64,000 nt of DNA from Candidatus Latescibacterota bacterium (GTDB lineage: Bacteria; Latescibacterota; UBA2968). The stretch spans positions 4,800,001 to 4,864,000 of the forward strand of contig OZ244960.1 in NCBI GenBank assembly GCA_965222605.1. The letters run 5' to 3'. How positions within the stretch are numbered: position 1 is the stretch's first letter; each line of letters opens with the position of its first letter. The notes beneath the pieces were generated by a model that did not search any database, was not told the origin of the DNA, and saw nothing but the letters and a program-made list of their open reading frames with translations. Positions 1 to 64,000 of this stretch are shown piece after piece. The position numbers and the translations under genes were made by a program.

Positions 1-1
1 C

Positions 2-349
2 GCGGATACGGTAGAAGAGACGCGTGAACAGATCGTCGGGGCGTGCAGCGTTCCCGAGGAACAGTTCCATCACATCAACATCATCGCATTCGTCTGGCTG
101 GAAGGTTATGAACGCGGAAACAGCGGGCGGATCAAGGATCAGACGTCGCGGCGGTTTCTGACAAGCGTACACTACACCGATGGCTCAGGTGCTCACGAGC
201 AAGTCTATTCGGAAGGATCAGGACTCTCGTTCAACGCACCGAGGGATGTGGCGCACGAAGCAAAGTGCCGAACTTTTTTAGAGGAGGCATTGAGAGAATC
301 GTCGCGGGATATGGATGAATTGAGGGAGCGATATCTGGCCTGGCATTAG
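2..349 (+). CDS. 5'-partial hypothetical protein (window edge)
   Basis: Open frame from position 2 (ADTVEETREQIVG...RERYLAWH) to TAG at 347-349; absent from the ORF track because the start lies outside the window. Confidence 0.6.
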   Translation, partial: ADTVEETREQIVGACSVPEEQFHHINIIAFVWLEGYERGNSGRIKDQTSRRFLTSVHYTDGSGAHEQVYSEGSGLSFNAPRDVAHEAKCRTFLEEALRESSRDMDELRERYLAWH

Positions 350-399
350 GAGCGGTGGATCCCCTTCGACTGGTAGCAGTCTCACGGCCCTTTTTTCGA

Positions 400-1530
400 T
401 CATGCCTGGATCTGCTCCAGCCAGCCTTCCAGGGTGTAGCGTGGGTCGCCGATCTCCTCCGGGCGGAGGCACGCCAGGTCGGTGCGGTGCACGGGCCGGA
501 TGCCGAGGTCGGGAAGGGTGGCGCCGCGCTGGTGGAGGTCGGTGCCGTAGAGTTTTTCCAGGACGACGCCGTTGGCGTCGCACCAGTCGCCCGAGTTGAG
601 GGTGGGTAGGCTCTCTTCGGGGTCGAAACCGGGGGCACCGAGGTGGCGGTGGATCCATTCCAGGGCGACGGTGTAGCCGAAGTAGGGTCGATGCCCTCCC
701 GCCGGTTCGAACCAGCAAGCGATGTGGCCGTCCGGGAAATTCGGAGCCGCGCAGGCCACGGCGTTCCTGGTACCTTCCCACGCGGCACTATCCCCCTCTG
801 TGTCGATGATGACGTCGGCGTCGCCGTTGAGGATGAGGACGGCGCAGTGGGGCGCAGCAAGGGAGAGGAATTCGGGCCAGGTACAGAGGGTGCGCAGGCG
901 CTGATTCGGTACGCGGGTGCAGAACTTGCCGGTGACCGTCATGGTGTCACACAGCGCCCAACCGGAGACCAGGGCCAGCTTGAGGCGGGTGTCGAGGGCC
1001 AGCATCCAGGAGGCCTTGGCGCCGCCGAGGGAGTTCCCCGCCACACCGACGCGCTCCCGGTCGATGTCGCTCCGTGTGAAGAGGAAATCGATGCCCCGCA
1101 TCGTGTCGAAGACGAGCTTGCCCATGATGAGCCGGTCAGCCCCATCGGCGCAGGTGTGGATCTCTTCGGGGTCGTGCGCTCGGGTACCCATGTCGCCGCA
1201 GATGTGCCGCTCTTCTTCTCCGACCGGGTCCAGAACCAGGCAGGCCAGTCCGAGTTTGGCGTAGAGCTGAGGGATGTAGGTGTACTGCCACTGGCTTTTG
1301 CTGCCGCCGTGGCCGCAGGTGATTACGATGGACGGCATGGGTGCGGTGGGGTGTGCCGGTCGATAGAGTACGGAGGGGACGCGGGAACCGGGTTCGCTCG
1401 TCCAGATCCATTTTTCGACGATGATTCCATCCCGTTCGATCTGTCCGCGGGACTCCGGAGCCAGGTCGCAGCGGACCGTGGGGATGCCCAGGAGGTCGTG
1501 CAGGTCGCGGCGCAGGGATTTGGTCTGCAT
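400..1530 (-). CDS. Alpha/beta hydrolase, acetyl-xylan-esterase/dienelactone-hydrolase-like
   Basis: GHGGSK, DPVGEEER and GNSLGG nucleophile elbow; NGDAD and GGH candidate acid and His residues. Confidence 0.8.
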   Translation of the reverse strand: MQTKSLRRDLHDLLGIPTVRCDLAPESRGQIERDGIIVEKWIWTSEPGSRVPSVLYRPAHPTAPMPSIVITCGHGGSKSQWQYTYIPQLYAKLGLACLVLDPVGEEERHICGDMGTRAHDPEEIHTCADGADRLIMGKLVFDTMRGIDFLFTRSDIDRERVGVAGNSLGGAKASWMLALDTRLKLALVSGWALCDTMTVTGKFCTRVPNQRLRTLCTWPEFLSLAAPHCAVLILNGDADVIIDTEGDSAAWEGTRNAVACAAPNFPDGHIACWFEPAGGHRPYFGYTVALEWIHRHLGAPGFDPEESLPTLNSGDWCDANGVVLEKLYGTDLHQRGATLPDLGIRPVHRTDLACLRPEEIGDPRYTLEGWLEQIQA

Positions 1531-1544
1531 TGGACTCGCTCCCG

Positions 1545-2630
1545 CTAAAACTTGAAGGTGAAGATTTTGATCGTGTGTGGACTCGGGTCTGGTCTGGTGA
1601 AGTCCAGGGTCTTGTACTGCTCGGGCACGGTGGACCAGCCTTCGTAGATGTTGCCGCCGAAGTAGAAACGCCGCGTCATGCCTGGCCTCGTGGTCGGAGT
1701 GCCCGTCGCGAAGAGCTCGTAGGAATGCTCCGGCGGGCGCGGGCCGGTTTGATCGCCGTGAGGCACGTACTCTCTGAGACCGTCGCCATCGACGTCCGCT
1801 CGAATCCAGTCGAGGTGGAGCAGGCGATGGTAGCTGCCATCGACGATCATGCCGACCAGCCTGGTGTTGAACCGCGAGATAATCAACTCGGCGTCCGGAA
1901 GCGAGCGGCGGATGGCGAGGTGAAGCGAGCGTGTGAGCAGCGGCGTCGAGCCGAACGCCAGCCGCGTTCGAGCTTCTTCTCCGTGGTTGCTGATGAGGTA
2001 CTGGATTACCAGGTCGTCCATCAGCGTGTAGTCCGCCTCACCGTTGAGGAGTTTTGCGACGCTGTCCTCTGGGCTGTTCGAGCCGACGAAGATTGGCCCG
2101 ACCGTCGTCTCGACTGCCTCGCCATACGCGTATCCGGCAACCAGGGCGATCCGCTTGCCGGCGAGGTCGGCCAGCGCGGTCGCAGACACGTCGCTGCCCT
2201 GCCGCCCGACGAGGATCAACCGGTTCTCAAGATATGGCTGCGAGTAAAGTAGCACGCGTTCGCGCTCCGCGTCCTTCCAGAGAGCTGCGCTTCCGTCGAA
2301 CTCACCGCTCAGCAGTGAGGGCGTCAGCCTGGCCTCGTCCACGATGACCGTTTCGGCGATGATCCCTATGCGTTCGAGAGCCACGCCAACCAGATCAAGG
2401 GCGAACCGCGGTTGTCCCGGCGCGTTGGTGAACGGCGACCACGCCGTCGACACGAGTTGCAGTTGCCGATCCTGCGCTACTGCTATGATCGGTATGGCGA
2501 TGATCAGGAGTAGCAGCGCTCTGGTCGTCCACCGGCTCCAACGAAGAAGCCGTGTTTGGCGCATGGGGCGTGAACTGTCTATTTCCGTGCGTCGCTCAAC
2601 GGGTCGTCTTTCTCTCGCCTGACTGCTCAT
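1545..2630 (-). CDS. Extracellular solute-binding protein (family 3-like) with C-terminal extension
   Basis: Signal/TM segment, WSPF, YSQPY, LAGKRIALVAGYAY, GSYHRL; C-terminal DVDGDG motif; start chosen after GAGAGGA (ORF track extends to 2672). Confidence 0.7.
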   Translation of the reverse strand: MSSQARERRPVERRTEIDSSRPMRQTRLLRWSRWTTRALLLLIIAIPIIAVAQDRQLQLVSTAWSPFTNAPGQPRFALDLVGVALERIGIIAETVIVDEARLTPSLLSGEFDGSAALWKDAERERVLLYSQPYLENRLILVGRQGSDVSATALADLAGKRIALVAGYAYGEAVETTVGPIFVGSNSPEDSVAKLLNGEADYTLMDDLVIQYLISNHGEEARTRLAFGSTPLLTRSLHLAIRRSLPDAELIISRFNTRLVGMIVDGSYHRLLHLDWIRADVDGDGLREYVPHGDQTGPRPPEHSYELFATGTPTTRPGMTRRFYFGGNIYEGWSTVPEQYKTLDFTRPDPSPHTIKIFTFKF

Positions 2631-2832
2631 GGGAAATCCTCTCTCAAGGGAGATTGCGGTTGGTATGTTCATGGACCGGAGACCAGGACCGTCAGCGCCC
2701 TATTGGATCAGCTCGGGCTCGCAACGTCCTGTTTCTAAACGGACAATATATATACCTCCTACAGGAGGTCAAAAGAAAACTTAAGAGGATTAAAAAATGG
2801 CAAACGACGAATTTGTGATTCCGCGACAAAAA

Positions 2833-2862
2833 ATCGCGACTTCTAAAAATGGAAGTCGCGAT
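2833..2862 (-). terminator. Intrinsic terminator after tmRNA
   Basis: ATCGCGACTTC-N8-GAAGTCGCGAT inverted repeat with a T-run on the minus strand. Confidence 0.75.
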
Positions 2863-2871
2863 GCAAGTTAT

Positions 2872-3256
2872 TGGTGGAGGCGGCGGGAATCGAACCCGCG
2901 TCCGAAAGCAGTTTAACAACGGCATCTACGTGTGTAGTCTATTCACTTAGAATCTCACATCTCGCGCCCCAACAGACAGGGTCGCTGAGATGCCAGCTCG
3001 ATGGTTGGGGCTGTGGCCCGCTCTCATCCGGAGGCCCTCGAGCGGAAACCCCCGCACCAGCCTGCTCTCGTCGGCGCTCTGCCCAGACCACGCAGGCAAG
3101 GTCTGAGAGAACGGACTGCGTAACGGTTAGTTAGGCAGCCATTGCGTACGTGTTATCGTCCGCAGTTGCGTTTTTTCCCAATTGTTTTACGAGGTGATTG
3201 GGCACCTCGACACGCAGCCATCATCTCTCCACCCCCGTCGAAGCCATGTCGCCCCC
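2872..3256 (-). ncRNA. ssrA: tmRNA (transfer-messenger RNA), tag peptide ADDNTYAMAA
   Basis: 5' GGGGGCGACATGGCTTCGAC and 3' GCGGGTTCGATTCCCGCCGCCTCCACCA tRNA-like ends; internal ORF GCG GAC GAT AAC ACG TAC GCA ATG GCT GCC TAA at 3163-3131. Confidence 0.97.
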
Positions 3257-3268
3257 AGCACGTTGAAA

Positions 3269-3297
3269 AATATATCTAAGTTAATCCTTCCAGTCAA
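3269..3297 (-). promoter_or_regulatory. sigma70-like promoter of ssrA
   Basis: TTGACT-N17-TATATT just upstream of the tmRNA 5' end. Confidence 0.7.
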
Positions 3298-3320
3298 GCA
3301 GTCAACTGTCCAACCCCAGC

Positions 3321-4256
3321 CTAATTTCCCCTAAACCACGCAATTGTCTGTCGCAATCCCTCCTCTGGCGTCACCCTGGGTTCCCATCCCAGGAGTTTTT
3401 TGGCCAGGGTGATATCGGGTTGTCGCATTTGGGGATCGTCGCCGATTTGTGCGTTGGGCATCAGCGCGATCTCGCTTTTGCTATCAGTTAGTTCAATAAT
3501 CTTCTTTGCCAGATCTAACATCGATGTCTCACTCGCTGGATTGCCGATGTTTACTGGTGCGTGATAATCTGTGTGCATCAATCGATAGATCCCTTCAATC
3601 AGGTCCGAAACATAACAAATACTGCGCGTTTGACTGCCATCGCCATATACTTTCAATGGTTCACCTGCCAGTGCCTGATTGACAAAATTGGGAATGGCTC
3701 GTCCATCGTTTTTGCGCATGCGAGGGCCATAGGTATTAAAAATCCGCACAATTCGCGTATCGACCCCGCTTTCGCGGTGATAGGCCATTGTCATGGCCTC
3801 GGCAAAACGCTTGGCTTCGTCATAGACGCCACGCACGCCCAGTGTATTGACATTGCCCAAATACGATTCTGGCTGTGGATGCACCAGGGGGTCGCCGTAA
3901 ATCTCGGATGTTGAGGCCAAAAAAAACTTCGCTTTTTTTGTACGCGCCACACCGAGCGCGTTGTGCGTGCCGTGTGCGCCCACTTTCAGGATGCGGATTG
4001 GATAGCGCGAAAAATCATCGGGGCTGGCCGGGCTGGCAAAATGCAACACATAATCCAGTGGCCCTTTCACATAGATGTATTGTGTCACATCGTGTTTAAT
4101 AAATGTAAAACCATCTCGTCCAAACAGATGCGCGATATTTTTTGCACGTCCGGTCAACAGATTATCCATGACAATTAGTTCGTGCCTTTCATCCAGCAAA
4201 CGGTCACACAAATGCGACCCTAAAAACCCCGCGCCACCTGTTATTAAAATACGCAT
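3321..4256 (-). CDS. UDP-glucuronate decarboxylase / NAD-dependent epimerase-dehydratase
   Basis: [35 protein letters not shown]; start at MRILITGG. Confidence 0.9.
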
Positions 4257-4266
4257 ATAATCCCTG

Positions 4267-5613
4267 TTACAATTTAAAGACGTGATCTTTTTTTCCAGAT
4301 ACGGCCTGTGTGGCATTGCGCGTATCGACAATACAGCGCGCGTGTTTTACAATCCAGTCGTAGTCGCAATCGCTGTGATGTGTCACAATCACCACACAAT
4401 GGGACGCAGTTAAGTTTTTCTCGTTTAAAGTAATGCTCTTCAAGTCCAAACTGTCTGTCTGCAAGTGATCTACAAACGGATCAGAATACGAGACCTTAGC
4501 GCCTTTCTCTCCAAGCATTTCTATAATATCCAATGCCGGCGACTCGCGAATATCGCTCACATCGGGCTTGTACGTCACGCCCAATATCAAAATGTTCGAG
4601 CCTTTCAAACACCGTTCGTATTCGTTGAGTGCGCCGGTGATTTTATCGACCACATAACCAGGCATGCTGCGCGTCACTTCGCTGGCCAATTCGATAAAGC
4701 GCGCATTGTAATTCAAGGTCTTCAGCTTCCAGGCCAGAAAGTGTGGATCAACCGGGATACAATGCCCACCCAGCCCAGGGCCGGGATAAAATGGCATAAA
4801 CCCAAACGGCTTGGTCGCTGCAGCATCGATTACTTCCCAAACATCCACTCCCAGACGGTCACACATTAGTGCCACTTCATTGACAAGACCTATATTCACA
4901 CTGCGAAATGTATTTTCCAGCAACTTGGTCATTTCAGCGGCCTGGGTCGTTGAGACCGGCACGACTTCGCCAATCAATTGCCGGTAAAAATGTGTGCCTA
5001 TTTCTGTGCAAGACGGTGTAATACCACCCACGACTTTGGGCGTGTTGGTGATGGTATAAACCCTATTGCCCGGATCAATGCGCTCTGGGGAAAATACCAA
5101 AAAAAAGTCTCGACCGGCCTTCAAGCCACTTTCTTCAAGCAAGGGCAATACCAGTTCATGAGTCGTACCTGGATATGTGGTACTCTCCAGAATTACCAGT
5201 TGTCCGCAACACAATCGATCTTTGATTGCATCACACGCTTGTAAAATAAACGAGACATCCGGGTCGCGTGTTTTATTTAAGGGCGTGGGCACACACACCA
5301 CCACCACATCGGCCTCATTGAGTACATCGCATTCTCGCGTCGCTGTCAATTTCCCCACAGCTTTGAGACCCGCCACTTCAAATTCCGATACACCTTGCAC
5401 ATCGGACTTTCCCGATTCGACGAGATCTACTTTGCGCGCCGATGTATCGATCCCCGTGACGGAAAATCCCACCTTACCCAATTCCACGGATAGGGCCAAT
5501 CCCACATACCCCAATCCCATCACCGCCACCCGCGCCTCGTGCGATGCAATCTTCTCCTCCAGCATCTGTCTGGGATTGGCGATTTCTCGAGACACACTTT
5601 CTGTTATAGCCAT
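4267..5613 (-). CDS. Nucleotide-sugar 6-dehydrogenase (WbpA/TviB-like UDP-GlcNAc dehydrogenase)
   Basis: [33 protein letters not shown]. Confidence 0.9.
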
Positions 5614-6536
5614 TATGTTATCCGCTCTGGCCCGATCATTTGAATCAATACGGCCTTTTGAATGTGCATGCGATTCTCAGCTTGATCCACAGCAATGCAT
5701 CGCTCGCTTGCCATGACTTCATCTGTCACTTCATATCCCTTGTGTGCAGGCAAGCAGTGCATCACATAAGCGTCGGTCTTTTTGAGCAAATCGCCATTGA
5801 TCTGATATGGCATAAATAATTTAGCGCGTCGCTCTTTTTCTTCTGCAAATTCTGGATTGTTAAAAAATTCCATATCGATCCACGTATCGGTATAAAGAAA
5901 ATCTGCATCGGCAACAGCGGCTTCCAGATCCAGCGTTTCTTCAAATAACCCGGTTGCACGCGCTGCTTTGACCAGTTCGGGATCTGCCGATGGCTTGTTG
6001 ATCTCTGGCGTCACAGCAGTTATGCGTACGCCGGCTTTTGTACACGCTGTCACCAGCGAATTGCACACATTGTTCCAGATGCCCGCATAAACCACATGAG
6101 TCCCCGCTAACTTACCTCGCACTTCCAGGATCGACAGCAGATCGCCCAGGGCTTGACAGGGGTGATAGCGGTCGCAACATCCGTTGATCACCGGGACTTC
6201 GGAACCGAGGGTCAGCCGAAGCAAATCTTCGTGTTTGAGCATGCGCGCCATAATCACATCTGCATACCGCGACAGCACTTGTGCTTCATCGCGCACATCG
6301 GCCAATCCAAAATTGGTGGTCATCCAGTCCAAAAACACGGCCTGACCTCCCAATTGATGCATGCCCACTTCAAAAGATACGCGAGTGCGCGTCGATGTTT
6401 TCTGAAATAACATCGCCAAAGTTTGTCCCTTTAGCAAACTCTCATAGCGTTCGGGACTCTTTTTAATCACCAGACCCATTTCTACCGCACGTAAAATATC
6501 ATCTGGCGACCACGTCTTTAGTGTCAAAAGATCCAT
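5613..6536 (-). CDS. argF: Ornithine carbamoyltransferase
   Basis: STRTR, HPCQ, HCLP, QAENR motifs. Confidence 0.85.
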   Translation of the reverse strand: MDLLTLKTWSPDDILRAVEMGLVIKKSPERYESLLKGQTLAMLFQKTSTRTRVSFEVGMHQLGGQAVFLDWMTTNFGLADVRDEAQVLSRYADVIMARMLKHEDLLRLTLGSEVPVINGCCDRYHPCQALGDLLSILEVRGKLAGTHVVYAGIWNNVCNSLVTACTKAGVRITAVTPEINKPSADPELVKAARATGLFEETLDLEAAVADADFLYTDTWIDMEFFNNPEFAEEKERRAKLFMPYQINGDLLKKTDAYVMHCLPAHKGYEVTDEVMASERCIAVDQAENRMHIQKAVLIQMIGPERIT

Positions 6537-6625
6537 ATTCCTTTCCTTTCCATTGAACCGCTGCTACAGCCTGCTCCTGCTGGAATCAAGCAGGAGGTTG
6601 CCAGGCCTGGGGGAGTTTCACCGAT

Positions 6626-7612
6626 TCACAATTGTTCGCGCACAAGAGATAGCAAACGCGCTTGCACTTCATTGACAGAGCCTTTAATCTCGCATCCCGA
6701 TGCGAGGATGTGACCGCCACCATCAAATTGGCGGGCAATGCGATTGACATCCACTTTTCCCCGCGACCGCAAACTCACGCGCTGTTGCCCCGGCTCCTGC
6801 TCTTTAAGAAATAGTGCGACTTCGACTCCGTCAATCGACATTGCGTGATCGACCACCCCATCCAGATCGCCATTCATCGCATGCGTTTTGTGATCGACGT
6901 ACAATGTGCTGATCTGTCCATTTTCGTGTAGCGTCAGGTTCGACAGTGCGAACCCCAGAGTTTTTACCGTTTGGTATGTCTGATGCGAAAACATATTCTC
7001 TGCAATTTGCTGTGGATCAGCACCGTATGTAACGAGTTCTGCGGCAGCGCGGAGGGCGCGTTCTGGATGCGAATGCCTAAAGAGCTTTGTGTCAAAGACA
7101 ATTCCAGCATATAAACACGTCGCGATCTCGGGTGTAAATCCCGCGTTACTACGACGGGCATACCAGTTTATGAGCAAATAGATCAATTCACTGGCAGAGC
7201 TGGCATCCGGATCAATCACCCGTACATCGCTCTCTTCATCTGCATCCACATGGTGATCGATCACCAGCGTTTTGGTCGCAGGCCCAATCAGACCCGCGAC
7301 ATCGCCAATGCGTTTTTCCGATGTCGTCGTATCCACCACCACGAGGCGCGGCACGGGCGAGGACCTGGTTCTTGCACTATGCGGGTACACCGATTCAATG
7401 CGATCATAGCCCGGCAAAAACTGATATTTGCGATCCGGCGTCTCGTCCGCCACCACAAGGCGATGCTTTTTGCCCTGCCTCGTCAGCCAATGGCTCAACC
7501 CCAAAAGCGCACCGAGGCCATCGCCATCGGCATTCACATGCGTTGTTAGCACGAGTTTATCGCCTGAAAATAAAAAATTCAGAGCCGCTTGAAAGTCCAT
7601 TGTTATATCCAA
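6626..7612 (-). CDS. nrnA: DHH-family oligoribonuclease/PAP phosphatase
   Basis: HxxxDGD, VVD, IDHH, DT, SLRS, GGGH. Confidence 0.85.
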   Translation of the reverse strand: MDITMDFQAALNFLFSGDKLVLTTHVNADGDGLGALLGLSHWLTRQGKKHRLVVADETPDRKYQFLPGYDRIESVYPHSARTRSSPVPRLVVVDTTTSEKRIGDVAGLIGPATKTLVIDHHVDADEESDVRVIDPDASSASELIYLLINWYARRSNAGFTPEIATCLYAGIVFDTKLFRHSHPERALRAAAELVTYGADPQQIAENMFSHQTYQTVKTLGFALSNLTLHENGQISTLYVDHKTHAMNGDLDGVVDHAMSIDGVEVALFLKEQEPGQQRVSLRSRGKVDVNRIARQFDGGGHILASGCEIKGSVNEVQARLLSLVREQL

Positions 7613-7645
7613 ATGTACGCATCAGTGCAAGAGAATAGCTGTTCA

Positions 7646-8236
7646 TCAACGTTTTAAAATCTGCTCGTGCTGGCGTTTGCGTTGCAATAAAATTTGCTGT
7701 CGCTGCTTCTGCGAACTAAGTATGGTATAAAGAATACTCACCCGTTTGCCCGCCGCTTGCAATGCCTGAACATCCCGCTGGTCCTGATCTTTTAACCGGG
7801 ACAAATACAGCATGCGTTGGGCTGCATCTCGTAGTGACTTTGCCGAAAATAACACCGATAGTATTCCCTGTCGTCCTATTTTGTATATCTCACGCGCACG
7901 TTGCGCTATATTCCGCTCGCGATTTTTGAGTTGCGACTCGGCTTGTCGAAGCTGTTGCTCGGTACTGTTGATTTTATCACTTAGACTATTGATTTCATCA
8001 GCGATATTTAGAGATGTGTCCTTCGTTTTTTCACTCTCACTTTCAGGTTGAGCCGATGCTTCCTGCGGGGGTTGAGGATTCAAGTCACGCACTTTCAAGC
8101 TGTCCATCGCCGCTTGCTCAGCTTTCAGGCGCGTTTCCAACTCTGTTATTGTCTGCGCTCTTCCATCGGGCGGTAATGCGAGTAGAAAAGCTATGATATG
8201 CAATATATACACTGGTTTTTGCACACTATACCTCAA
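7646..8236 (-). CDS. EnvC/CwlO-like coiled-coil protein lacking the C-terminal LytM domain
   Basis: Signal peptide, coiled coil, RAREIYKIG...LFSAKS motif typical of EnvC N-termini; directly downstream of ftsX. Confidence 0.65.
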   Translation of the reverse strand: MRYSVQKPVYILHIIAFLLALPPDGRAQTITELETRLKAEQAAMDSLKVRDLNPQPPQEASAQPESESEKTKDTSLNIADEINSLSDKINSTEQQLRQAESQLKNRERNIAQRAREIYKIGRQGILSVLFSAKSLRDAAQRMLYLSRLKDQDQRDVQALQAAGKRVSILYTILSSQKQRQQILLQRKRQHEQILKR

Positions 8237-8251
8237 TGGTCAGGCACTGCC

Positions 8252-9136
8252 CTACGCAATTTCTCTCAACATGCGGTTCAGTGATGCCCAACTGCCTATC
8301 GCGCCCAGCACGGTGCCCAATACCACCAGGCAGAATGCCTGCTCTATCGTTGGTGTGACTGTTAAATCCGGTACGCGAACAGCCCACGACGATGCTATAT
8401 AAGCCAACAGCAGGGGTGCCAAAAATCCACCGACAAAGCCCAGTAGTGCGCCCCCAGCCCCAAAGATCATCCGCACTGTTGTATTCGTCGCGCCGACCAA
8501 CCGCATAATCTCAATGGCATCGCGTTGCGCCAGTACCATCAACTTGGTCGCATGGCTTACTGCAAATACACACGCAAAACACAGCATACACCCAAGCGCG
8601 AGTCCAATTCCGGTGATTACTTCAATAAAATGCTCTAAAGAATCCGCCCAAACTTCACCCACATTTACACCTTCTACAGCACTATGACCGGTTACAGATT
8701 TTGCAACAGCCCGAGCGCGGCGCGGCATATTCTCGCCGGGCGAAATGCGTACTCTGAGCGAAGCAGGCAATGGATTGCGCGATAGCGCATCGACCGTACC
8801 CAGGCCAAATAGTGACCGAAATTCTCTGGCAGCAGCGTCCTGGTCCACATACACAATTCCGCCTACCTCGGACCTCGCTTCTAACGTGCGCCGCAATGCG
8901 AATACGCGCTGAGGTGAAACGCCATCTTTTAAGTAAATGTCTATCTCTACCCGCGAGCGCAATCGGTTAAGCAGCGCGTTTCCACTCTCGATCACCTGCC
9001 AAAAGAATCCCAATACCAGCAGCGATGCCCCAATGGTCGCCACAGAAATCACACCTGCGATTCCCGTACGCATAACCCCTTGCAATGCCTCGCGAAATAC
9101 CAGCGACAAATTCATTTCACTTTTCCATTTGATCAA
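8252..9136 (-). CDS. ftsX: Cell division permease FtsX
   Basis: TM1, EIDIYL, NPLPASL, IEIMRLVGAT; overlaps ftsE. Confidence 0.88.
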   Translation of the reverse strand: MIKWKSEMNLSLVFREALQGVMRTGIAGVISVATIGASLLVLGFFWQVIESGNALLNRLRSRVEIDIYLKDGVSPQRVFALRRTLEARSEVGGIVYVDQDAAAREFRSLFGLGTVDALSRNPLPASLRVRISPGENMPRRARAVAKSVTGHSAVEGVNVGEVWADSLEHFIEVITGIGLALGCMLCFACVFAVSHATKLMVLAQRDAIEIMRLVGATNTTVRMIFGAGGALLGFVGGFLAPLLLAYIASSWAVRVPDLTVTPTIEQAFCLVVLGTVLGAIGSWASLNRMLREIA

Positions 9137-9798
9137 TTTATAGTCTGCTCAATGATCTCATTTTTCAACTGCAATATTCGCCGCGGATATCGGTCCTTCA
9201 GCGCTGCATCATGTGTCGCTATGACCACAGCTATTCCGCGCGCATTCATCTTCTGAAAAATAGCTATGACATGCTCGGTCGCCTCGGAATCCAGATTGGC
9301 TGTTGGTTCATCTGCCAACAAGACAAAAGGATCATTCACCAGTGCCCGCGCAATTGCCACCCGCAACTGCTCATCACCCGACAGCCCATCTGGATACGCA
9401 TTGCGTTTGTGCAACAAATCCACATCCGACAATATCGCTTGTGTTCTGCGCTTGATCCAGCGCCGCGAAACACCTGTTACTTCAAGCGCAAAAGCCACAT
9501 TTTCATAAACTGTGCGATGGTGCAACAATTTGAAGTCTCGAAACACCACACCCACTTGTCGTCGCAATCGCGGGATATCCGTTTTCCGAATCTGCCGAGA
9601 GTCGTATTCCCCTACAACTACCATACCCGCATCGGGCAATTCCTCAAATATAATCAGTCTGAATAGCGCGCGTTTCTCCGCTTCTGTGTGTCCAGTCAGA
9701 TAGACAAATTCGCCCTGATTGATCTCTGTGTTGGCATCGACCAATATCGGTTGACCCTGCTGCTTGACCCGCACGTTTTGTAATTTAATCACTGGCAT
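9133..9798 (-). CDS. ftsE: FtsE-like ABC ATPase with degenerate Walker A
   Basis: IPRLRRQVGVVFRDFKLL, TVYENVAF, LSGDEQLRVAIARAL, LLADEPT, ATHD; P-loop reads GHTEAEKR. Confidence 0.85.
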   Translation of the reverse strand: MPVIKLQNVRVKQQGQPILVDANTEINQGEFVYLTGHTEAEKRALFRLIIFEELPDAGMVVVGEYDSRQIRKTDIPRLRRQVGVVFRDFKLLHHRTVYENVAFALEVTGVSRRWIKRRTQAILSDVDLLHKRNAYPDGLSGDEQLRVAIARALVNDPFVLLADEPTANLDSEATEHVIAIFQKMNARGIAVVIATHDAALKDRYPRRILQLKNEIIEQTIN

Positions 9799-9840
9799 GG
9801 TGTACAACTGCGTCAGCAGTTCCAATATCCACTTTTTGAA

Positions 9841-10590
9841 CTATTTTTTAAGAACAAAATGCACCCGGTCCGAAAATTCTGTCGGCGGTGCATACCCAAA
9901 TCCACCGTAAGCCCCTACCATTTCAAAAGGTGATTTATCTACAATTTCTTCAATCGCTGTCAAAGAATAAATGCGCTGTTGATGCACTTCTTTGACCACT
10001 TCATCCGTGTCTTCAAAGTGGATATCAAATTTGTTGTATTGCACACCCTTCTCGTAATAGCTGTGCCGTCGATATGAAAATCCATCCCCCGAATCTTCTG
10101 ACTGCATATTGCTAAAGTATTGCCTCGAATTGCTCTCTGTACAGATATCGACCATAAAAACACCGTTGGGATTTACAATGCGATGCACTTCTTCCAGAGC
10201 ATGCGCGATCATTTCGGGTGACATCAAATAGTTGATGCTATCGTACAAACACAATACCGTATCACATGCAGGCAGATCGCCCAAATCGAGCAAATTGCGA
10301 TGGTAAAATGGAATAGGATAGTGCAACTTACGCGCTTTATCTACAGCTATATCCAGCATTTCTTTGCATCCATCTGCGCCCAGGACATCAAACTTCTGAC
10401 GGTATAGCTCTATTGCCAGACTGCCCGTGCCACAGGCCAGGTCCAATACGCGGTTGGGTTTGACTTTGTGGCGTGCGAGCAATGACGATACATAATGCGC
10501 CCAATGCACGTAATCTACATGTCGCATTACGTAGTCGTAAATGGTCGCCAGGCGGCTATAAGGTGTTGTCTCAGTATCGAATTTTGGCAT
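9841..10590 (-). CDS. Class I SAM-dependent methyltransferase
   Basis: VLDLACGTG, DSINY, PNGVF. Confidence 0.88.
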   Translation of the reverse strand: MPKFDTETTPYSRLATIYDYVMRHVDYVHWAHYVSSLLARHKVKPNRVLDLACGTGSLAIELYRQKFDVLGADGCKEMLDIAVDKARKLHYPIPFYHRNLLDLGDLPACDTVLCLYDSINYLMSPEMIAHALEEVHRIVNPNGVFMVDICTESNSRQYFSNMQSEDSGDGFSYRRHSYYEKGVQYNKFDIHFEDTDEVVKEVHQQRIYSLTAIEEIVDKSPFEMVGAYGGFGYAPPTEFSDRVHFVLKK

Positions 10591-10655
10591 AAAATAAAAA
10601 ACGGCCAGCCCGTGCCGGCCTGTGCCTTTCTACTTTTTTTTGACGGGATCGCGTC

Positions 10656-10928
10656 TCAAAAAAACTCTGATGCCTGTGCTTCCTCCCGAATAATGCGATA
10701 ATATTCAGATGCTTGCTTTCGCGATATATTGCCTCGTGGAATCGCCAATACCTCAAACTCTAACAGACGGTCGGAAAATGCAATGCACACTCTTTGCCCG
10801 GCGCGCAAAACGCGACTCGCTTTGGCCTCTTGCCCATCTACTGTCACAATTCCATTGCCACACGCTCGCTTGGCTTCTGATCGCCGCCGGACCAGACAAC
10901 ACGTATTTAGATAGATATCTAATCGCAT
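10656..10928 (-). CDS. S4-domain RNA-binding protein (Hsp15/RqcP-like)
   Basis: MRLDIYL...RRSEAKRAC..G.VTVDG..AKAS. Confidence 0.85.
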   Translation of the reverse strand: MRLDIYLNTCCLVRRRSEAKRACGNGIVTVDGQEAKASRVLRAGQRVCIAFSDRLLEFEVLAIPRGNISRKQASEYYRIIREEAQASEFF

Positions 10929-10934
10929 ACTATC

Positions 10935-12176
10935 CTATTCCAATCGCACATCTACATATAATTTCGCTCGCGTTTCCGCCAGTTTCTCGCGGAATAATTC
11001 CTGCAAACGCTCTTCTTTGGCAATTTGTTCTAATGCGGTCGCATCGTCATTGATTCGAAATAGATGCCAGCCGCCTTCCAGTTTTACGGGCAAACTTACA
11101 TCGCCCGGCTTGAGTGCCCGCACCACATCTGCATATTCGGGTGGAAGTTCAGACTTGAGAAAGTCCCTCAAAAATCCGCCGTGCGCTGCTGTTTGCTCAA
11201 AGTCGGAATGCTCGCGCGCAAGTTCGGCAAAATCCGCCCCGTCTTGAATCTGTTTATACAATGCCATTGCCTTTTGTTGCGCGACTTTTTCGTCTTTTTG
11301 CAATAAAAACAAAATATGACGCGCTCGCACCTGATCGCCCGAGATTTCCTCAACGCGAATAATGTGAAAGCCAAACTGTGATTGTACGAGGTCGCTCACC
11401 TCGCCGACTTTGAGACTAAAAGCAACGTCTTCAAATGCAGGCACCATGGTACCGCGCCCAAAAAAGCCCAAATCTCCACCTTGAGACGCGCTGCCCGGGT
11501 CTTGTGAGTATTCTTTTGCCAGCGCTGCAAAATCTTCACCTGCCCGAATGCGTTCTAAGATCGCTTCTGCCTGGGGGCGAATTTTGTCCTGCTGTTCTAT
11601 CGATGCAGCAGGTTCAACAAAGATATGGCTCAACGACACGGTATTTGACTCGCCGCGGCGGTATTTTTCTTGAAATTCCTTTATTTCCCGAGGCGATACA
11701 CTGACCTGCTGCACCAGCATGCCATACACACTCTGTTCCAAATACTGATTGCGAATTTGCTCCCTGTAGTTATCTCGCATCTGTCGCTCGGTCAATCCCG
11801 CTTTTTTTAATTCTTCGGCAAAAGCCGCTGCGCCAAACTGTTCCTTAATCAGGCGAATTTGCTCCCGCACGCTCTCCTCCACGCGCTCGTCATCTACTTC
11901 AATACTGTCTTCTCGCGCTCTGACCAATAATAAGTTGCGCTGAATTTCATTCTCCAGCACCTTATTAAACATATTTTCAAGCTCTGCCTGTGGTACGGTT
12001 CGCACATCAATTCTTCGACCGATCAATTCCTGCCGCAGCTTGTTCTCCACATCGGACCGCAGCACAATTTTGTCATCTATCACCGCTACTATTTGATCCA
12101 ATAATAGAGGCTCTGCACGCGCTACGCTCACGAGTGGGAATAATCCAATCAACAAGTTGATAAACAGCGTTTTCAT
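10935..12176 (-). CDS. surA: SurA-like periplasmic chaperone/PPIase
   Basis: Signal peptide, DQIVAVID N-domain, two parvulin domains ([25 protein letters not shown]). Confidence 0.8.
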
Positions 12177-12220
12177 GTCAATAGATTCCTTGTATTAGTA
12201 GTCAGTGGTCAACTCAGTCC

Positions 12221-13078
12221 TCATTTTGCACTATTCAATTGCTTCCAATCGACTGACCATTCAATCCGCTCTTTGAGTTCGGTCAGCAATTTTGCGCGTT
12301 GCTCGCGTCGGCGCTCGGTCAGGATGCGTTGTTGAATCTCGCCGCGCACATCAACCAAATCGCGTATTGAACCCTCGTCGTTCCGATCCATCACCTCGAT
12401 TATATGGTAACCCAATTCGGTATGCGTGCGTATCCGATGTCCCAATTTGGCATCTCGACATACCGACCAGAAAGCAGGGGCGACCATATCTTCGGTAAAA
12501 TACCCCAGATCGCCGCCATTTACAGCCGACTGATCGATTGAAACTTCGCGTGCCACCTGCTCAAAAAATTCGCCCTTTTGCAGCCGGTTCCACGCCAGAT
12601 TCATTGCATTTCTGTCTGCCACAACGAGATGCCGCACTCTGAGTTCGAGTTGATCGCGCTCAAAATCTGCCCGATGTTCTTCGTAATAATTGAGAATTTC
12701 ATCCTCTGAGACTTCGGCAGCGCGTGCGTATGTGCGGGCCATCAATTCGCTCGCCAACAGTTGCCGAACAGCGCGATCGATGCGATCTGACAGTTCGAGG
12801 TCCTGGTCGAGTTTTCGTCTTATGGCTTCTCGATAGAGGAGTTCTTCCTCGATCCAATTTTCGACTAATCTTTGTTTTTCTTTTGGCGAGATTGTGCCTG
12901 CAAACGGGGTGGGAATACGCCTTTCCAATGCTTCTTTGGTCAGATAGCGATTCTCCACCTGCGCCACGACGGAAACTTTTTGTGGCCTTTCGCATCCCCA
13001 CATGCCAATCAGGCAGATTATCAGGCCGATTTTCAAACACCGCGTCCGCTTCAAAACGCGATCCCCCATTGCGGTCAT
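12221..13078 (-). CDS. PpiC-type peptidyl-prolyl isomerase lipoprotein
   Basis: Lipobox-like MWGC, RHLVV, GGDLGYF, GYHII. Confidence 0.8.
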   Translation of the reverse strand: MTAMGDRVLKRTRCLKIGLIICLIGMWGCERPQKVSVVAQVENRYLTKEALERRIPTPFAGTISPKEKQRLVENWIEEELLYREAIRRKLDQDLELSDRIDRAVRQLLASELMARTYARAAEVSEDEILNYYEEHRADFERDQLELRVRHLVVADRNAMNLAWNRLQKGEFFEQVAREVSIDQSAVNGGDLGYFTEDMVAPAFWSVCRDAKLGHRIRTHTELGYHIIEVMDRNDEGSIRDLVDVRGEIQQRILTERRREQRAKLLTELKERIEWSVDWKQLNSAK

Positions 13079-13142
13079 ACCCCCGTATGTGGCTCTAAAC
13101 TATTGGCAATAAAAAAGGTTCCGAATAATCGAATATACGCCT

Positions 13143-16100
13143 TCAAATTAGGCTCTGCAACACATTTTTAGCCGATTCTAACCGCGATTGCGGCCCTTTC
13201 CCAATTAGCGCGACTTCGATTTTTGGTGGCTCTCCCAGGGCAAATTCCAGGGGGAGTGGCGACTGTGTCACCATCCGTTCAATATCCGTTCGCATCAGCG
13301 GCTTGTCCGGCGACAGGGTCATTGTCATGGTCTGCCCGATTTGCAACTGCGACAACCTGAGTCGGCGGGCTAAAATTTTGACCTGTAAGATGTCTAATAA
13401 TGCGGATGTGGGTTCGGGCAAAGGCCCAAAGCGGTCCGCGAGTTCTTCCTCAATCGCCAGGACTTCCACAGTTTGCCGTATCTGGCCCAATCGCTGATAA
13501 AACTGCATTTTTTGATCCGCATCCGGAATATAGTCGTCCGGAATATACGACGAGACGGATACCTGTACATCTGGCTCGATAGCGGGTTCGGTCTCATCGC
13601 CCTTAATTTGTCGCACGGCTTCGTCCAACAATCTCGTGTACAAATCAAATCCCACGGCTGCTATATGTCCGTGTTGCTGCGCCCCGAGCAAGTTGCCCGT
13701 GCCCCGAATTTCCATGTCCCGCATTGAAATGTGAAAACCCGACCCCAAATCCGAAAATTCTTCGATGGCGCGCAATCGCCTCACCGCCGGTTTTTTGAGC
13801 GCTTGCCAAGATGGCACGAATAAATACGCATAGGCCCGCTTATTTGATCGTCCCACCCGACCGCGCAATTGATACAACTGCGCCAATCCCAGGCGATCTG
13901 CCCGATTTACGATTAGCGTGTTCGCGTTGGGAATGTCCAGACCGGATTCTACGATCATGGTCGAGACCAGAACATCGTATTTATACTCAAAAAAGTCCAT
14001 CATCACTTTTTCGAGTTGCCGTTCGGGCATCTGTCCATGTCCCATACCAAAACGCACTTGCGGCAGCAGGCGCGTGAGAAAATCCATCATCGCGTGCATG
14101 GATTGAACCCGATTGTGTACAAAATAAACCTGTCCACTGCGATCTACTTCTCGTAAGATCGCTTCGGCAATGCGGTCTTCTTCAAATGCCAGCACTTCGG
14201 TCTGAATTGGCAATCGGTCTTTGGGCGGGGTTTGTATGACCGACATATCGCGTGCGCCCATCAGCGACATGTGCAGGGTGCGCGGAATTGGCGTGGCGGT
14301 AAGCGTCAATACATCCACCAGGCGCCGCATTTCTTTTAACCGCTCTTTGTGCCGCACCCCAAAGCGGTGTTCTTCGTCTATGACCAGAAGGCCAAGCTCT
14401 TTGAAGTTGACATCTTTTGACAATAACCGATGCGTGCCCACCACGATATCTACGGTGCCTTTTTTCATCGCCTCAAGGGTTCGCATCTGTTCGGCTCGCG
14501 TGCGGAAGCGGCTCAAGACCGCTACATGGACTGGAAATTCGGAAAATCGTTCGCAAAATGTGCGATAGTGTTGCTGCGCCAAAATGGTTGTGGGAGCGAG
14601 CACTGCTGCTTGTTTGCCATCTAAAATCGCTTTAAACGCCCCGCGAATCGCCACTTCTGTTTTGCCATATCCCACATCGCCACAAATCAATCGATCCATG
14701 GCGGACTGCGCTTCCATATCTTTTCGCACGGCGTCAATCGCTTCTTGTTGATCCCGGGTTTCGCGATAGGGAAACGAGGCTTCCAGTGCGTTCATTTCTG
14801 ACTCGTCAGGCGAAAATGCCATGCCCGGTTGCGCCTTGCGTTCGGCGTATAATGACACGAGTTCTGCGGCCATTTTGAATATCGCTTTGCGCGTCTTTTC
14901 CTTTAGCCGCTCCCAGGCCACTGTACCCAATTTGCTCAATACGGGTACTACGCCATCTTGTCCCGAATATTTTTGTACCTGATTCATCTGATCCACGGGC
15001 ACAAAAACCCTATCTCCATCCCGATATCCAATGGTCAGACAGTCGCTGGACATGCGGCCTATTTCAATTCTCTCTACGCCGTTGAACCGACCGATTCCGT
15101 GATCTACATGCACGACAAAATCGCCGCGCTGAAGTGCGGCCACGGTCTTGATGGGTTGCGCGTCTTGAAAGCGCCGATACCGCCGTCTGCGATGTACGCG
15201 GCTGTAAATTTCGTGGTCATTGATCAAAAAGACTTTGCCGGGGCGGTATGTAAATCCGGATTGTAGCGTGCCCACGTACAGGGAGACCACATCGGCACTT
15301 TCTTCCAAAATTTCTTCCAATCGCGCTTTTTGCCCATCACTTTCACACAGAATGACCACTTCATAAGCGTCCAGCCAGTACTTTTGTAAATCCTCTTTTA
15401 ATAGCTGTACATGGCCTTCGTAGTGTCGCCCACTCTGTCCGCCAAAATCCACCACTTCCTCTGATGCTCCTCCCAGTGCGCGGTTCAAGACCCGGGGCCT
15501 GTGTTCTAATTGTCGAAGCATAGTTTCCGGTTGTCGGAGTACACACCGCGCTGGCAAGGGTTCTGTTTCCGCCCGCCGTTTTTTTTGTCGCTTTGCAATT
15601 TGCTCACATGCGCGCCAGGCGTTATCCGCGGCAGTAGCGATGCCATCCGGGTCATCGAGGACGAGCCAGCATCCTTCGAGCACGTAATCCAACAAACCCG
15701 TTTGCTCGCCATATAACACACTCAGGTAATGCTCTTGTCCTTCAAAAATGCCTTCGCGCTCCAGTAAGTTCCGCACCTCGGGCAATTCAATGCCCAGATC
15801 TCGTTCCGCTATTTCCAGATTTTCCAAATAAATATCTGCCATTGTCAGCGGGAGTACGCTTTCCCGGCAAGGCAAAATTCGCGTTTTCTCCAGTTGCGCG
15901 ATTGACCGTTGGGTGCTCAAATCAAATGACCGAATGGACGAGATTTCATCGCCCCAAAATTCCAGCCTGACCGGATGCGCGTTGCCAAACGAACAAACAT
16001 CCAGGATGCCGCCGCGCATCCCAAATTGCCCCACACCCTCCACAGTTGTTACCCGTTCATATCCGATTTCCACCAGATGATCGGCCAGTTCTAAGGGCGA

Positions 16101-16550
16101 AACTTCCTGTTCCAGACGAAGCGTTTTTACACTCAAGTCAAAGAGGTCTGGGGGCAAGGTGTGTCCCATCAGGGCTTCGATGGGTGTGACCACAATGCCG
16201 CTGGCTCCCCGGTGCAACTGGTCCAATGCCTCCATCCGCAATCCCACCACATCCAAATGTGGGGAACGCCCGTCAAAATGCGCGACATCCCAACTCGGAA
16301 AGTAGCCCGCATGTTCTTCGTTCAATAACCGCTCCAAATCATTGCGCAATGCCTCGGCGCGATCCTCATCTGCACATACGACCACCACTGGCCCCGGTAC
16401 GGTTTCTTCAATCCACGCGATGGCAAATGCCGATATCGATCCGGATCCTCCGCGCATGGTTACGACCCGCTCTCCCGATTCCAGTTTTTTCGATAGGTCC
16501 TTAAATGGCGGCGAGTTTTTAATTCTGTTGTACAATCTTTCAATGGACAT
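13143..16550 (-). CDS. mfd: Transcription-repair coupling factor
   Basis: GDVGYGKT, DEEH, TATPIPRT, QLRGRVGR, TRCF C-terminus; start MSIERL after GGAGG (the track ORF runs into the tRNA). Confidence 0.97.
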   Translation of the reverse strand: MSIERLYNRIKNSPPFKDLSKKLESGERVVTMRGGSGSISAFAIAWIEETVPGPVVVVCADEDRAEALRNDLERLLNEEHAGYFPSWDVAHFDGRSPHLDVVGLRMEALDQLHRGASGIVVTPIEALMGHTLPPDLFDLSVKTLRLEQEVSPLELADHLVEIGYERVTTVEGVGQFGMRGGILDVCSFGNAHPVRLEFWGDEISSIRSFDLSTQRSIAQLEKTRILPCRESVLPLTMADIYLENLEIAERDLGIELPEVRNLLEREGIFEGQEHYLSVLYGEQTGLLDYVLEGCWLVLDDPDGIATAADNAWRACEQIAKRQKKRRAETEPLPARCVLRQPETMLRQLEHRPRVLNRALGGASEEVVDFGGQSGRHYEGHVQLLKEDLQKYWLDAYEVVILCESDGQKARLEEILEESADVVSLYVGTLQSGFTYRPGKVFLINDHEIYSRVHRRRRYRRFQDAQPIKTVAALQRGDFVVHVDHGIGRFNGVERIEIGRMSSDCLTIGYRDGDRVFVPVDQMNQVQKYSGQDGVVPVLSKLGTVAWERLKEKTRKAIFKMAAELVSLYAERKAQPGMAFSPDESEMNALEASFPYRETRDQQEAIDAVRKDMEAQSAMDRLICGDVGYGKTEVAIRGAFKAILDGKQAAVLAPTTILAQQHYRTFCERFSEFPVHVAVLSRFRTRAEQMRTLEAMKKGTVDIVVGTHRLLSKDVNFKELGLLVIDEEHRFGVRHKERLKEMRRLVDVLTLTATPIPRTLHMSLMGARDMSVIQTPPKDRLPIQTEVLAFEEDRIAEAILREVDRSGQVYFVHNRVQSMHAMMDFLTRLLPQVRFGMGHGQMPERQLEKVMMDFFEYKYDVLVSTMIVESGLDIPNANTLIVNRADRLGLAQLYQLRGRVGRSNKRAYAYLFVPSWQALKKPAVRRLRAIEEFSDLGSGFHISMRDMEIRGTGNLLGAQQHGHIAAVGFDLYTRLLDEAVRQIKGDETEPAIEPDVQVSVSSYIPDDYIPDADQKMQFYQRLGQIRQTVEVLAIEEELADRFGPLPEPTSALLDILQVKILARRLRLSQLQIGQTMTMTLSPDKPLMRTDIERMVTQSPLPLEFALGEPPKIEVALIGKGPQSRLESAKNVLQSLI

Positions 16551-16624
16551 AAATTTTTGATTTTCCTCCAACAGTACACACCGAAAAGCTCGACACATTA
16601 TATGCGTCGAGCTTTCCAGCGAGA

Positions 16625-16703
16625 TGGCGGGGTAGACGGGACTCGAACCCGCGACCACCGGCGTGACAGGCCGGTACTCTAACCAGAACTGAGCTACTAC
16701 CCC
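16625..16703 (-). tRNA. tRNA-Asp (GTC)
   Basis: GGGGTAG acceptor stem, CCGGC-CTGTCAC-GCCGG anticodon arm, TTCGA T-loop, encoded CCA. Confidence 0.96.
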
Positions 16704-16756
16704 AAATTCGCGATTTTAATTTTAAAACAATCTCCAAAATTCCATGAAGGACCGAA

Positions 16757-16785
16757 AATTTAACAAGGTGTCTTTGCAGTGTCAA
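16757..16785 (-). promoter_or_regulatory. sigma70-like promoter for tRNA-Asp/mfd
   Basis: TTGACA-N17-TAAATT. Confidence 0.65.
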
Positions 16786-16828
16786 GCAAATTTAATAAAA
16801 CCACAAGAGGCATCGCTCCTATGACAAC

Positions 16829-16855
16829 GGGCGGGCACAGGGGCACCGCCCCTAC
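16829..16855 (-). repeat. GTAG-family REP-like palindrome
   Basis: GTAGGGGCGGTGCCCCTGTGCCCGCCC: GTAG foot plus imperfect hairpin. Confidence 0.65.
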
Positions 16856-16933
16856 AAAAATACGCACCTCTTACTCCTTGTTTTTAGCATCTCATCTTAT
16901 TATGTTAGGGCAATTTTGCGCCAAAACTTTCAA

Positions 16934-17901
16934 TCGACGTGCTCCCTCGACTGAAGTCGAGGGATTCCGGGGTCACCCTTTATCAGGCGGCCTCCCGAGA
17001 ACTTGCAGCTTCGTGGACCGTATGGTGATCAAACACCAAGACCACTGGGCGCGCCGAACGCTCACTACTGGGAACCCCAGATACCTGCCGGTGGATATTG
17101 AACGCACCCACAAGGTCTGCTTGGCCTTCAAATCCGCAGCAGCAGGAGTACCAACCACGGTGCTTGCGATTGGATTTTTTTCTTATACCACATTGCGGGC
17201 AAGTCTGCGAGGTATATTTCTCACAGACAACATTGACCTTTATGCCAAGCAGCGCGGCCTTGTATTCAATCATCGCGCTGAGCCTATCATATGGCCAGGC
17301 GTGCAGGCGTTGATTCATCCTTTTGCCATAAGCGATGTGCTGTCGGATGCCAGTCAAGTCGCCCAGGATGATAGTGCCCACACCCTTTTCGACACACACA
17401 TCCACAAACCGTCTGCTGGCGATATGGAGGGCATGCGTGATTTGCCGGGCTTCTTTTCGATCTGGCGATAGCGTCTCGACATCATAGGATGGTCCTGGCT
17501 GGGCGATTTGACCTTTGCTCTGACCTTCTGCCAGTATCGGCGTGTGGCCTTGAGCAGGCGTCCACAGATCAGATACCGAGAGCCATCACAGAAATCTGCG
17601 GCGATGAGCCAGTCTTCGCCTATGTCCACGCCAACGGTGGCCTCTCCCGGCTTATCAGGAACATCCACTTCGACCACCAGACGGGCTTGGAAATCCCGTG
17701 TGTGCGTATCGTAGATGATCTGGACGTTCTTCAACTGAGATGGCTGGCCGAATAACAGACTTTTCCATTCTGGTCGTATTCTTCACGCAGATGAAAGATC
17801 AAGCCATTATAGACTTTGGTCGCAGACAACATTGCGTCACGAAGAATGGCAAAGCGTTCAGGTGCGCCGCGAAGACGGGCTTTTATTGTCAGGTATGGCA
17901 T
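16934..17901 (-). mobile_element. Decayed IS200/IS605-family (IS1341-like, tnpB-only) element
   Basis: tnpB fragments plus right-end hairpin TCCCTCGACTTCAGTCGAGGGA followed by GCACGTCGA; left end not defined. Confidence 0.75.
16983..17901 (-). pseudogene. tnpB: TnpB RNA-guided nuclease pseudogene (three fragments)
   Basis: N-term MPYLTIKARL..KVYN (17901-17731, stop); RuvC-I GVDIG; frameshift near 17455; ILGDL, TSQTCPQCG..CCCG zinc finger, ADLVGAFNI. Confidence 0.85.
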
Positions 17902-17998
17902 TTAAGACTAACCGTCCTGAATATGGTGTCCAATCGGCATAATGGTATGCAGGATAATAGACATAACATCTTGTTTTTTATTGCCCTATTCTTACTTT

Positions 17999-18027
17999 AT
18001 TATACTTACAAATGGTATGGATGTCAA
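17999..18027 (-). promoter_or_regulatory. Perfect-consensus sigma70 promoter facing tnpB
   Basis: TTGACA-N17-TATAAT on the minus strand. Confidence 0.75.
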
Positions 18028-18090
18028 CATCTATGTGCAGGTTTATGTTTATAAACACGTCGCATGATTGGCATTGTGCTTCGCGTGCCT

Positions 18091-18110
18091 CCCCGTGCTC
18101 AAGCACGGGG
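18091..18110. repeat. Short palindrome upstream of the CPBP gene
   Basis: CCCCGTGC-TCAA-GCACGGGG. Confidence 0.45.
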
Positions 18111-18139
18111 TCTCCTGCGACATTTTTTAGGAGAATTTT

Positions 18140-21100
18140 ATGACTCGACGCGATGCTGTATGGATTGTTTGCTTCTTGATCGCAGGTGCGCTCGGTCTCA
18201 CCTGTTATATCCAGTTTTTTGACCGCGCGCTTCCCGTTGCCTCGCTCAATTTTCGCGTAGATCGCGAACAGGCTCATCAGGCTGCCGAAGCGTATCTTCA
18301 CCGCCTGGGTTACGATCTCACAGATTATGAAAGTGCTCAGATCTTCTCGTACTCCAGCCAGCCTCAGGTTTTTCTCGAACGCACTCTGGGTCTTGAGGAA
18401 GCCAACCGCCTCGTGCGCGACTGGGTCTCGGTATGGTATTGGAACATCCGATGGTTTAAGCCGCTTCAAAAAGAAGAACTCCGCGTGCGTATTGATCCCG
18501 GCGGGCGCATCGTAGGGTTTACGCACAGCATTCTCGAATCTGACGAAGGCGCGAGTCTTTCAGAAGAAGATGCCCGTGTTATTGCGGAGACTTTTTTGAC
18601 CGATGTGCAGGGCTTTCAACTCGGTGATTACGAACCTATTGAGGCATCGAGTATTGAGCGTCCCAATCGGATGGATCACACCTTTACTTATCGAAAAAAA
18701 GATTTTGTCGTGGGCGATGATGGGCACTACCGTTTGAGCCTTACGGTTAAGGGTGATAAAGCAGGCTATTTTGCCGAATACCTCAAAGTACCCGAAACCT
18801 TCTCGCGCAATTATCGAGAAATTCGCTCGCGTGCGGGCTTACTTACAAATATTGCTTCGGTTTTCTTTTTTGCACTGGGCATTGCAATGGTTGTCGTGCT
18901 CGTGCGTAAATACCGCCAGCGCACATTGATATGGCGCGCTGCCCTCGCCGTGGGCATTCTCGTGGCTGCCACCAGTTTTCTCGGTGCCGTCAATGGCTAT
19001 CCGCTCACGCGCTTCGGTTACGATACCACGCAGTCCTTTGTTTCCTTTATCCTCACCTTCATCTTTGGCGGTCTGTTGGGTGCTGTGCTCAGCGGAGTTA
19101 TCATCGCGTTGTCCGGTACTGCCGGGGGTGCTGCTGCCCAGGATGTAGAAGGATGGAAAAACCCACTTGCGCGACTGTCTCTGCGCGGCTGGAGATCGGC
19201 GAATTTTGCGCGCATCACACTGGTGGGTTACGGACTTGCATTTGCCCATCTGGGATATGTCACCATCTTTTACATTTTGGGCAATGACTATCTGGGGGTC
19301 TGGTCTCCCGCGGCGATGACGCAGTACAGCAATACGTATAGTACTTATTTGCCGTGGATCTATCCTTTGCTTATCGGTCTCCTCGCCGCAACTATGGAAG
19401 AGTTTTTCTTTCGTCTGCTCGCCATTTCCCTGCTTATTCGCTGGCTAAAAAAGCCCTGGTTGGCCGTGCTTATTCCCGCGATTGTATGGGCCTTTTTGCA
19501 CGCGAATTATCCACAGGAGCCTATTTATATTCGCGGTCTTGAACTCACCGTGGTGGGCGTCATCTTTGGTCTTGTGTTTTTGCGCTACGGTGTTTGGGCA
19601 ACCATTATCTCGCATTATGTGTACAATTGCTTTCTTGGCATTTACCCAATGGTGCAGTCCGATAGTCTCTACTTCAAGGTCTCGGGCATTCTGGCGGTCG
19701 CGATTATTTTTATACCGGCAATTCCCGCTATTTTTGGTGTGATCACGGGGCGCTATAAAGAGGTAGAGGAACCCGAAGAGGTGTCGCCCCCTGAACCGCC
19801 AGAGGAAATAGCGTCCGAAACAGAAATTCCCGAACCCGAACTACTCCCTGACCCCGAGGTCGAACGCAAAACCCCTTCGGATTATCTGATTCCCAAAAGT
19901 GGTCTCGTCGTTTTTGGTGTTCTGGGGCTGATCGGTTGGTCTGTGTATTTCATATCCGACCTTCCAGGATTTGCCAAATACGCCCGCGAGTCCATTATCA
20001 CGCGGTCCGATGCGATTGAGAAGGCAGAAGATATTCGCCGACAACTTGGGCTCAATCTCGAAGGCTATCAACGCACCACGTCATTTTCCAGCAGTTTTGG
20101 ATCCAGCCATTTCACACATCTCATTCGAAATGTCGATCTGGCACGTGCAGATACGCTCGCTGCCGAACATACTTCATCGTGGCGCTGGCGGGTGCGCTGG
20201 TTCAAACCTCTCAAAAAAGAAGAACTCACCATCAGCATTGATGGCAATGGCGATTTTTGCCGCATCTCACATTATGTTCCCGAAAATCGGGAGGGCGCAG
20301 AACTCAGTACGGAAGACGCGCAAAAGATCGCCGAGGTTTTTCTGTCCGGATATTTACAGCGCGATGTGACAGATACGGCGATTTACAAACGTCTTGAAGC
20401 CCGCTCGCAAAAGCGCGAAAACCGAATGGACCACAGTTTTGTTTGGGAGCGCACGGATATTAAAGTTGAAGAAGGAGAATTTCGCATTACTGCCTCTGTA
20501 CAGGGCGATCAAATCGGTCAGGCAAACGCATACTATAAAGCACCCGAAGAGTTTTTGCGCAAATTGCGAGAACGCACGGCCAAAAGTACTATTATCTCTA
20601 CCATCTCTACCATCGCAGTCATTGTCACGGCTGTGCTCGCCATTATTTTCTTTTTGCGCGCTTATCGCGATGGACATGTCAACTTGCAGTTGCCCATTTG
20701 CGTTGGCATTTTGGCCGGTGTATGTTATTTGCTCGCAACACTTAATAATCTGCCTACGTTCTACGCAGGTTATAACACCAGCGATGCCATGAGTACCTTT
20801 CTTGGTGGTGAACTCATTGACCTCGTCATAGGGCTTGTTACTATTGCGATTATGGTTTTTCTATTGAGTGCGTTTGGCGATACAATGTATCGCCGTGAAC
20901 GCCCCCATGAGATGCAGATTTCCGATTGGATTGATATGCTCCGTCTAAAAGTAAATAGCGCGTCACTCTGGTGGCAGACCGTCTTTCTCGTTGTCTGCTA
21001 TTTTGGTATTACCAGAGGTAACAGTATTTTTTCGTCTTATATCAATCTCACCTATCTCGGCGACTACCTCGGTGCAGGCGGTGGTGTGCCTCCCGAAATC

Positions 21101-21538
21101 AACAGCTATATACCCGCATTTGGGGAACTCATTGACGAAGTCAACTTTATGCTCTTGGCTCCCTTTGGCGTACTCGGCGTTCTGTTTGTCTGGCGGCGTG
21201 TGATAGGCAAGATAAATCTGCTGATTCTCGGCGTAGTGCTCGTGCTCATTTTTCAATCGGTGGTCTCGCCAGCCAAAGATTTTTATCACGCTGGCATTCT
21301 TCTCGCCAAAAGCATTCCATATTGGCTGCTCCTGGCTTTCCTCATTTTGAAGTATATCCGCTTCAACCTGCTCTTTTACGTTGTGACGTTCTGGTGTTCA
21401 ATTATTTTTGTTGGTATTCGCTATCTCAAATACGATCCCAGTATTTGCCAGGTCAATGGCATTCTCATGATTCTTTTTGGCTTCGTTCCCCTTATTCTCG
21501 CCATTCTCGCATGGTATAAAGCGCGGTCCACAGCGTAA
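18140..21538 (+). CDS. Large CPBP-family (CAAX-protease-like) intramembrane glutamic endopeptidase with internal duplication
   Basis: EEFFFR, WAFLH and SHYVYN motifs in the first half; repeated extracytoplasmic domain (WNIRWFKPLQKEEL / WRVRWFKPLKKEEL). Confidence 0.8.
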   Translation: MTRRDAVWIVCFLIAGALGLTCYIQFFDRALPVASLNFRVDREQAHQAAEAYLHRLGYDLTDYESAQIFSYSSQPQVFLERTLGLEEANRLVRDWVSVWYWNIRWFKPLQKEELRVRIDPGGRIVGFTHSILESDEGASLSEEDARVIAETFLTDVQGFQLGDYEPIEASSIERPNRMDHTFTYRKKDFVVGDDGHYRLSLTVKGDKAGYFAEYLKVPETFSRNYREIRSRAGLLTNIASVFFFALGIAMVVVLVRKYRQRTLIWRAALAVGILVAATSFLGAVNGYPLTRFGYDTTQSFVSFILTFIFGGLLGAVLSGVIIALSGTAGGAAAQDVEGWKNPLARLSLRGWRSANFARITLVGYGLAFAHLGYVTIFYILGNDYLGVWSPAAMTQYSNTYSTYLPWIYPLLIGLLAATMEEFFFRLLAISLLIRWLKKPWLAVLIPAIVWAFLHANYPQEPIYIRGLELTVVGVIFGLVFLRYGVWATIISHYVYNCFLGIYPMVQSDSLYFKVSGILAVAIIFIPAIPAIFGVITGRYKEVEEPEEVSPPEPPEEIASETEIPEPELLPDPEVERKTPSDYLIPKSGLVVFGVLGLIGWSVYFISDLPGFAKYARESIITRSDAIEKAEDIRRQLGLNLEGYQRTTSFSSSFGSSHFTHLIRNVDLARADTLAAEHTSSWRWRVRWFKPLKKEELTISIDGNGDFCRISHYVPENREGAELSTEDAQKIAEVFLSGYLQRDVTDTAIYKRLEARSQKRENRMDHSFVWERTDIKVEEGEFRITASVQGDQIGQANAYYKAPEEFLRKLRERTAKSTIISTISTIAVIVTAVLAIIFFLRAYRDGHVNLQLPICVGILAGVCYLLATLNNLPTFYAGYNTSDAMSTFLGGELIDLVIGLVTIAIMVFLLSAFGDTMYRRERPHEMQISDWIDMLRLKVNSASLWWQTVFLVVCYFGITRGNSIFSSYINLTYLGDYLGAGGGVPPEINSYIPAFGELIDEVNFMLLAPFGVLGVLFVWRRVIGKINLLILGVVLVLIFQSVVSPAKDFYHAGILLAKSIPYWLLLAFLILKYIRFNLLFYVVTFWCSIIFVGIRYLKYDPSICQVNGILMILFGFVPLILAILAWYKARSTA

Positions 21539-21567
21539 AAAAAGCCCCTCCTTTTTTGGAGGGGCTT
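21538..21567. terminator. Hairpin terminator
   Basis: AAGCCCCTCC-TTTTTT-GGAGGGGCTT. Confidence 0.55.
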
Positions 21568-21578
21568 CGGAGGTATTC

Positions 21579-22793
21579 GTGACCCATGTCCGCACGGCCT
21601 GGCCGACTTCGGTGGCAGAGGAATCCTACTGGCAGCCGATTCGCAAGCAGTACATGATCGCGCCGGGTGAAATTTATCTCAACACCGGTTCTTTTGGCTC
21701 GCAGCCAAGGCCCGTGTTTGAGAAGATGTTGGAAATCCTGGAGGATGTAGAACGCAATCCCACGCGGCATCGGGCGGAATATAACAGCGTTGTAGATGAC
21801 TCTCGCGCTCGTCTGGCCGCGTTTATCAATGCGCCGGCAGAGGATATTGCTTTTGCTACCAATATCACGATGGCTATCAATATGGTGGTGCATGGACTGG
21901 ATTGGCGTCCAGGTGACGAAATTCTGGCTTCAAACCAGGAATACGGTGCAATTGACAACTGCCTGCATCTGGCTGAACGCCGCCGCGGTGTGGTGGTCAA
22001 GCGCGCCCAAATCTCCATCCCTCCCGAAAGCCCTGAAGATATTCTGAGTGCTTTTGAGAGTGAATTTACAGATCGTACAAGGCTGGTTTTTTGCAGCCAT
22101 ATCACCACTCGTACGGGTTTGATCACGCCAATTAGAGCACTGGCCCAACTGGTACACGACCGCGGTGCGCTGATTGCAGTAGATGGCGCGCACGCTCCGG
22201 GGATGATCCCGCTGGATTTGCAGGATCTCGGCTGCGATTTTTATGGCGGTAACTGCCACAAATGGCTCTGTGCACCCAAAGGCACTGGTTTTCTTTACGT
22301 GTCGCCTTCGGTGCAAGAGCGACTCAATCACATTGTTGTGAGTTGGGGATACAGCCGGGAAGGCGCGGAGAGGGGGGCAGACGGTATTTTGCGGATCAAT
22401 GACCGTCCGTTTATGTGGGGGATTGAGAACTGGGGTACCCGGGATCAGGCGTGTTTTGCGGCTGTAGGAGCAGCGGTTGAATTTCAAGAGGTGGTTGGCA
22501 AAAATCGGATTCGGGAGCGGGGGCGGCAACTGGCGGCGTACCTGCGGGATCGTTTGGCTGAGACTGGCTGGGCAAAACAGCTCACTCCCTCCGTGCCAGC
22601 CCTATCCGGATCGATCTCAGCTTTCCATCTTTCTGGATTCGACGATCTGGATCTTTATGGGCGATACCGGATTACTGTGCCGACTGCAAAGAGCGACGAC
22701 GTTTACTGGATCCGCGTTTCCACCCATATCTGCAATGGCTTTGACCATGTAGATCGTCTGATAGATGCTTTACACGAACAACGAAATAAGTAA
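21579..22793 (+). CDS. PLP-dependent class V aminotransferase (isopenicillin N epimerase/cysteine lyase-like)
   Basis: YLNTGSFG, VDGAHAPG, GNCHKWLCAPKG (PLP lysine); GTG start after GGAGG. Confidence 0.85.
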   Translation: MTHVRTAWPTSVAEESYWQPIRKQYMIAPGEIYLNTGSFGSQPRPVFEKMLEILEDVERNPTRHRAEYNSVVDDSRARLAAFINAPAEDIAFATNITMAINMVVHGLDWRPGDEILASNQEYGAIDNCLHLAERRRGVVVKRAQISIPPESPEDILSAFESEFTDRTRLVFCSHITTRTGLITPIRALAQLVHDRGALIAVDGAHAPGMIPLDLQDLGCDFYGGNCHKWLCAPKGTGFLYVSPSVQERLNHIVVSWGYSREGAERGADGILRINDRPFMWGIENWGTRDQACFAAVGAAVEFQEVVGKNRIRERGRQLAAYLRDRLAETGWAKQLTPSVPALSGSISAFHLSGFDDLDLYGRYRITVPTAKSDDVYWIRVSTHICNGFDHVDRLIDALHEQRNK

Positions 22794-22860
22794 ATTTAGT
22801 TGCTTTTAAAATAACTCTTTTCTTTTTTAATATAGTTTATACTTTGCAATCTGCAAATAA

Positions 22861-24354
<1,494 letters not shown>

Positions 24355-24389
24355 GACAAGGGCAATTTTTTGTCGTCTCAGTACATGAC

Positions 24390-24426
24390 AAAAAGCTGTG
24401 CAGATCATTTCTGCACAGCTTTTTTT
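24390..24426. terminator. Bidirectional terminator between convergent ilvC and RND genes
   Basis: AAAAAGCTGTGCAGA-TCATT-TCTGCACAGCTTTTT. Confidence 0.8.
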
Positions 24427-24445
24427 GTTAAGATGGTGACGCGAT

Positions 24446-27400
24446 TCAGGCTCTTTTTGCCACGGCCACAACCCGCTTTGCATATCCCGACATGTCGTCC
24501 ATGAGCGAGTATATAGTGGGCAAGATGACCAGCGTGAGAATGGTCGAGATCGAGAGGCCAGAAATAATCACCAGGCCAATTGGTCCCCAACGTCTGGCAT
24601 TGCCTTCGGCATTGCCGTAAAACATCGGAATAACCAGCGGTGTAAGCCCCAGGATGGTCGTGGTTGCGGTCATTAAAATGGGGCGCAGACGATCTTGTCC
24701 GCCGCGCAAGATCGCATCTCTTCGATATAATCCCTGCTTGCGATAGCGATTGATGTGGTCGATTAATACAATGCCGTTGTTGACCACAATGCCAAACAAA
24801 ATGAGCAACCCATAAGTCGCATTGCTGTCCAGCGCAATGCCGAATGTGTAAAGTCCCAATGCGACACCTATAAATGCAAAACTGATGGAAAACATGATCG
24901 TAAAGGGATGGATATAAGATTCAAATAGCGAAGCCATGATCAGATAAATGAGCAGGGCGGCAAATAACATGGTGAAATTCGTTTCGCCCTCTTCTGAAGA
25001 CATATAGCGGAAGCGGCGATCCATCTGCCAGCTATACCCTTTGGGCAATGGGATGGCATCCATGCGGTCGCGCATTTCATAACCGACCGTTTGGACCTCC
25101 GATGCTTCCGTATTTGCAAACACGGTTACGGTTGCCATCCGATCCTGACGCTCGATGGATCGGGGGCCTTTGGTCAATTCAAAATCGGCCAGGCTGGCAA
25201 ATGAAATCATATTGCCCCGGTTGTTTTCAAAAGAGAGGGTCTTGAGTTGGTCCAGCGTAGCGCGGTCTTCTTCTCGCAATTGCAGCGCAATGTCGATTTC
25301 TCCATCCGGCGTTTTGAATTTGCTGTTTCCACGAGAACCCAATGCCGTGGCAACAGTTGTGGCTATTTGCTGCGGTGAAAGGCCGTATTGTTGCGCGCGG
25401 TCTCTCCTCACCGATACCCTGATTTCTTCTGTGCCACTTTCCAGGCTGGTTTCCACGTCGTGAATGCCTTCAATATCGTTCATTCGCAGCCGAATATCTT
25501 CAGCCAGGATCGCCAGCACTTCGGGATTTCGTCCTTTGATTTCTACCCCGACGCCCGTGCCACTGCTACCACCACGCCTGAAGCCCGCCTTAAAACGCAC
25601 GCCCGGGATATCTTTGGGCAGCAAAGCACTTACCCTTTTTTTTACGTCGTCTGTGCTCAACGGGCTTTCTTCGACGGATTTTAGGTACAAATAAATCGTA
25701 TTGCCGCGTCGGGTACTAAATCGCGTTTTTATCGCTTCGATATCCAGTTCTTCCTTTTGCGGGAGGAGAATGGCTTCAATCTGTTTGTACAGCGCGAGTG
25801 CGTCGTCGATATCGTAAGTTCGCGGCATTTCCACCATATAGCCCACCATGCGGTTGGGTTGATAGCGATAGCGCTGTACTTCAATTTTGGTAAAGATGTA
25901 TATGCCGCCAAATAGGATAAATGTAGCGGCGATAACGGTGGTCCAGCGATAGTGTAACGTGGTGCTAATTATGCGCGTGTAAACACCTTTGAGACCAAGA
26001 TGCCGAAACCGAAAATAGAGATAGCCAGTTGTGGCGATAAACACGCCCAGCGCGATCCACGCGCCTATTGGCACGGTTGAAAACCCGCCCAAAATCCACA
26101 GGGTATTATCTTTGAGCCAGTTGGCCGATTCGCCAACGCCTTTCCGGTAAATGAGATACGCTGCGCCCGCGGCAAATAAAGTGCCCAATCCGATTTTCAA
26201 AAAGAGATCGACGCGGGTACCCGCATTTGAAAATGCCCGAGAGCAGGCCAGCGGGATGAGTGTTAAAGCCACGCATAGTGCCGCTACCACTGCAATGCAT
26301 ACGGTAATGGCAAAATCGCGCATCCACATTGTATTGTAAGAACCCGAAATAAAGATGAGGGGTACAAATACACATATTGTCGTCAGTGCAGCGGCCAGCA
26401 CTGGTACTCCGATTTCGCGGCTGCCCTCAATCGCCGCGGTTCGAGTGCCATCGCCTTCGTCAAAGCGTCTGCGATAAATATTTTCCAGGGCCACGACCGC
26501 CGGATCGACCAGCATCCCAATGGCGACCATCAGCCCCATCATCGAGATCATGTTCAGCGTGATATTCGATCCAAAAACTTGCCGCATCAGGTACATGATC
26601 ATAAAAACGCACAATACGGAAATGGGAATGGCCGACCCCACAATGAGCGTACTGCGGAAATTTCGCAAAAAGACAAAAATGATGCCAATAGCCAGCATAC
26701 CTCCCAAAATAGCGGATTGCCCCAGGCTGGCGATGCCCCTTACCACTGCTTCTGACTGGTCTCGACGCAAGTGCAATCGCAATTTGTCGCGTCCAATTTC
26801 ATCTTGAAGAGCCTTTAACTCTGCACGGACCAGGCGGCAGGTTTCTACCAGATTGGCTGTCGAGGCTTTGCGAATTTCCATAGAGACTACATCGCGTCCG
26901 TCCAGGCGTTCAAAATATCGCTTTTCTGGATAGTCGTAACTCACCTGCGCTACGTCTTCCATATCCAGACCATTGGGAAGTGTGAGATCGCGAATTTGAT
27001 CTACATCTTCAAATTCGCCCACGGACCGAACCGCGAGGCGTTTGCCGCCCTCTGTGACATATCCGCCGGAAATATTGATGTTGTTGGACCGAATCGTTCT
27101 GTTGAGGGTGCGGATATCTAAGCCATAGGCGTGCATGCGATTTTTATCGACATCGACTCTGAGTATTCTTTCATCGGCGCCTTCCATTTCGACATTGCCT
27201 ACCCCGGGGATGCGTAGCAAGCGCGGCAAGATTGTGTTTTTATACACCGTGACGAGTTCCGATTGATTATCGCCCAGCCAGATCATATTGTAGTCCAGAA
27301 TTTCCCAGTCCGAAGAATCCCATCTGCGCATCTCAATGCGTTCGAGGTCTTCGGGAAGTCTGCCGCGAACTTGATCTATGCGATCCCGCACCTGAATAGA

Positions 27401-27712
27401 TTTGAGATCCATATCGGTACCGTAGTCAAATTCCATGAACACATAACCCCGACTGTCATAAGATCGCGCGCGGAGTGATTCTACGCCGGGGACCGTGCCC
27501 AGTATCTCTTCGATTGGCTTGGTAATTTTCTTTTGGATCTCTTCGGGCGATGACGAGGGATATGAATAGCTCACATACATTCTGGGATACTGCAAATCGG
27601 GCGCGTATTCGAGGGGCAATCTGAATAGGGAAATGAATCCCATGACCACGAGACTCAGTGCTGCCATCACAGTGGTAATGGGGTTTTTAATCGCATATTC
27701 TGAGATTTTCAT
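24446..27712 (-). CDS. RND efflux permease (AcrB/AcrD/AcrF family)
   Basis: 1088 aa; GMLVDPAVVALENI, LTTICVFVP, GIVVNNGIVLID, RLRPILMT. Confidence 0.93.
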   Translation of the reverse strand: MKISEYAIKNPITTVMAALSLVVMGFISLFRLPLEYAPDLQYPRMYVSYSYPSSSPEEIQKKITKPIEEILGTVPGVESLRARSYDSRGYVFMEFDYGTDMDLKSIQVRDRIDQVRGRLPEDLERIEMRRWDSSDWEILDYNMIWLGDNQSELVTVYKNTILPRLLRIPGVGNVEMEGADERILRVDVDKNRMHAYGLDIRTLNRTIRSNNINISGGYVTEGGKRLAVRSVGEFEDVDQIRDLTLPNGLDMEDVAQVSYDYPEKRYFERLDGRDVVSMEIRKASTANLVETCRLVRAELKALQDEIGRDKLRLHLRRDQSEAVVRGIASLGQSAILGGMLAIGIIFVFLRNFRSTLIVGSAIPISVLCVFMIMYLMRQVFGSNITLNMISMMGLMVAIGMLVDPAVVALENIYRRRFDEGDGTRTAAIEGSREIGVPVLAAALTTICVFVPLIFISGSYNTMWMRDFAITVCIAVVAALCVALTLIPLACSRAFSNAGTRVDLFLKIGLGTLFAAGAAYLIYRKGVGESANWLKDNTLWILGGFSTVPIGAWIALGVFIATTGYLYFRFRHLGLKGVYTRIISTTLHYRWTTVIAATFILFGGIYIFTKIEVQRYRYQPNRMVGYMVEMPRTYDIDDALALYKQIEAILLPQKEELDIEAIKTRFSTRRGNTIYLYLKSVEESPLSTDDVKKRVSALLPKDIPGVRFKAGFRRGGSSGTGVGVEIKGRNPEVLAILAEDIRLRMNDIEGIHDVETSLESGTEEIRVSVRRDRAQQYGLSPQQIATTVATALGSRGNSKFKTPDGEIDIALQLREEDRATLDQLKTLSFENNRGNMISFASLADFELTKGPRSIERQDRMATVTVFANTEASEVQTVGYEMRDRMDAIPLPKGYSWQMDRRFRYMSSEEGETNFTMLFAALLIYLIMASLFESYIHPFTIMFSISFAFIGVALGLYTFGIALDSNATYGLLILFGIVVNNGIVLIDHINRYRKQGLYRRDAILRGGQDRLRPILMTATTTILGLTPLVIPMFYGNAEGNARRWGPIGLVIISGLSISTILTLVILPTIYSLMDDMSGYAKRVVAVAKRA

Positions 27713-27962
27713 AAACGGACCTCATTAAGGCAAAAGTTGAATTAGAAGCTCAGTCTGCATCCGTCAGAAACGGAGATTCGCTAAGTAACCATTTACTTAC
27801 TTACGTTTAATATACCACATTCTGCCACAAAATCAACCACAGTTTTGAATAAAAAATTTCACCGTTACAGAAAAGACTTGCAAATTTGCTTCAATGATAT
27901 TTCATACTAATGTTTGGAAAATAATCGCACAACTATATTTCACTTTCAATGAGGAGACTCCA

Positions 27963-28844
27963 ATGGGCAATCGCGTCAATCGCGCAGTTGAGTTGCTTTC
28001 ACAAGATCAACCGATCTATTACACGGGCGCACACACAGGGCATGTGCTGACGTTTGAACAAGGGCAGAATGACGCCAGTACCTGGGCGGATTATATCAAT
28101 GTGGGTATGGAACACGGGGCTTTTAATCTGGGGGGGCTTGACGACTATATGCGCGGCCTGGTCAGCGGAGGACCTACAAATAGTGGGCACAAGACACCCG
28201 CTGTTATTGTTGAAGCCCCTGTGGAGGGCGCGTCTGAAAATATTGTGCGCTACAATGCCTGGCAGTTTCGGCAGATTCTCGCACGCGGTGTTCATGGCAT
28301 TTTGGTCTGTCAGGCGGAATCACCCGATGCGATACGCGCTTTTGTCGAGTCGTGTCGCTATCCCATCAGTAAAGCGGGCGTTGGGCGCGGCCTGGGTACA
28401 GGTACGCGAGGCGTGGGGTCCGAATCGTCGGCGGCAGCGATATGGGGTGTTAGCCGCGATGAGTACATCCAGAAGGCCGATCCCTATCCACTGAATCCCG
28501 ATGGCGAACTGCTTCTGGGCATCAAGATTGAGAATGTGCGCGGCGCATCCAATATCGAACAGATTCTCAAGGTGCCCGGCATTGGGTTTGCCGAAATGGG
28601 GCCGGGCGATTTGAGTATGTCGATGGGGTATTTGCACCGTCCAACGCCTTTTCCACCCGAAATGCAAGAGGTGAGGGATCGCGTGAAAGCCGCGTGTGCA
28701 GAAAATGGCGTTGCTTTTCTCGAGGGGGGTAGTCCCGAGACGGTTGCCGCTAAAATCGACGAGGGTGTGCGTGTGGTTTCCGGTGGCAGGGAGGAGATCG
28801 CGCGTATTGGACGCGAATATTCAGGCCGTCGCATGCCGGTTTAA
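27963..28844 (+). CDS. HpcH/HpaI aldolase/citrate lyase family protein
   Basis: MEHG, KIE, GPGDLSMSMG; GAGGAG RBS. Confidence 0.8.
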   Translation: MGNRVNRAVELLSQDQPIYYTGAHTGHVLTFEQGQNDASTWADYINVGMEHGAFNLGGLDDYMRGLVSGGPTNSGHKTPAVIVEAPVEGASENIVRYNAWQFRQILARGVHGILVCQAESPDAIRAFVESCRYPISKAGVGRGLGTGTRGVGSESSAAAIWGVSRDEYIQKADPYPLNPDGELLLGIKIENVRGASNIEQILKVPGIGFAEMGPGDLSMSMGYLHRPTPFPPEMQEVRDRVKAACAENGVAFLEGGSPETVAAKIDEGVRVVSGGREEIARIGREYSGRRMPV

Positions 28845-28857
28845 TCGCGCAAAAAAA

Positions 28858-28885
28858 TAGGGCTGTGCGATGTTTGCATAGCCCT
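28858..28885. terminator. Hairpin between convergent genes
   Basis: AGGGCTGTGCG-ATGTT-TGCATAGCCCT flanked by A-runs. Confidence 0.6.
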
Positions 28886-28907
28886 GAAAATTCGATTTAA
28901 TACGCGC

Positions 28908-29387
28908 TTAAAATGGATTGCCCTGTCGCGCCAGCTCAAATTTTCGCCAGCCTACTTGTTTGTCATTTTCGAATACTTTTTCCACCGCGTAAAAGGAGGA
29001 TGGGTCGTATTCTCGCCAGACGCCCGTTTTTTTATTCTCCAGGTATAGACCTTCTTCTTTTTTTACACCGCTTCTAAAATAGGAGGCCCAATACCCGTCT
29101 TTTTTTTCGTTTGTCCAATTGCTTTCTATTTTTTTCTGTCCGTTGATGTAAAATGTGATTTCAAGCCCGTCTTGCATGACGCCATTTTGGTATGTGCCTT
29201 GCCCGCGTACGTTGCCGATGGCATCGTAATATGTCCAAACCCCAGTGCGGGCACCGCTGTCGTATTGCCCTTCCGCCACTACGCGGCCGTATTGTTTTAT
29301 TTGCGTCTGTCCTTCAAATAGCGAGGGCATTTGGCACCCGGCTGTGAGGATTCCCGCGATAAGAATTGCAATAGCGCGTTTGATCAT
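28908..29387 (-). CDS. MORN-variant repeat lipoprotein (YwqK-like)
   Basis: Lipobox LTAGC; repeats G.WTYY..G....G.Y.NG. Confidence 0.75.
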   Translation of the reverse strand: MIKRAIAILIAGILTAGCQMPSLFEGQTQIKQYGRVVAEGQYDSGARTGVWTYYDAIGNVRGQGTYQNGVMQDGLEITFYINGQKKIESNWTNEKKDGYWASYFRSGVKKEEGLYLENKKTGVWREYDPSSFYAVEKVFENDKQVGWRKFELARQGNPF

Positions 29388-29539
29388 TTATTTTCTCCTG
29401 TTATGAGAGCGCTCAGTCGCCAACTGTCTTTTGGCGGATATTCTACTGTAATAGAACTAATATACAAAACTGTTTTCATAAGGCAAAGATGAAATGGAAA
29501 ATGACTCATTTAATACTTGTACGTGTGCATAAATTGGAC

Positions 29540-29600
29540 CTCAACTACAAAGCGATTGTACTCAACGACCCCTTTATTGTCGCAACCATCCTCTCATCGT
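29540..29600 (+). promoter_or_regulatory. Three tandem imperfect repeats, putative operator array
   Basis: CTCAAC..ATTGT (29540), CTCAAC..ATTGT (29561), CGCAAC..ATCGT (29581); period 20-21 bp; 43 bp upstream of the XRE gene. Confidence 0.4.
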
Positions 29601-29643
29601 ATTTTAATAAACGATTCGCCCCTCGTGCGGTAAAGAGTCCTAT

Positions 29644-30369
29644 ATGTTACTCACCGAACTCGGCCAACGCCTTCGCGCTCAACGGGAACGCCTTGGCCTC
29701 AAGCAAAACGACGTTGCTAATGCCCTGCAGGTAAGCCCACAGGCCGTTTCCAAATGGGAAAGAGGTGAAAACGGCCCCGACATTGCCACTTTGGGACCTC
29801 TTGCCAGATTGCTCGGTGTTTCTACGGATTGGCTCTTGGGAGCACATGGCGAAAATCAAGATGTTTTTGATGCTACTATCTTCACCTCCACAGTTGTCGG
29901 TGCATACCAAAAATCATTACAAATGGAGGCGAGGGAGTTTGCAGCGTGGGCAAATGGCATTTTGTTTCAATTGACCGAAGCTGTTTTGCGCCACGATGGC
30001 GTTCCGCTCAGATATATGGGAGACGCATTTTTGTGTTTTTTTTCTGGCGTTCACCATCAGCTTCGCGCCGCCCAGGCAGCGGCATTTTCCCAGCGGCTTA
30101 TCGGCGAAGACCTGGTTATTGGCTTGAGCAGCGGTGAGATTTATTTGGGCGCAATGGGGCATCCCGATTACGCCCATCCCGATGTGACAGGAGAAGTGGT
30201 CAATATCGCATTTATTGTTCGAGAATGGGCAGAAACAAATATCCGCAAGGGAATTGCAGCAACGACGTCTGTGTCGAACAATCTCGATGAAATTTTTGAT
30301 ATTTCCCAACCCACAGAAATTAATTTTCGCGGCATCAAAACGCCCATCTCAATTTGCCAGATCAGATAG
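29644..30369 (+). CDS. XRE-family HTH fused to a degenerate class III nucleotidyl-cyclase domain
   Basis: LKQNDVANALQVSPQAVSKWERG HTH; cyclase-like RYMGDAFLCFF, IGLSSGE, GEVVNIA. Confidence 0.85.
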   Translation: MLLTELGQRLRAQRERLGLKQNDVANALQVSPQAVSKWERGENGPDIATLGPLARLLGVSTDWLLGAHGENQDVFDATIFTSTVVGAYQKSLQMEAREFAAWANGILFQLTEAVLRHDGVPLRYMGDAFLCFFSGVHHQLRAAQAAAFSQRLIGEDLVIGLSSGEIYLGAMGHPDYAHPDVTGEVVNIAFIVREWAETNIRKGIAATTSVSNNLDEIFDISQPTEINFRGIKTPISICQIR

Positions 30370-30417
30370 GGATATACCTGCCGCGTTTGTCAACAGTCAA
30401 TAGAGAGAGGATGAAAT

Positions 30418-31869
30418 ATGGCCGATATAGTGTTGCCCGATAGCGCGACTGATATTCAAATTCCCGATTATTCGCATTTGCCTCATAAAGTCGCCGATAT
30501 GTCTCAGGCAGATTTTGGACGGAAAGAGATCACAATTGCCGAGCGCGAGATGCCCGGGTTGATGGCTGTGCGGGAAAAATACGCAGACCAGAAACCTCTG
30601 AAGGGTGCCCGTATAACGGGGTCTCTTCACATGACGATTCAGACAGCTGTGTTGATCGAGTCGCTCAAGGTGCTGGGAGCCGATGTGCGCTGGGCATCGT
30701 GTAATATTTTTTCAACGCAAGACCACGCCGCTGCTGCGATTGCACAAACGAGTACGCCGGTCTATGCGTGGAAGGGCGAGTCGCTGGAAGAATATTGGGA
30801 ATGCACTTTGCAGGCACTCAATTTTGTGGAGGGTGGACCGACACTTATTGTCGATGATGGAGGCGATGCGACATTGCTAATTCACCGGGGGTATCAGGCC
30901 GAAGACGATCCTTCGATTCTCGATGAGCCGACCGATAATCGCGAATTGGAGATTGTCAATGCGGTACTCAAGCGGCAACTCGAACGCAATCCGCGTTTTT
31001 GGCACAATATGGCCGCCGATATTCAGGGTGTGTCAGAAGAGACCACAACGGGTGTTCACCGCCTGTATCAGATGCGGGATGACGGTACGCTTCTCTTTCC
31101 CGCGATCAATGTCAATGATTCGGTGACCAAATCGAAATTCGATAATCTCTATGGCTGCCGCGAGTCGCTCGCCGATGGTATTAAACGCGCGACTGATGTT
31201 ATGGTCGCAGGGAAGGTTGTTTGCGTGTGCGGTTACGGCGATGTGGGCAAGGGATGTGCCCAGTCTATGCGGGGATTTGGTGCGCGCGTGTTGGTGACGG
31301 AAATCGATCCGATATGTGCCTTGCAGGCGGCGATGGAGGGATTTGAAGTGACGACTGTGGAAGATGCCCTTTTCGAAGCCAATATTTTTGTTACGACGAC
31401 GGGCAATACGGATATTATCCGCATTGAGCACATGGAAAATATGCTCGATCAAGCCATTGTGTGCAATATCGGGCATTTCGACAATGAAATTCAGGTTGAT
31501 AAGCTGGTTGATTACCCGAGCATTGTGCACGAAAATATCAAGCCGCAGGTCGATAAATACACGTTTCCAGATGGGCGTGCCATCTTTTTGCTCGCCGAAG
31601 GCCGTCTGGTCAATCTCGGCTGTGCAACCGGGCATCCTTCTTTTGTGATGTCCAATTCGTTTACCAATCAGGTGTTGGCGCAAATGGATCTGTGGGCTCA
31701 GCAGCGCGAAATTGGCGTTTATACGTTGCCCAAACACCTCGACGAGGAGGTTGCGCGTCTTCATCTTGAAAAACTCGGTGTGAAGTTGACCGAACTCACG
31801 CAGAAGCAGGCCGATTATATTGGCGTGTCCACCGAAGGTCCGTATAAGTCCGATCATTACCGGTATTAA
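30418..31869 (+). CDS. ahcY: S-adenosylhomocysteine hydrolase
   Basis: [51 protein letters not shown]. Confidence 0.98.
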
Positions 31870-31875
31870 CGATTA

Positions 31876-31912
31876 GGGACTGGGAGCTTATCCCCCAGTC
31901 CCCAACCTTTTT
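31876..31912 (+). terminator. Intrinsic-terminator-like hairpin between ahcY and metF
   Basis: GGGACTGGG-N9-CCCAGTCCC followed by AACCTTTTTT. Confidence 0.6.
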
Positions 31913-31913
31913 T

Positions 31914-32792
31914 ATGCGATTTTTAGACTATTTTACCGGCAATCAACCAGTCATTTCCTTTGAGATTTATCCGCCGCAGACGCAGGGTGGCATGCGCGCG
32001 CTCAAAGCGCGGATTGTTCCCAATTTGCTCAAGCTAAATCCCAGTTATATGACGGTTACGTATGGTGCAGGTGGCTCTACCCGCGCCAAGACGCTGGAGA
32101 TTGCTTCGCTTATCCAGAATGAATTTGGTCTGACTGCGGCGTGTCATCTCACCTGTGTAGGATCGTCCCGAACAGATATCGATGATATTTTGAAGGCGAT
32201 TCGCGGGGAAGGCATTCGCAATATTGTCGCGCTTCGCGGCGATCCCCCTCGCGGAGAAGATACTTTTGTTCCCGCAAGAGATGGATTTGCATACGGCAAT
32301 GAGCTTGTGGCGCATATTCGCGGTACGGAACCCAAAGGCGATGGATTTGGATTGGCTGTTGCGGGTTATCCCGAAAAACACCTCGAAGCGCCCGATTTCG
32401 ATACGGATATTGCAAGTCTTAAGCGCAAGGTCGAGTCCGGTGGGGATATTGTTATTACACAGCTTTTTTACAATAACGATTACTTTTTCCGCTTTGTTGA
32501 TCGCGTGCGCGCAGCCAATGTCACAGCACCTATTGTTCCGGGTCTGATGCCGATTCTTTCGGCGGGGCAGATCCAGCGCATCGCATCTTTGTGCGGGTCT
32601 GAGATTCCCAGGGATTTGCAGGATCAACTCAATGGCGCTGTTGATGATGAAGACAAGGCGATGAAAATCGGTATTGATCAGTGCATCGCGCAGGCAACCG
32701 AATTGCTCGAACAGGGCGTGCCGGGTATTCACTTTTACGTGCTCAACAAATCGACTCACATGCGCCAGATTATTAAGGCGCTTCCTCTCTAA
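31914..32792 (+). CDS. metF: 5,10-methylenetetrahydrofolate reductase
   Basis: SFEIYPP, VTYGAGG, HLTC, ALRGDPP, AGYPEKH, ITQLF, HFYVLN. Confidence 0.96.
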   Translation: MRFLDYFTGNQPVISFEIYPPQTQGGMRALKARIVPNLLKLNPSYMTVTYGAGGSTRAKTLEIASLIQNEFGLTAACHLTCVGSSRTDIDDILKAIRGEGIRNIVALRGDPPRGEDTFVPARDGFAYGNELVAHIRGTEPKGDGFGLAVAGYPEKHLEAPDFDTDIASLKRKVESGGDIVITQLFYNNDYFFRFVDRVRAANVTAPIVPGLMPILSAGQIQRIASLCGSEIPRDLQDQLNGAVDDEDKAMKIGIDQCIAQATELLEQGVPGIHFYVLNKSTHMRQIIKALPL

Positions 32793-33390
32793 GTGGAAAT
32801 TTTTCAGTGATCAGCATGATTGGCTTTTTATTGGCAAATACCCTGTAGGTGCGGCAGAGAAGAGGTTCTCCTTCAAGGTGCGCGATGGCCTCTGGCAAAT
32901 TTCGTGCGGTTTCACAGCAGCACCACAATAATTCACGGCGGGTTTCCAATCCGCTGTTTTGCAGAATTCCTCCCAATCCCGCAGGATCTGATTCCAATCC
33001 GTCTAAAATGCCTTTTGGCAAGTGTTGTGGCACAATGAGAGATGTAGCATATGCCTGAATTTTCGGCATGTGGTTACCTGTTGGGGGCGTTTGTAGTACC
33101 ACTTGTCGCGCGATGACGTGTGTTCCTACCGGCAGTTCAAGCCAGACCTGCTCGGTGCATAGTGTCTGTTTCGCCTGGTGGAGGAGCACGACTTCCACCG
33201 GTGCGAGTGCATAGGCTTCAATGAGCCTTGTGACGGTGCCGTCAGTGACGATCAATGCCCGCTGAAATGGCGTTAACTGCGCGATGTTTATTTCTCTCGA
33301 TGTTGTCGGTCTTTCTGCCTGTGCGACAAATATATTTTTTACGCGATTGTCAACAAAGTTTGTCGAATTGAAAATTGGGTCTGTCTTCAT
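32773..33390 (-). CDS. Chorismate pyruvate-lyase family protein (DUF98/UbiC-like)
   Basis: TDGTVTRLIEAY, ARQVVL, LETRRE, RTYRV, PIMLITEKFP. Confidence 0.75.
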   Translation of the reverse strand: MKTDPIFNSTNFVDNRVKNIFVAQAERPTTSREINIAQLTPFQRALIVTDGTVTRLIEAYALAPVEVVLLHQAKQTLCTEQVWLELPVGTHVIARQVVLQTPPTGNHMPKIQAYATSLIVPQHLPKGILDGLESDPAGLGGILQNSGLETRRELLWCCCETARNLPEAIAHLEGEPLLCRTYRVFANKKPIMLITEKFPLREEAP

Positions 33391-33537
33391 CAAGCCTCGT
33401 CCTTCCGTATATACAGCTATTGCGTAACGTAAGTGAGCTTTAGACACATAAGTAGAAAAAAAGTTCTTTGAAACATTGCATATGAGATTTTAATCAGTTA
33501 TTTTGAGTTGGAAACTGACTTTGACGGAAAGAGCGCG

Positions 33538-34302
33538 ATGCGTATTGTAACGTGGAATGTAAACGGGTTGCGGGCGGCACTTCGCAAGGGGTTTGTCGAT
33601 CACATTAAAATACTAAACCCCGATGTGATCCTTTTGCAAGAAATTCGGGTCTTGCCCGAGCAACTGCCCGAAAGCGAGCGCAATCCCGATGGATGGCATG
33701 TTATCTGGCATCCGGCCGAGCGCAAGGGCTATGCGGGTACAGCGGTATGGTCTCGCACGCCTTTAAGAGAGGAAGAACGCGGCGCGGGGGAGGGCGATTT
33801 TGAAGGTCGGATTTTGCGGGTGAGCACTCGAGGTATTCAATTTGTCAGTGTGTACCTGCCTTCGGGGTCATCGGGCGACGAGCGCCAGGCGATCAAGGAG
33901 TGCTGGATGGATCGCTTTCGCGTTTGGGCGGACTGCCTGGTCAAAAAACAGATTCCCACAATTATGGGCGGTGATTTTAATATCGCGCATACCGAACGCG
34001 ATATTTTTTATGCTAGGAGCAACAAAAAGAATTCGGGTTTTTTGCCCCATGAACGCGCGTGGATGGGCGATCTCATCGCATCGGGCTGGCGCGATTTTAC
34101 ACGGGAACACTACGGCGATATTCAGGGACCATATTCGTGGTGGTCCAACCGGGGAAGAGCCAGAGAATTGGACCGTGGCTGGCGTATCGACTATTTGTTG
34201 GGTAATGCGGCAGCCGCAAAACGCGTTCAGTCTGCCTATGTTGACCGCAAAGGCGGCTTGACCATATCTGACCACGCACCGGTTGTTGTCGATTTGAAAT
34301 AG
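33538..34302 (+). CDS. xth: Exodeoxyribonuclease III / AP endonuclease
   Basis: WNVNG, LQE, GDFNIAH, GWRIDY, SDHAP. Confidence 0.93.
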   Translation: MRIVTWNVNGLRAALRKGFVDHIKILNPDVILLQEIRVLPEQLPESERNPDGWHVIWHPAERKGYAGTAVWSRTPLREEERGAGEGDFEGRILRVSTRGIQFVSVYLPSGSSGDERQAIKECWMDRFRVWADCLVKKQIPTIMGGDFNIAHTERDIFYARSNKKNSGFLPHERAWMGDLIASGWRDFTREHYGDIQGPYSWWSNRGRARELDRGWRIDYLLGNAAAAKRVQSAYVDRKGGLTISDHAPVVVDLK

Positions 34303-34322
34303 CTAATACACAGGAGATTTCC

Positions 34323-35753
34323 ATGCACACTCTTGAAACACATCCTTTTGCAACGCTATTCGGTATTGATGAAAGCGTGGTTGCACAGGCATTGTCCGAA
34401 GCGATGTCCAGAGGTGCCGAATTTGCCGATCTGTATTTTCAGCATGTGCGTACCACTTCACTCAGTTTGGAAGATGGCATTATTTCCCGTGCAAGTACAG
34501 GCATTGATCAGGGCGTGGGGATTCGCGCGGTGATTGGGGATCAGGTTGGCTATGCTTTCTCCGAAAGTTTAGAGGCAGATGCGATTTATGCGGCTGCACG
34601 GACAGCGGCTGCGATAGCAGAGGGCACAAAAAATGTGCCGCCGCAACATCTGCAAGGTAGAGACGTTGACAATTATTACGCGATTGACCGCGGCTGGGAT
34701 GAGGTCAATATTACCGAACGCCTGCCACTGGTGCAAAGTGCCGAGACTATGACTCGCGCAATGGATCCCTCAATAGAAAAGGTGTCTGTGGGGTGGATGG
34801 ACAGGGATGAGCGCGTGCTCATTGTGACCAGTGATGGCGTTTTCAGTACGGATCGGCGGCCTATGGCGACGCTGTATTGCTCCGTGACTGCCAACAAGAA
34901 TGGCGTGCGGCAGAGCAATGGGGCTTCGGTTTCTCGGCGCGAGGGTATTGACTATTTTACTGAGGAAAACATCAGAGAGGTCTGCCATAAGGCAGTTGAT
35001 CGCACGATGACTCTCTTTGAGGCGCAGCGTCCACCTGCCGGCGAAATGCCTGTGGTGCTCGCGGCAGGTGCTTCGGGTATTTTGCTCCACGAAGCTATTG
35101 GGCACGGTCTGGAAGCGGATTTCAACCGCAAGGGTACGTCCATTTACGCGACGATGATGAACGAGAAAGTCGCCCCGGATTTTGTAACGATTGTCGATGA
35201 TGGCTTGCAGGAAAATGATCGCGGGGCACTCAATGTAGATGACGAGGGTCAGGCTACCGCGTGTACGACACTTATCGAAAACGGTGTTTTAAAAAGCTAT
35301 TTGCACGACCGCATTTCGGCAAAGCACTATGGGGTTTCACCCACGGGATCAGGCCGCCGCGAGAGCTTCCGCCATGTTCCTATGCCGCGTATGCGATCTA
35401 CGTATATGCTCGACGGACCCCACTCCCGCGACGAGATTATTCGCGCTGTTGATTACGGTATTATTGCCGATACGTTTACCAATGGACAGGTGCAAATTGG
35501 CGCGGGCGATTTTACTTTTTATATCAAGAATGGATGGCTTATCGAAGGTGGCAAAATCACCGCGCCGATCAAGGATGTCAATATTATTGGCAATGGTCCC
35601 GAGGCGTTGAAAAATGTCGTTATGGCAGCAGGCGATGCCGTGTTGGATGATGGTAGCTGGACGTGTGGAAAAAACGGACAGGGCGTGCCCGTTTCGATGG
35701 GCGTTCCGACGATGCTGGTGGAAAAGAGTATGACTGTGGGTGGGGTGAATTGA
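34323..35753 (+). CDS. tldD: TldD metalloprotease subunit
   Basis: HEAIGHGLE, DDEG, MPRMR, CGKNGQ. Confidence 0.92.
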   Translation: MHTLETHPFATLFGIDESVVAQALSEAMSRGAEFADLYFQHVRTTSLSLEDGIISRASTGIDQGVGIRAVIGDQVGYAFSESLEADAIYAAARTAAAIAEGTKNVPPQHLQGRDVDNYYAIDRGWDEVNITERLPLVQSAETMTRAMDPSIEKVSVGWMDRDERVLIVTSDGVFSTDRRPMATLYCSVTANKNGVRQSNGASVSRREGIDYFTEENIREVCHKAVDRTMTLFEAQRPPAGEMPVVLAAGASGILLHEAIGHGLEADFNRKGTSIYATMMNEKVAPDFVTIVDDGLQENDRGALNVDDEGQATACTTLIENGVLKSYLHDRISAKHYGVSPTGSGRRESFRHVPMPRMRSTYMLDGPHSRDEIIRAVDYGIIADTFTNGQVQIGAGDFTFYIKNGWLIEGGKITAPIKDVNIIGNGPEALKNVVMAAGDAVLDDGSWTCGKNGQGVPVSMGVPTMLVEKSMTVGGVN

Positions 35754-35784
35754 GATAGGACTATAAATATAGAAACGGAATAAA

Positions 35785-37101
35785 ATGGAACGAGAACTTC
35801 TCCAACAGGCTGAGCAGGCGGTTGAGCAGGCGCGAAGGGCAGGGGCAAATAATGCGATAGCGCGGGTGCGGGATGAAAATAGCACGGAATACACGTATCG
35901 CGATGGAAATATTGAGCAGGTTCAACAAAGTGCTACCCGCGGCTTGAGTATTCAATTGTATGTCAATGGGCGGTATTCAACACACCAAACCTCGGATTTG
36001 CGCGCGGCGTCGGTTGCCCGGTTTATCGAAGATGCGGTTGCGCTGACGCAGTATCTGGCCGAAGATCCGCATCGCGTTATTCCCGATGCTGCGCTGTATG
36101 CAAATCGTCCGGATACCGATCTCCAATCCGACGATGCTATGGTGCTCGATCTGCCTCGCGAAGCGTGTATCGATTGGCTAAAAAAAATGGATGCTGTCAC
36201 CCATACAGATGACCGTGTGGTGAGTGCTACCGCCGATGTTTACTATGGTTGGAATACTTCGGCTCGGGTGAGTTCAAATGGATTTTCGGGGATACAGAGC
36301 GGGACTTCGATAGGCTATGGCACGAGTGTGACGCTCAAAGAGGGCGCGCATGGGCGTCCCGAAGATCATCGCTATGTGCGGGCGCATCATTTGTCGGATT
36401 TGCTCGATCCGGAGACGGTTGCGCGCGAGGGCCTCGCCCGCGCGATTGCCCGGTTGGGCAGTGAAAAAGCACCGAGCGGGCGAGCGACTATGGTGGTTGA
36501 TCCCGAAGCGGGCGGGCGTTTGATTGGCGCGATATGGGGTGCGTTGCAGGCGCATAGCATTCAGCAGAACCGGTCTTTTCTCGCTGATAAAAAAGACGCG
36601 CAAATTGCCAGTTCGCTCCTGACGGTGACAGATGATCCCCTGATGGTGCGCGGCCTCGCATCTCGACATTACGATGGCGAGGGGATTTCGGCAAAGCGCA
36701 GGTGCGTCGTCAATCAGGGCGTTTTGCAAATGTATTACGTCGATACGTATTACGGGCGAAAACTCGGTTGGGAGCCTACAACTGGAACATCGTCCAATCT
36801 CGTTTTTGCGCCTGGCGATAAAGATCTCAATGGTCTGATTGCAGAGATTAAAGACGGCTTTCACGTCACGTCGTGGCTCGGTGGCAATGCCGATACGACG
36901 ACTGGGGATTTTTCTTATGGTTTTCGCGGCTTTCGCATTGCCAACGGGCGAAAAATGGGTGCGGTATCGGAAATGAATATTGCCGGTAATTTTCTCGATC
37001 TGTTGCAAAATCTCGTCGCCGTGGGCAATGATCCCAATGTCTATTCCAGCCTGCAAACGCCCACTTTGGTTTTTGACAATGTGGCGTTTAGTGGAAAGTA
37101 G
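35785..37101 (+). CDS. pmbA: PmbA/TldE partner subunit
   Basis: DGEG, TGDFSYG, SEMNIAGN; lacks HExxxH; follows tldD. Confidence 0.88.
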   Translation: MERELLQQAEQAVEQARRAGANNAIARVRDENSTEYTYRDGNIEQVQQSATRGLSIQLYVNGRYSTHQTSDLRAASVARFIEDAVALTQYLAEDPHRVIPDAALYANRPDTDLQSDDAMVLDLPREACIDWLKKMDAVTHTDDRVVSATADVYYGWNTSARVSSNGFSGIQSGTSIGYGTSVTLKEGAHGRPEDHRYVRAHHLSDLLDPETVAREGLARAIARLGSEKAPSGRATMVVDPEAGGRLIGAIWGALQAHSIQQNRSFLADKKDAQIASSLLTVTDDPLMVRGLASRHYDGEGISAKRRCVVNQGVLQMYYVDTYYGRKLGWEPTTGTSSNLVFAPGDKDLNGLIAEIKDGFHVTSWLGGNADTTTGDFSYGFRGFRIANGRKMGAVSEMNIAGNFLDLLQNLVAVGNDPNVYSSLQTPTLVFDNVAFSGK

Positions 37102-37127
37102 AATAAGTGGCACACAGAGGTAAAATA

Positions 37128-38414
37128 ATGTCTGCCGCGTCAAAAAAGCCGCGCCATATTGCGCTGGATATTCTCTGCCGCGTTGAGCGGGGAGCATATC
37201 TCGACCGCTTGCTCGACGCGCAGCGCGAACATATCCGCGACCCCGATGGCGATTTGTTTCAACATCTCGTGCGGGGTACGCTGACCTATCGGTCGCGTCT
37301 TGACTATATTTTGACGCCCTATCTCAAAAAACCCCTGTCCAGACAGCACGCCAAACTTCGCAATATCCTGCGCCTTGGTGTTTATCAACTCCAATATCTC
37401 GACCGCGTGCCGCCTTATGCGGTTGTTTCTGAAGCTGTTATTCTCGCCCGTCACATTCTCGGGGAGCCGGTTGCCAAACTGGTCAATGCGGTGTTGCGCG
37501 GTGTGTCCGAAAACCGCAAGCCCGTTGTCTTTCCCGATTTTGATAGTGATCCCGTCAAATATCTCGCCATTACTACTTCACATCCCCGGTGGCTTGTCGC
37601 GCGATGGATCAAACGCTACGGCGTGGATGAAACACGCACCCTGTGTGAGTTTGACAATGTCCAACCCGCTCTGACCATTCGCCCCAATGCGTTGCGAACG
37701 ACGTCTGATGCCCTGCGCGAGCAACTCGCAGTCGAAGGGATTGAGGCCGAATTTGTAGCGTCTGATCTTCTCGCCGTATCCCATGTGGGCGGCCTTTTTC
37801 AGAGCAGGGCTTATTGCGATGGTCTCTTTAGCGTTCAAGGCGCGGGGGCTGCGATGGTTGTTCCTCTGCTCGATCCCCAACCCGGCGAGGCTGTTCTCGA
37901 CTTGTGCAGTGCGCCCGGTGGCAAAGCCACTGCTATGGCCGAGCGCATGAAAAATCGAGGTTTTATTCTCGCGACAGATCTCTACCCGCGCCGTCTCGAA
38001 ATTCTTAAAAAAAACACGCACCGGCTCGGGGTTACATGTGTTTGCCCACTCGCTGCCGATGCGCGTTATTTGGCTGTCAGTCGCTTATTTGATCGGGTTC
38101 TGGTCGATGTGCCCTGTTCCTCACTGGGTATTCTGAACCACCATCCCGACCTGCGCTGGCGGGAATGTGATATTCACGGTCTTGCGCGCTTGCAGCGCGC
38201 TCTAATCGAACGCGCTGCCGAGTACGTGTGCCCGGGTGGCGTTCTCGTTTATAGCACTTGCACCCTCGAACCGGAAGAAAATGAGCGTGTTGTCGAAGCC
38301 TTTTTAAGCGATCATCCGGGCTTTCAGATTACCCATCCCTATCTGCAATTGCTGCCCCACCAAACTGGCAATGACGGTGTTTTTGCCGCGCGGTTGCAAC
38401 GGACGGCTTCTTAG
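37128..38414 (+). CDS. rsmB: 16S rRNA m5C967 methyltransferase
   Basis: NusB-like N-domain (LVNAVLR), SHPRW, DLCSAPGGK, DVPCS, YSTC. Confidence 0.92.
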   Translation: MSAASKKPRHIALDILCRVERGAYLDRLLDAQREHIRDPDGDLFQHLVRGTLTYRSRLDYILTPYLKKPLSRQHAKLRNILRLGVYQLQYLDRVPPYAVVSEAVILARHILGEPVAKLVNAVLRGVSENRKPVVFPDFDSDPVKYLAITTSHPRWLVARWIKRYGVDETRTLCEFDNVQPALTIRPNALRTTSDALREQLAVEGIEAEFVASDLLAVSHVGGLFQSRAYCDGLFSVQGAGAAMVVPLLDPQPGEAVLDLCSAPGGKATAMAERMKNRGFILATDLYPRRLEILKKNTHRLGVTCVCPLAADARYLAVSRLFDRVLVDVPCSSLGILNHHPDLRWRECDIHGLARLQRALIERAAEYVCPGGVLVYSTCTLEPEENERVVEAFLSDHPGFQITHPYLQLLPHQTGNDGVFAARLQRTAS

Positions 38415-39895
38415 GCCAGTTCGTAGTGGCCGGGGTCAGGTAGAGGCACTGGCCGGGCATCTTCGGTGCTGATACTCCAGTCGGCTAACCGCAGGCGCAT
38501 GGCGGCGAGGGCGTCGCGATGTTGATCTTCGTCGATCACATTGACCAACTCGCCTGGGTCGGCGACGAGGTCGTAGAGTTCGTCGCGATCTCCCATGGGG
38601 TCGTGGACGTACTTCCACTGGCGGGTGCGGACCATCTTGCACCGACCGGCTGCCTCGCGCCACTGCAAGGTGTCAATCAGGGTCTTGCGGCCCCAGGGTT
38701 CAGGCAGTTTTTGCAAGTCGGACATGGTAAAGAGCGGCCCTCCGCTTCCGTATTCGGAAAAAGTCGCGTCCCGGGGGGCGGCTGCGGTCACAGTGGGCAG
38801 CGGTATTCCGTGCATGGAATGCGGCTGCGCCAGCCCTTGCAAGTGCAACAGCGTGGGCACGACATCAATCAGATTGGCCATGCTCTGATCGCGCACCCCG
38901 GCCGTGACCTGCCCGGGCCAAGAGACGATTAGCGGCACCCGCGTCAGGCTGTCGTAGAAGACTCCGCCCTTGCACTGCATGGCGTGTTCCCCCATAAAGT
39001 CGCCGTGGTCCGAACAAAAGACCACAATCGTCTGTTCTCGCAGCCCCAATGCGTCGAGTTTGTCGAGTATTTGGCCGAGCGCGTCGTCGATAAAGCGCAC
39101 CATACCAAAATACGAGGCCATGACGCCGTAGAGGTCTTCGGGCGGGTCGCGGCGTACCCCCAGCATTTGGTAGAGTGCTCGGTTGCGTTCGGGGGCGCGC
39201 TCGTCGTCGAATTCGTCGTCGCGCCAGGGGGGAAGGTCAATGTTCGCGGGCGGAAACAAGGCCGCGTATTCGGCCGGGCACAGCCACGGCTCGTGTGGGT
39301 CGGGAAAGGAAACCCACAGGGCAAAGGGCTGGTCTCGGTGCTTTTCGATAAAGCGCGTCGCCTGTCCGGCGATCAGGCCGGTGGAGTGGTCCTCTAACGG
39401 CAGTTCGGAGGTGCCGTAGCTGAAGCGGGGATTCTGGTGGGCGAGCTGGCGATGCTCGGCGGCGACCTTGCGGCGACCTTCTTCCGGCCGGAACCAATCC
39501 ATGCCTCGCGTCCCCTCGCCGCGCCCGCCGTGGGTGAAGGCGTTCCACACATCGAAGAGTGCCAAATCCTCCTCCCGCTGGAAGCAGTGGTTTTTGCCGA
39601 TCAGGCCCGTGGCGTAGCCCGCCGCTTTCCAGAGTTGCCAGGCGTGTTCGGCACCGGCTGGCATCAAGGTCTGGTTGCGCCTGCCCCCGTGCGAGTGGGG
39701 AAACTGCGAGGTCCAAAATGAGATGCGTGCCGGCACGCAGAGTGGGTGCGGGGTGATGGCGTTTTCAAAGAGGACCCCGCTGGCTGATAGGCGTTCCATC
39801 GACGGGGTTTGGCAAAAGGTGTTGCCGTAGAGGTGGCTGGCTGTGGCGCGCTGTTGGTCGGTCATTATTACGAGGATGTTGGGGCGATCAGTCAT
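38411..39895 (-). CDS. Sulfatase (formylglycine-dependent, Cys-type)
   Basis: PNILVIMTDQQR, CVPAR, GKNH, SDHG, ELYDL..DP.E; visibly GC-richer than its neighbours. Confidence 0.92.
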   Translation of the reverse strand: MTDRPNILVIMTDQQRATASHLYGNTFCQTPSMERLSASGVLFENAITPHPLCVPARISFWTSQFPHSHGGRRNQTLMPAGAEHAWQLWKAAGYATGLIGKNHCFQREEDLALFDVWNAFTHGGRGEGTRGMDWFRPEEGRRKVAAEHRQLAHQNPRFSYGTSELPLEDHSTGLIAGQATRFIEKHRDQPFALWVSFPDPHEPWLCPAEYAALFPPANIDLPPWRDDEFDDERAPERNRALYQMLGVRRDPPEDLYGVMASYFGMVRFIDDALGQILDKLDALGLREQTIVVFCSDHGDFMGEHAMQCKGGVFYDSLTRVPLIVSWPGQVTAGVRDQSMANLIDVVPTLLHLQGLAQPHSMHGIPLPTVTAAAPRDATFSEYGSGGPLFTMSDLQKLPEPWGRKTLIDTLQWREAAGRCKMVRTRQWKYVHDPMGDRDELYDLVADPGELVNVIDEDQHRDALAAMRLRLADWSISTEDARPVPLPDPGHYELA

Positions 39896-39915
39896 GGTGT
39901 TTTGGCTCGTCTTTT

Positions 39916-41178
39916 TTATGTGGCTGCTGACATGGCTTTGCTCAATATCTCCGATGTGCTCGGGCGCATGATTCGGGGATCGACTTGAGATCCATTGCTC
40001 AGTGTTTCGCGCACTTGAGAGCCAGAGATAAAGACCGGTTGTTCATCGGGGTGGTTTTCCATCAAATCCACGCGCCCGATGGATTCGTAATAGGCGGCAA
40101 ATCCCACGTTCACGGGCTGAATTTGGAGTTCGCCATTCAGATTTTCAAAAATTTCCTGTGCATCAAAGTCTCCCCAGATCGCGCTGCCGTCGTGATAGGG
40201 GGCATCGGCGTGTTTGCGGCCGATAATGATGTCGGTAAATCCAAAGTTCTGGCGATAAATGGCGTGCATGACGGCTTCTTTGGGACCGGCGTAAAACATT
40301 TTGATATCCAGCCCGAGCAAAATTACTCTGTCCGGTACAGATTCCCCGCGTTTTTGCCATAGTTTCGCGTCGCTATCTCCTTCTCCCAGTCCTCGAGATG
40401 CGATGAGTGCTTCGTAAGTTTGCATGCGAATCTCTGCGCGCACATCGTCTGATTTGGTTTCGCCCATTAGGGGATTTAAGCACGCGCCTGCGTTGTGTCC
40501 CTGGCGCAGGAGGGTTTCCAAACCATATACCAGTGCGTATTCGTGTGCGCGATGCAGGGCATTGCGCGTTTGAAATGCCACAACGCGGTTCCAGCCTTTT
40601 TGTGCGAGGAGGGGCCTGACTTCTCGCGGGCTGAGGACGTATTGTCCAAAATGTGGGTTTTTGGGCTGGGAGAGGGCTTGAATTTCACCGCCCAGGAGAT
40701 GGGTTTTGTCGCCATCGCCATTCAGGACCATATCGGCACCTGGATGATCTGTGCGGTCCGTTAAATATACGCGTTTGAGATATTTGGTTTTATCCCATTC
40801 AAAAATGTCACTGATGTCCAACACCGCCACTATTTCGCCAGATGTGTTTTCCAATGCGACTTTTTGTTCAATCGAAAGGGTTTTGGCAAGGTCGGGACTC
40901 ACGGGCAATGATATTGGGATCGTCCAGGCATAGCGCTTGCCATTCACTTCGATGACGGCTTCGTCGAGTACCCGATGATATGTTTGTGCATCCATCGGTC
41001 CTGTAAGCGGACTCAATCCGCCGTCGCCAAAACGATAGACCGAGGATAGATCTGCATCGCTGACCGGGACGCGCGTCAGTCCGTTTGCACTGGATAAAAA
41101 TGTTTCAACATCTGCTACCATGCGATTGACCGGTTCGGATAGACCACCGTGGGGTGCAATCAGGTGTGTATCGGACAT
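39916..41178 (-). CDS. sat: Sulfate adenylyltransferase (Sat-type ATP sulfurylase)
   Basis: [36 protein letters not shown]. Confidence 0.92.
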
Positions 41179-41284
41179 TCGGATAAACCTCCTGTTATTA
41201 TGATATTCTTGATTTACTAAGTAATGAATATATCTTTGACCTGTTTTCTGTCAAGAAATAAAGCGGTTTTGGGCATTTACTGCT

Positions 41285-42355
41285 TCAACGCAATTCATCC
41301 CATTTGAATTCCAGGCGGATGAGATCTGGGGGCGATTCGCGGTGGTGGAGGGATTTATAGGTTATGATATTGAAATACACTTTTTGGACGCGCGTTGTGA
41401 AATAAGGCATCGCATAATACCCGTCGGGTACGACTGCGCCTTCGTAATTGTCCAATATGGCATAGGTGAGGATTTCGAGTGATTCGGGATCGAACTTGAA
41501 TAGACACAATTTCATGCCGCGTATTGTATCCATGTAGTTTCTACCGATGAAGTAGTAGTTGCCATCTCGCTTGAAAAGTCGCGGTCTGCCTATCTGGGCG
41601 CGTATGAATTTGTAGGTCTGTGTCAGGTTCACTTCTCTGATTAATCGGAACGATCCATCGGTGAGATGCATTCGCTGGATGCCGTCCAGGCCTCGCGTGT
41701 TGAAGATGTATCCGTCTTCATATCGCAGGATGGATGTTTCATTGATGGGTGCGTTGCCAAAGGCTTTTGTGAGGTTTGCTACAAACTGCCAACTTTTTCC
41801 ATTGTCATCGGATCGAATCACATCGACATTGGGACTGTTATTTTGATAATGCCGGTAGGGCGTCAAGAGCATCCAGGTTGTTTCGCCCTCTGTCAGAGAT
41901 TCAAACCCATAGACATATTCTGTGCCGTTGATGGGATCGAGTTTTTCGCCACCTTCAAAGTGCATACCATTATCCGAAGACCGATATGCGAGTAGCCCGA
42001 ATTTGTCTTTGGAGTTTGGGAAATGCGGATCTACGTACAGGCCAATATCGCCATTGGCGAATCGGGCAAATTCTCCGTTCTGGATCGTGAAACCATCCAG
42101 ATGCGCGACAATTTTTCGATCCGAAATTGTCTCTGTGGTGGGATTGTAGCGAAACATCTCCCAGTCAGCCGCGGGTTCTGTGTTGTGCCGAGTGCCGCGT
42201 TTGTAGGCGATCAGGATATTATGCTTGTCCAGAAACAATATGTGAGGCGCCTTCACATAGGGCAGTGTCTTTTGTTCTGCGGCTCGTATGAGGATTTCCT
42301 GGGTTTTGTAATAAGGCAGGATGGGAGTATGGGGTTGAGGCGTTACAGGTCTCAT
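41285..42355 (-). CDS. BNR/Asp-box (sialidase-like) beta-propeller protein
   Basis: SSDNGMHF and RSDDNGKSW Asp boxes. Confidence 0.6.
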   Translation of the reverse strand: MRPVTPQPHTPILPYYKTQEILIRAAEQKTLPYVKAPHILFLDKHNILIAYKRGTRHNTEPAADWEMFRYNPTTETISDRKIVAHLDGFTIQNGEFARFANGDIGLYVDPHFPNSKDKFGLLAYRSSDNGMHFEGGEKLDPINGTEYVYGFESLTEGETTWMLLTPYRHYQNNSPNVDVIRSDDNGKSWQFVANLTKAFGNAPINETSILRYEDGYIFNTRGLDGIQRMHLTDGSFRLIREVNLTQTYKFIRAQIGRPRLFKRDGNYYFIGRNYMDTIRGMKLCLFKFDPESLEILTYAILDNYEGAVVPDGYYAMPYFTTRVQKVYFNIITYKSLHHRESPPDLIRLEFKWDELR

Positions 42356-42419
42356 TCTTTTCCTCGAAGATATTTACCGCGATCCGAAAGTGGATGTCGC
42401 CGCTGCCCATTGTTGAATA

Positions 42420-43340
42420 TCAAATGAGGCCATGTTGTTCCAGAAACTCGATAGTCATTTCTACGCATTTTTCCGGAAATTCGAGTGGCAGGAGATGGGT
42501 TGATTCGGGAATAAAGTCATAGTCCAGTATGGTAAGCGCAGCGAAGTGCATGCCGGGCAGAAATGAGAATGGGACGGTGGGGTCGGCGCCGATTGCTTTT
42601 GCGGGACAGGAAAGGCCCTGGCGTTCCATATTTTCGTACGCTTGCATTGTCCAGCCAAAGTAGTAGTCGCAGACTTGCGCTTCGTGCCCTCGCGGACAAC
42701 GCAATTCATATCCTCCGTCGCTGTCGGGGCGCAGCGTAGTCTGACTGAACAGCTCGATCACACCCGATTGGAGACGCTGGAACGTACGCGAACGCCTGAG
42801 GGATTCGTTAAAGTCCTCCAAACTATTGAATTTGACCGTGCGCTGGCGTGCGCGTTCTCCCATTGTGTATCCAATTTCTACATTGTCTTCGGGCGTGTTG
42901 CCGGAGGGACAAATGGGCATGTCGAGCAGCACCAGGCCCGCAAAGCCGTTTTTATCCCGCAGTTGATGCAGCAACGCGACCAACGCCGACATGGAATGAA
43001 ATATGCCAATAAGTGGTTTTGATCCAAAGTTGGTGTGGATCTCTTGTACGATGCTTTGGCTGTCGCTGACGAATGTGGGGATATTATGCGTTAGGCGGTC
43101 CCAGACTGGATTCCAGCCATGGCTGCGGAAATCATAGAGAATGATGTCAAAGCGATCGGTTAGCAGTGACCAGAATGGATAGTACAGATCAGCAGCGAGG
43201 GCGTTGCCGTGGCTGAAAACAATCCGAGGACCAGATGGGTTGCCGTGCCTGCGCAGCGTGATGGGTGCGCCGTCCGCCATGTGAACCTTCACAGTGTCCA
43301 AAGGCGTGGGTACGTTCCATTGTTCGGGTGATGTTGACAT
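42420..43340 (-). CDS. Alpha/beta hydrolase
   Basis: SHGN, DFRSHG, FHSMS nucleophile elbow, THLLPLE. Confidence 0.8.
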   Translation of the reverse strand: MSTSPEQWNVPTPLDTVKVHMADGAPITLRRHGNPSGPRIVFSHGNALAADLYYPFWSLLTDRFDIILYDFRSHGWNPVWDRLTHNIPTFVSDSQSIVQEIHTNFGSKPLIGIFHSMSALVALLHQLRDKNGFAGLVLLDMPICPSGNTPEDNVEIGYTMGERARQRTVKFNSLEDFNESLRRSRTFQRLQSGVIELFSQTTLRPDSDGGYELRCPRGHEAQVCDYYFGWTMQAYENMERQGLSCPAKAIGADPTVPFSFLPGMHFAALTILDYDFIPESTHLLPLEFPEKCVEMTIEFLEQHGLI

Positions 43341-43423
43341 TTGATTTTGTCATCTCCCAATGGTTGCAGTTGCCTGCTGTAATTGAGGGCGAAAGCGTCG
43401 TGACTGGCCGTCCAAAGGTTGAT

Positions 43424-44032
43424 CTACTGACAGCTATCGCCTAAAAAAAAGGGAATGCCCTGAAGCCATGTCTGAAAAGTAGCATTGAGCGGCGCGCATA
43501 GCTCCGTGTCTTGAAAGATGAATTCCTTTAGATTTGTCAGATTCGTCAGGCTTTGCGGGAGTGGGCCTGTCAAGATATTCTGGTCGAGATGCAGTCCCGT
43601 GAGGTTGGACAGGTTGCTCAATTTAGAGGGGACTGATCCACTCAACGCATTTCTGGAAAGATACAGGTCAGTGAGGTTGGTCAGATCGCCCAATTCGGAT
43701 GGGATCGGGCCATGCAGCTGATTGTCGGAAAGATTTAGTGTTTTGAGGTCGGACAGGTTGCCCAATGCCCCTGGAAGCTCGCCCGTCAGGTTATTGTTGG
43801 CAAGGTCCAGGTATATGATCTGTCCGTTAGAAATTGTGACACCATGCCAGGTCGAAAGGTCGTTGTCGGTCAGCCAATTTGTCTTGTTCGTCCAGTTTGT
43901 CCCATTGGTCGCATTGTACAGGGCTACCAATACATCGCGGTCTGCCGCCAGTGACTGTTCTGGCCCCGTGCTGTTATTCCCACAACTGAAAAGGAAAAGA
44001 AACAGCAGAATGTAAATGGGGAATGGTCGCAT
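43424..44032 (-). CDS. Leucine-rich-repeat lipoprotein (plant-specific-type LRRs)
   Basis: Lipobox FSC; DRDVLVALYNATNG..W cap; repeats LxLxxNxLxGxIPxxLGxL. Confidence 0.88.
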   Translation of the reverse strand: MRPFPIYILLFLFLFSCGNNSTGPEQSLAADRDVLVALYNATNGTNWTNKTNWLTDNDLSTWHGVTISNGQIIYLDLANNNLTGELPGALGNLSDLKTLNLSDNQLHGPIPSELGDLTNLTDLYLSRNALSGSVPSKLSNLSNLTGLHLDQNILTGPLPQSLTNLTNLKEFIFQDTELCAPLNATFQTWLQGIPFFLGDSCQ

Positions 44033-44226
44033 TATGCCATACTCAACAAAAAAAGGCCACCGAAAATGCGAAATCGATGACCTTTTTTAATACCTATCTT
44101 CTCATAGCGTTTTTTGAGCTTCCATATATGTTTGCAGAACTGCATTCATTTACCAAAAGGTGAAGTAAGTAATTGAACTATGAGCAAATTGACTTTTACC
44201 GTGGGAAGAAGTTCTGGTATGCGAGT

Positions 44227-45219
44227 TTATGGATTGTTGGGAGACGGTTGTTGAGGAATGGGTGGAGAGGTCGGAATAAGGATCTGCTGTTGTTGTTTAA
44301 CCCACATTTTTCCTGTATCGCTGGCAATGAATTTTAAGGAAGGTGTACGTTCAAAAATCAAGGTCATTAAATGGTATGCAGTTAGAACATAATTTTGTAA
44401 ATCTTGGTCTTTCTCAAGGAATTCCAGTTTTAGGCCGAGTTCCTTAAGCTTGTCCACACCAATCCTTTGACCATGAGCATGAATTTGACCGTGGTCAGGT
44501 GTATCTTCCGCATTGAAGTATGCCGCAATGGCATTGGTTTTCTTCCTTCTTTCTTTTTCATCTTCTATGTCTTTGAGCATTCTATTATTAAGCCAGTTTA
44601 CCACTAATTCTTTGCTGTATGTCAAAGCTTTGTCGGCTTCCAAAACAAGCGAAGGTCCCATATTCTGTAAAATAGGTGCCCAAAGATGTGCTAATTTTAT
44701 GTCATTTTCAATATCCTCTCTCGCCTTGTTAAATCCTTCCTGAATTGCTCTGGCTGAGTGGACTTTATTGCTAATGATGAACTGAGGATCAATCGGCCCA
44801 AGCTGACTCTGCTTACCGAGGATCAATAGATCGCTTGCAAGGCTTATCATCGCACCGCCAGACATTGCCAAGTATGGCACGATCACATCTATTCTACCAA
44901 ACTTAGCGTGTAAATACTCAACTATACTCTCAACAGCGTTCGGATCTCCGCCAGGGGTATGAAGTATCAGTACGAGACCCTTATTCGTCGGAGTGCCGGA
45001 GAGTGCGTTCATGAAACCGTTTATATCCTCTCTTGTAATGGACACATCATCATTGGCTTTTTGCAGAAAAGCCGATGCGTAGAAGATAACGGTAGCATCG
45101 TTACGGCAATTTGAGATAGCATCCAAATACTCTTTCAGTTGTTTATCAAGCCAGTTAGGGTCGGGCGTTTTGGATGCCTCTACATTGAACGCCTCTAAAA
45201 GTTCACTCCAAGAAGGCAT
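44227..45219 (-). CDS. SDH-family Clp-fold serine protease (S49-like)
   Basis: LILHTPGG, AMSGG, QLGPIDPQ, HGQRI. Confidence 0.82.
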   Translation of the reverse strand: MPSWSELLEAFNVEASKTPDPNWLDKQLKEYLDAISNCRNDATVIFYASAFLQKANDDVSITREDINGFMNALSGTPTNKGLVLILHTPGGDPNAVESIVEYLHAKFGRIDVIVPYLAMSGGAMISLASDLLILGKQSQLGPIDPQFIISNKVHSARAIQEGFNKAREDIENDIKLAHLWAPILQNMGPSLVLEADKALTYSKELVVNWLNNRMLKDIEDEKERRKKTNAIAAYFNAEDTPDHGQIHAHGQRIGVDKLKELGLKLEFLEKDQDLQNYVLTAYHLMTLIFERTPSLKFIASDTGKMWVKQQQQILIPTSPPIPQQPSPNNP

Positions 45220-45232
45220 GGATACTCCTGTT

Positions 45233-45427
45233 TTACTGGGTGCGAATTGTATTTGTCGTCAGAGGATGTTCCATGCTGGGAGGTTGATATTGCAATGGCT
45301 CCTCCTTCTGCATCGGCAACTTATAAAGCTCGCTGACTTCTACGTATTGCTGGTATTGCTTTTTGACCTTTTCTAATGTCTTCAGGTAATCATCTGAGAC
45401 GTTTTCTGTTTTAGTTCTTTCACTCAT
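45233..45427 (-). CDS. Small hypothetical protein co-transcribed with the protease
   Basis: AGGAGG RBS 7 nt before ATG; ends 13 bp upstream of the protease start. Confidence 0.6.
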   Translation of the reverse strand: MSERTKTENVSDDYLKTLEKVKKQYQQYVEVSELYKLPMQKEEPLQYQPPSMEHPLTTNTIRTQ

Positions 45428-45516
45428 GACATTTCCTCCTAATTAGACGAAAATATACATAATTCATTACAAATTGCAAGTTATCTGCAAACCTGTTTGA
45501 TGGCGTTCTACCTCGC

Positions 45517-45698
45517 CTACATCTCCACCATCGTCTCCGTATCTCCAACCGCGAGCGCGTTCATGTAAGCCAAGATCAGGTCGCGTGTGCGGTATTTTCT
45601 GAATGTTGTCTCATCTTCCCGCTGGATTATGGGAAATGTGCTCAAAACGTACCGGCGTCTTCCCGCGACAGGCTGTAGCGATGGAAGTAGAGCGCGTC
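45517..45698 (-). pseudogene. Second, diverged copy of the 3' end of the Type IIG RM gene
   Basis: Encodes YVLSTFPIIQREDETTFRKYRTRDLILAYMNALAVGDTETMVEM, matching the RM C-terminus at 47163-47345; carries a 1-nt indel. Confidence 0.88.
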
Positions 45699-47119
45699 TA
45701 TTCAATCCCCTGTCCCAGAAGTAGTTCATTCCAGTCCGGTTGCTTTTCCTCCTCAATGATTTTCAGGATGCCGCGACGGCATACATCTCTCGCCTGTTCA
45801 AGCCACTTGAGGTCTCCCTTCTTCTTATTGATTGCTTCTCCGTGGACGACGTTTGAGGCGGCTCTATAGAACTGTGTCAATACCCGTTGTATCTTTTTGC
45901 GTTCGGACCAGTCACTTCCCAAGTGCCATGCCCCTGTGAGCGCGAGCCGGAATGTGTGTCCTCCTGTGTTACGATCAAGATATAAAGCTTCCAGAGCGAT
46001 TCGAAGATCAATAAATTGGTCGGTTACTTCCAAGTCGGGACGCGTTGCTCTTATCCACCGACTGACAGCAGTTCTAAATCTGCGGTCACATCTCTTACGG
46101 CTATCAAGCACGCCGTGTATCTTCCATGCTTTCTTTAGGTCTTCCAGAGACAGGCTTGGTACCACATCTCTGTACGTTAGCATTGTCACGCCCGTGGAAT
46201 GATAGATGCGCCATCCTATTCTCTGTCTGTCATTAAAGAAGGGTCTTGGTCGCCAACTGTTGTTCTGATATTTACCTGAAAATGCGTTCACTTCTTCGTA
46301 ATCGTTCCAGTACAGTTTGGAGTGAACGTAGCTATCACATATGAGTGATAATGCTTCACAGAGAGTGTCTAACGATGCGACCCCCGGATCTGATAGGACA
46401 TGAGGACCTTTGTCCGTTGGTTGACTGTCCTGAAATTGGGAGAATACGGGGCACACTGTTGTATCGACTGATAACACAACTCTTTCCAAATAATCTCTAA
46501 CTGATGTTGAGGTATCTCTGGGCAAAGAAACTGGTAAGGCGTCCGACGATATGGGTAGAGGTGTCACGCGGACGCCATTACACAAATCGAGTTCTTGTTC
46601 GACAGTTACGCCGACGAGTAACGCTGAGGTAAGGTACATAAGCGGTTTTTCATCAATCCAATCGTAGAGTAACTTGGCTGCGCGATCAGGTCCCAAAATG
46701 GTTGCCCCCCTTATTAACCCCTTTGCTAAGTCGGATATAGTGGACACGTACTCGTATTTTTTAAATCCATTATTTTCCAACTTTATAGAACAATAATCCA
46801 CTGAGGGCTCGAACACAGGAAACAGGTGTCGGATGCGGTCGGTTTCTACCGTAATATAATTGGTCAGTAGTTCACGGAGTTTCCCGATCAGTTCTGTCAC
46901 CAGATGATCGGGACTCACTGGGCGGGCAGATTCTGCTTTGAGTCGTTCGTCGGAATCCCAACAGGCTCTTTCGAGTGTGTCACGCAACTGCGCCGGTGAA
47001 AGTTTGTCCAGTTTCCCGTCGAAGGTTATCAGCGTAGTTCCACCCGCAATTAGAGTCTGTCCAACTTCAAAGGATGTCTGCTGCACGATTTCATGCAGCA
47101 ACGTCGTCAGTTCTCTCAT
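45698..47119 (-). CDS. ApeA-like HEPN domain protein
   Basis: C-terminal FIDLRIALEALY...FRLA...FYRAASNVVHG. Confidence 0.7.
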   Translation of the reverse strand: MRELTTLLHEIVQQTSFEVGQTLIAGGTTLITFDGKLDKLSPAQLRDTLERACWDSDERLKAESARPVSPDHLVTELIGKLRELLTNYITVETDRIRHLFPVFEPSVDYCSIKLENNGFKKYEYVSTISDLAKGLIRGATILGPDRAAKLLYDWIDEKPLMYLTSALLVGVTVEQELDLCNGVRVTPLPISSDALPVSLPRDTSTSVRDYLERVVLSVDTTVCPVFSQFQDSQPTDKGPHVLSDPGVASLDTLCEALSLICDSYVHSKLYWNDYEEVNAFSGKYQNNSWRPRPFFNDRQRIGWRIYHSTGVTMLTYRDVVPSLSLEDLKKAWKIHGVLDSRKRCDRRFRTAVSRWIRATRPDLEVTDQFIDLRIALEALYLDRNTGGHTFRLALTGAWHLGSDWSERKKIQRVLTQFYRAASNVVHGEAINKKKGDLKWLEQARDVCRRGILKIIEEEKQPDWNELLLGQGIE

Positions 47120-47162
47120 AGTGGTTATTTCCTTTAATATCCATCATGCTGTATCTGGCTCC

Positions 47163-50100
47163 CTATACTTTCACCATTGACTCTGTATCCCCCGCTGCCA
47201 AGGCGTTCATGTAAGCCAAGATCAGGTCGCGCGTGCGATAGCGGCCGAATGTAGCCTTGTCTTTCTGCTGGACTATGGGGAATGTGCTCAGGACGTACTC
47301 GGCATCTTCCCGCGACAGGCCGTAGAGGTGGAAGTAGAGGGCGTCGAGACGGGCGCGCAGGTGGCGGCGTTCCTCTTCGTCCCAGATAAAGGGAGGGCCG
47401 TCGTAGCCGAGGTCACGGGCGAAGGGTGACATGTCGTGCGCGGTGTACGTGAGGCGGAGCACATGATCGCGGACGAGGTCGCGGGCGGTCTTGTTTCCGA
47501 ACTGGCGATTGTAATCGGCGGGTGCGATGACGGGAAGTTGCTCGACGATGAACCAATTTAGGTGTTGTCCTTGTACCTTCTGCCGGCCTACAAAATCGAG
47601 TGCAAAAGAATTGAGGCATGCAGCCAAGAGCCAAGCGTTTTCTCTATAAGTAGCTATCTCAACTGCATCAGGCATCAGGAGAGGCAATGTATTACCGAAA
47701 CCTGACCGCGGTACCACAGATGCGATCATGGTGCGAACATTCGTCGGTGCAGTTACGTCCTTGAAGGCCACAGCCCACCCCAAGCCTTCAGGCCATTCGG
47801 CTGCGTCCACGCTAACCCAAAACTGGGGATTAGGTAACCAATCTGGGTTGTTGTGTTCTTCTCTGGTAGTTTCTCGTGGCTGAGCGGGCCGGTTCAGGTT
47901 CTTCGGGTTGACTACGACGCTGGCAGCGCGATGGTCGAATGCCTGTACCATTTTGCCCTCATACAACGGCAAATATAGCTCTTTGCCCCGTTTATAGCAG
48001 TTACCTTCAACGGGGTAGAAACCCTCCTCATCTAACTGATCAGCAGTGTGAAAGAGGTGAGAGTCGGATGTCATGTTAAATAATCCCTGCATAAATCGCA
48101 CCGGCCATGCCTTGCATTCTTCACCTCCTGAGTAATCCACCAGTACCGGATGTTGTTCATAGATGCGGCGGGTGATGTCGACGTCGCGTCGGGTGCGAAA
48201 AATGGGTGCAGTGCCTGTGTTGGGATTTACGCGAGCGAAGTCATCCGGCGTCAATGGAAAACAGCGGTCCGGATCATTGATGGTTTTTGTGTCGTGAAGG
48301 AAGAAGGCGCATTCGGTCTGGCCGAACTTTCGCTCCTCGCCACCAAAGATGAGGGCACAGAATTTGAACGAAGCGTGGATATCCTTAAAGAAAATTTTCT
48401 TGTTTTCAAAATCGAACAGACTGCTTACTCGTCCGCTTGTGGAAACGGACTTGAAGAAGGGGACCGCGGTTTTGTCGGCGTAGATGCCCGATGGCGTGAA
48501 CAGGCCGACAAAGCCATCCGGCTTAATCAGGTTCATTGCACGCTCGACGAATAGCGAGTAAAGATTTATTCGGCCTCCGCTCAGAAGTGGATATTTGTCA
48601 GATAAACGTACGAACATGCGCATCTCTGCTGCGCGTTTCTTCATCATTTCATACTCTAAGGCGAGTTTGTCGTCTGCCTCTTTTTTCTGTTTAATCAATG
48701 CCTTTCGCTTTGCTCCAGTCGCCGCATGGGATATCTCTTCATCACGGGTTGCGAACCATTCTACCTCCGGCTGCTCAATGTGGTCCCACGGCGGGTTGCC
48801 AATGATCGCATCAAAGCCTCCTTGCGGGCAGGTATTTGTCCAATGATGCCAGACCCCTGGGAAAGCCACCTCCCAGTGCAGGAAGCCTTCCCGGTCGGCA
48901 ATAGCTCTGGCCTCGTGCCACAGTTTGGCAAATTGCGACCATGTGGTAGTATCGGAACTAGGCAGCGCGTCGCTCATGTGATCTGGCCCCCGGGCCAGAA
49001 GCTTGTACGCGACCTCTATATGCCGCCCGAGCGTTGTGACCAGTGGCCCTTCAAATGTGGCAAGTGCTCTCTTCTTCATCCCCGCCGTCAGGTAGCGATA
49101 GCCGCAGAGGAAGTCGAGAAGACCGCGGAGGTCTGCGGTTGTGTCCTCCACCCCATGGAATAGCAGAGCCGATTCTTGCACTTCGGCTATGTCAGCATCT
49201 GATTTTTCTTCAATGAGTTGCATGCTTTCCGTGGCCTTCTCTGCACCCGCGACGGTGGAACCGGCAAAAAGCCCTCCGCCCAACTCGCGCAAGTCCTGAA
49301 GTGCCTCTGAAACTCGCAACCCAAGCAGCGAGTCCCCACAGCGCAGGTGGTGGTCAAGGAAGGATAGCGGTGCGCCCACGGTAAAGCTGTGAAGCCACAG
49401 CGACACCTTGGCAAGTTCCACGGTTAGAGGGTTTTTATCGACCCCGTATATGCAGCGTTTGAGTACCATGCGACGAATGATAGCCTGATCGGTAAGCAGG
49501 GTCTCGTCCAGGATCCAGTCCGATTCTTTGGCTCTTTGAATGATCTCACTGCGAATCGTCTCCACACGTTTTACGAGCGGTGACACGTAGTTACCATTGA
49601 GCCAGTCTGGGACCGTAGGGACGTACTCGATTAACTCGGCGATGTAGTCAGATAAGAAATCTACAGCGGTGACCAGGAAGTGTCCGCTTCCCATTGCCGG
49701 GTCAAGTACCTTCAGATTCAGAACTGCTTCTGCCGGGTCGAGTTTTTGCAATTCGGCTTCTCGTTCTGCCTTGGGGCGGCGGATGCTCTTGAGCGAGACG
49801 GCTTTGTCTTCGAAGGCTTTGAGTCGCTCTTCTGCCAGCGGTTTCAGAGTGCGATCAACGATTAGATCGACGAGTTCTTGCAAGGTATAGAAACTGCCGC
49901 TGTCCTTGCGGGCGTAAGGGTTGAGACGGATGCTGATCTCGCCATCTTCGCGCACAGGCTCGTGCTCAAGCAGGCGTTCGTAGATGGAGCCGAGTTGCTG
50001 CGCGGACATATCGCGGTAGTTGACAAATCGATGCGTTCCATGCGGAACTTGGGCGTGACTTAGATTGTAAATGATAGGGGCGACTTTCGCATCGGGCAGG

Positions 50101-51200
50101 CGCACTTCCTCCAACATTGGAGCGGCTTTAGACGCGAATAGTCCCCCGTTGTAGGGCGGTAGGCCAATGGACGGATCCCCTTCGTCAATAATTCTAAAAA
50201 GATTGACGAGGCGATCGTAGTAGTTGGAGACTCTGGTGGAGAAAGTGTCTTTCTGTTCTGTCCTGCGTGCGATATCGTCCCGCACTTTTCGCAAGCCATA
50301 GTCGTCGTAACGCGAGTCGTTGACGGGCAGAAGGCCCCTGTCTTCGGCGTAGAGCACGAAGAGCAGTCTGTAGAGGAAGATCAGGGCGGATTCTCGGATT
50401 TGTGAGAGGGGTTCCTTTGTGGCGTCCGCAAGTGCCGAGACGAGATCGGGGAATACAAGTTTGAAGACAATGCTCGAAAGATCTTTGGCGACTTGTTCTT
50501 CGTATTGCCGTCCTTCTGCAAGTGCCGCTTCGAGGAAGGTAGTCGTTGCACCAGACTGACGTGTGAGGGCATCGCGGCGAAAAAGCAGATAAAAAATGCG
50601 GAGTTCGTCTTCATTGCCGGATTCGATAAGTGCAGCCAGGTCAGCCTCGTAGTAGCCGCTGACTCGGGGGCGGGCACGGTAGTCGTAGAGTCGCCAGACT
50701 CTGCCGTTGGTGAGGATGCCCCACCTAATTTGGCTCTCTGACTCGATATCGGCCGTTGCGAGGTATCTGAGGATTTGGCCGTGTGGCGAATTAGGCTGGA
50801 CTTTGTCGGTCTTGTCACGGGAATCCAGAGAAAGACCTAACCGCTTGCTCTCTTCGACTACTGTAGCATACTGAAAGCGTTCCCCGGCTTTGCGTTCAGC
50901 AGCACGTTGCTTGGAGTCAGCATCAGTGAAAAGTAGATAGTCGGGAATGTCCTCATTGCGGGCTGTGCCTTGCTGTGGCAGATAGTCCATCCATCCGAGC
51001 AACTTCAGAACAAGACAGATTAGATCCTGTTCGGTGACGGCTTCATTGGGATCTTTGAAGCGAGCAAATTTCTCGAATAGGTCCGAAATATCGGTACTGA
51101 ACTTGTCGAATGTATCTGGCTGGGAGACCGAGGTTTTCCACTCGTCTGTAGCTTTTATGCCGTCGGTTAGGAAGTAATGAGTGAATAATTGTCCGGGCAT
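47163..51200 (-). CDS. Type IIG restriction-modification enzyme (Eco57I-like fused nuclease/MTase/TRD)
   Basis: PD..VEESK nuclease, ILTNG, LGSIYERLL, VLDPAMGSGHF, GNPPW. Confidence 0.92.
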   Translation of the reverse strand: MPGQLFTHYFLTDGIKATDEWKTSVSQPDTFDKFSTDISDLFEKFARFKDPNEAVTEQDLICLVLKLLGWMDYLPQQGTARNEDIPDYLLFTDADSKQRAAERKAGERFQYATVVEESKRLGLSLDSRDKTDKVQPNSPHGQILRYLATADIESESQIRWGILTNGRVWRLYDYRARPRVSGYYEADLAALIESGNEDELRIFYLLFRRDALTRQSGATTTFLEAALAEGRQYEEQVAKDLSSIVFKLVFPDLVSALADATKEPLSQIRESALIFLYRLLFVLYAEDRGLLPVNDSRYDDYGLRKVRDDIARRTEQKDTFSTRVSNYYDRLVNLFRIIDEGDPSIGLPPYNGGLFASKAAPMLEEVRLPDAKVAPIIYNLSHAQVPHGTHRFVNYRDMSAQQLGSIYERLLEHEPVREDGEISIRLNPYARKDSGSFYTLQELVDLIVDRTLKPLAEERLKAFEDKAVSLKSIRRPKAEREAELQKLDPAEAVLNLKVLDPAMGSGHFLVTAVDFLSDYIAELIEYVPTVPDWLNGNYVSPLVKRVETIRSEIIQRAKESDWILDETLLTDQAIIRRMVLKRCIYGVDKNPLTVELAKVSLWLHSFTVGAPLSFLDHHLRCGDSLLGLRVSEALQDLRELGGGLFAGSTVAGAEKATESMQLIEEKSDADIAEVQESALLFHGVEDTTADLRGLLDFLCGYRYLTAGMKKRALATFEGPLVTTLGRHIEVAYKLLARGPDHMSDALPSSDTTTWSQFAKLWHEARAIADREGFLHWEVAFPGVWHHWTNTCPQGGFDAIIGNPPWDHIEQPEVEWFATRDEEISHAATGAKRKALIKQKKEADDKLALEYEMMKKRAAEMRMFVRLSDKYPLLSGGRINLYSLFVERAMNLIKPDGFVGLFTPSGIYADKTAVPFFKSVSTSGRVSSLFDFENKKIFFKDIHASFKFCALIFGGEERKFGQTECAFFLHDTKTINDPDRCFPLTPDDFARVNPNTGTAPIFRTRRDVDITRRIYEQHPVLVDYSGGEECKAWPVRFMQGLFNMTSDSHLFHTADQLDEEGFYPVEGNCYKRGKELYLPLYEGKMVQAFDHRAASVVVNPKNLNRPAQPRETTREEHNNPDWLPNPQFWVSVDAAEWPEGLGWAVAFKDVTAPTNVRTMIASVVPRSGFGNTLPLLMPDAVEIATYRENAWLLAACLNSFALDFVGRQKVQGQHLNWFIVEQLPVIAPADYNRQFGNKTARDLVRDHVLRLTYTAHDMSPFARDLGYDGPPFIWDEEERRHLRARLDALYFHLYGLSREDAEYVLSTFPIVQQKDKATFGRYRTRDLILAYMNALAAGDTESMVKV

Positions 51201-51276
51201 GTCAATTCCTCAGTAGCGTTGAAGGGCGAACCTGGATGTCCCCGAATGCTAGTCAGAATTTGGATATTATCAAGAA

Positions 51277-51307
51277 AACAGGCACTTAATGTACATAAGT
51301 GCCTGTT
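51277..51307 (-). terminator. Terminator after tRNA-Lys
   Basis: AACAGGCACTTA-N7-TAAGTGCCTGTT. Confidence 0.7.
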
Positions 51308-51313
51308 AGATTA

Positions 51314-51389
<76 letters not shown>

Positions 51390-51433
51390 GTTTTTTTGCG
51401 CGATTGAAAATGTAAAGAAGCCTGTGTGCGATG

Positions 51434-51907
51434 TCAAGTCTTGCGAACATAAGTTCCGCTGCGTCCACCGCTTTTTTGTAAGAGACAGATTTCTCTGATG
51501 ACCATGCCGCGATCTACTGCTTTGCACATGTCGTAAATGGTCAACAGAGCGACACTCACCGCGGTGAGCGCTTCCATTTCGACACCTGTGCGGTCGGGTA
51601 CTCGCACTGTCGCACGCGCTATAATGCCCATTTTATCTATCTCAAAATTGAGTTCAACGCCCGTAATGCACAGTGGGTGACACATTGGGATGAGGTCAGG
51701 CGTACGTTTGGCTGCCATGATGCCCGCAATGCGCGCTGTTTCCAGTACATTGCCCTTGGGCATATTTCCTCCGGTGACGAGTTGCAGGGTTTCGGGCTGC
51801 ATTTCAATTTTGCCCGATGCTGTTGCCTCGCGGTCTGTCACATCTTTGTCTGTGACATCCACCATCTTCACGGATCCCTGTTCGTCAATATGTGTCAATT
51901 TTGCCAT
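51434..51907 (-). CDS. moaC: Cyclic pyranopterin monophosphate synthase
   Basis: [29 protein letters not shown]. Confidence 0.96.
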
Positions 51908-51923
51908 TGTCTGCACGCGCCTT

Positions 51924-53147
51924 TTACCAACTGTTTAGCAAAATGAGATCCAATTCTGTGCCTGCACGCACATGGGCATCTTCGGCATTGACTACGAATA
52001 AGCTGTTTGCGCGGGCCATTGAGAATAGATCAGCCGAGCCGTGGTGTCCGACCCATGTGCTTTGCCACGCGCCGTTTTTGTCTTGAACACTGTGCGCGGG
52101 TACAAATTGCTTTCGCCCGGGCGTTTGTCGAAAATCTGCACTGAGCACCGTGCGGACGGTGGGGAGGTGCAATTCTGTTATGCACTGCATTTTCCTGATT
52201 GCAGGGCGCATGAGCAATTCCAGACCGACCACAGAGGATACCGGATTGCCGGGCAATCCAAAGACCTGTCGGGAGCCTTTTACGCCAAATGTCAGGGGTT
52301 TGCCGGGTTTCATGCGGATGCGGTCAAATAATACTTCGACACCCAGATCCCGCATGCCGTCTTGTACCAGATCGTAATCGCCAGCGGAGACACCGCCCGA
52401 AAGGGCGACTATATCACAGGTCTCCAGACCTTCGCCAATGGTTTGTATCAATGCATGGATGTCGTCTTCTACAATGCCGAGATAACGCGCCTGCGCCCCT
52501 GAGCGCAAGACTTGAGCCATCATTGAGTATCCATTGCTGTTTCGAATTTGCCCGGGTTTGGGTTTGTGTTGTGGTTCAACCACTTCGCTGCCGGTTGCTA
52601 CAATGCCGACCACAGGCTGGCGATAGACCTCGACATGGATATGTCCCACAGCGGCGAGAATGCCAACTTCGGGGGGGCGTATGACCGTGTTGGCGTGTAA
52701 TACCACTTGATTGACGCGCACATCTTCACCGAGGCGGGCGATATTTCTGCCTGTTTCCGTGGTGTCGAGTACTCGCACCTTTTTGGCGTCTGTATGTGGT
52801 TCTGTATCCTCTACCATAATCACCGTATCTGCGCCATCGGGCACGGGTGCGCCTGTCATAATTTGAGATGCTTGCCCGCATTTCACGCGCTTTTGCGGCA
52901 CGGTGCCCGCTGGAATTTCTTCGATCACATCGAGTATGACCGGTGTATTTTGGGATGCGGATGCGATATCTGCTCCCTGAAGGGCATAACCATCCATGAG
53001 GGCTTTGTCAAAGGGCGGCATGTCGATATCCGAATGCACGTCTTCGGATAAAACGCGCCCGAGCACATCGTCCAGACCAACGCGGATTTTGTCAATTGCC
53101 TGGGTGTTTTCGAGTACAATGCGAATGGCGTCGTCCATTTCAATCAT
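51924..53147 (-). CDS. moeA: Molybdopterin molybdotransferase
   Basis: [37 protein letters not shown]; start after AGGAG. Confidence 0.94.
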
Positions 53148-53276
53148 AACTTTTACTCCTTGTTTTATTTTCATTAATCGCGCATAATATACGTAAACTT
53201 GCCCGAAGTATCTGAGATTTTTTTTGTATTTTTTATGGGAAAATCGCGATAGAGTGTATCTTATATGAGGAGTATT

Positions 53277-53996
53277 ATGTCCAAAACAGCTATTATTACT
53301 GGCGCAGGCACTGGTATTGGTGCGAGCATTGCCATTGCATTTGCCGAAGCGGGCTATAATCTCGCGCTCGTGGGTCGGCGCATAGAACCTTTGGAAGAGA
53401 TAGCGCGGCAATGCGACACTGACAATATCGAGATTTGTGCTACCGATGTTGCCGACCGCCAGGCGGTTCAAGTGCTTGCCGAACAGACGGTCGCGGCTTT
53501 TGGGTGCATTGATATTTTGGTGAACAACGCGGGCATCAATACCAAAAAGCGCCACTTGGCTGATATTGCGGATGAAGACTGGGACCGCGTTATGGAGATC
53601 AATCTCACGGGTGCTTTTAATGCGTTTCGCGCTGTTTTGCCGCAAATGAAAGTGCAAAATGACGGTCTGGTTATCAATATCTCATCTATGGCTGGCAAAC
53701 GAGCGGGTATGATCAGTGGTGTGGCTTATAGCGCGTCCAAATTTGGCATGGCCGCGCTGAATCAATCGATCAATGTCGAGTTTCGAGAAGATGGCATTCG
53801 CGCCTGCTGTATTTATCCCGGCGAAGTCGATACACCTATCTTAGACCACCGCCCCAATCCCGTCTCAGATGAAAAACGCGCCGCCGCTCTTTTGCCCGAA
53901 GACATTGCCGCCGCCGCACTTATGGTCGCTCAGATGCCAGACCGCGTCATTGTCGAAGAAATTACCATTTTTCCACGCCGGGTGGTCGGGAGATAG
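53277..53996 (+). CDS. SDR-family oxidoreductase
   Basis: TGAGTGIG, NNAG, YSASK. Confidence 0.9.
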   Translation: MSKTAIITGAGTGIGASIAIAFAEAGYNLALVGRRIEPLEEIARQCDTDNIEICATDVADRQAVQVLAEQTVAAFGCIDILVNNAGINTKKRHLADIADEDWDRVMEINLTGAFNAFRAVLPQMKVQNDGLVINISSMAGKRAGMISGVAYSASKFGMAALNQSINVEFREDGIRACCIYPGEVDTPILDHRPNPVSDEKRAAALLPEDIAAAALMVAQMPDRVIVEEITIFPRRVVGR

Positions 53997-54053
53997 TATG
54001 TCCGTCGTATCTACTCATGTGCGTGCGTTAGAATCAGTAAGGAAAAAAATAAA

Positions 54054-55595
54054 ATGAAAACGGAAATCATTATCAATGTCGCTTCACACGAGTCGAGAAT
54101 TGCTATTCTCGAAGATGGCCGGCTCGCGGAAATTCTCGTTGAACGCGCTGAAAAAGAACGCATGGTTGGCGATATTTATCAGGGTGTTGTCACCGCTGTT
54201 CTGCCTGGCTTACAGGCCGGTTTTGTCGATATTGGGCAGGAAAAAGCGGCTTTTTTGCACGTTTCTGATATGCCTGGCTCGCCCGGCTCAATGGTCGAAC
54301 TCGACTCGGAAATCCTTGAAGACATCCGAGTTCAGGCCAATGGGCAGGGCAAATTCTCTATTGATGAGCTTTTGTCCAAAGGCCAGGAAATTATTGTGCA
54401 GATTAAAAAAGAGTCTATCAGTACAAAAGGGCCGCGCATTACTGCTGTGCCATCGCTTGCCGGTCGGTTTATGGTGCTTGTACCGGATGGGGATAAAGTG
54501 GGTGTGTCGCGCAAAATTACCAACTGGCGTGAAAAGCGGCGTCTTCGGGATATGGGGGGCAATATCAAGCCCGAGGGCTTTGGCCTTATTGTGCGTACCG
54601 AAGCCCGTGACAAGGGCGAGCGAGAACTCAGGCGCGACCTCAAGCAACTTTTGACAACGTGGAAACGACTTCAAAAACAGGGTAAGAAGAGCAGCGGTCC
54701 CAAATTGCTCCACAAAGAAATAGGCATGACGTCTGGCCTTATTCGCGATTTGTTCACTGAGGATGTTCACCGCCTGGTCATCGATTCGAAACGCGAATAC
54801 AAGCAAATTCAGACATATCTCAAAGGGGTCTCGCCAGAGTTGCGCCAGACCGTTGAATACTACGGCGATACGCGGCCGATTTTCGACGCTTTTGGTATTG
54901 AGGCAGAAATCGAAAAACTCGCCGAACGCAGAGTCTGGTTCAAAGGTGGTGGTTATCTGGTTATTGATCCGACAGAAGCTCTGGTTGCCATTGATATCAA
55001 CAGTGGACGCAGTGTGGGTAAAGGGCGTGCCAACCAGGATGAAACCATGCTCAAGACCAATTTGGAGGCCGCCCGAGAAGTTGCTCGCCAACTTCGCTTG
55101 CGCGATATGGGCGGGCTTGTGGTTGTCGATTTTATCGATATGAACCACGCGCGAGATCGCAAGCGCGTCGAAGAAGAAATGCGCCAGGCCATTCGCCGAG
55201 ATCGGTCCAAAATTCGGTATTCGCGCATTACGGAGTTTGGTCTCATGGAGATGACCCGCCAGCGGGTGCGTCCCAGTTTGATGGCCACTTATTCTGCGCC
55301 CTGCCCGCAATGCCATGGCACGGGACATATTCCGAGCCAGGAAACCGTGCTGTCGAGCATCGAACGCTGGCTCAAACGCTCTCGCGCCGCCGCGCTCGAA
55401 CGACGGCTTACCGTTCAGGTTCACCCCACACTCGGGTTTTATTTACTCGAAAATCGCCGGGAACGCCTGAAAGCTATTCGCAAATCTACTCGGGTTTGGC
55501 TCGATGTTGAATCATCTCCGGATTTGACCGAAGAAGATTATCGCATTTTTTCCAGAAAACGGAAGATCGATGTGACAAATGAAGTTCAAACTTGA
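54054..55595 (+). CDS. Rne/Rng family ribonuclease
   Basis: S1 domain, IDINSG, RLRDMGGLVVVDFIDM, CPQCHGTG. Confidence 0.93.
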   Translation: MKTEIIINVASHESRIAILEDGRLAEILVERAEKERMVGDIYQGVVTAVLPGLQAGFVDIGQEKAAFLHVSDMPGSPGSMVELDSEILEDIRVQANGQGKFSIDELLSKGQEIIVQIKKESISTKGPRITAVPSLAGRFMVLVPDGDKVGVSRKITNWREKRRLRDMGGNIKPEGFGLIVRTEARDKGERELRRDLKQLLTTWKRLQKQGKKSSGPKLLHKEIGMTSGLIRDLFTEDVHRLVIDSKREYKQIQTYLKGVSPELRQTVEYYGDTRPIFDAFGIEAEIEKLAERRVWFKGGGYLVIDPTEALVAIDINSGRSVGKGRANQDETMLKTNLEAAREVARQLRLRDMGGLVVVDFIDMNHARDRKRVEEEMRQAIRRDRSKIRYSRITEFGLMEMTRQRVRPSLMATYSAPCPQCHGTGHIPSQETVLSSIERWLKRSRAAALERRLTVQVHPTLGFYLLENRRERLKAIRKSTRVWLDVESSPDLTEEDYRIFSRKRKIDVTNEVQT

Positions 55596-55620
55596 CATAA
55601 AGTGATACTTCGGATAAATT
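55592..55620 (+). promoter_or_regulatory. sigma70-like promoter for rplU-rpmA
   Basis: TTGACA-N17-TAAATT. Confidence 0.7.
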
Positions 55621-55721
55621 CGACTCTCTTTGGGTTTTCCGATCCACGCTGGGTCGGGAAGTCTGTTTGTAAATGGCAAAAGTTGGAACTTGGGACTGAA
55701 ACTGTTTCTGGAGGTTTAAGT

Positions 55722-56033
55722 ATGTATGCAGTAGTCGATATCGCTGGCAGCCAATACAAGGTGCAAGAGGGCGATCATATCCGCGTGGCCCGGATCGATG
55801 CCGAGGAGGGGGCTTCTCTCACTTTGCCCCATGTGTTGCTCGTAGGTGGCAGCGATGAAATCAAAGTGGGTACGCCTCAAGTTGAAGGGGCTGCTGTCGA
55901 AGCTCTTGTCAAAGGACATGGTCGGGCAGATAAAATCACGGTTTTTAAGATGAAGCGCCGCAAGACTTACCGCCGCAAAAATGGGCATCGGCAATCTTAT
56001 ACCGAACTTCAGATTGAAAAAATTGTAGCGTGA
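55722..56033 (+). CDS. rplU: 50S ribosomal protein L21
   Basis: MYAVV..GSQYKV, GHRQ; GGAGG RBS. Confidence 0.97.
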   Translation: MYAVVDIAGSQYKVQEGDHIRVARIDAEEGASLTLPHVLLVGGSDEIKVGTPQVEGAAVEALVKGHGRADKITVFKMKRRKTYRRKNGHRQSYTELQIEKIVA

Positions 56034-56057
56034 GAGCTAGAATCAAGGAGGCTTTTC

Positions 56058-56309
56058 ATGGCACACAAAAAAGGTGTTGGTAGCTCGAGAAATGGCAGGG
56101 ATAGTCAAGGAAGACGCCTGGGTGTAAAATCCTATGGCGGCCAAAATGTCTCTGCGGGTACAATTATTATGCGCCAGCGCGGCACAAAAGTCCATCCTGG
56201 CAATAATGTTGGCAGGGGTAGAGACGATACGTTGTATTCGCTCATTGATGGGCGTGTCCAATTTGAGCACCTCGGCAAGAAGCGCAAAAAAGTCAGTGTT
56301 TACGCGTAA
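56058..56309 (+). CDS. rpmA: 50S ribosomal protein L27
   Basis: [16 protein letters not shown]. Confidence 0.98.
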
Positions 56310-56326
56310 GAGGCGAGAGGCGTGAG

Positions 56327-57253
56327 GTGAACAAAATTGGGATTGTTGGTGCTGGCAATGTGGGGGCGACTTCTGCACAGCGCATTGCCGAGAGAGAGTT
56401 GGCCCGCGAGGTTGTGCTTCTCGATGTGGCTGAGGGTATTCCGCAGGGCAAGGGCCTCGATATGGCGGAATCTGCACCTGTCGAGCGTTTTGATACCCGC
56501 CTGATTGGCACCAATGACCCCAGCGTGCTTTCGGGATGTGATCTCGTGGTGATTACCGCTGGGATTGCGCGCAAGCCCGGCATGAGCCGCGATGATTTGC
56601 AGGCGACCAATGCCGATATTGTCGGTACGGTTTCCGAAGGGGTGCGGGATGTGGCTCCTCAGGCTATTGTTGTCGTGGTCTCGAATCCGCTCGATGTGAT
56701 GACGTATGTGGCGTTGAAAAAAACCGGCTTTCCTCCGCATCGCGTGGTTGGGATGGCCGGTATTCTCGATTCTGCGCGTTTTCGCTTTTTTGTTGCCGAG
56801 GCGCTCGATGTTTCTGTTGAAGATGTGACGGCTTTTGTGCTGGGCGGACACGGGGATTCTATGGTTCCCCTGCCTCGCTATTCTTCTGTTGCGGGGATTC
56901 CTCTGACCGAATTGCTCGATGGGTCCACCATTGATGCGATTGTGCAGCGGACGCGGGATGGCGGCGCGGAGATTGTGGGACATCTCAAAACGGGGAGTGC
57001 GTATTATGCGCCGGCTTCGGCGGTTGCCGAAATGACCACGGCGATTGTGCGCGATAAAAAACGCATTTTGCCCTGTGCGGCGTATCTCACCGGGCAATAC
57101 GGTATCCACGATCTGTTTGTCGGTGTGCCCATCAAGCTCGGCGCCAAAGGCGTTGAGAGCATTATCGAAATTGGCCTGACCCCAGAAGAAACCGCTGCCC
57201 TGCAAAAATCTGCCGATGAGGTGCGAGAAAATATTGCGAAACTTGAGTTGTGA
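56327..57253 (+). CDS. mdh: Malate dehydrogenase (LDH-like)
   Basis: [32 protein letters not shown]. Confidence 0.95.
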
Positions 57254-57289
57254 GAGTTGACAGAATAAAATAAAAACGGTTTCTTAATC

Positions 57290-57334
57290 AGCCCGTTCAA
57301 TCCCCCAAATAGAAGGGTAGTTGGACGGGCTTTT
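57290..57334 (+). terminator. Hairpin after mdh
   Basis: AGCCCGTTCAA...TTGGACGGGCT followed by TTT. Confidence 0.5.
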
Positions 57335-57366
57335 ATCTTATGAGCAAAAAATGAGAGGACGATCAA

Positions 57367-59502
57367 ATGCAAGATAGCCAGGTCAATCGCATTCCCAACT
57401 TTATCTGGGGCATTGCCGACGATGTGTTGCGCGATCTGTATGTGCGGGGCAAGTACCGCGATATTATTCTGCCGATGACGGTGATTCGGCGGCTGGACGC
57501 GGCGCTTGAGCCGACCAAGCAGGCTGTTCTCGCTATGCAAGCCAGGCTCGACGCTGATGGCGTTGTTGAACAGGAAGCCGCCCTGAAGCAAGCTGCTGGG
57601 CACGCTTTTTACAACGCATCTCCATTCACTTTGCGCGATCTTCGTTCCCGCGCCAACCGACAGCAGCTGCGCGCTGATTTTGAGGCGTACCTGGATGGAT
57701 TTTCGTCCAATGTGCAGGATATTCTGAAGAATTTCGAGTTTCGCAACCAGATTCCGCGTTTGTCCGATGCCGATGCTCTGGGCGCGCTGATTGAAAAATT
57801 TCTGTCGCCGGATATCAATCTCAGTCCCTATCCGGTTGAGAATGGCGATGGCTCTGTGCGATTTTCCGGTCTGGACAATCACGCGATGGGTACTATTTTT
57901 GAGGAATTGGTGCGGCGGTTTAACGAGGAGAATAACGAGGAGGCCGGCGAACACTGGACGCCACGCGACGCTGTCAAGCTGATGGCGAGTCTGATTTTTC
58001 TTCCGGTTGCCGACGAGATTGAGTCGAGTACCTATTTGCTCTACGATGGTGCTTGCGGTACGGGTGGCATGCTAACTGTCGCAGAGGAGACGCTTCGAGA
58101 TCTCGCCCAGGCGCGTGGCAAGCAGGTTTCTACGCATCTTTACGGTCAGGAGATCAATGCCGAGACTTATGCTATTTGCAAGGCGGATCTGCTGCTGAAG
58201 GGCGAGGGCAGCGCGGCGGATAATATTATCGGCGGACCGGAATATTCGACGCTTTCAAACGATGCTTTCCCATCCCACAAGTTTGATTTTATGCTCAGCA
58301 ATCCGCCTTATGGCAAGAGTTGGAAGAATGATCTGGCTCGCCTGGGGGGTAAGAGTGGCTTATCCGATCCGCGCTTTCTCATCGTTCACGATAGCGACCC
58401 GGAGTATTCTCTGCTCACCCGCTCCAGCGATGGGCAGATGTTGTTCCTCGCCAATATGCTTTCGAAGATGAAGCGCGGTACCAGTCTGGGTAGCCGTATC
58501 GCCGAGGTCCACAATGGGAGTTCTCTGTTCACTGGCGACGCCGGGCAGGGCGAGAGCAATATCCGCCGCTGGATTATCGAGAATGACTATCTGGAGGCGA
58601 TTGTCGCGCTGCCGCTCAATATGTTCTACAATACCGGTATTGCCACGTATATCTGGGTGCTGACCAACCGCAAGCCAGCGCATCGGCAGGGTAAGGTGCA
58701 ACTTATTGATGCGACCGAGTGGTACAGCTCCCTGCGTAAGAATCTGGGTGCTAAGAACTGTGAGTTGTCCAATGATGACATCCGCCGCATTTGCGACGCT
58801 TTTCTCTCGTTTGAGGAGACGGAGCAGTCGAAGATTTTTCCCAATAAGGCTTTCGGCTACTATAAGGTGACGGTTGAACGACCGCTGAGGCTCGCTGTCG
58901 ATCTGTCGCCAGAGCACCGCGTGAGATTTCGGGATGTCTGCGGTGAAGCAAAGGAAGAACCGCTCGCCGATGTGGTTGATGGGGTAGCGGAGACTATCGG
59001 CAACGGTTCCCATCTCGATTTCAACAGTTTTATAGATGCGGTCGCCGCAGAGGCTTCTGAGCAGGGCGTCAAGCTGATCGCCAAGCGAAAGAAGCTGTTG
59101 CAAACGTCGCTGGCATTTCGGGATGAAGCTGCCGAACCGATTATTAAGAAGGTGCATAAACTCGGGAAGATGGAGCCAGACCCGATTCGCGGTCTGGTAG
59201 AGGCAACTGTGAACGGTCAGAGCGTTGTCGTTGAATATGAGCCAGATAGTGAGTTGCGCGATACCGAACAGGTGCCCCTGCTCGACGAGGGCGGTATTGA
59301 GGGTTTCTTGAGACACGAGGTATTGCCTTATGCTCCGGATGCATGGTACGTTTCGACGAGTGTTAAAATCGGCTATGAGATCAGCTTTACCCGCCACTTC
59401 TACAAGCCACAACCCATGCGTTCGCGAGAAGAAATCCGTGCTGATATAATGGTGCTGGAGCGGGAGAGTGAAGGGGTGTTGGCGGAGATTATTGGGGAGT
59501 AA
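57367..59502 (+). CDS. hsdM: Type I RM methyltransferase subunit
   Basis: FIWGIADD, AGEHWTPR, YDGACGTGGML, SNPPY, MFYNTGI, KIGYEISF. Confidence 0.95.
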   Translation: MQDSQVNRIPNFIWGIADDVLRDLYVRGKYRDIILPMTVIRRLDAALEPTKQAVLAMQARLDADGVVEQEAALKQAAGHAFYNASPFTLRDLRSRANRQQLRADFEAYLDGFSSNVQDILKNFEFRNQIPRLSDADALGALIEKFLSPDINLSPYPVENGDGSVRFSGLDNHAMGTIFEELVRRFNEENNEEAGEHWTPRDAVKLMASLIFLPVADEIESSTYLLYDGACGTGGMLTVAEETLRDLAQARGKQVSTHLYGQEINAETYAICKADLLLKGEGSAADNIIGGPEYSTLSNDAFPSHKFDFMLSNPPYGKSWKNDLARLGGKSGLSDPRFLIVHDSDPEYSLLTRSSDGQMLFLANMLSKMKRGTSLGSRIAEVHNGSSLFTGDAGQGESNIRRWIIENDYLEAIVALPLNMFYNTGIATYIWVLTNRKPAHRQGKVQLIDATEWYSSLRKNLGAKNCELSNDDIRRICDAFLSFEETEQSKIFPNKAFGYYKVTVERPLRLAVDLSPEHRVRFRDVCGEAKEEPLADVVDGVAETIGNGSHLDFNSFIDAVAAEASEQGVKLIAKRKKLLQTSLAFRDEAAEPIIKKVHKLGKMEPDPIRGLVEATVNGQSVVVEYEPDSELRDTEQVPLLDEGGIEGFLRHEVLPYAPDAWYVSTSVKIGYEISFTRHFYKPQPMRSREEIRADIMVLERESEGVLAEIIGE

Positions 59503-59548
59503 ACCCACAGCAAATGCAATGTCCTGCCCAAAACATGTAGGGGTGTGC

Positions 59549-59577
59549 TTGAATATACGCATAAAGTTAGCTATACT
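59549..59577 (+). promoter_or_regulatory. sigma70-like promoter downstream of hsdM
   Basis: TTGAAT-N17-TATACT. Confidence 0.6.
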
Positions 59578-59652
59578 AAATGCAGCATTAAATTGAACTC
59601 TGATGTGTACAATAACGTCATGTGTGACTTCAGGATCAGTGGTCAGTTGCAC

Positions 59653-59687
59653 TGTCATTCTGAGCGGAGCGTAGCGGAGTCGAAGGA
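59653..59687 (+). repeat. REP-like half-element inside the IS left end
   Basis: TGTCATTCTGAGCGGAGCGTAGCGGAGTCGAAGGA resembles TGTC/CGTC-type extragenic repeats. Confidence 0.45.
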
Positions 59688-59799
59688 GCGGTGATTGCTA
59701 TAATAAAGGGTAAAGAAAAAAGTTGAGTAAACAGGCCATAGTTGCCAAATTCGAAGATTGCAAAAAAACCATTTAATTATCTTCTTCGAGGAGGCAACC

Positions 59800-61068
59800 A
59801 TGGCCAAGCATCACAAGCAAATCGAGTATGTAGAACCCAACACCTTGATCGTTGGCATTGATATCGGTAAATCGGTTCACTTCGTCAAGATGATGTTAGA
59901 AGGCAGGCAGATCGCCGCATTCAAACTCTACAATGAAGGTATGTCCTTTATGTCATTGCTCGACAAAATCCGACAGGTTGAAAAGCACCATCAGTGTGCG
60001 GCAACCCTGATTGGTATGGAACCTACTGGACATTATTGGTTGCCGTTGGCCTACTTTCTGCGGGCTCATAAACAGCCCTTCGTCCTGATTCAGCCTTCCC
60101 ATGTGCGCTGGTCGAAAGAGATGGGGGACAACAGTCCCTTAAAAACAGACGACAAGGATGCTGGTGTCATCGCTGAACTGGTACGCCAGGGCAAGTCTCA
60201 CAGGGCCTATCTGCCTGAAGGGGTCTATGCCGATTTGCGTGCCTTGACAGCGATGCGCTATGAAAAGAAAGATCAAATCACAGCGGCTAAAAACGTGCTT
60301 CATCGTATCCTGGATGTCCTCTTTCCTGAGTTTGTGTCCCTCTTCAGCGATATAACAGGCAAAACCGCACAACAGATCCTCAACGTAGCACCTACGCCTT
60401 TGCAGATACAAGCCCTTGGCATTGATGAACTTACTCTCCTGATCCAAAAGGCATCAAATCGTCGCCTCTCCAAAGCCAAAGCACAGGCCGTCCTTGAAGC
60501 GGCTTCCACCTCCATTGGCGTGAACCAGGCCATAGACAGTATCTGCCTCGAACTGATGCAAACCCTCTGCTTAATGGATCTGCTTAAAACCCAACTGCAA
60601 GAAATCGAAACCCAAATGAACGAACACCTACAACATATACCCCAAGCAGGATATATGTGCTCAATCCCTGGACTGGGACCAATCAGTGTGGCATCTATAC
60701 TCGGCGAAACAGGCCCCTTTGAGGCTTATCAAGCACCTGAACAACTCATCAAACTGGCTGGCTTAAACCTCTTTGAAATCTCTTCAGGATATAAAAAGGG
60801 CACACGAAGAATCGCCAAAAGGGGACGCGCAAGACTTAGACGCATCCTCTATACAGCGGTCTTTCCTCTCATCTTCCATAATCCCATCTTCAAGGAGGCC
60901 TATCACCGATTTAAAGGGGCAGGAAAACCCACACAAAAAGCCATTATTGCCCTTTGCTCTAAACTCTTACGCATCCTCTTCGCGCTGGTCAATAAACAAG
61001 AAACTTTCAACATAAACTGCAACACCAAAAAGGAAAAGGTAGTATCTCAAGTAAAAAAAGCAGCTTAA
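59800..61068 (+). CDS. IS110-family DEDD recombinase/transposase
   Basis: GIDIG, MEPTG, KTDDKDA (DEDD), SIPGLG, ISSG serine motif; GAGGAG RBS. Confidence 0.95.
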   Translation: MAKHHKQIEYVEPNTLIVGIDIGKSVHFVKMMLEGRQIAAFKLYNEGMSFMSLLDKIRQVEKHHQCAATLIGMEPTGHYWLPLAYFLRAHKQPFVLIQPSHVRWSKEMGDNSPLKTDDKDAGVIAELVRQGKSHRAYLPEGVYADLRALTAMRYEKKDQITAAKNVLHRILDVLFPEFVSLFSDITGKTAQQILNVAPTPLQIQALGIDELTLLIQKASNRRLSKAKAQAVLEAASTSIGVNQAIDSICLELMQTLCLMDLLKTQLQEIETQMNEHLQHIPQAGYMCSIPGLGPISVASILGETGPFEAYQAPEQLIKLAGLNLFEISSGYKKGTRRIAKRGRARLRRILYTAVFPLIFHNPIFKEAYHRFKGAGKPTQKAIIALCSKLLRILFALVNKQETFNINCNTKKEKVVSQVKKAA

Positions 61069-61421
61069 GCTCCTGGGATGAGCAGGATAGAACGAAGTTG
61101 TACATACGGGCTTTGACCCTGAAGCGGTGACCTATTCGCCTGCCTTCTCAGGAGCTTGAATGAAGCAATTTAAGGGCACTGACCCTGAATGACATACCTG
61201 TGTAAAGCCCTGAGATATATCTGGCAGGAATACCTGCTCGCGCTCGAATTTGGCACTTTTTCTACTTGACTTTCTTATACCTGTACAACTGCGATAGCAG
61301 TTTATCTGTTGCCTGAACGATATGCATGGGTAAAGATGCTTCGTCAGCCTATCGGGTGTTGGGCGCAGGAGATTCATTGCGCCCGCCTCAGCATGACATA
61401 GCGTAGTAGCACATTCAATTT
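61069..61421 (+). ncRNA. Putative bridge/seek RNA region
   Basis: About 350-nt non-coding right end with several complementary segments and a twice-repeated TGACCCTGAA motif; position typical of IS1111 guide RNAs. Confidence 0.55.
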
Positions 61422-61524
61422 TGAAGTCACACATCATGTGTACAATAATATTTCGGGACAATATTGAAGATTGAGTGGACGAAGCAATCTCAATTCGAAA
61501 CCAGTATCCGAATGGCGCAGTACC

Positions 61525-61977
61525 ATGACCGAAAACAGGACACAGTTTGACGAGGAGTCATCCGCAGTCCACGCTCATCTTTCCATCATGCAGGGCGTAA
61601 TCCAGCGGATGGCGGAGAATAGTCGTTACTGCAAGACCTGGTGCATCATAATAGTCTCGGCTGTCCTCATTTTCGTAGCGTGGGTAGAGAAGCCTGACTA
61701 CATACTGATCGCTCTGGTTCCGACGGTCCTATTCCTATTTCTCGACACGTACTATTTGGCTCTGGAACGCGGCTTCAGAGCATCTTATGAAATATTTGTT
61801 GAGAAGTTACATGTAGCCGATGAAGACATATCTTCGGACCTTTATGTTGTGAGGCTGACCGGTTCAATCCGAAGTCATTTCTTGCGAAGTCTGTTATCCC
61901 CTGCAATTTGGCCCTTCTATCTCATGCTATTCCTCATGATAGGAATACTGTTCTTTTGGCTAGCAAGATGCGCGTGA
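61525..61977 (+). CDS. Small multi-pass membrane protein (HLxxxQxxIxRMAxNS..K.W..LD.YYL..ER.FR..Y family)
   Basis: Three hydrophobic helices; motif pattern I associate with membrane proteins found near TIR genes. Confidence 0.6.
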   Translation: MTENRTQFDEESSAVHAHLSIMQGVIQRMAENSRYCKTWCIIIVSAVLIFVAWVEKPDYILIALVPTVLFLFLDTYYLALERGFRASYEIFVEKLHVADEDISSDLYVVRLTGSIRSHFLRSLLSPAIWPFYLMLFLMIGILFFWLARCA

Positions 61978-61999
61978 GACCGTCACGAGGAGAATAACA

Positions 62000-62308
62000 A
62001 TGGCAATGAAATCTTTAGACCAACATATCGAGATTACCCCCGGTATATGCAGCGGCAAGCCGCGTATTGCCGGCCATCGCATTACCGTGGCGCACATCGC
62101 CATCTGGCATGAACGCATGGGCAAATGTGCAGATGAAATCGCCACAGAATACGATTTGACACTGGCCGATGTGTATGCAGCATTGGCCTACTATTTTGAT
62201 CACCGCGAGGAGATTGACCAATCGATTCAAGAGAGTGAAGAATTTGTGAAGGCCTTCCGCCAACAGACCTTCTCAAAGCTGGCTGAAAAGCTGCAAGAAA
62301 AGAGATAA
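62000..62308 (+). CDS. DUF433 antitoxin-like protein, copy 1
   Basis: ITPGICSGKPRIAGHRITV, LADVYAALAYY. Confidence 0.88.
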   Translation: MAMKSLDQHIEITPGICSGKPRIAGHRITVAHIAIWHERMGKCADEIATEYDLTLADVYAALAYYFDHREEIDQSIQESEEFVKAFRQQTFSKLAEKLQEKR

Positions 62309-62309
62309 T

Positions 62310-62648
62310 GTGGCGAAGATTAAATTCTACACGGATGAGCATATCTCAAACTCTGTGGGGATGGGGCTTCGCCAAAGGGGCGTGGATGTATTGACTGTTC
62401 CAGAAGCGGGAATGCGGGGCGCATCTGACGAAGATCATTTGAGAAAGGCGTGGGAAGAAGGGCGCGTATTCTTTACGCAAGATGATGATTTTCTCCGCTT
62501 GGCAGCAGCAAGTGTAGATCATGCTGGAATTGTTTACGCAACTCAAGCATATACGATTGGCACAATTATCTCTGGTTTAATGTTAATCCATGAGGTATTG
62601 GAAGCGGACGAGATGATCGGTCATGTAGAGTATCTCATCAGAATATGA
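62310..62648 (+). CDS. DUF5615 PIN-like toxin (VapC45-like)
   Basis: FYTDEH, GASDE, TQDDDF, HAGI. Confidence 0.85.
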   Translation: MAKIKFYTDEHISNSVGMGLRQRGVDVLTVPEAGMRGASDEDHLRKAWEEGRVFFTQDDDFLRLAAASVDHAGIVYATQAYTIGTIISGLMLIHEVLEADEMIGHVEYLIRI

Positions 62649-62758
62649 TAGTATGACTGACCTCAGTGGAACCGCGAGACAACTAACGCATCTGGTGGCA
62701 CTATTCGGCTGGCTTCCTGTTGACACGGACAAAACCCGACGGAGGAATTGAGATAGCA

Positions 62759-63067
62759 ATGAAATCTTTAGATCAACATATTGAGATTACCCCCGGTATA
62801 TGCAGCGGAAAGCCTCGTATTGCTGGCCATCGAATTACTGTGGCAAATATTGTCATCTGGCATGAGTACATGGGCAAATGTGCAGATGAAATCGCTACGG
62901 AATACGATTTGACACTGGCCGATGTGTATGCGGCGTTGGCCTACTATTTCGATCACCTCGATGAGATCAATCAATCGATTGAAGAGAGTAAAGAATTTGT
63001 GAGGACCTTACGCCAACGAACCTTTTCAAAGCTCGCTGAAAAGCTTCAAGAAAAGAGAGGTACCTGA
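62759..63067 (+). CDS. DUF433 antitoxin-like protein, copy 2
   Basis: Near-identical paralogue of 62000-62308. Confidence 0.88.
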   Translation: MKSLDQHIEITPGICSGKPRIAGHRITVANIVIWHEYMGKCADEIATEYDLTLADVYAALAYYFDHLDEINQSIEESKEFVRTLRQRTFSKLAEKLQEKRGT

Positions 63068-63865
63068 ATGCAGTTTCAACATTACAATCTCGGACACCAA
63101 TCACAAGGTGCTGTTGTTGAAGTAACATTGTCGGGAAATGCCGCCAATGTTCGGCTACTTGATAGCACAAACTTCCAAAATTATCGCTCTGGTCGTACAC
63201 ATCGTTGTATCGGTGGTCTAATTAGACGTTCTCCTGCTCGTTTGACGATTCCACACACAGGAAATTGGCATGTAGTTGTTGACTTCCAAGGCCTGCGAGG
63301 TCAATGCCGTTCTTCGGTTCGTGTAATTCCCCGGACAGCACTGTCTCCACTCCCAGAATATTCATCCTCGTCCTCACTATCACCTCTGGTGAAGGCTGTA
63401 CACCAAGAAAACTCTACCGAGCGTACACTTGAAGGTTCTGGGCAATCTGAACATTATGACGTCTTCATTTGTCACGCTACTGAAGATAAGGACGACATTG
63501 TACGTCCGCTGACCAACGCACTAATTGCAGAGGATCTTAGGGTTTGGTACGACGAATTTGAACTTCGAATAGGTGACAGCCTGCGCCGAAAAATTGATAG
63601 TGGTCTCTCACGGAGCCGATTCGGAGTAGTTATAATTTCACATTCCTTTTTTGCGAAAAACTGGACTCAATACGAATTGGATGGACTCGTGACACGAGAA
63701 ATGACTGGTGAACAGGTAATTCTTCCGATTTGGCACCAAATCAGTAAGAGTGAGGTTATTGAAAAGAGTCCTTCGCTGGCGGACAAAGTCGCTCGCAACA
63801 CTTCGGAATTCACTATCGACGAGATTGCATGCGAAATCGCTGAAGTCACAAGGGCAAGTTTGTAA
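63068..63865 (+). CDS. DUF1883-TIR domain fusion protein
   Basis: N-term VEVTLSGNAANVRLLD..NF..Y..G...IP..G.WHVVVD (DUF1883); C-term YDVFICHATEDKD, VWYDEF, GDSLRRKID, WTQYELDGL (TIR with catalytic Glu). Confidence 0.85.
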   Translation: MQFQHYNLGHQSQGAVVEVTLSGNAANVRLLDSTNFQNYRSGRTHRCIGGLIRRSPARLTIPHTGNWHVVVDFQGLRGQCRSSVRVIPRTALSPLPEYSSSSSLSPLVKAVHQENSTERTLEGSGQSEHYDVFICHATEDKDDIVRPLTNALIAEDLRVWYDEFELRIGDSLRRKIDSGLSRSRFGVVIISHSFFAKNWTQYELDGLVTREMTGEQVILPIWHQISKSEVIEKSPSLADKVARNTSEFTIDEIACEIAEVTRASL

Positions 63866-63886
63866 ATCCTAGCTGGATAATGTCAT

Positions 63887-64000
63887 ATGATGTCCAACCT
63901 TAAACCCTACCCCCACTACAAACCCTCCGGTGTTAAGTGGCTCGGTGATGTGCCTGCCCATTGGGATGTGCAACGGCTTAAGTATCTATTGCAGGAGAGA
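63887..64000 (+). CDS. hsdS: Type I RM specificity subunit, 5' part (runs off the window)
   Basis: MMSNLKPYPHYKPSGVKWLGDVPAHWDVQRLK, a typical HsdS N-terminus. Confidence 0.88.
   Translation, partial: MMSNLKPYPHYKPSGVKWLGDVPAHWDVQRLKYLLQER

Follow-up and report, generated by a model that had tools for sequence, protein, structure and literature searches.

The order of genes at this locus raises the question of what controls its ahcY-metF operon, in which the two enzyme genes follow, on the same strand, a gene whose product joins an N-terminal XRE-type helix-turn-helix (HTH) to a C-terminal domain related to class III nucleotide cyclases. The window, that is, the whole stretch of 64,000 nucleotides that was analysed, contains the features of this locus at the positions given in Table 1. 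The preliminary description had read the first gene as such a fusion lying shortly before ahcY and metF, and the ORF map, Pfam, and AlphaFold together with Foldseek agree with it. The ahcY product scores 625.6 bits with TIGR00936 (NCBIfam, cut-off 497.6) and matches PF05221 (AdoHcyase) in Pfam at E 7.1e-149, and the metF product scores 314.6 bits with TIGR00676 (NCBIfam, cut-off 293.7) and matches PF02219 (MTHFR) in Pfam at E 2.6e-89. The regulator gene and ahcY are presumed to be co-transcribed.

Table 1. Features of the regulator-ahcY-metF locus, in positions of the window
Feature	Position	Strand	Details
Regulator gene	29644..30369	+	241 aa; XRE HTH and degenerate class III cyclase-homology domain (CHD)
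XRE/Cro-C1 HTH	29671..29835	+	Residues 10-64; Pfam HTH_3
CHD	29863..30363	+	About residues 74-240; joined to the HTH by a short linker
ahcY	30418..31869	+	S-adenosylhomocysteine hydrolase, 483 aa; 48 bp 3' of the regulator gene
metF	31914..32792	+	Methylenetetrahydrofolate reductase, 292 aa; 44 bp 3' of ahcY
Distal operator unit	29541..29555	+	TCAAC-TACAA-AGCGA; family consensus TCAAC-N5-CGTnA; counts from 45 aligned upstream regions
Proximal operator unit	29562..29579	+	TCAACGACCCCTTTATTG; family consensus TCAACnAnnnCGTCATTG; EM search on 75 upstream regions
Sigma-70-type promoter (inferred)	29577..29605	+	-35 TTGTCG at 29577-29582, 17-nt spacer, -10 TATTTT at 29600-29605

According to the SahR study, the core SahR regulon consists of sahR, ahcY, metH, metF and metK, SahR belongs to delta-, alpha- and gamma-proteobacteria and is found together with the AhcY route for recycling SAH, and SAH riboswitches precede ahcY-metF operons (PMC4239095). 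Neither SahR/SamR nor MetJ/MetR nor a SAM or SAH riboswitch was found at the present operon, as had already been noticed from the letters alone. The ORF list and Pfam, run on the regulator and its neighbours, gave no ArsR, MetJ or LysR gene beside the operon. On the regulator itself the only Pfam models to match are those of the XRE-type HTH and PF00211, with no ArsR/HTH_20 or methyltransferase model, and neither a MetJ ribbon-helix-helix nor a LysR-type HTH with a substrate-binding domain was detected by Pfam in the regulator or the neighbours. A known RNA in the leader was considered and rejected, Rfam giving no match at E <= 1 within 28800-33600; over the whole window, at gathering score, Rfam gives a tmRNA and two tRNAs and no SAH or SAM riboswitch. 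In the whole genome there was no match to RF00162 and none to RF01057, although the RF01057 result carries no weight because the control of that search gave no match in any control genome.

The regulator matches Pfam HTH_3 (PF01381) over profile positions 1-55 of 55 (E 3.7e-16, 59.3 bits, cut-off 23), and the recognition helix of this Cro/C1-type HTH is nearly invariant across the family. The match of the single sequence to PF00211 is weak (E 0.011, 15.8 bits) and lies under the cut-off of 21.9, but the cyclase assignment is solid because three further lines of evidence back it. With the family profile, solved class III cyclases are hit at E values from 3.8e-15 (Cya2 2w01) to 1e-7, the AlphaFold model has a pLDDT of 87.6, and the best Foldseek matches of that model are Cya2, CyaC, CyaB and Ma1120, all of them class III cyclases (E 9e-11, probability 1.00, with a TM on target of 0.73 quoted for this E value and a range of 0.67-0.87 over the top matches). 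The structure prediction proposed in the preliminary description thus recovered the class III cyclase fold. A head-to-tail dimer of the kind usual for CHDs is also predicted for the regulator. The homodimer score was 0.90 in three runs against 0.00 for the best control, and the pass mark for this score is reached by 20 of 30 proteins whose solved structures are pairs and by 1 of 23 whose solved structures are single chains; because CHD dimers have already been solved, the score may mirror likeness to known structures. The runs had at least 82% of contacts in common with a partner pLDDT of at least 84, and the predicted interface is made by residues 74-233 only, that is, by the CHD, and includes positions 123, 173, 176, 180, 187 and 191. 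Two SAH molecules were part of the modelled complex, but the score takes no account of ligands and thus bears on the protein pair alone.

Residues of the active site were counted over 79 family sequences, non-redundant at 90%, with positions mapped through alignments to CyaB, Cya2 and OaPAC. The catalytic set had been described as broken with GDA retained, and both halves of this statement hold for the window protein, the break in the catalytic set also for the family. The position of the first metal-binding Asp is T83 in the window protein, within F80-T81-S82-T83, and over the family it is S in 37, G in 17, D in 9, T in 8, A in 3, V in 2, E in 2 and M in 1, an acidic residue thus being present in 11 of 79. 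The position of the transition-state Arg is I191 in the window protein and is L in 63, I in 4, M in 3 and R in 1 of the 79. From the absence of one metal Asp and of the transition-state Arg we infer that the CHD no longer makes cyclic nucleotide. The second metal Asp, D127 of the GDA, is kept in 75 of 79, and the ribose and transition-state Asn, N187 in VNIAFI, in 74 of 79. Positions 123 and 180, which we take from known cyclase biochemistry to be those that specify adenine, are K in 73, R in 3 and S in 3 (R123 in the window protein) and Asp in all 79 (D180), respectively. A GHPDY loop that is invariant and specific to the family adjoins the adenine pocket, and its H173 and Y176 are each present in 79 of 79. 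Since these pocket residues are dispensable for dimerisation and are nevertheless near-invariant, their conservation points to selection on a binding site.

Upstream of the regulator gene there is a conserved two-part operator, in the family two TCAAC-N5-CGTCA units whose TCAACs are 21 bp apart, which in the window occupies the 39 bp from 29541 to 29579. The motif was found by an unbiased expectation-maximisation (EM) search, which gave sites of at least 15 bits in 48 of 75 upstream regions and none in each of 20 dinucleotide shuffles. The proximal site of the window scores 24.0 bits, and with a two-part matrix the window operator, at 32.1 bits, is the best in the 6.3-Mb genome, the next, at 24.3 bits, being inside an ORF. 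Matches to the regular expression CAAC.{5}CGT.A occur at 2.8 per kb upstream versus 0.032 per kb elsewhere in the loci, and the motif is carried by 33 of 39 ahcY-adjacent loci versus 9 of 27 non-adjacent ones. The units are not clean palindromes; a palindromic model was rejected, TCAAC-N5-GTTGA occurring in some divergent members and in relatives without a CHD, while the main family has TCAAC-N5-CGTCA. The last three bases of the proximal unit, TTG, open the -35 hexamer of the putative promoter. Across 45 aligned loci the T and G of this TTG are present in 45 of 45, and TAnnnT follows exactly 17 nt after the -35 with T in 34, A in 34 and T in 35. A simple consensus promoter scanner passed over this promoter, which agrees at 8 of 12 positions by hand count where the scanner needs 9. 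Transcription from it would begin some 30 nt upstream of the regulator ATG.

TCAAC-type sites in the same promoter geometry also precede Firmicutes XRE genes that have the same recognition helix and no CHD (4 of 49 at 15 bits or more), and therefore the operator marks the HTH subfamily and not the CHD. For the operator motif, generic XRE loci were accordingly rejected as a control, since they share the recognition helix and some of them carry these sites; they are fair for gene context only. A second operator between the regulator gene and ahcY was also rejected, the best score being 10.3 bits across the 21 loci with gaps of at least 100 nt. By eye, that gap contains a CAAC-N5-GTTGA palindrome in loci L133 and L134 and a two-part-like site in L145.

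In the genome of the window no second operator was found, the regions upstream of metK and metH scoring 6.3 and -7.4 bits, and the regulon there is therefore one operon. A wider regulon was considered and dropped, as the best single-site matches lie inside coding sequence or near unrelated genes. Such matches were seen inside a small ORF that reads by eye as P-II (GlnB-like) and near amylase-like, Amt and MmeI-type genes. L015 has its regulator gene beside metH, and in that genome ahcY, which is unlinked, is preceded by a site of 19.5 bits complete with distal unit and -10; over five genomes an operator before an unlinked ahcY is clear in one, suggestive in one and lacking in three. Of six same-genus genomes without a regulator match, the five examined have ahcY-metF with a different promoter and no regulator gene, so that the regulator is dispensable. 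Upstream 'ORFs' of 179-232 aa in these regulator-less relatives have no Pfam match and were read as spurious frames.

The search gave 866 homologues, the best 120 of which are full-length at 55-100% identity, and 49 clusters (50% identity) match at E < 1e-30. The family occurs in Latescibacterota, Hydrogenedentota, Planctomycetota, Nitrospinota, Armatimonadota and other phyla, with synteny conserved under at least seven phylum-level names. The preliminary description had made its case depend on a link between the homologues and methionine-cycle genes, and a strong link of this kind was found. Among 69 non-redundant loci that could be judged, ahcY is directly downstream on the same strand in 43, and in a further 7 the gene directly downstream is add (2), purA (2), metE (2) or metH (1). 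A methyl-cycle or adenosine gene lies within 3 kb at 51 of the 69 loci versus 0 of 57 control XRE loci, and 18 of the 69 have no such gene within this distance. Pfam confirmed metH in L015, adenosine deaminase in L007, a NupC-type transporter after ahcY in L011, metE in L138, a metH/metE/metF cluster in L159 and purA in L114 and L141. The ahcY linkage declines with divergence from the window protein, from 13 of 13 loci at 60% identity or more to 18 of 27 at 52-60%, 11 of 21 at 45-52% and 1 of 8 below 45%. This recurring pairing across little-studied phyla suggests a kind of methyl-cycle regulator that has not been described before, and so close a tie to a single metabolic step in phylum after phylum is typical of metabolite-responsive regulators. 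No earlier description of the family was found in the literature covered, to which subscription journals largely do not belong. Some family members are named 'class 3 adenylate cyclase' by JGI.

We propose, with a probability of about 0.6, that the protein is an autoregulated one-component regulator of SAH and the methyl cycle that senses an adenosyl ligand through its pseudo-cyclase dimer. The 241-aa protein would control its own operon, regulator-ahcY-metF. An adenosyl compound would sit at the CHD dimer interface and be held by the retained Lys/Asp pair and the ribose Asn with the GHPDY loop nearby, and its binding would shift the seating of the two HTHs on the operator. SAH hydrolase and the enzymes that remove its products would then be expressed in step with the SAH load. 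The most likely ligand is S-adenosylhomocysteine, at roughly even odds, and adenosine comes next with a much smaller share. Calculated from the logo, the centres of the operator units fall near -41 and -62, counted from the putative start, and the -10 and the start site are left uncovered; because of this we lean slightly towards ligand-dependent activation over repression by occlusion of the -35, which we regard as the lesser of the two prospects. At lambda PRM with cI and at class II CRP promoters an HTH dimer likewise has its site over the -35 at about -41/-42, and a further site is placed some two helical turns upstream of it. Several observations weigh against the proposal: the window protein has R where most of the family has K at position 123, nine family members still have Asp at the first metal position, the linkage to ahcY weakens with divergence, 18 loci have no methyl-cycle or adenosine gene nearby, the genome of the window has no second operator, three of the five genomes with an unlinked ahcY have no site before it, such sites recur before XRE genes that have no CHD, and the regulator gene is missing from same-genus genomes. 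The most specific form of the proposal, in which the CHD has been turned into an SAH receptor and the protein into a ligand-dependent activator at about -41/-62 in several phyla with few or no cultured members, is more tentative, and we put it somewhat below even odds.

The same regulator and operator could serve a ligand other than SAH, namely adenosine or another adenine compound (SAM, AMP, ADP, ATP or cAMP), in which case the response of the operon would be to the state of purines or energy, or else to adenosine as the product of AhcY. We consider this unlikely. It is true that the retained K/R123, D180 and N187 would recognise only the adenosine part of a ligand, that the second metal Asp could still hold a phosphate-metal, and that members are found directly before add (L007), purA (L114 and L141) and ahcY with a nucleoside transporter (L011). 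The add and purA neighbours are, however, also compatible with an SAH signal because the removal of adenosine draws the AhcY reaction forward. ATP in particular is disfavoured, since the first metal Asp and the Arg, the residues that hold the triphosphate, have been lost. The main partners of the family, ahcY and the homocysteine-consuming metH, metE and metF, also speak against this alternative, since they make up the regulon of known SAH sensors (PMC4239095).

It is improbable that the degenerate CHD is a dimerisation scaffold without a ligand, which would make the protein a constitutive autoregulator that sets the level of ahcY-metF. The predicted dimer interface is wholly within the CHD, and the C-terminal domains of many XRE proteins serve mainly for dimerisation. 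Against a mere scaffold stand the near-invariant pocket, with its Asp, Lys, Asn and the His and Tyr of GHPDY, and the link to a single metabolic step in many phyla. Still less probable is a working nucleotide cyclase tethered to DNA, which would make cAMP or cGMP locally or would be active only when paired with a different cyclase. The fold is retained together with several catalytic positions, the first metal Asp is still there in nine sequences and the JGI name suggests such an activity, but the Arg is kept in a single sequence, the first metal position is mostly S, G, T or A, both sites of a homodimer would lack the same residues, and no gene for a partner cyclase is conserved nearby. That an ordinary phage- or antitoxin-type XRE repressor stands beside ahcY by chance is hardly credible. 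Weak likenesses of the HTH to RstR, DicA and HipB-type models, all far under the NCBIfam cut-offs, speak for it, but the synteny counts across phyla with none of the control XRE loci near a methyl-cycle gene contradict it, and the ORF list and Pfam place no toxin or phage genes next to the regulator.

The proposed SAH/methyl-cycle regulator can be compared with systems of known function. SahR is a repressor that is released by SAH, and its effector domain is methyltransferase-like. It has no homology to the new family, being an ArsR-type winged HTH protein with a 20-bp palindromic site, whereas the new family has an XRE HTH_3, a cyclase-homology effector domain and tandem TCAAC-N5-CGTCA units at the -35, and whereas SahR represses, the positions of these units suggest activation. 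The genomic logic is nevertheless the same, since SahR and SamR are autoregulated with ahcY, metH and metF as core targets (and metK for SahR; PMC4239095), and co-localisation with ahcY, metH and metF is shared by the new family, with ahcY directly downstream in the 43 loci and metH, metE or metF elsewhere. The SAH riboswitch (RF01057) has the same target operon, ahcY-metF (PMC4239095), and presumably the same signal. It differs in being an RNA element and not a protein, and Rfam places none at this locus.

The class III cyclases Cya2 (2w01), CyaC (1wc1), CyaB (3r5g) and Ma1120 (4wp9) resemble the regulator in fold (TM up to 0.87 on target), in profile, in the predicted head-to-tail dimer and in the Lys/Asp pair, ribose Asn and second metal Asp. 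What sets the regulator family apart from them is that the first metal Asp and the transition-state Arg are missing family-wide, that an XRE HTH is fused to the N-terminus, that the GHPDY loop is invariant and specific to the family, and that a single sequence scores under the Pfam gathering threshold. A non-catalytic CHD pocket that binds a regulatory small molecule is known from the forskolin site of mammalian adenylate cyclase and the pseudo-site of soluble guanylate cyclase. In heterodimeric cyclases the site that such a degenerate pocket regulates is the catalytic one of the same dimer, whereas here both sites would be degenerate and the proposed output is DNA binding. Mycobacterial Rv0386-type proteins also have a CHD and an HTH, of the LuxR type, in one polypeptide; they are large, and their active cyclase is N-terminal and followed by an NB-ARC/TPR region, with the LuxR HTH at the C-terminus. 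Going by their descriptions, they are set apart from the 241-aa regulator by its N-terminal XRE HTH and its CHD, which is predicted to be inactive.

If the proposal is true, SAH sensing would have arisen independently a third time in this family, besides the ArsR-type SahR and the SAH riboswitch, and the members of the family would be the first transcription factors with a pseudo-cyclase effector domain. A dead class III cyclase domain would then be a new type of sensor domain among bacterial one-component regulators and another route from enzyme to receptor. Family members that are automatically named 'class 3 adenylate cyclase' probably make no cyclic nucleotide. The regulator is small and soluble-looking with a defined operator of 39 bp, and it might be developed into a genetically encoded sensor of SAH or adenosine. 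Above the level of the single operon, the proposal, if true, would explain how SAH recycling is controlled in large, mostly uncultured phyla in which SahR, MetJ and SAM/SAH riboswitches are not evident.

The preliminary description read the protein encoded at the head of the ahcY-metF operon as an XRE helix-turn-helix (HTH) joined to a class III cyclase fold, and both parts were recovered. Pfam places HTH_3 at residues 10-64 of the regulator (E 3.7e-16). The class III cyclase model matched the single sequence weakly, at an E of 0.011 and below its gathering score. A profile made from 19 C-terminal domains of the family matched solved class III cyclases, among them Cya2 (2w01, E 3.8e-15) and CyaB (3r5g, E 3.3e-14). 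An AlphaFold model of the regulator with 32 homologues as input had a mean pLDDT of 87.6, and when this model was compared with the PDB by Foldseek all of the matches were class III cyclases, the best at an E of 9e-11. The cyclase assignment is settled because of the family profile, the AlphaFold model, and the Foldseek matches.

It had also been stated that the catalytic set of this cyclase-homology domain (CHD) is broken with GDA retained, and HMMER alignments to solved cyclases bear this out: T83 stands at the position of the first metal Asp, I191 stands at that of the transition-state Arg, and the second metal Asp, D127 of GDA, and Asn187 are kept. The roles of these residues, which we take to be those established for class III cyclases, were placed through alignments to CyaB, Cya2, and OaPAC. 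The 98 regulator proteins from the loci were aligned and reduced to 79 at 90% identity. The adenine-specifying Asp is present in all 79, as are H173 and Y176 in the GHPDY loop that precedes it, and the adenine-specifying Lys position is K in 73, R in three (R123 in the window protein), and S in three. The ribose/transition-state Asn is found in 74 and the second metal Asp in 75. The first metal position is occupied by S (37), G (17), D (9), T (8), A (3), V (2), E (2), and M (1), and the transition-state Arg position is L in 63 and R in one. This pattern reads as if adenosine recognition had been retained and triphosphate chemistry lost.

When two copies of the regulator were predicted together, the homodimer was given 0.90 in each of three runs and the best control 0.00; because solved CHD dimers exist, this pass shows likeness to them rather than proof. 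Of proteins solved as pairs, 20 of 30 reach the mark used, as does one of 23 solved as single chains, and the two SAH molecules included in the prediction were unscored. The runs had at least 82% of their contacts in common with a partner pLDDT of at least 84, and the predicted interface is made up of residues 74-233, including 123, 173, 176, 180, 187, and 191.

The layout of the operon, including the 48-bp spacer between the regulator gene and ahcY, agrees with that described earlier; ahcY and metF are 44 bp apart and all three genes are co-directional. The absence of a SAM/SAH riboswitch also stands, as there was no Rfam match at E ≤ 1 in the leader or the operon, and at gathering score Rfam found nothing in the whole window beyond one tmRNA and two tRNA genes. 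The genome is a single contig of 6.34 Mb. Among the neighbours, the RND-type transporter-like ORF of 1088 aa was named by eye, the MORN-repeat protein gene is divergent from the regulator gene, and the chorismate-lyase-like gene is convergent with metF and overlaps its last 20 nt.

Features of the window around and beyond the regulator-ahcY-metF operon
Feature	Position	Strand	Basis
tmRNA gene	2872-3256	-	Rfam, 190.5 bits
tRNA gene	16628-16703	-	Rfam
RND-type transporter-like ORF, HpcH/HpaI aldolase-like gene, MORN-repeat protein gene	24446-29387
Distal operator unit	29541-29555		motif matrix
Proximal operator unit	29562-29579		motif matrix
-35, TTGTCG	29577-29582		cross-locus register
-10, TATTTT	29600-29605		cross-locus register
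Regulator gene, 241 aa	29644-30369	+	ORF
ahcY, 483 aa	30418-31869	+	Pfam; NCBIfam equivalog model above cut-off
metF, 292 aa	31914-32792	+	Pfam; NCBIfam equivalog model above cut-off
Chorismate-lyase-like gene	32773-33447
tRNA gene	51317-51389	-	Rfam

Gene context was examined in 80 genome loci, the best 80 by full-length alignment, and in 80 metagenome loci, the best 80 of 175 relatives by alignment of the C-terminal domain. The genome set held 22 family members and one doubtful member (L030), and the other 57 loci, in which the XRE gene matched in the HTH only or carried a fragment only, served as controls. Before dereplication 91 family loci had 400 nt or more of downstream sequence, and ahcY was directly downstream in 55 of them. 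Dereplication at 90% left 69 loci that could be judged. In 43 of these ahcY lies on the same strand no more than 700 nt downstream, and 45 have an ahcY within 3 kb; elsewhere the gene directly downstream is add (two loci), purA (two), metE (two), or metH (one). The linkage of homologues to methionine-cycle genes, which had been put forward as a check, was found, since at least one methyl-cycle or adenosine gene lies within 3 kb in 51 of the 69 loci (none in 18) versus none anywhere in the 57 control loci. Linkage to ahcY grew weaker with divergence from the window protein, at 13/13, 18/27, 11/21, and 1/8 in bins of falling identity; as only the best 80 loci entered each set, closer relatives are over-represented in the sample. 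By Pfam, the regulator gene is followed by metH in L015, adenosine deaminase in L007, ahcY and then a NupC-type nucleoside transporter in L011, a PLP-dependent enzyme in L017, metE in L138, and purA (adenylosuccinate synthetase) in L114 and L141. The order in L159 is metH, regulator, metE, metF; in L142 a homocysteine S-methyltransferase is two genes downstream, and in L117 and L123 ahcY is divergent. L114, L141, L007, and L011 link the family to adenosine disposal besides the methyl cycle.

The 200 nt preceding each of 75 dereplicated family genes were searched for motifs by EM, no prior being set, and the search converged on TCAACnAnnnCGTCATTG. The motif reached at least 15 bits in 48 of the 75 regions and in none in each of 20 dinucleotide shuffles, and a simple regex for the unit occurred at 2.8 per kb upstream versus 0.032 per kb over the remaining locus sequence. 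It was present in 33 of 39 ahcY-adjacent loci versus 9 of 27 non-adjacent ones. When 45 sites were re-aligned with their flanks, TCAAC-N5-CGTnA was seen to recur as a second unit, placed exactly 21 bp upstream; the proximal unit ends on its 3' side in a TTG that does not vary, and TAnnnT comes after a 17-nt spacer. The conserved element is most likely a sigma-70-type promoter, its -35 and the proximal operator unit overlapping. A generic promoter scanner did not call the promoter in the window, and its support is the cross-locus register, which by arithmetic centres the units near -41 and -62. In L133, L134, and L145 a CAAC-N5-GTTGA or two-part site is between the regulator gene and ahcY and not upstream of the regulator gene.

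Sites were also sought elsewhere. In the Planctomycetota genome of L015 (G002), where the regulator gene precedes metH and ahcY is unlinked, a proximal unit scoring 19.5 bits lies about 50-70 nt upstream of ahcY together with a distal unit of TAAAC type and a -10 (L169). The Hydrogenedens genome of L013 has two TCAAC 21 bp apart before ahcY, with a low score, and three other genomes examined had no site before their unlinked ahcY. In the window genome the regulator is local, because the one site that the two-part matrix picks out is its own (32.1 bits, the runner-up of 24.3 bits being inside an ORF) and neither metK nor metH has a site upstream. Among the matrix hits on G000:C1, identical strings of 18 to 39 nt occur twice each (1223704 and 2077400; 2256558 and 5234169; 557857 and 4051525), and this hints that the genome contains repeated elements.

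The HTH-only control genes had been picked by the same recognition-helix peptides as the family. Some of them have TCAAC-N5-GTTGA palindromes with the same -35 overlap, four of 49 scoring at least 15 bits, and their C-terminal parts bear no relation to the CHD, several being TPR-like by eye. Since the operator is in HTH-only genes too, the operator type is a trait of the HTH subfamily. It is the CHD that tracks with ahcY. XRE proteins of six Firmicutes loci (L028, L034, L067, L075, L078, and L079) have the recognition helix S.Q.VSKWERGE in common with the family and C-terminal parts unrelated to the CHD, partly TPR-like; in some of these loci there are TCAAC-N5-GTTGA palindromes as well as a ...GTTATTG site, proximal and fused to the -35. 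An ancestral autoregulatory promoter design may be common to the wider HTH subfamily.

Within the genus the regulator is present in 13 of 19 other genomes. Six have no match, and five of these were examined (L173-L177, from G046, G033, G023, G012, and G057). All five keep ahcY-metF, and the closest, L173, whose AhcY is 97% identical, has the same HpcH and MORN genes upstream of ahcY as the window. Each of the five leaders retains a conserved block that is also upstream of the regulator gene in the window, followed by a segment absent from the window with TTGAC[T/G]-17 nt-TAACTT, a conserved near-consensus promoter that replaces the regulator and operator (compare window 29388-30417). Regulator and operator are thus found or missing together, as one block, among members of a single genus. 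In L173 this segment is followed by sequence that matches the spacer and the ~40 nt at the end of the regulator gene, and this leftover 3' end suggests that the absence in the closest congener is due to a deletion.

A word-indexed search gave 866 regulator homologues, the best 120 of which are 240-316 aa long with 92-100% coverage and 55-100% identity, and 49 clusters below E 1e-30 were obtained when representatives at 50% identity were searched exhaustively. By record titles, members occur in Latescibacterota, Hydrogenedentota, Planctomycetota, Nitrospinota, Armatimonadota, Omnitrophica, Sumerlaeota, a Polyangiaceae bin, and a Treponemataceae bin, and a clear member (E ≤ 2e-52) is in 21 of 121 sampled genomes of the window's phylum, the window's own included. 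Six more hits in this sample, near E 1e-21, were rejected as members, their frames of 719-743 aa being other cyclases. Their source names are generic ('helix-turn-helix domain-containing protein', 'transcriptional regulator with XRE-family HTH domain', 'class 3 adenylate cyclase'), and no NCBIfam model reaches its cut-off with the regulator.

Computation gives the domain architecture, a catalytic set that has degenerated around a retained adenine pair, and the predicted dimer. It likewise gives a conserved operator-promoter and a conserved linkage, both to SAH hydrolase and to enzymes disposing of homocysteine and adenosine. In the mechanism that we propose, an adenosyl ligand would bind at the CHD dimer interface and its binding would alter operator occupancy. 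SAH would be the best candidate because the family has the same gene context as the SahR and SAH-riboswitch regulons, as these are described in PMC4239095, and because the phosphate- and metal-holding residues are gone. With both operator units lying upstream of the -35, activation would be favoured slightly over repression. In full-text literature searches covering a minority of the subscription journals, we found no description of an XRE-cyclase regulator or of any additional protein that controls ahcY in response to SAH. We class the protein as a proposed one-component regulator that would respond to a metabolite through a type of sensor domain not used in this way before.
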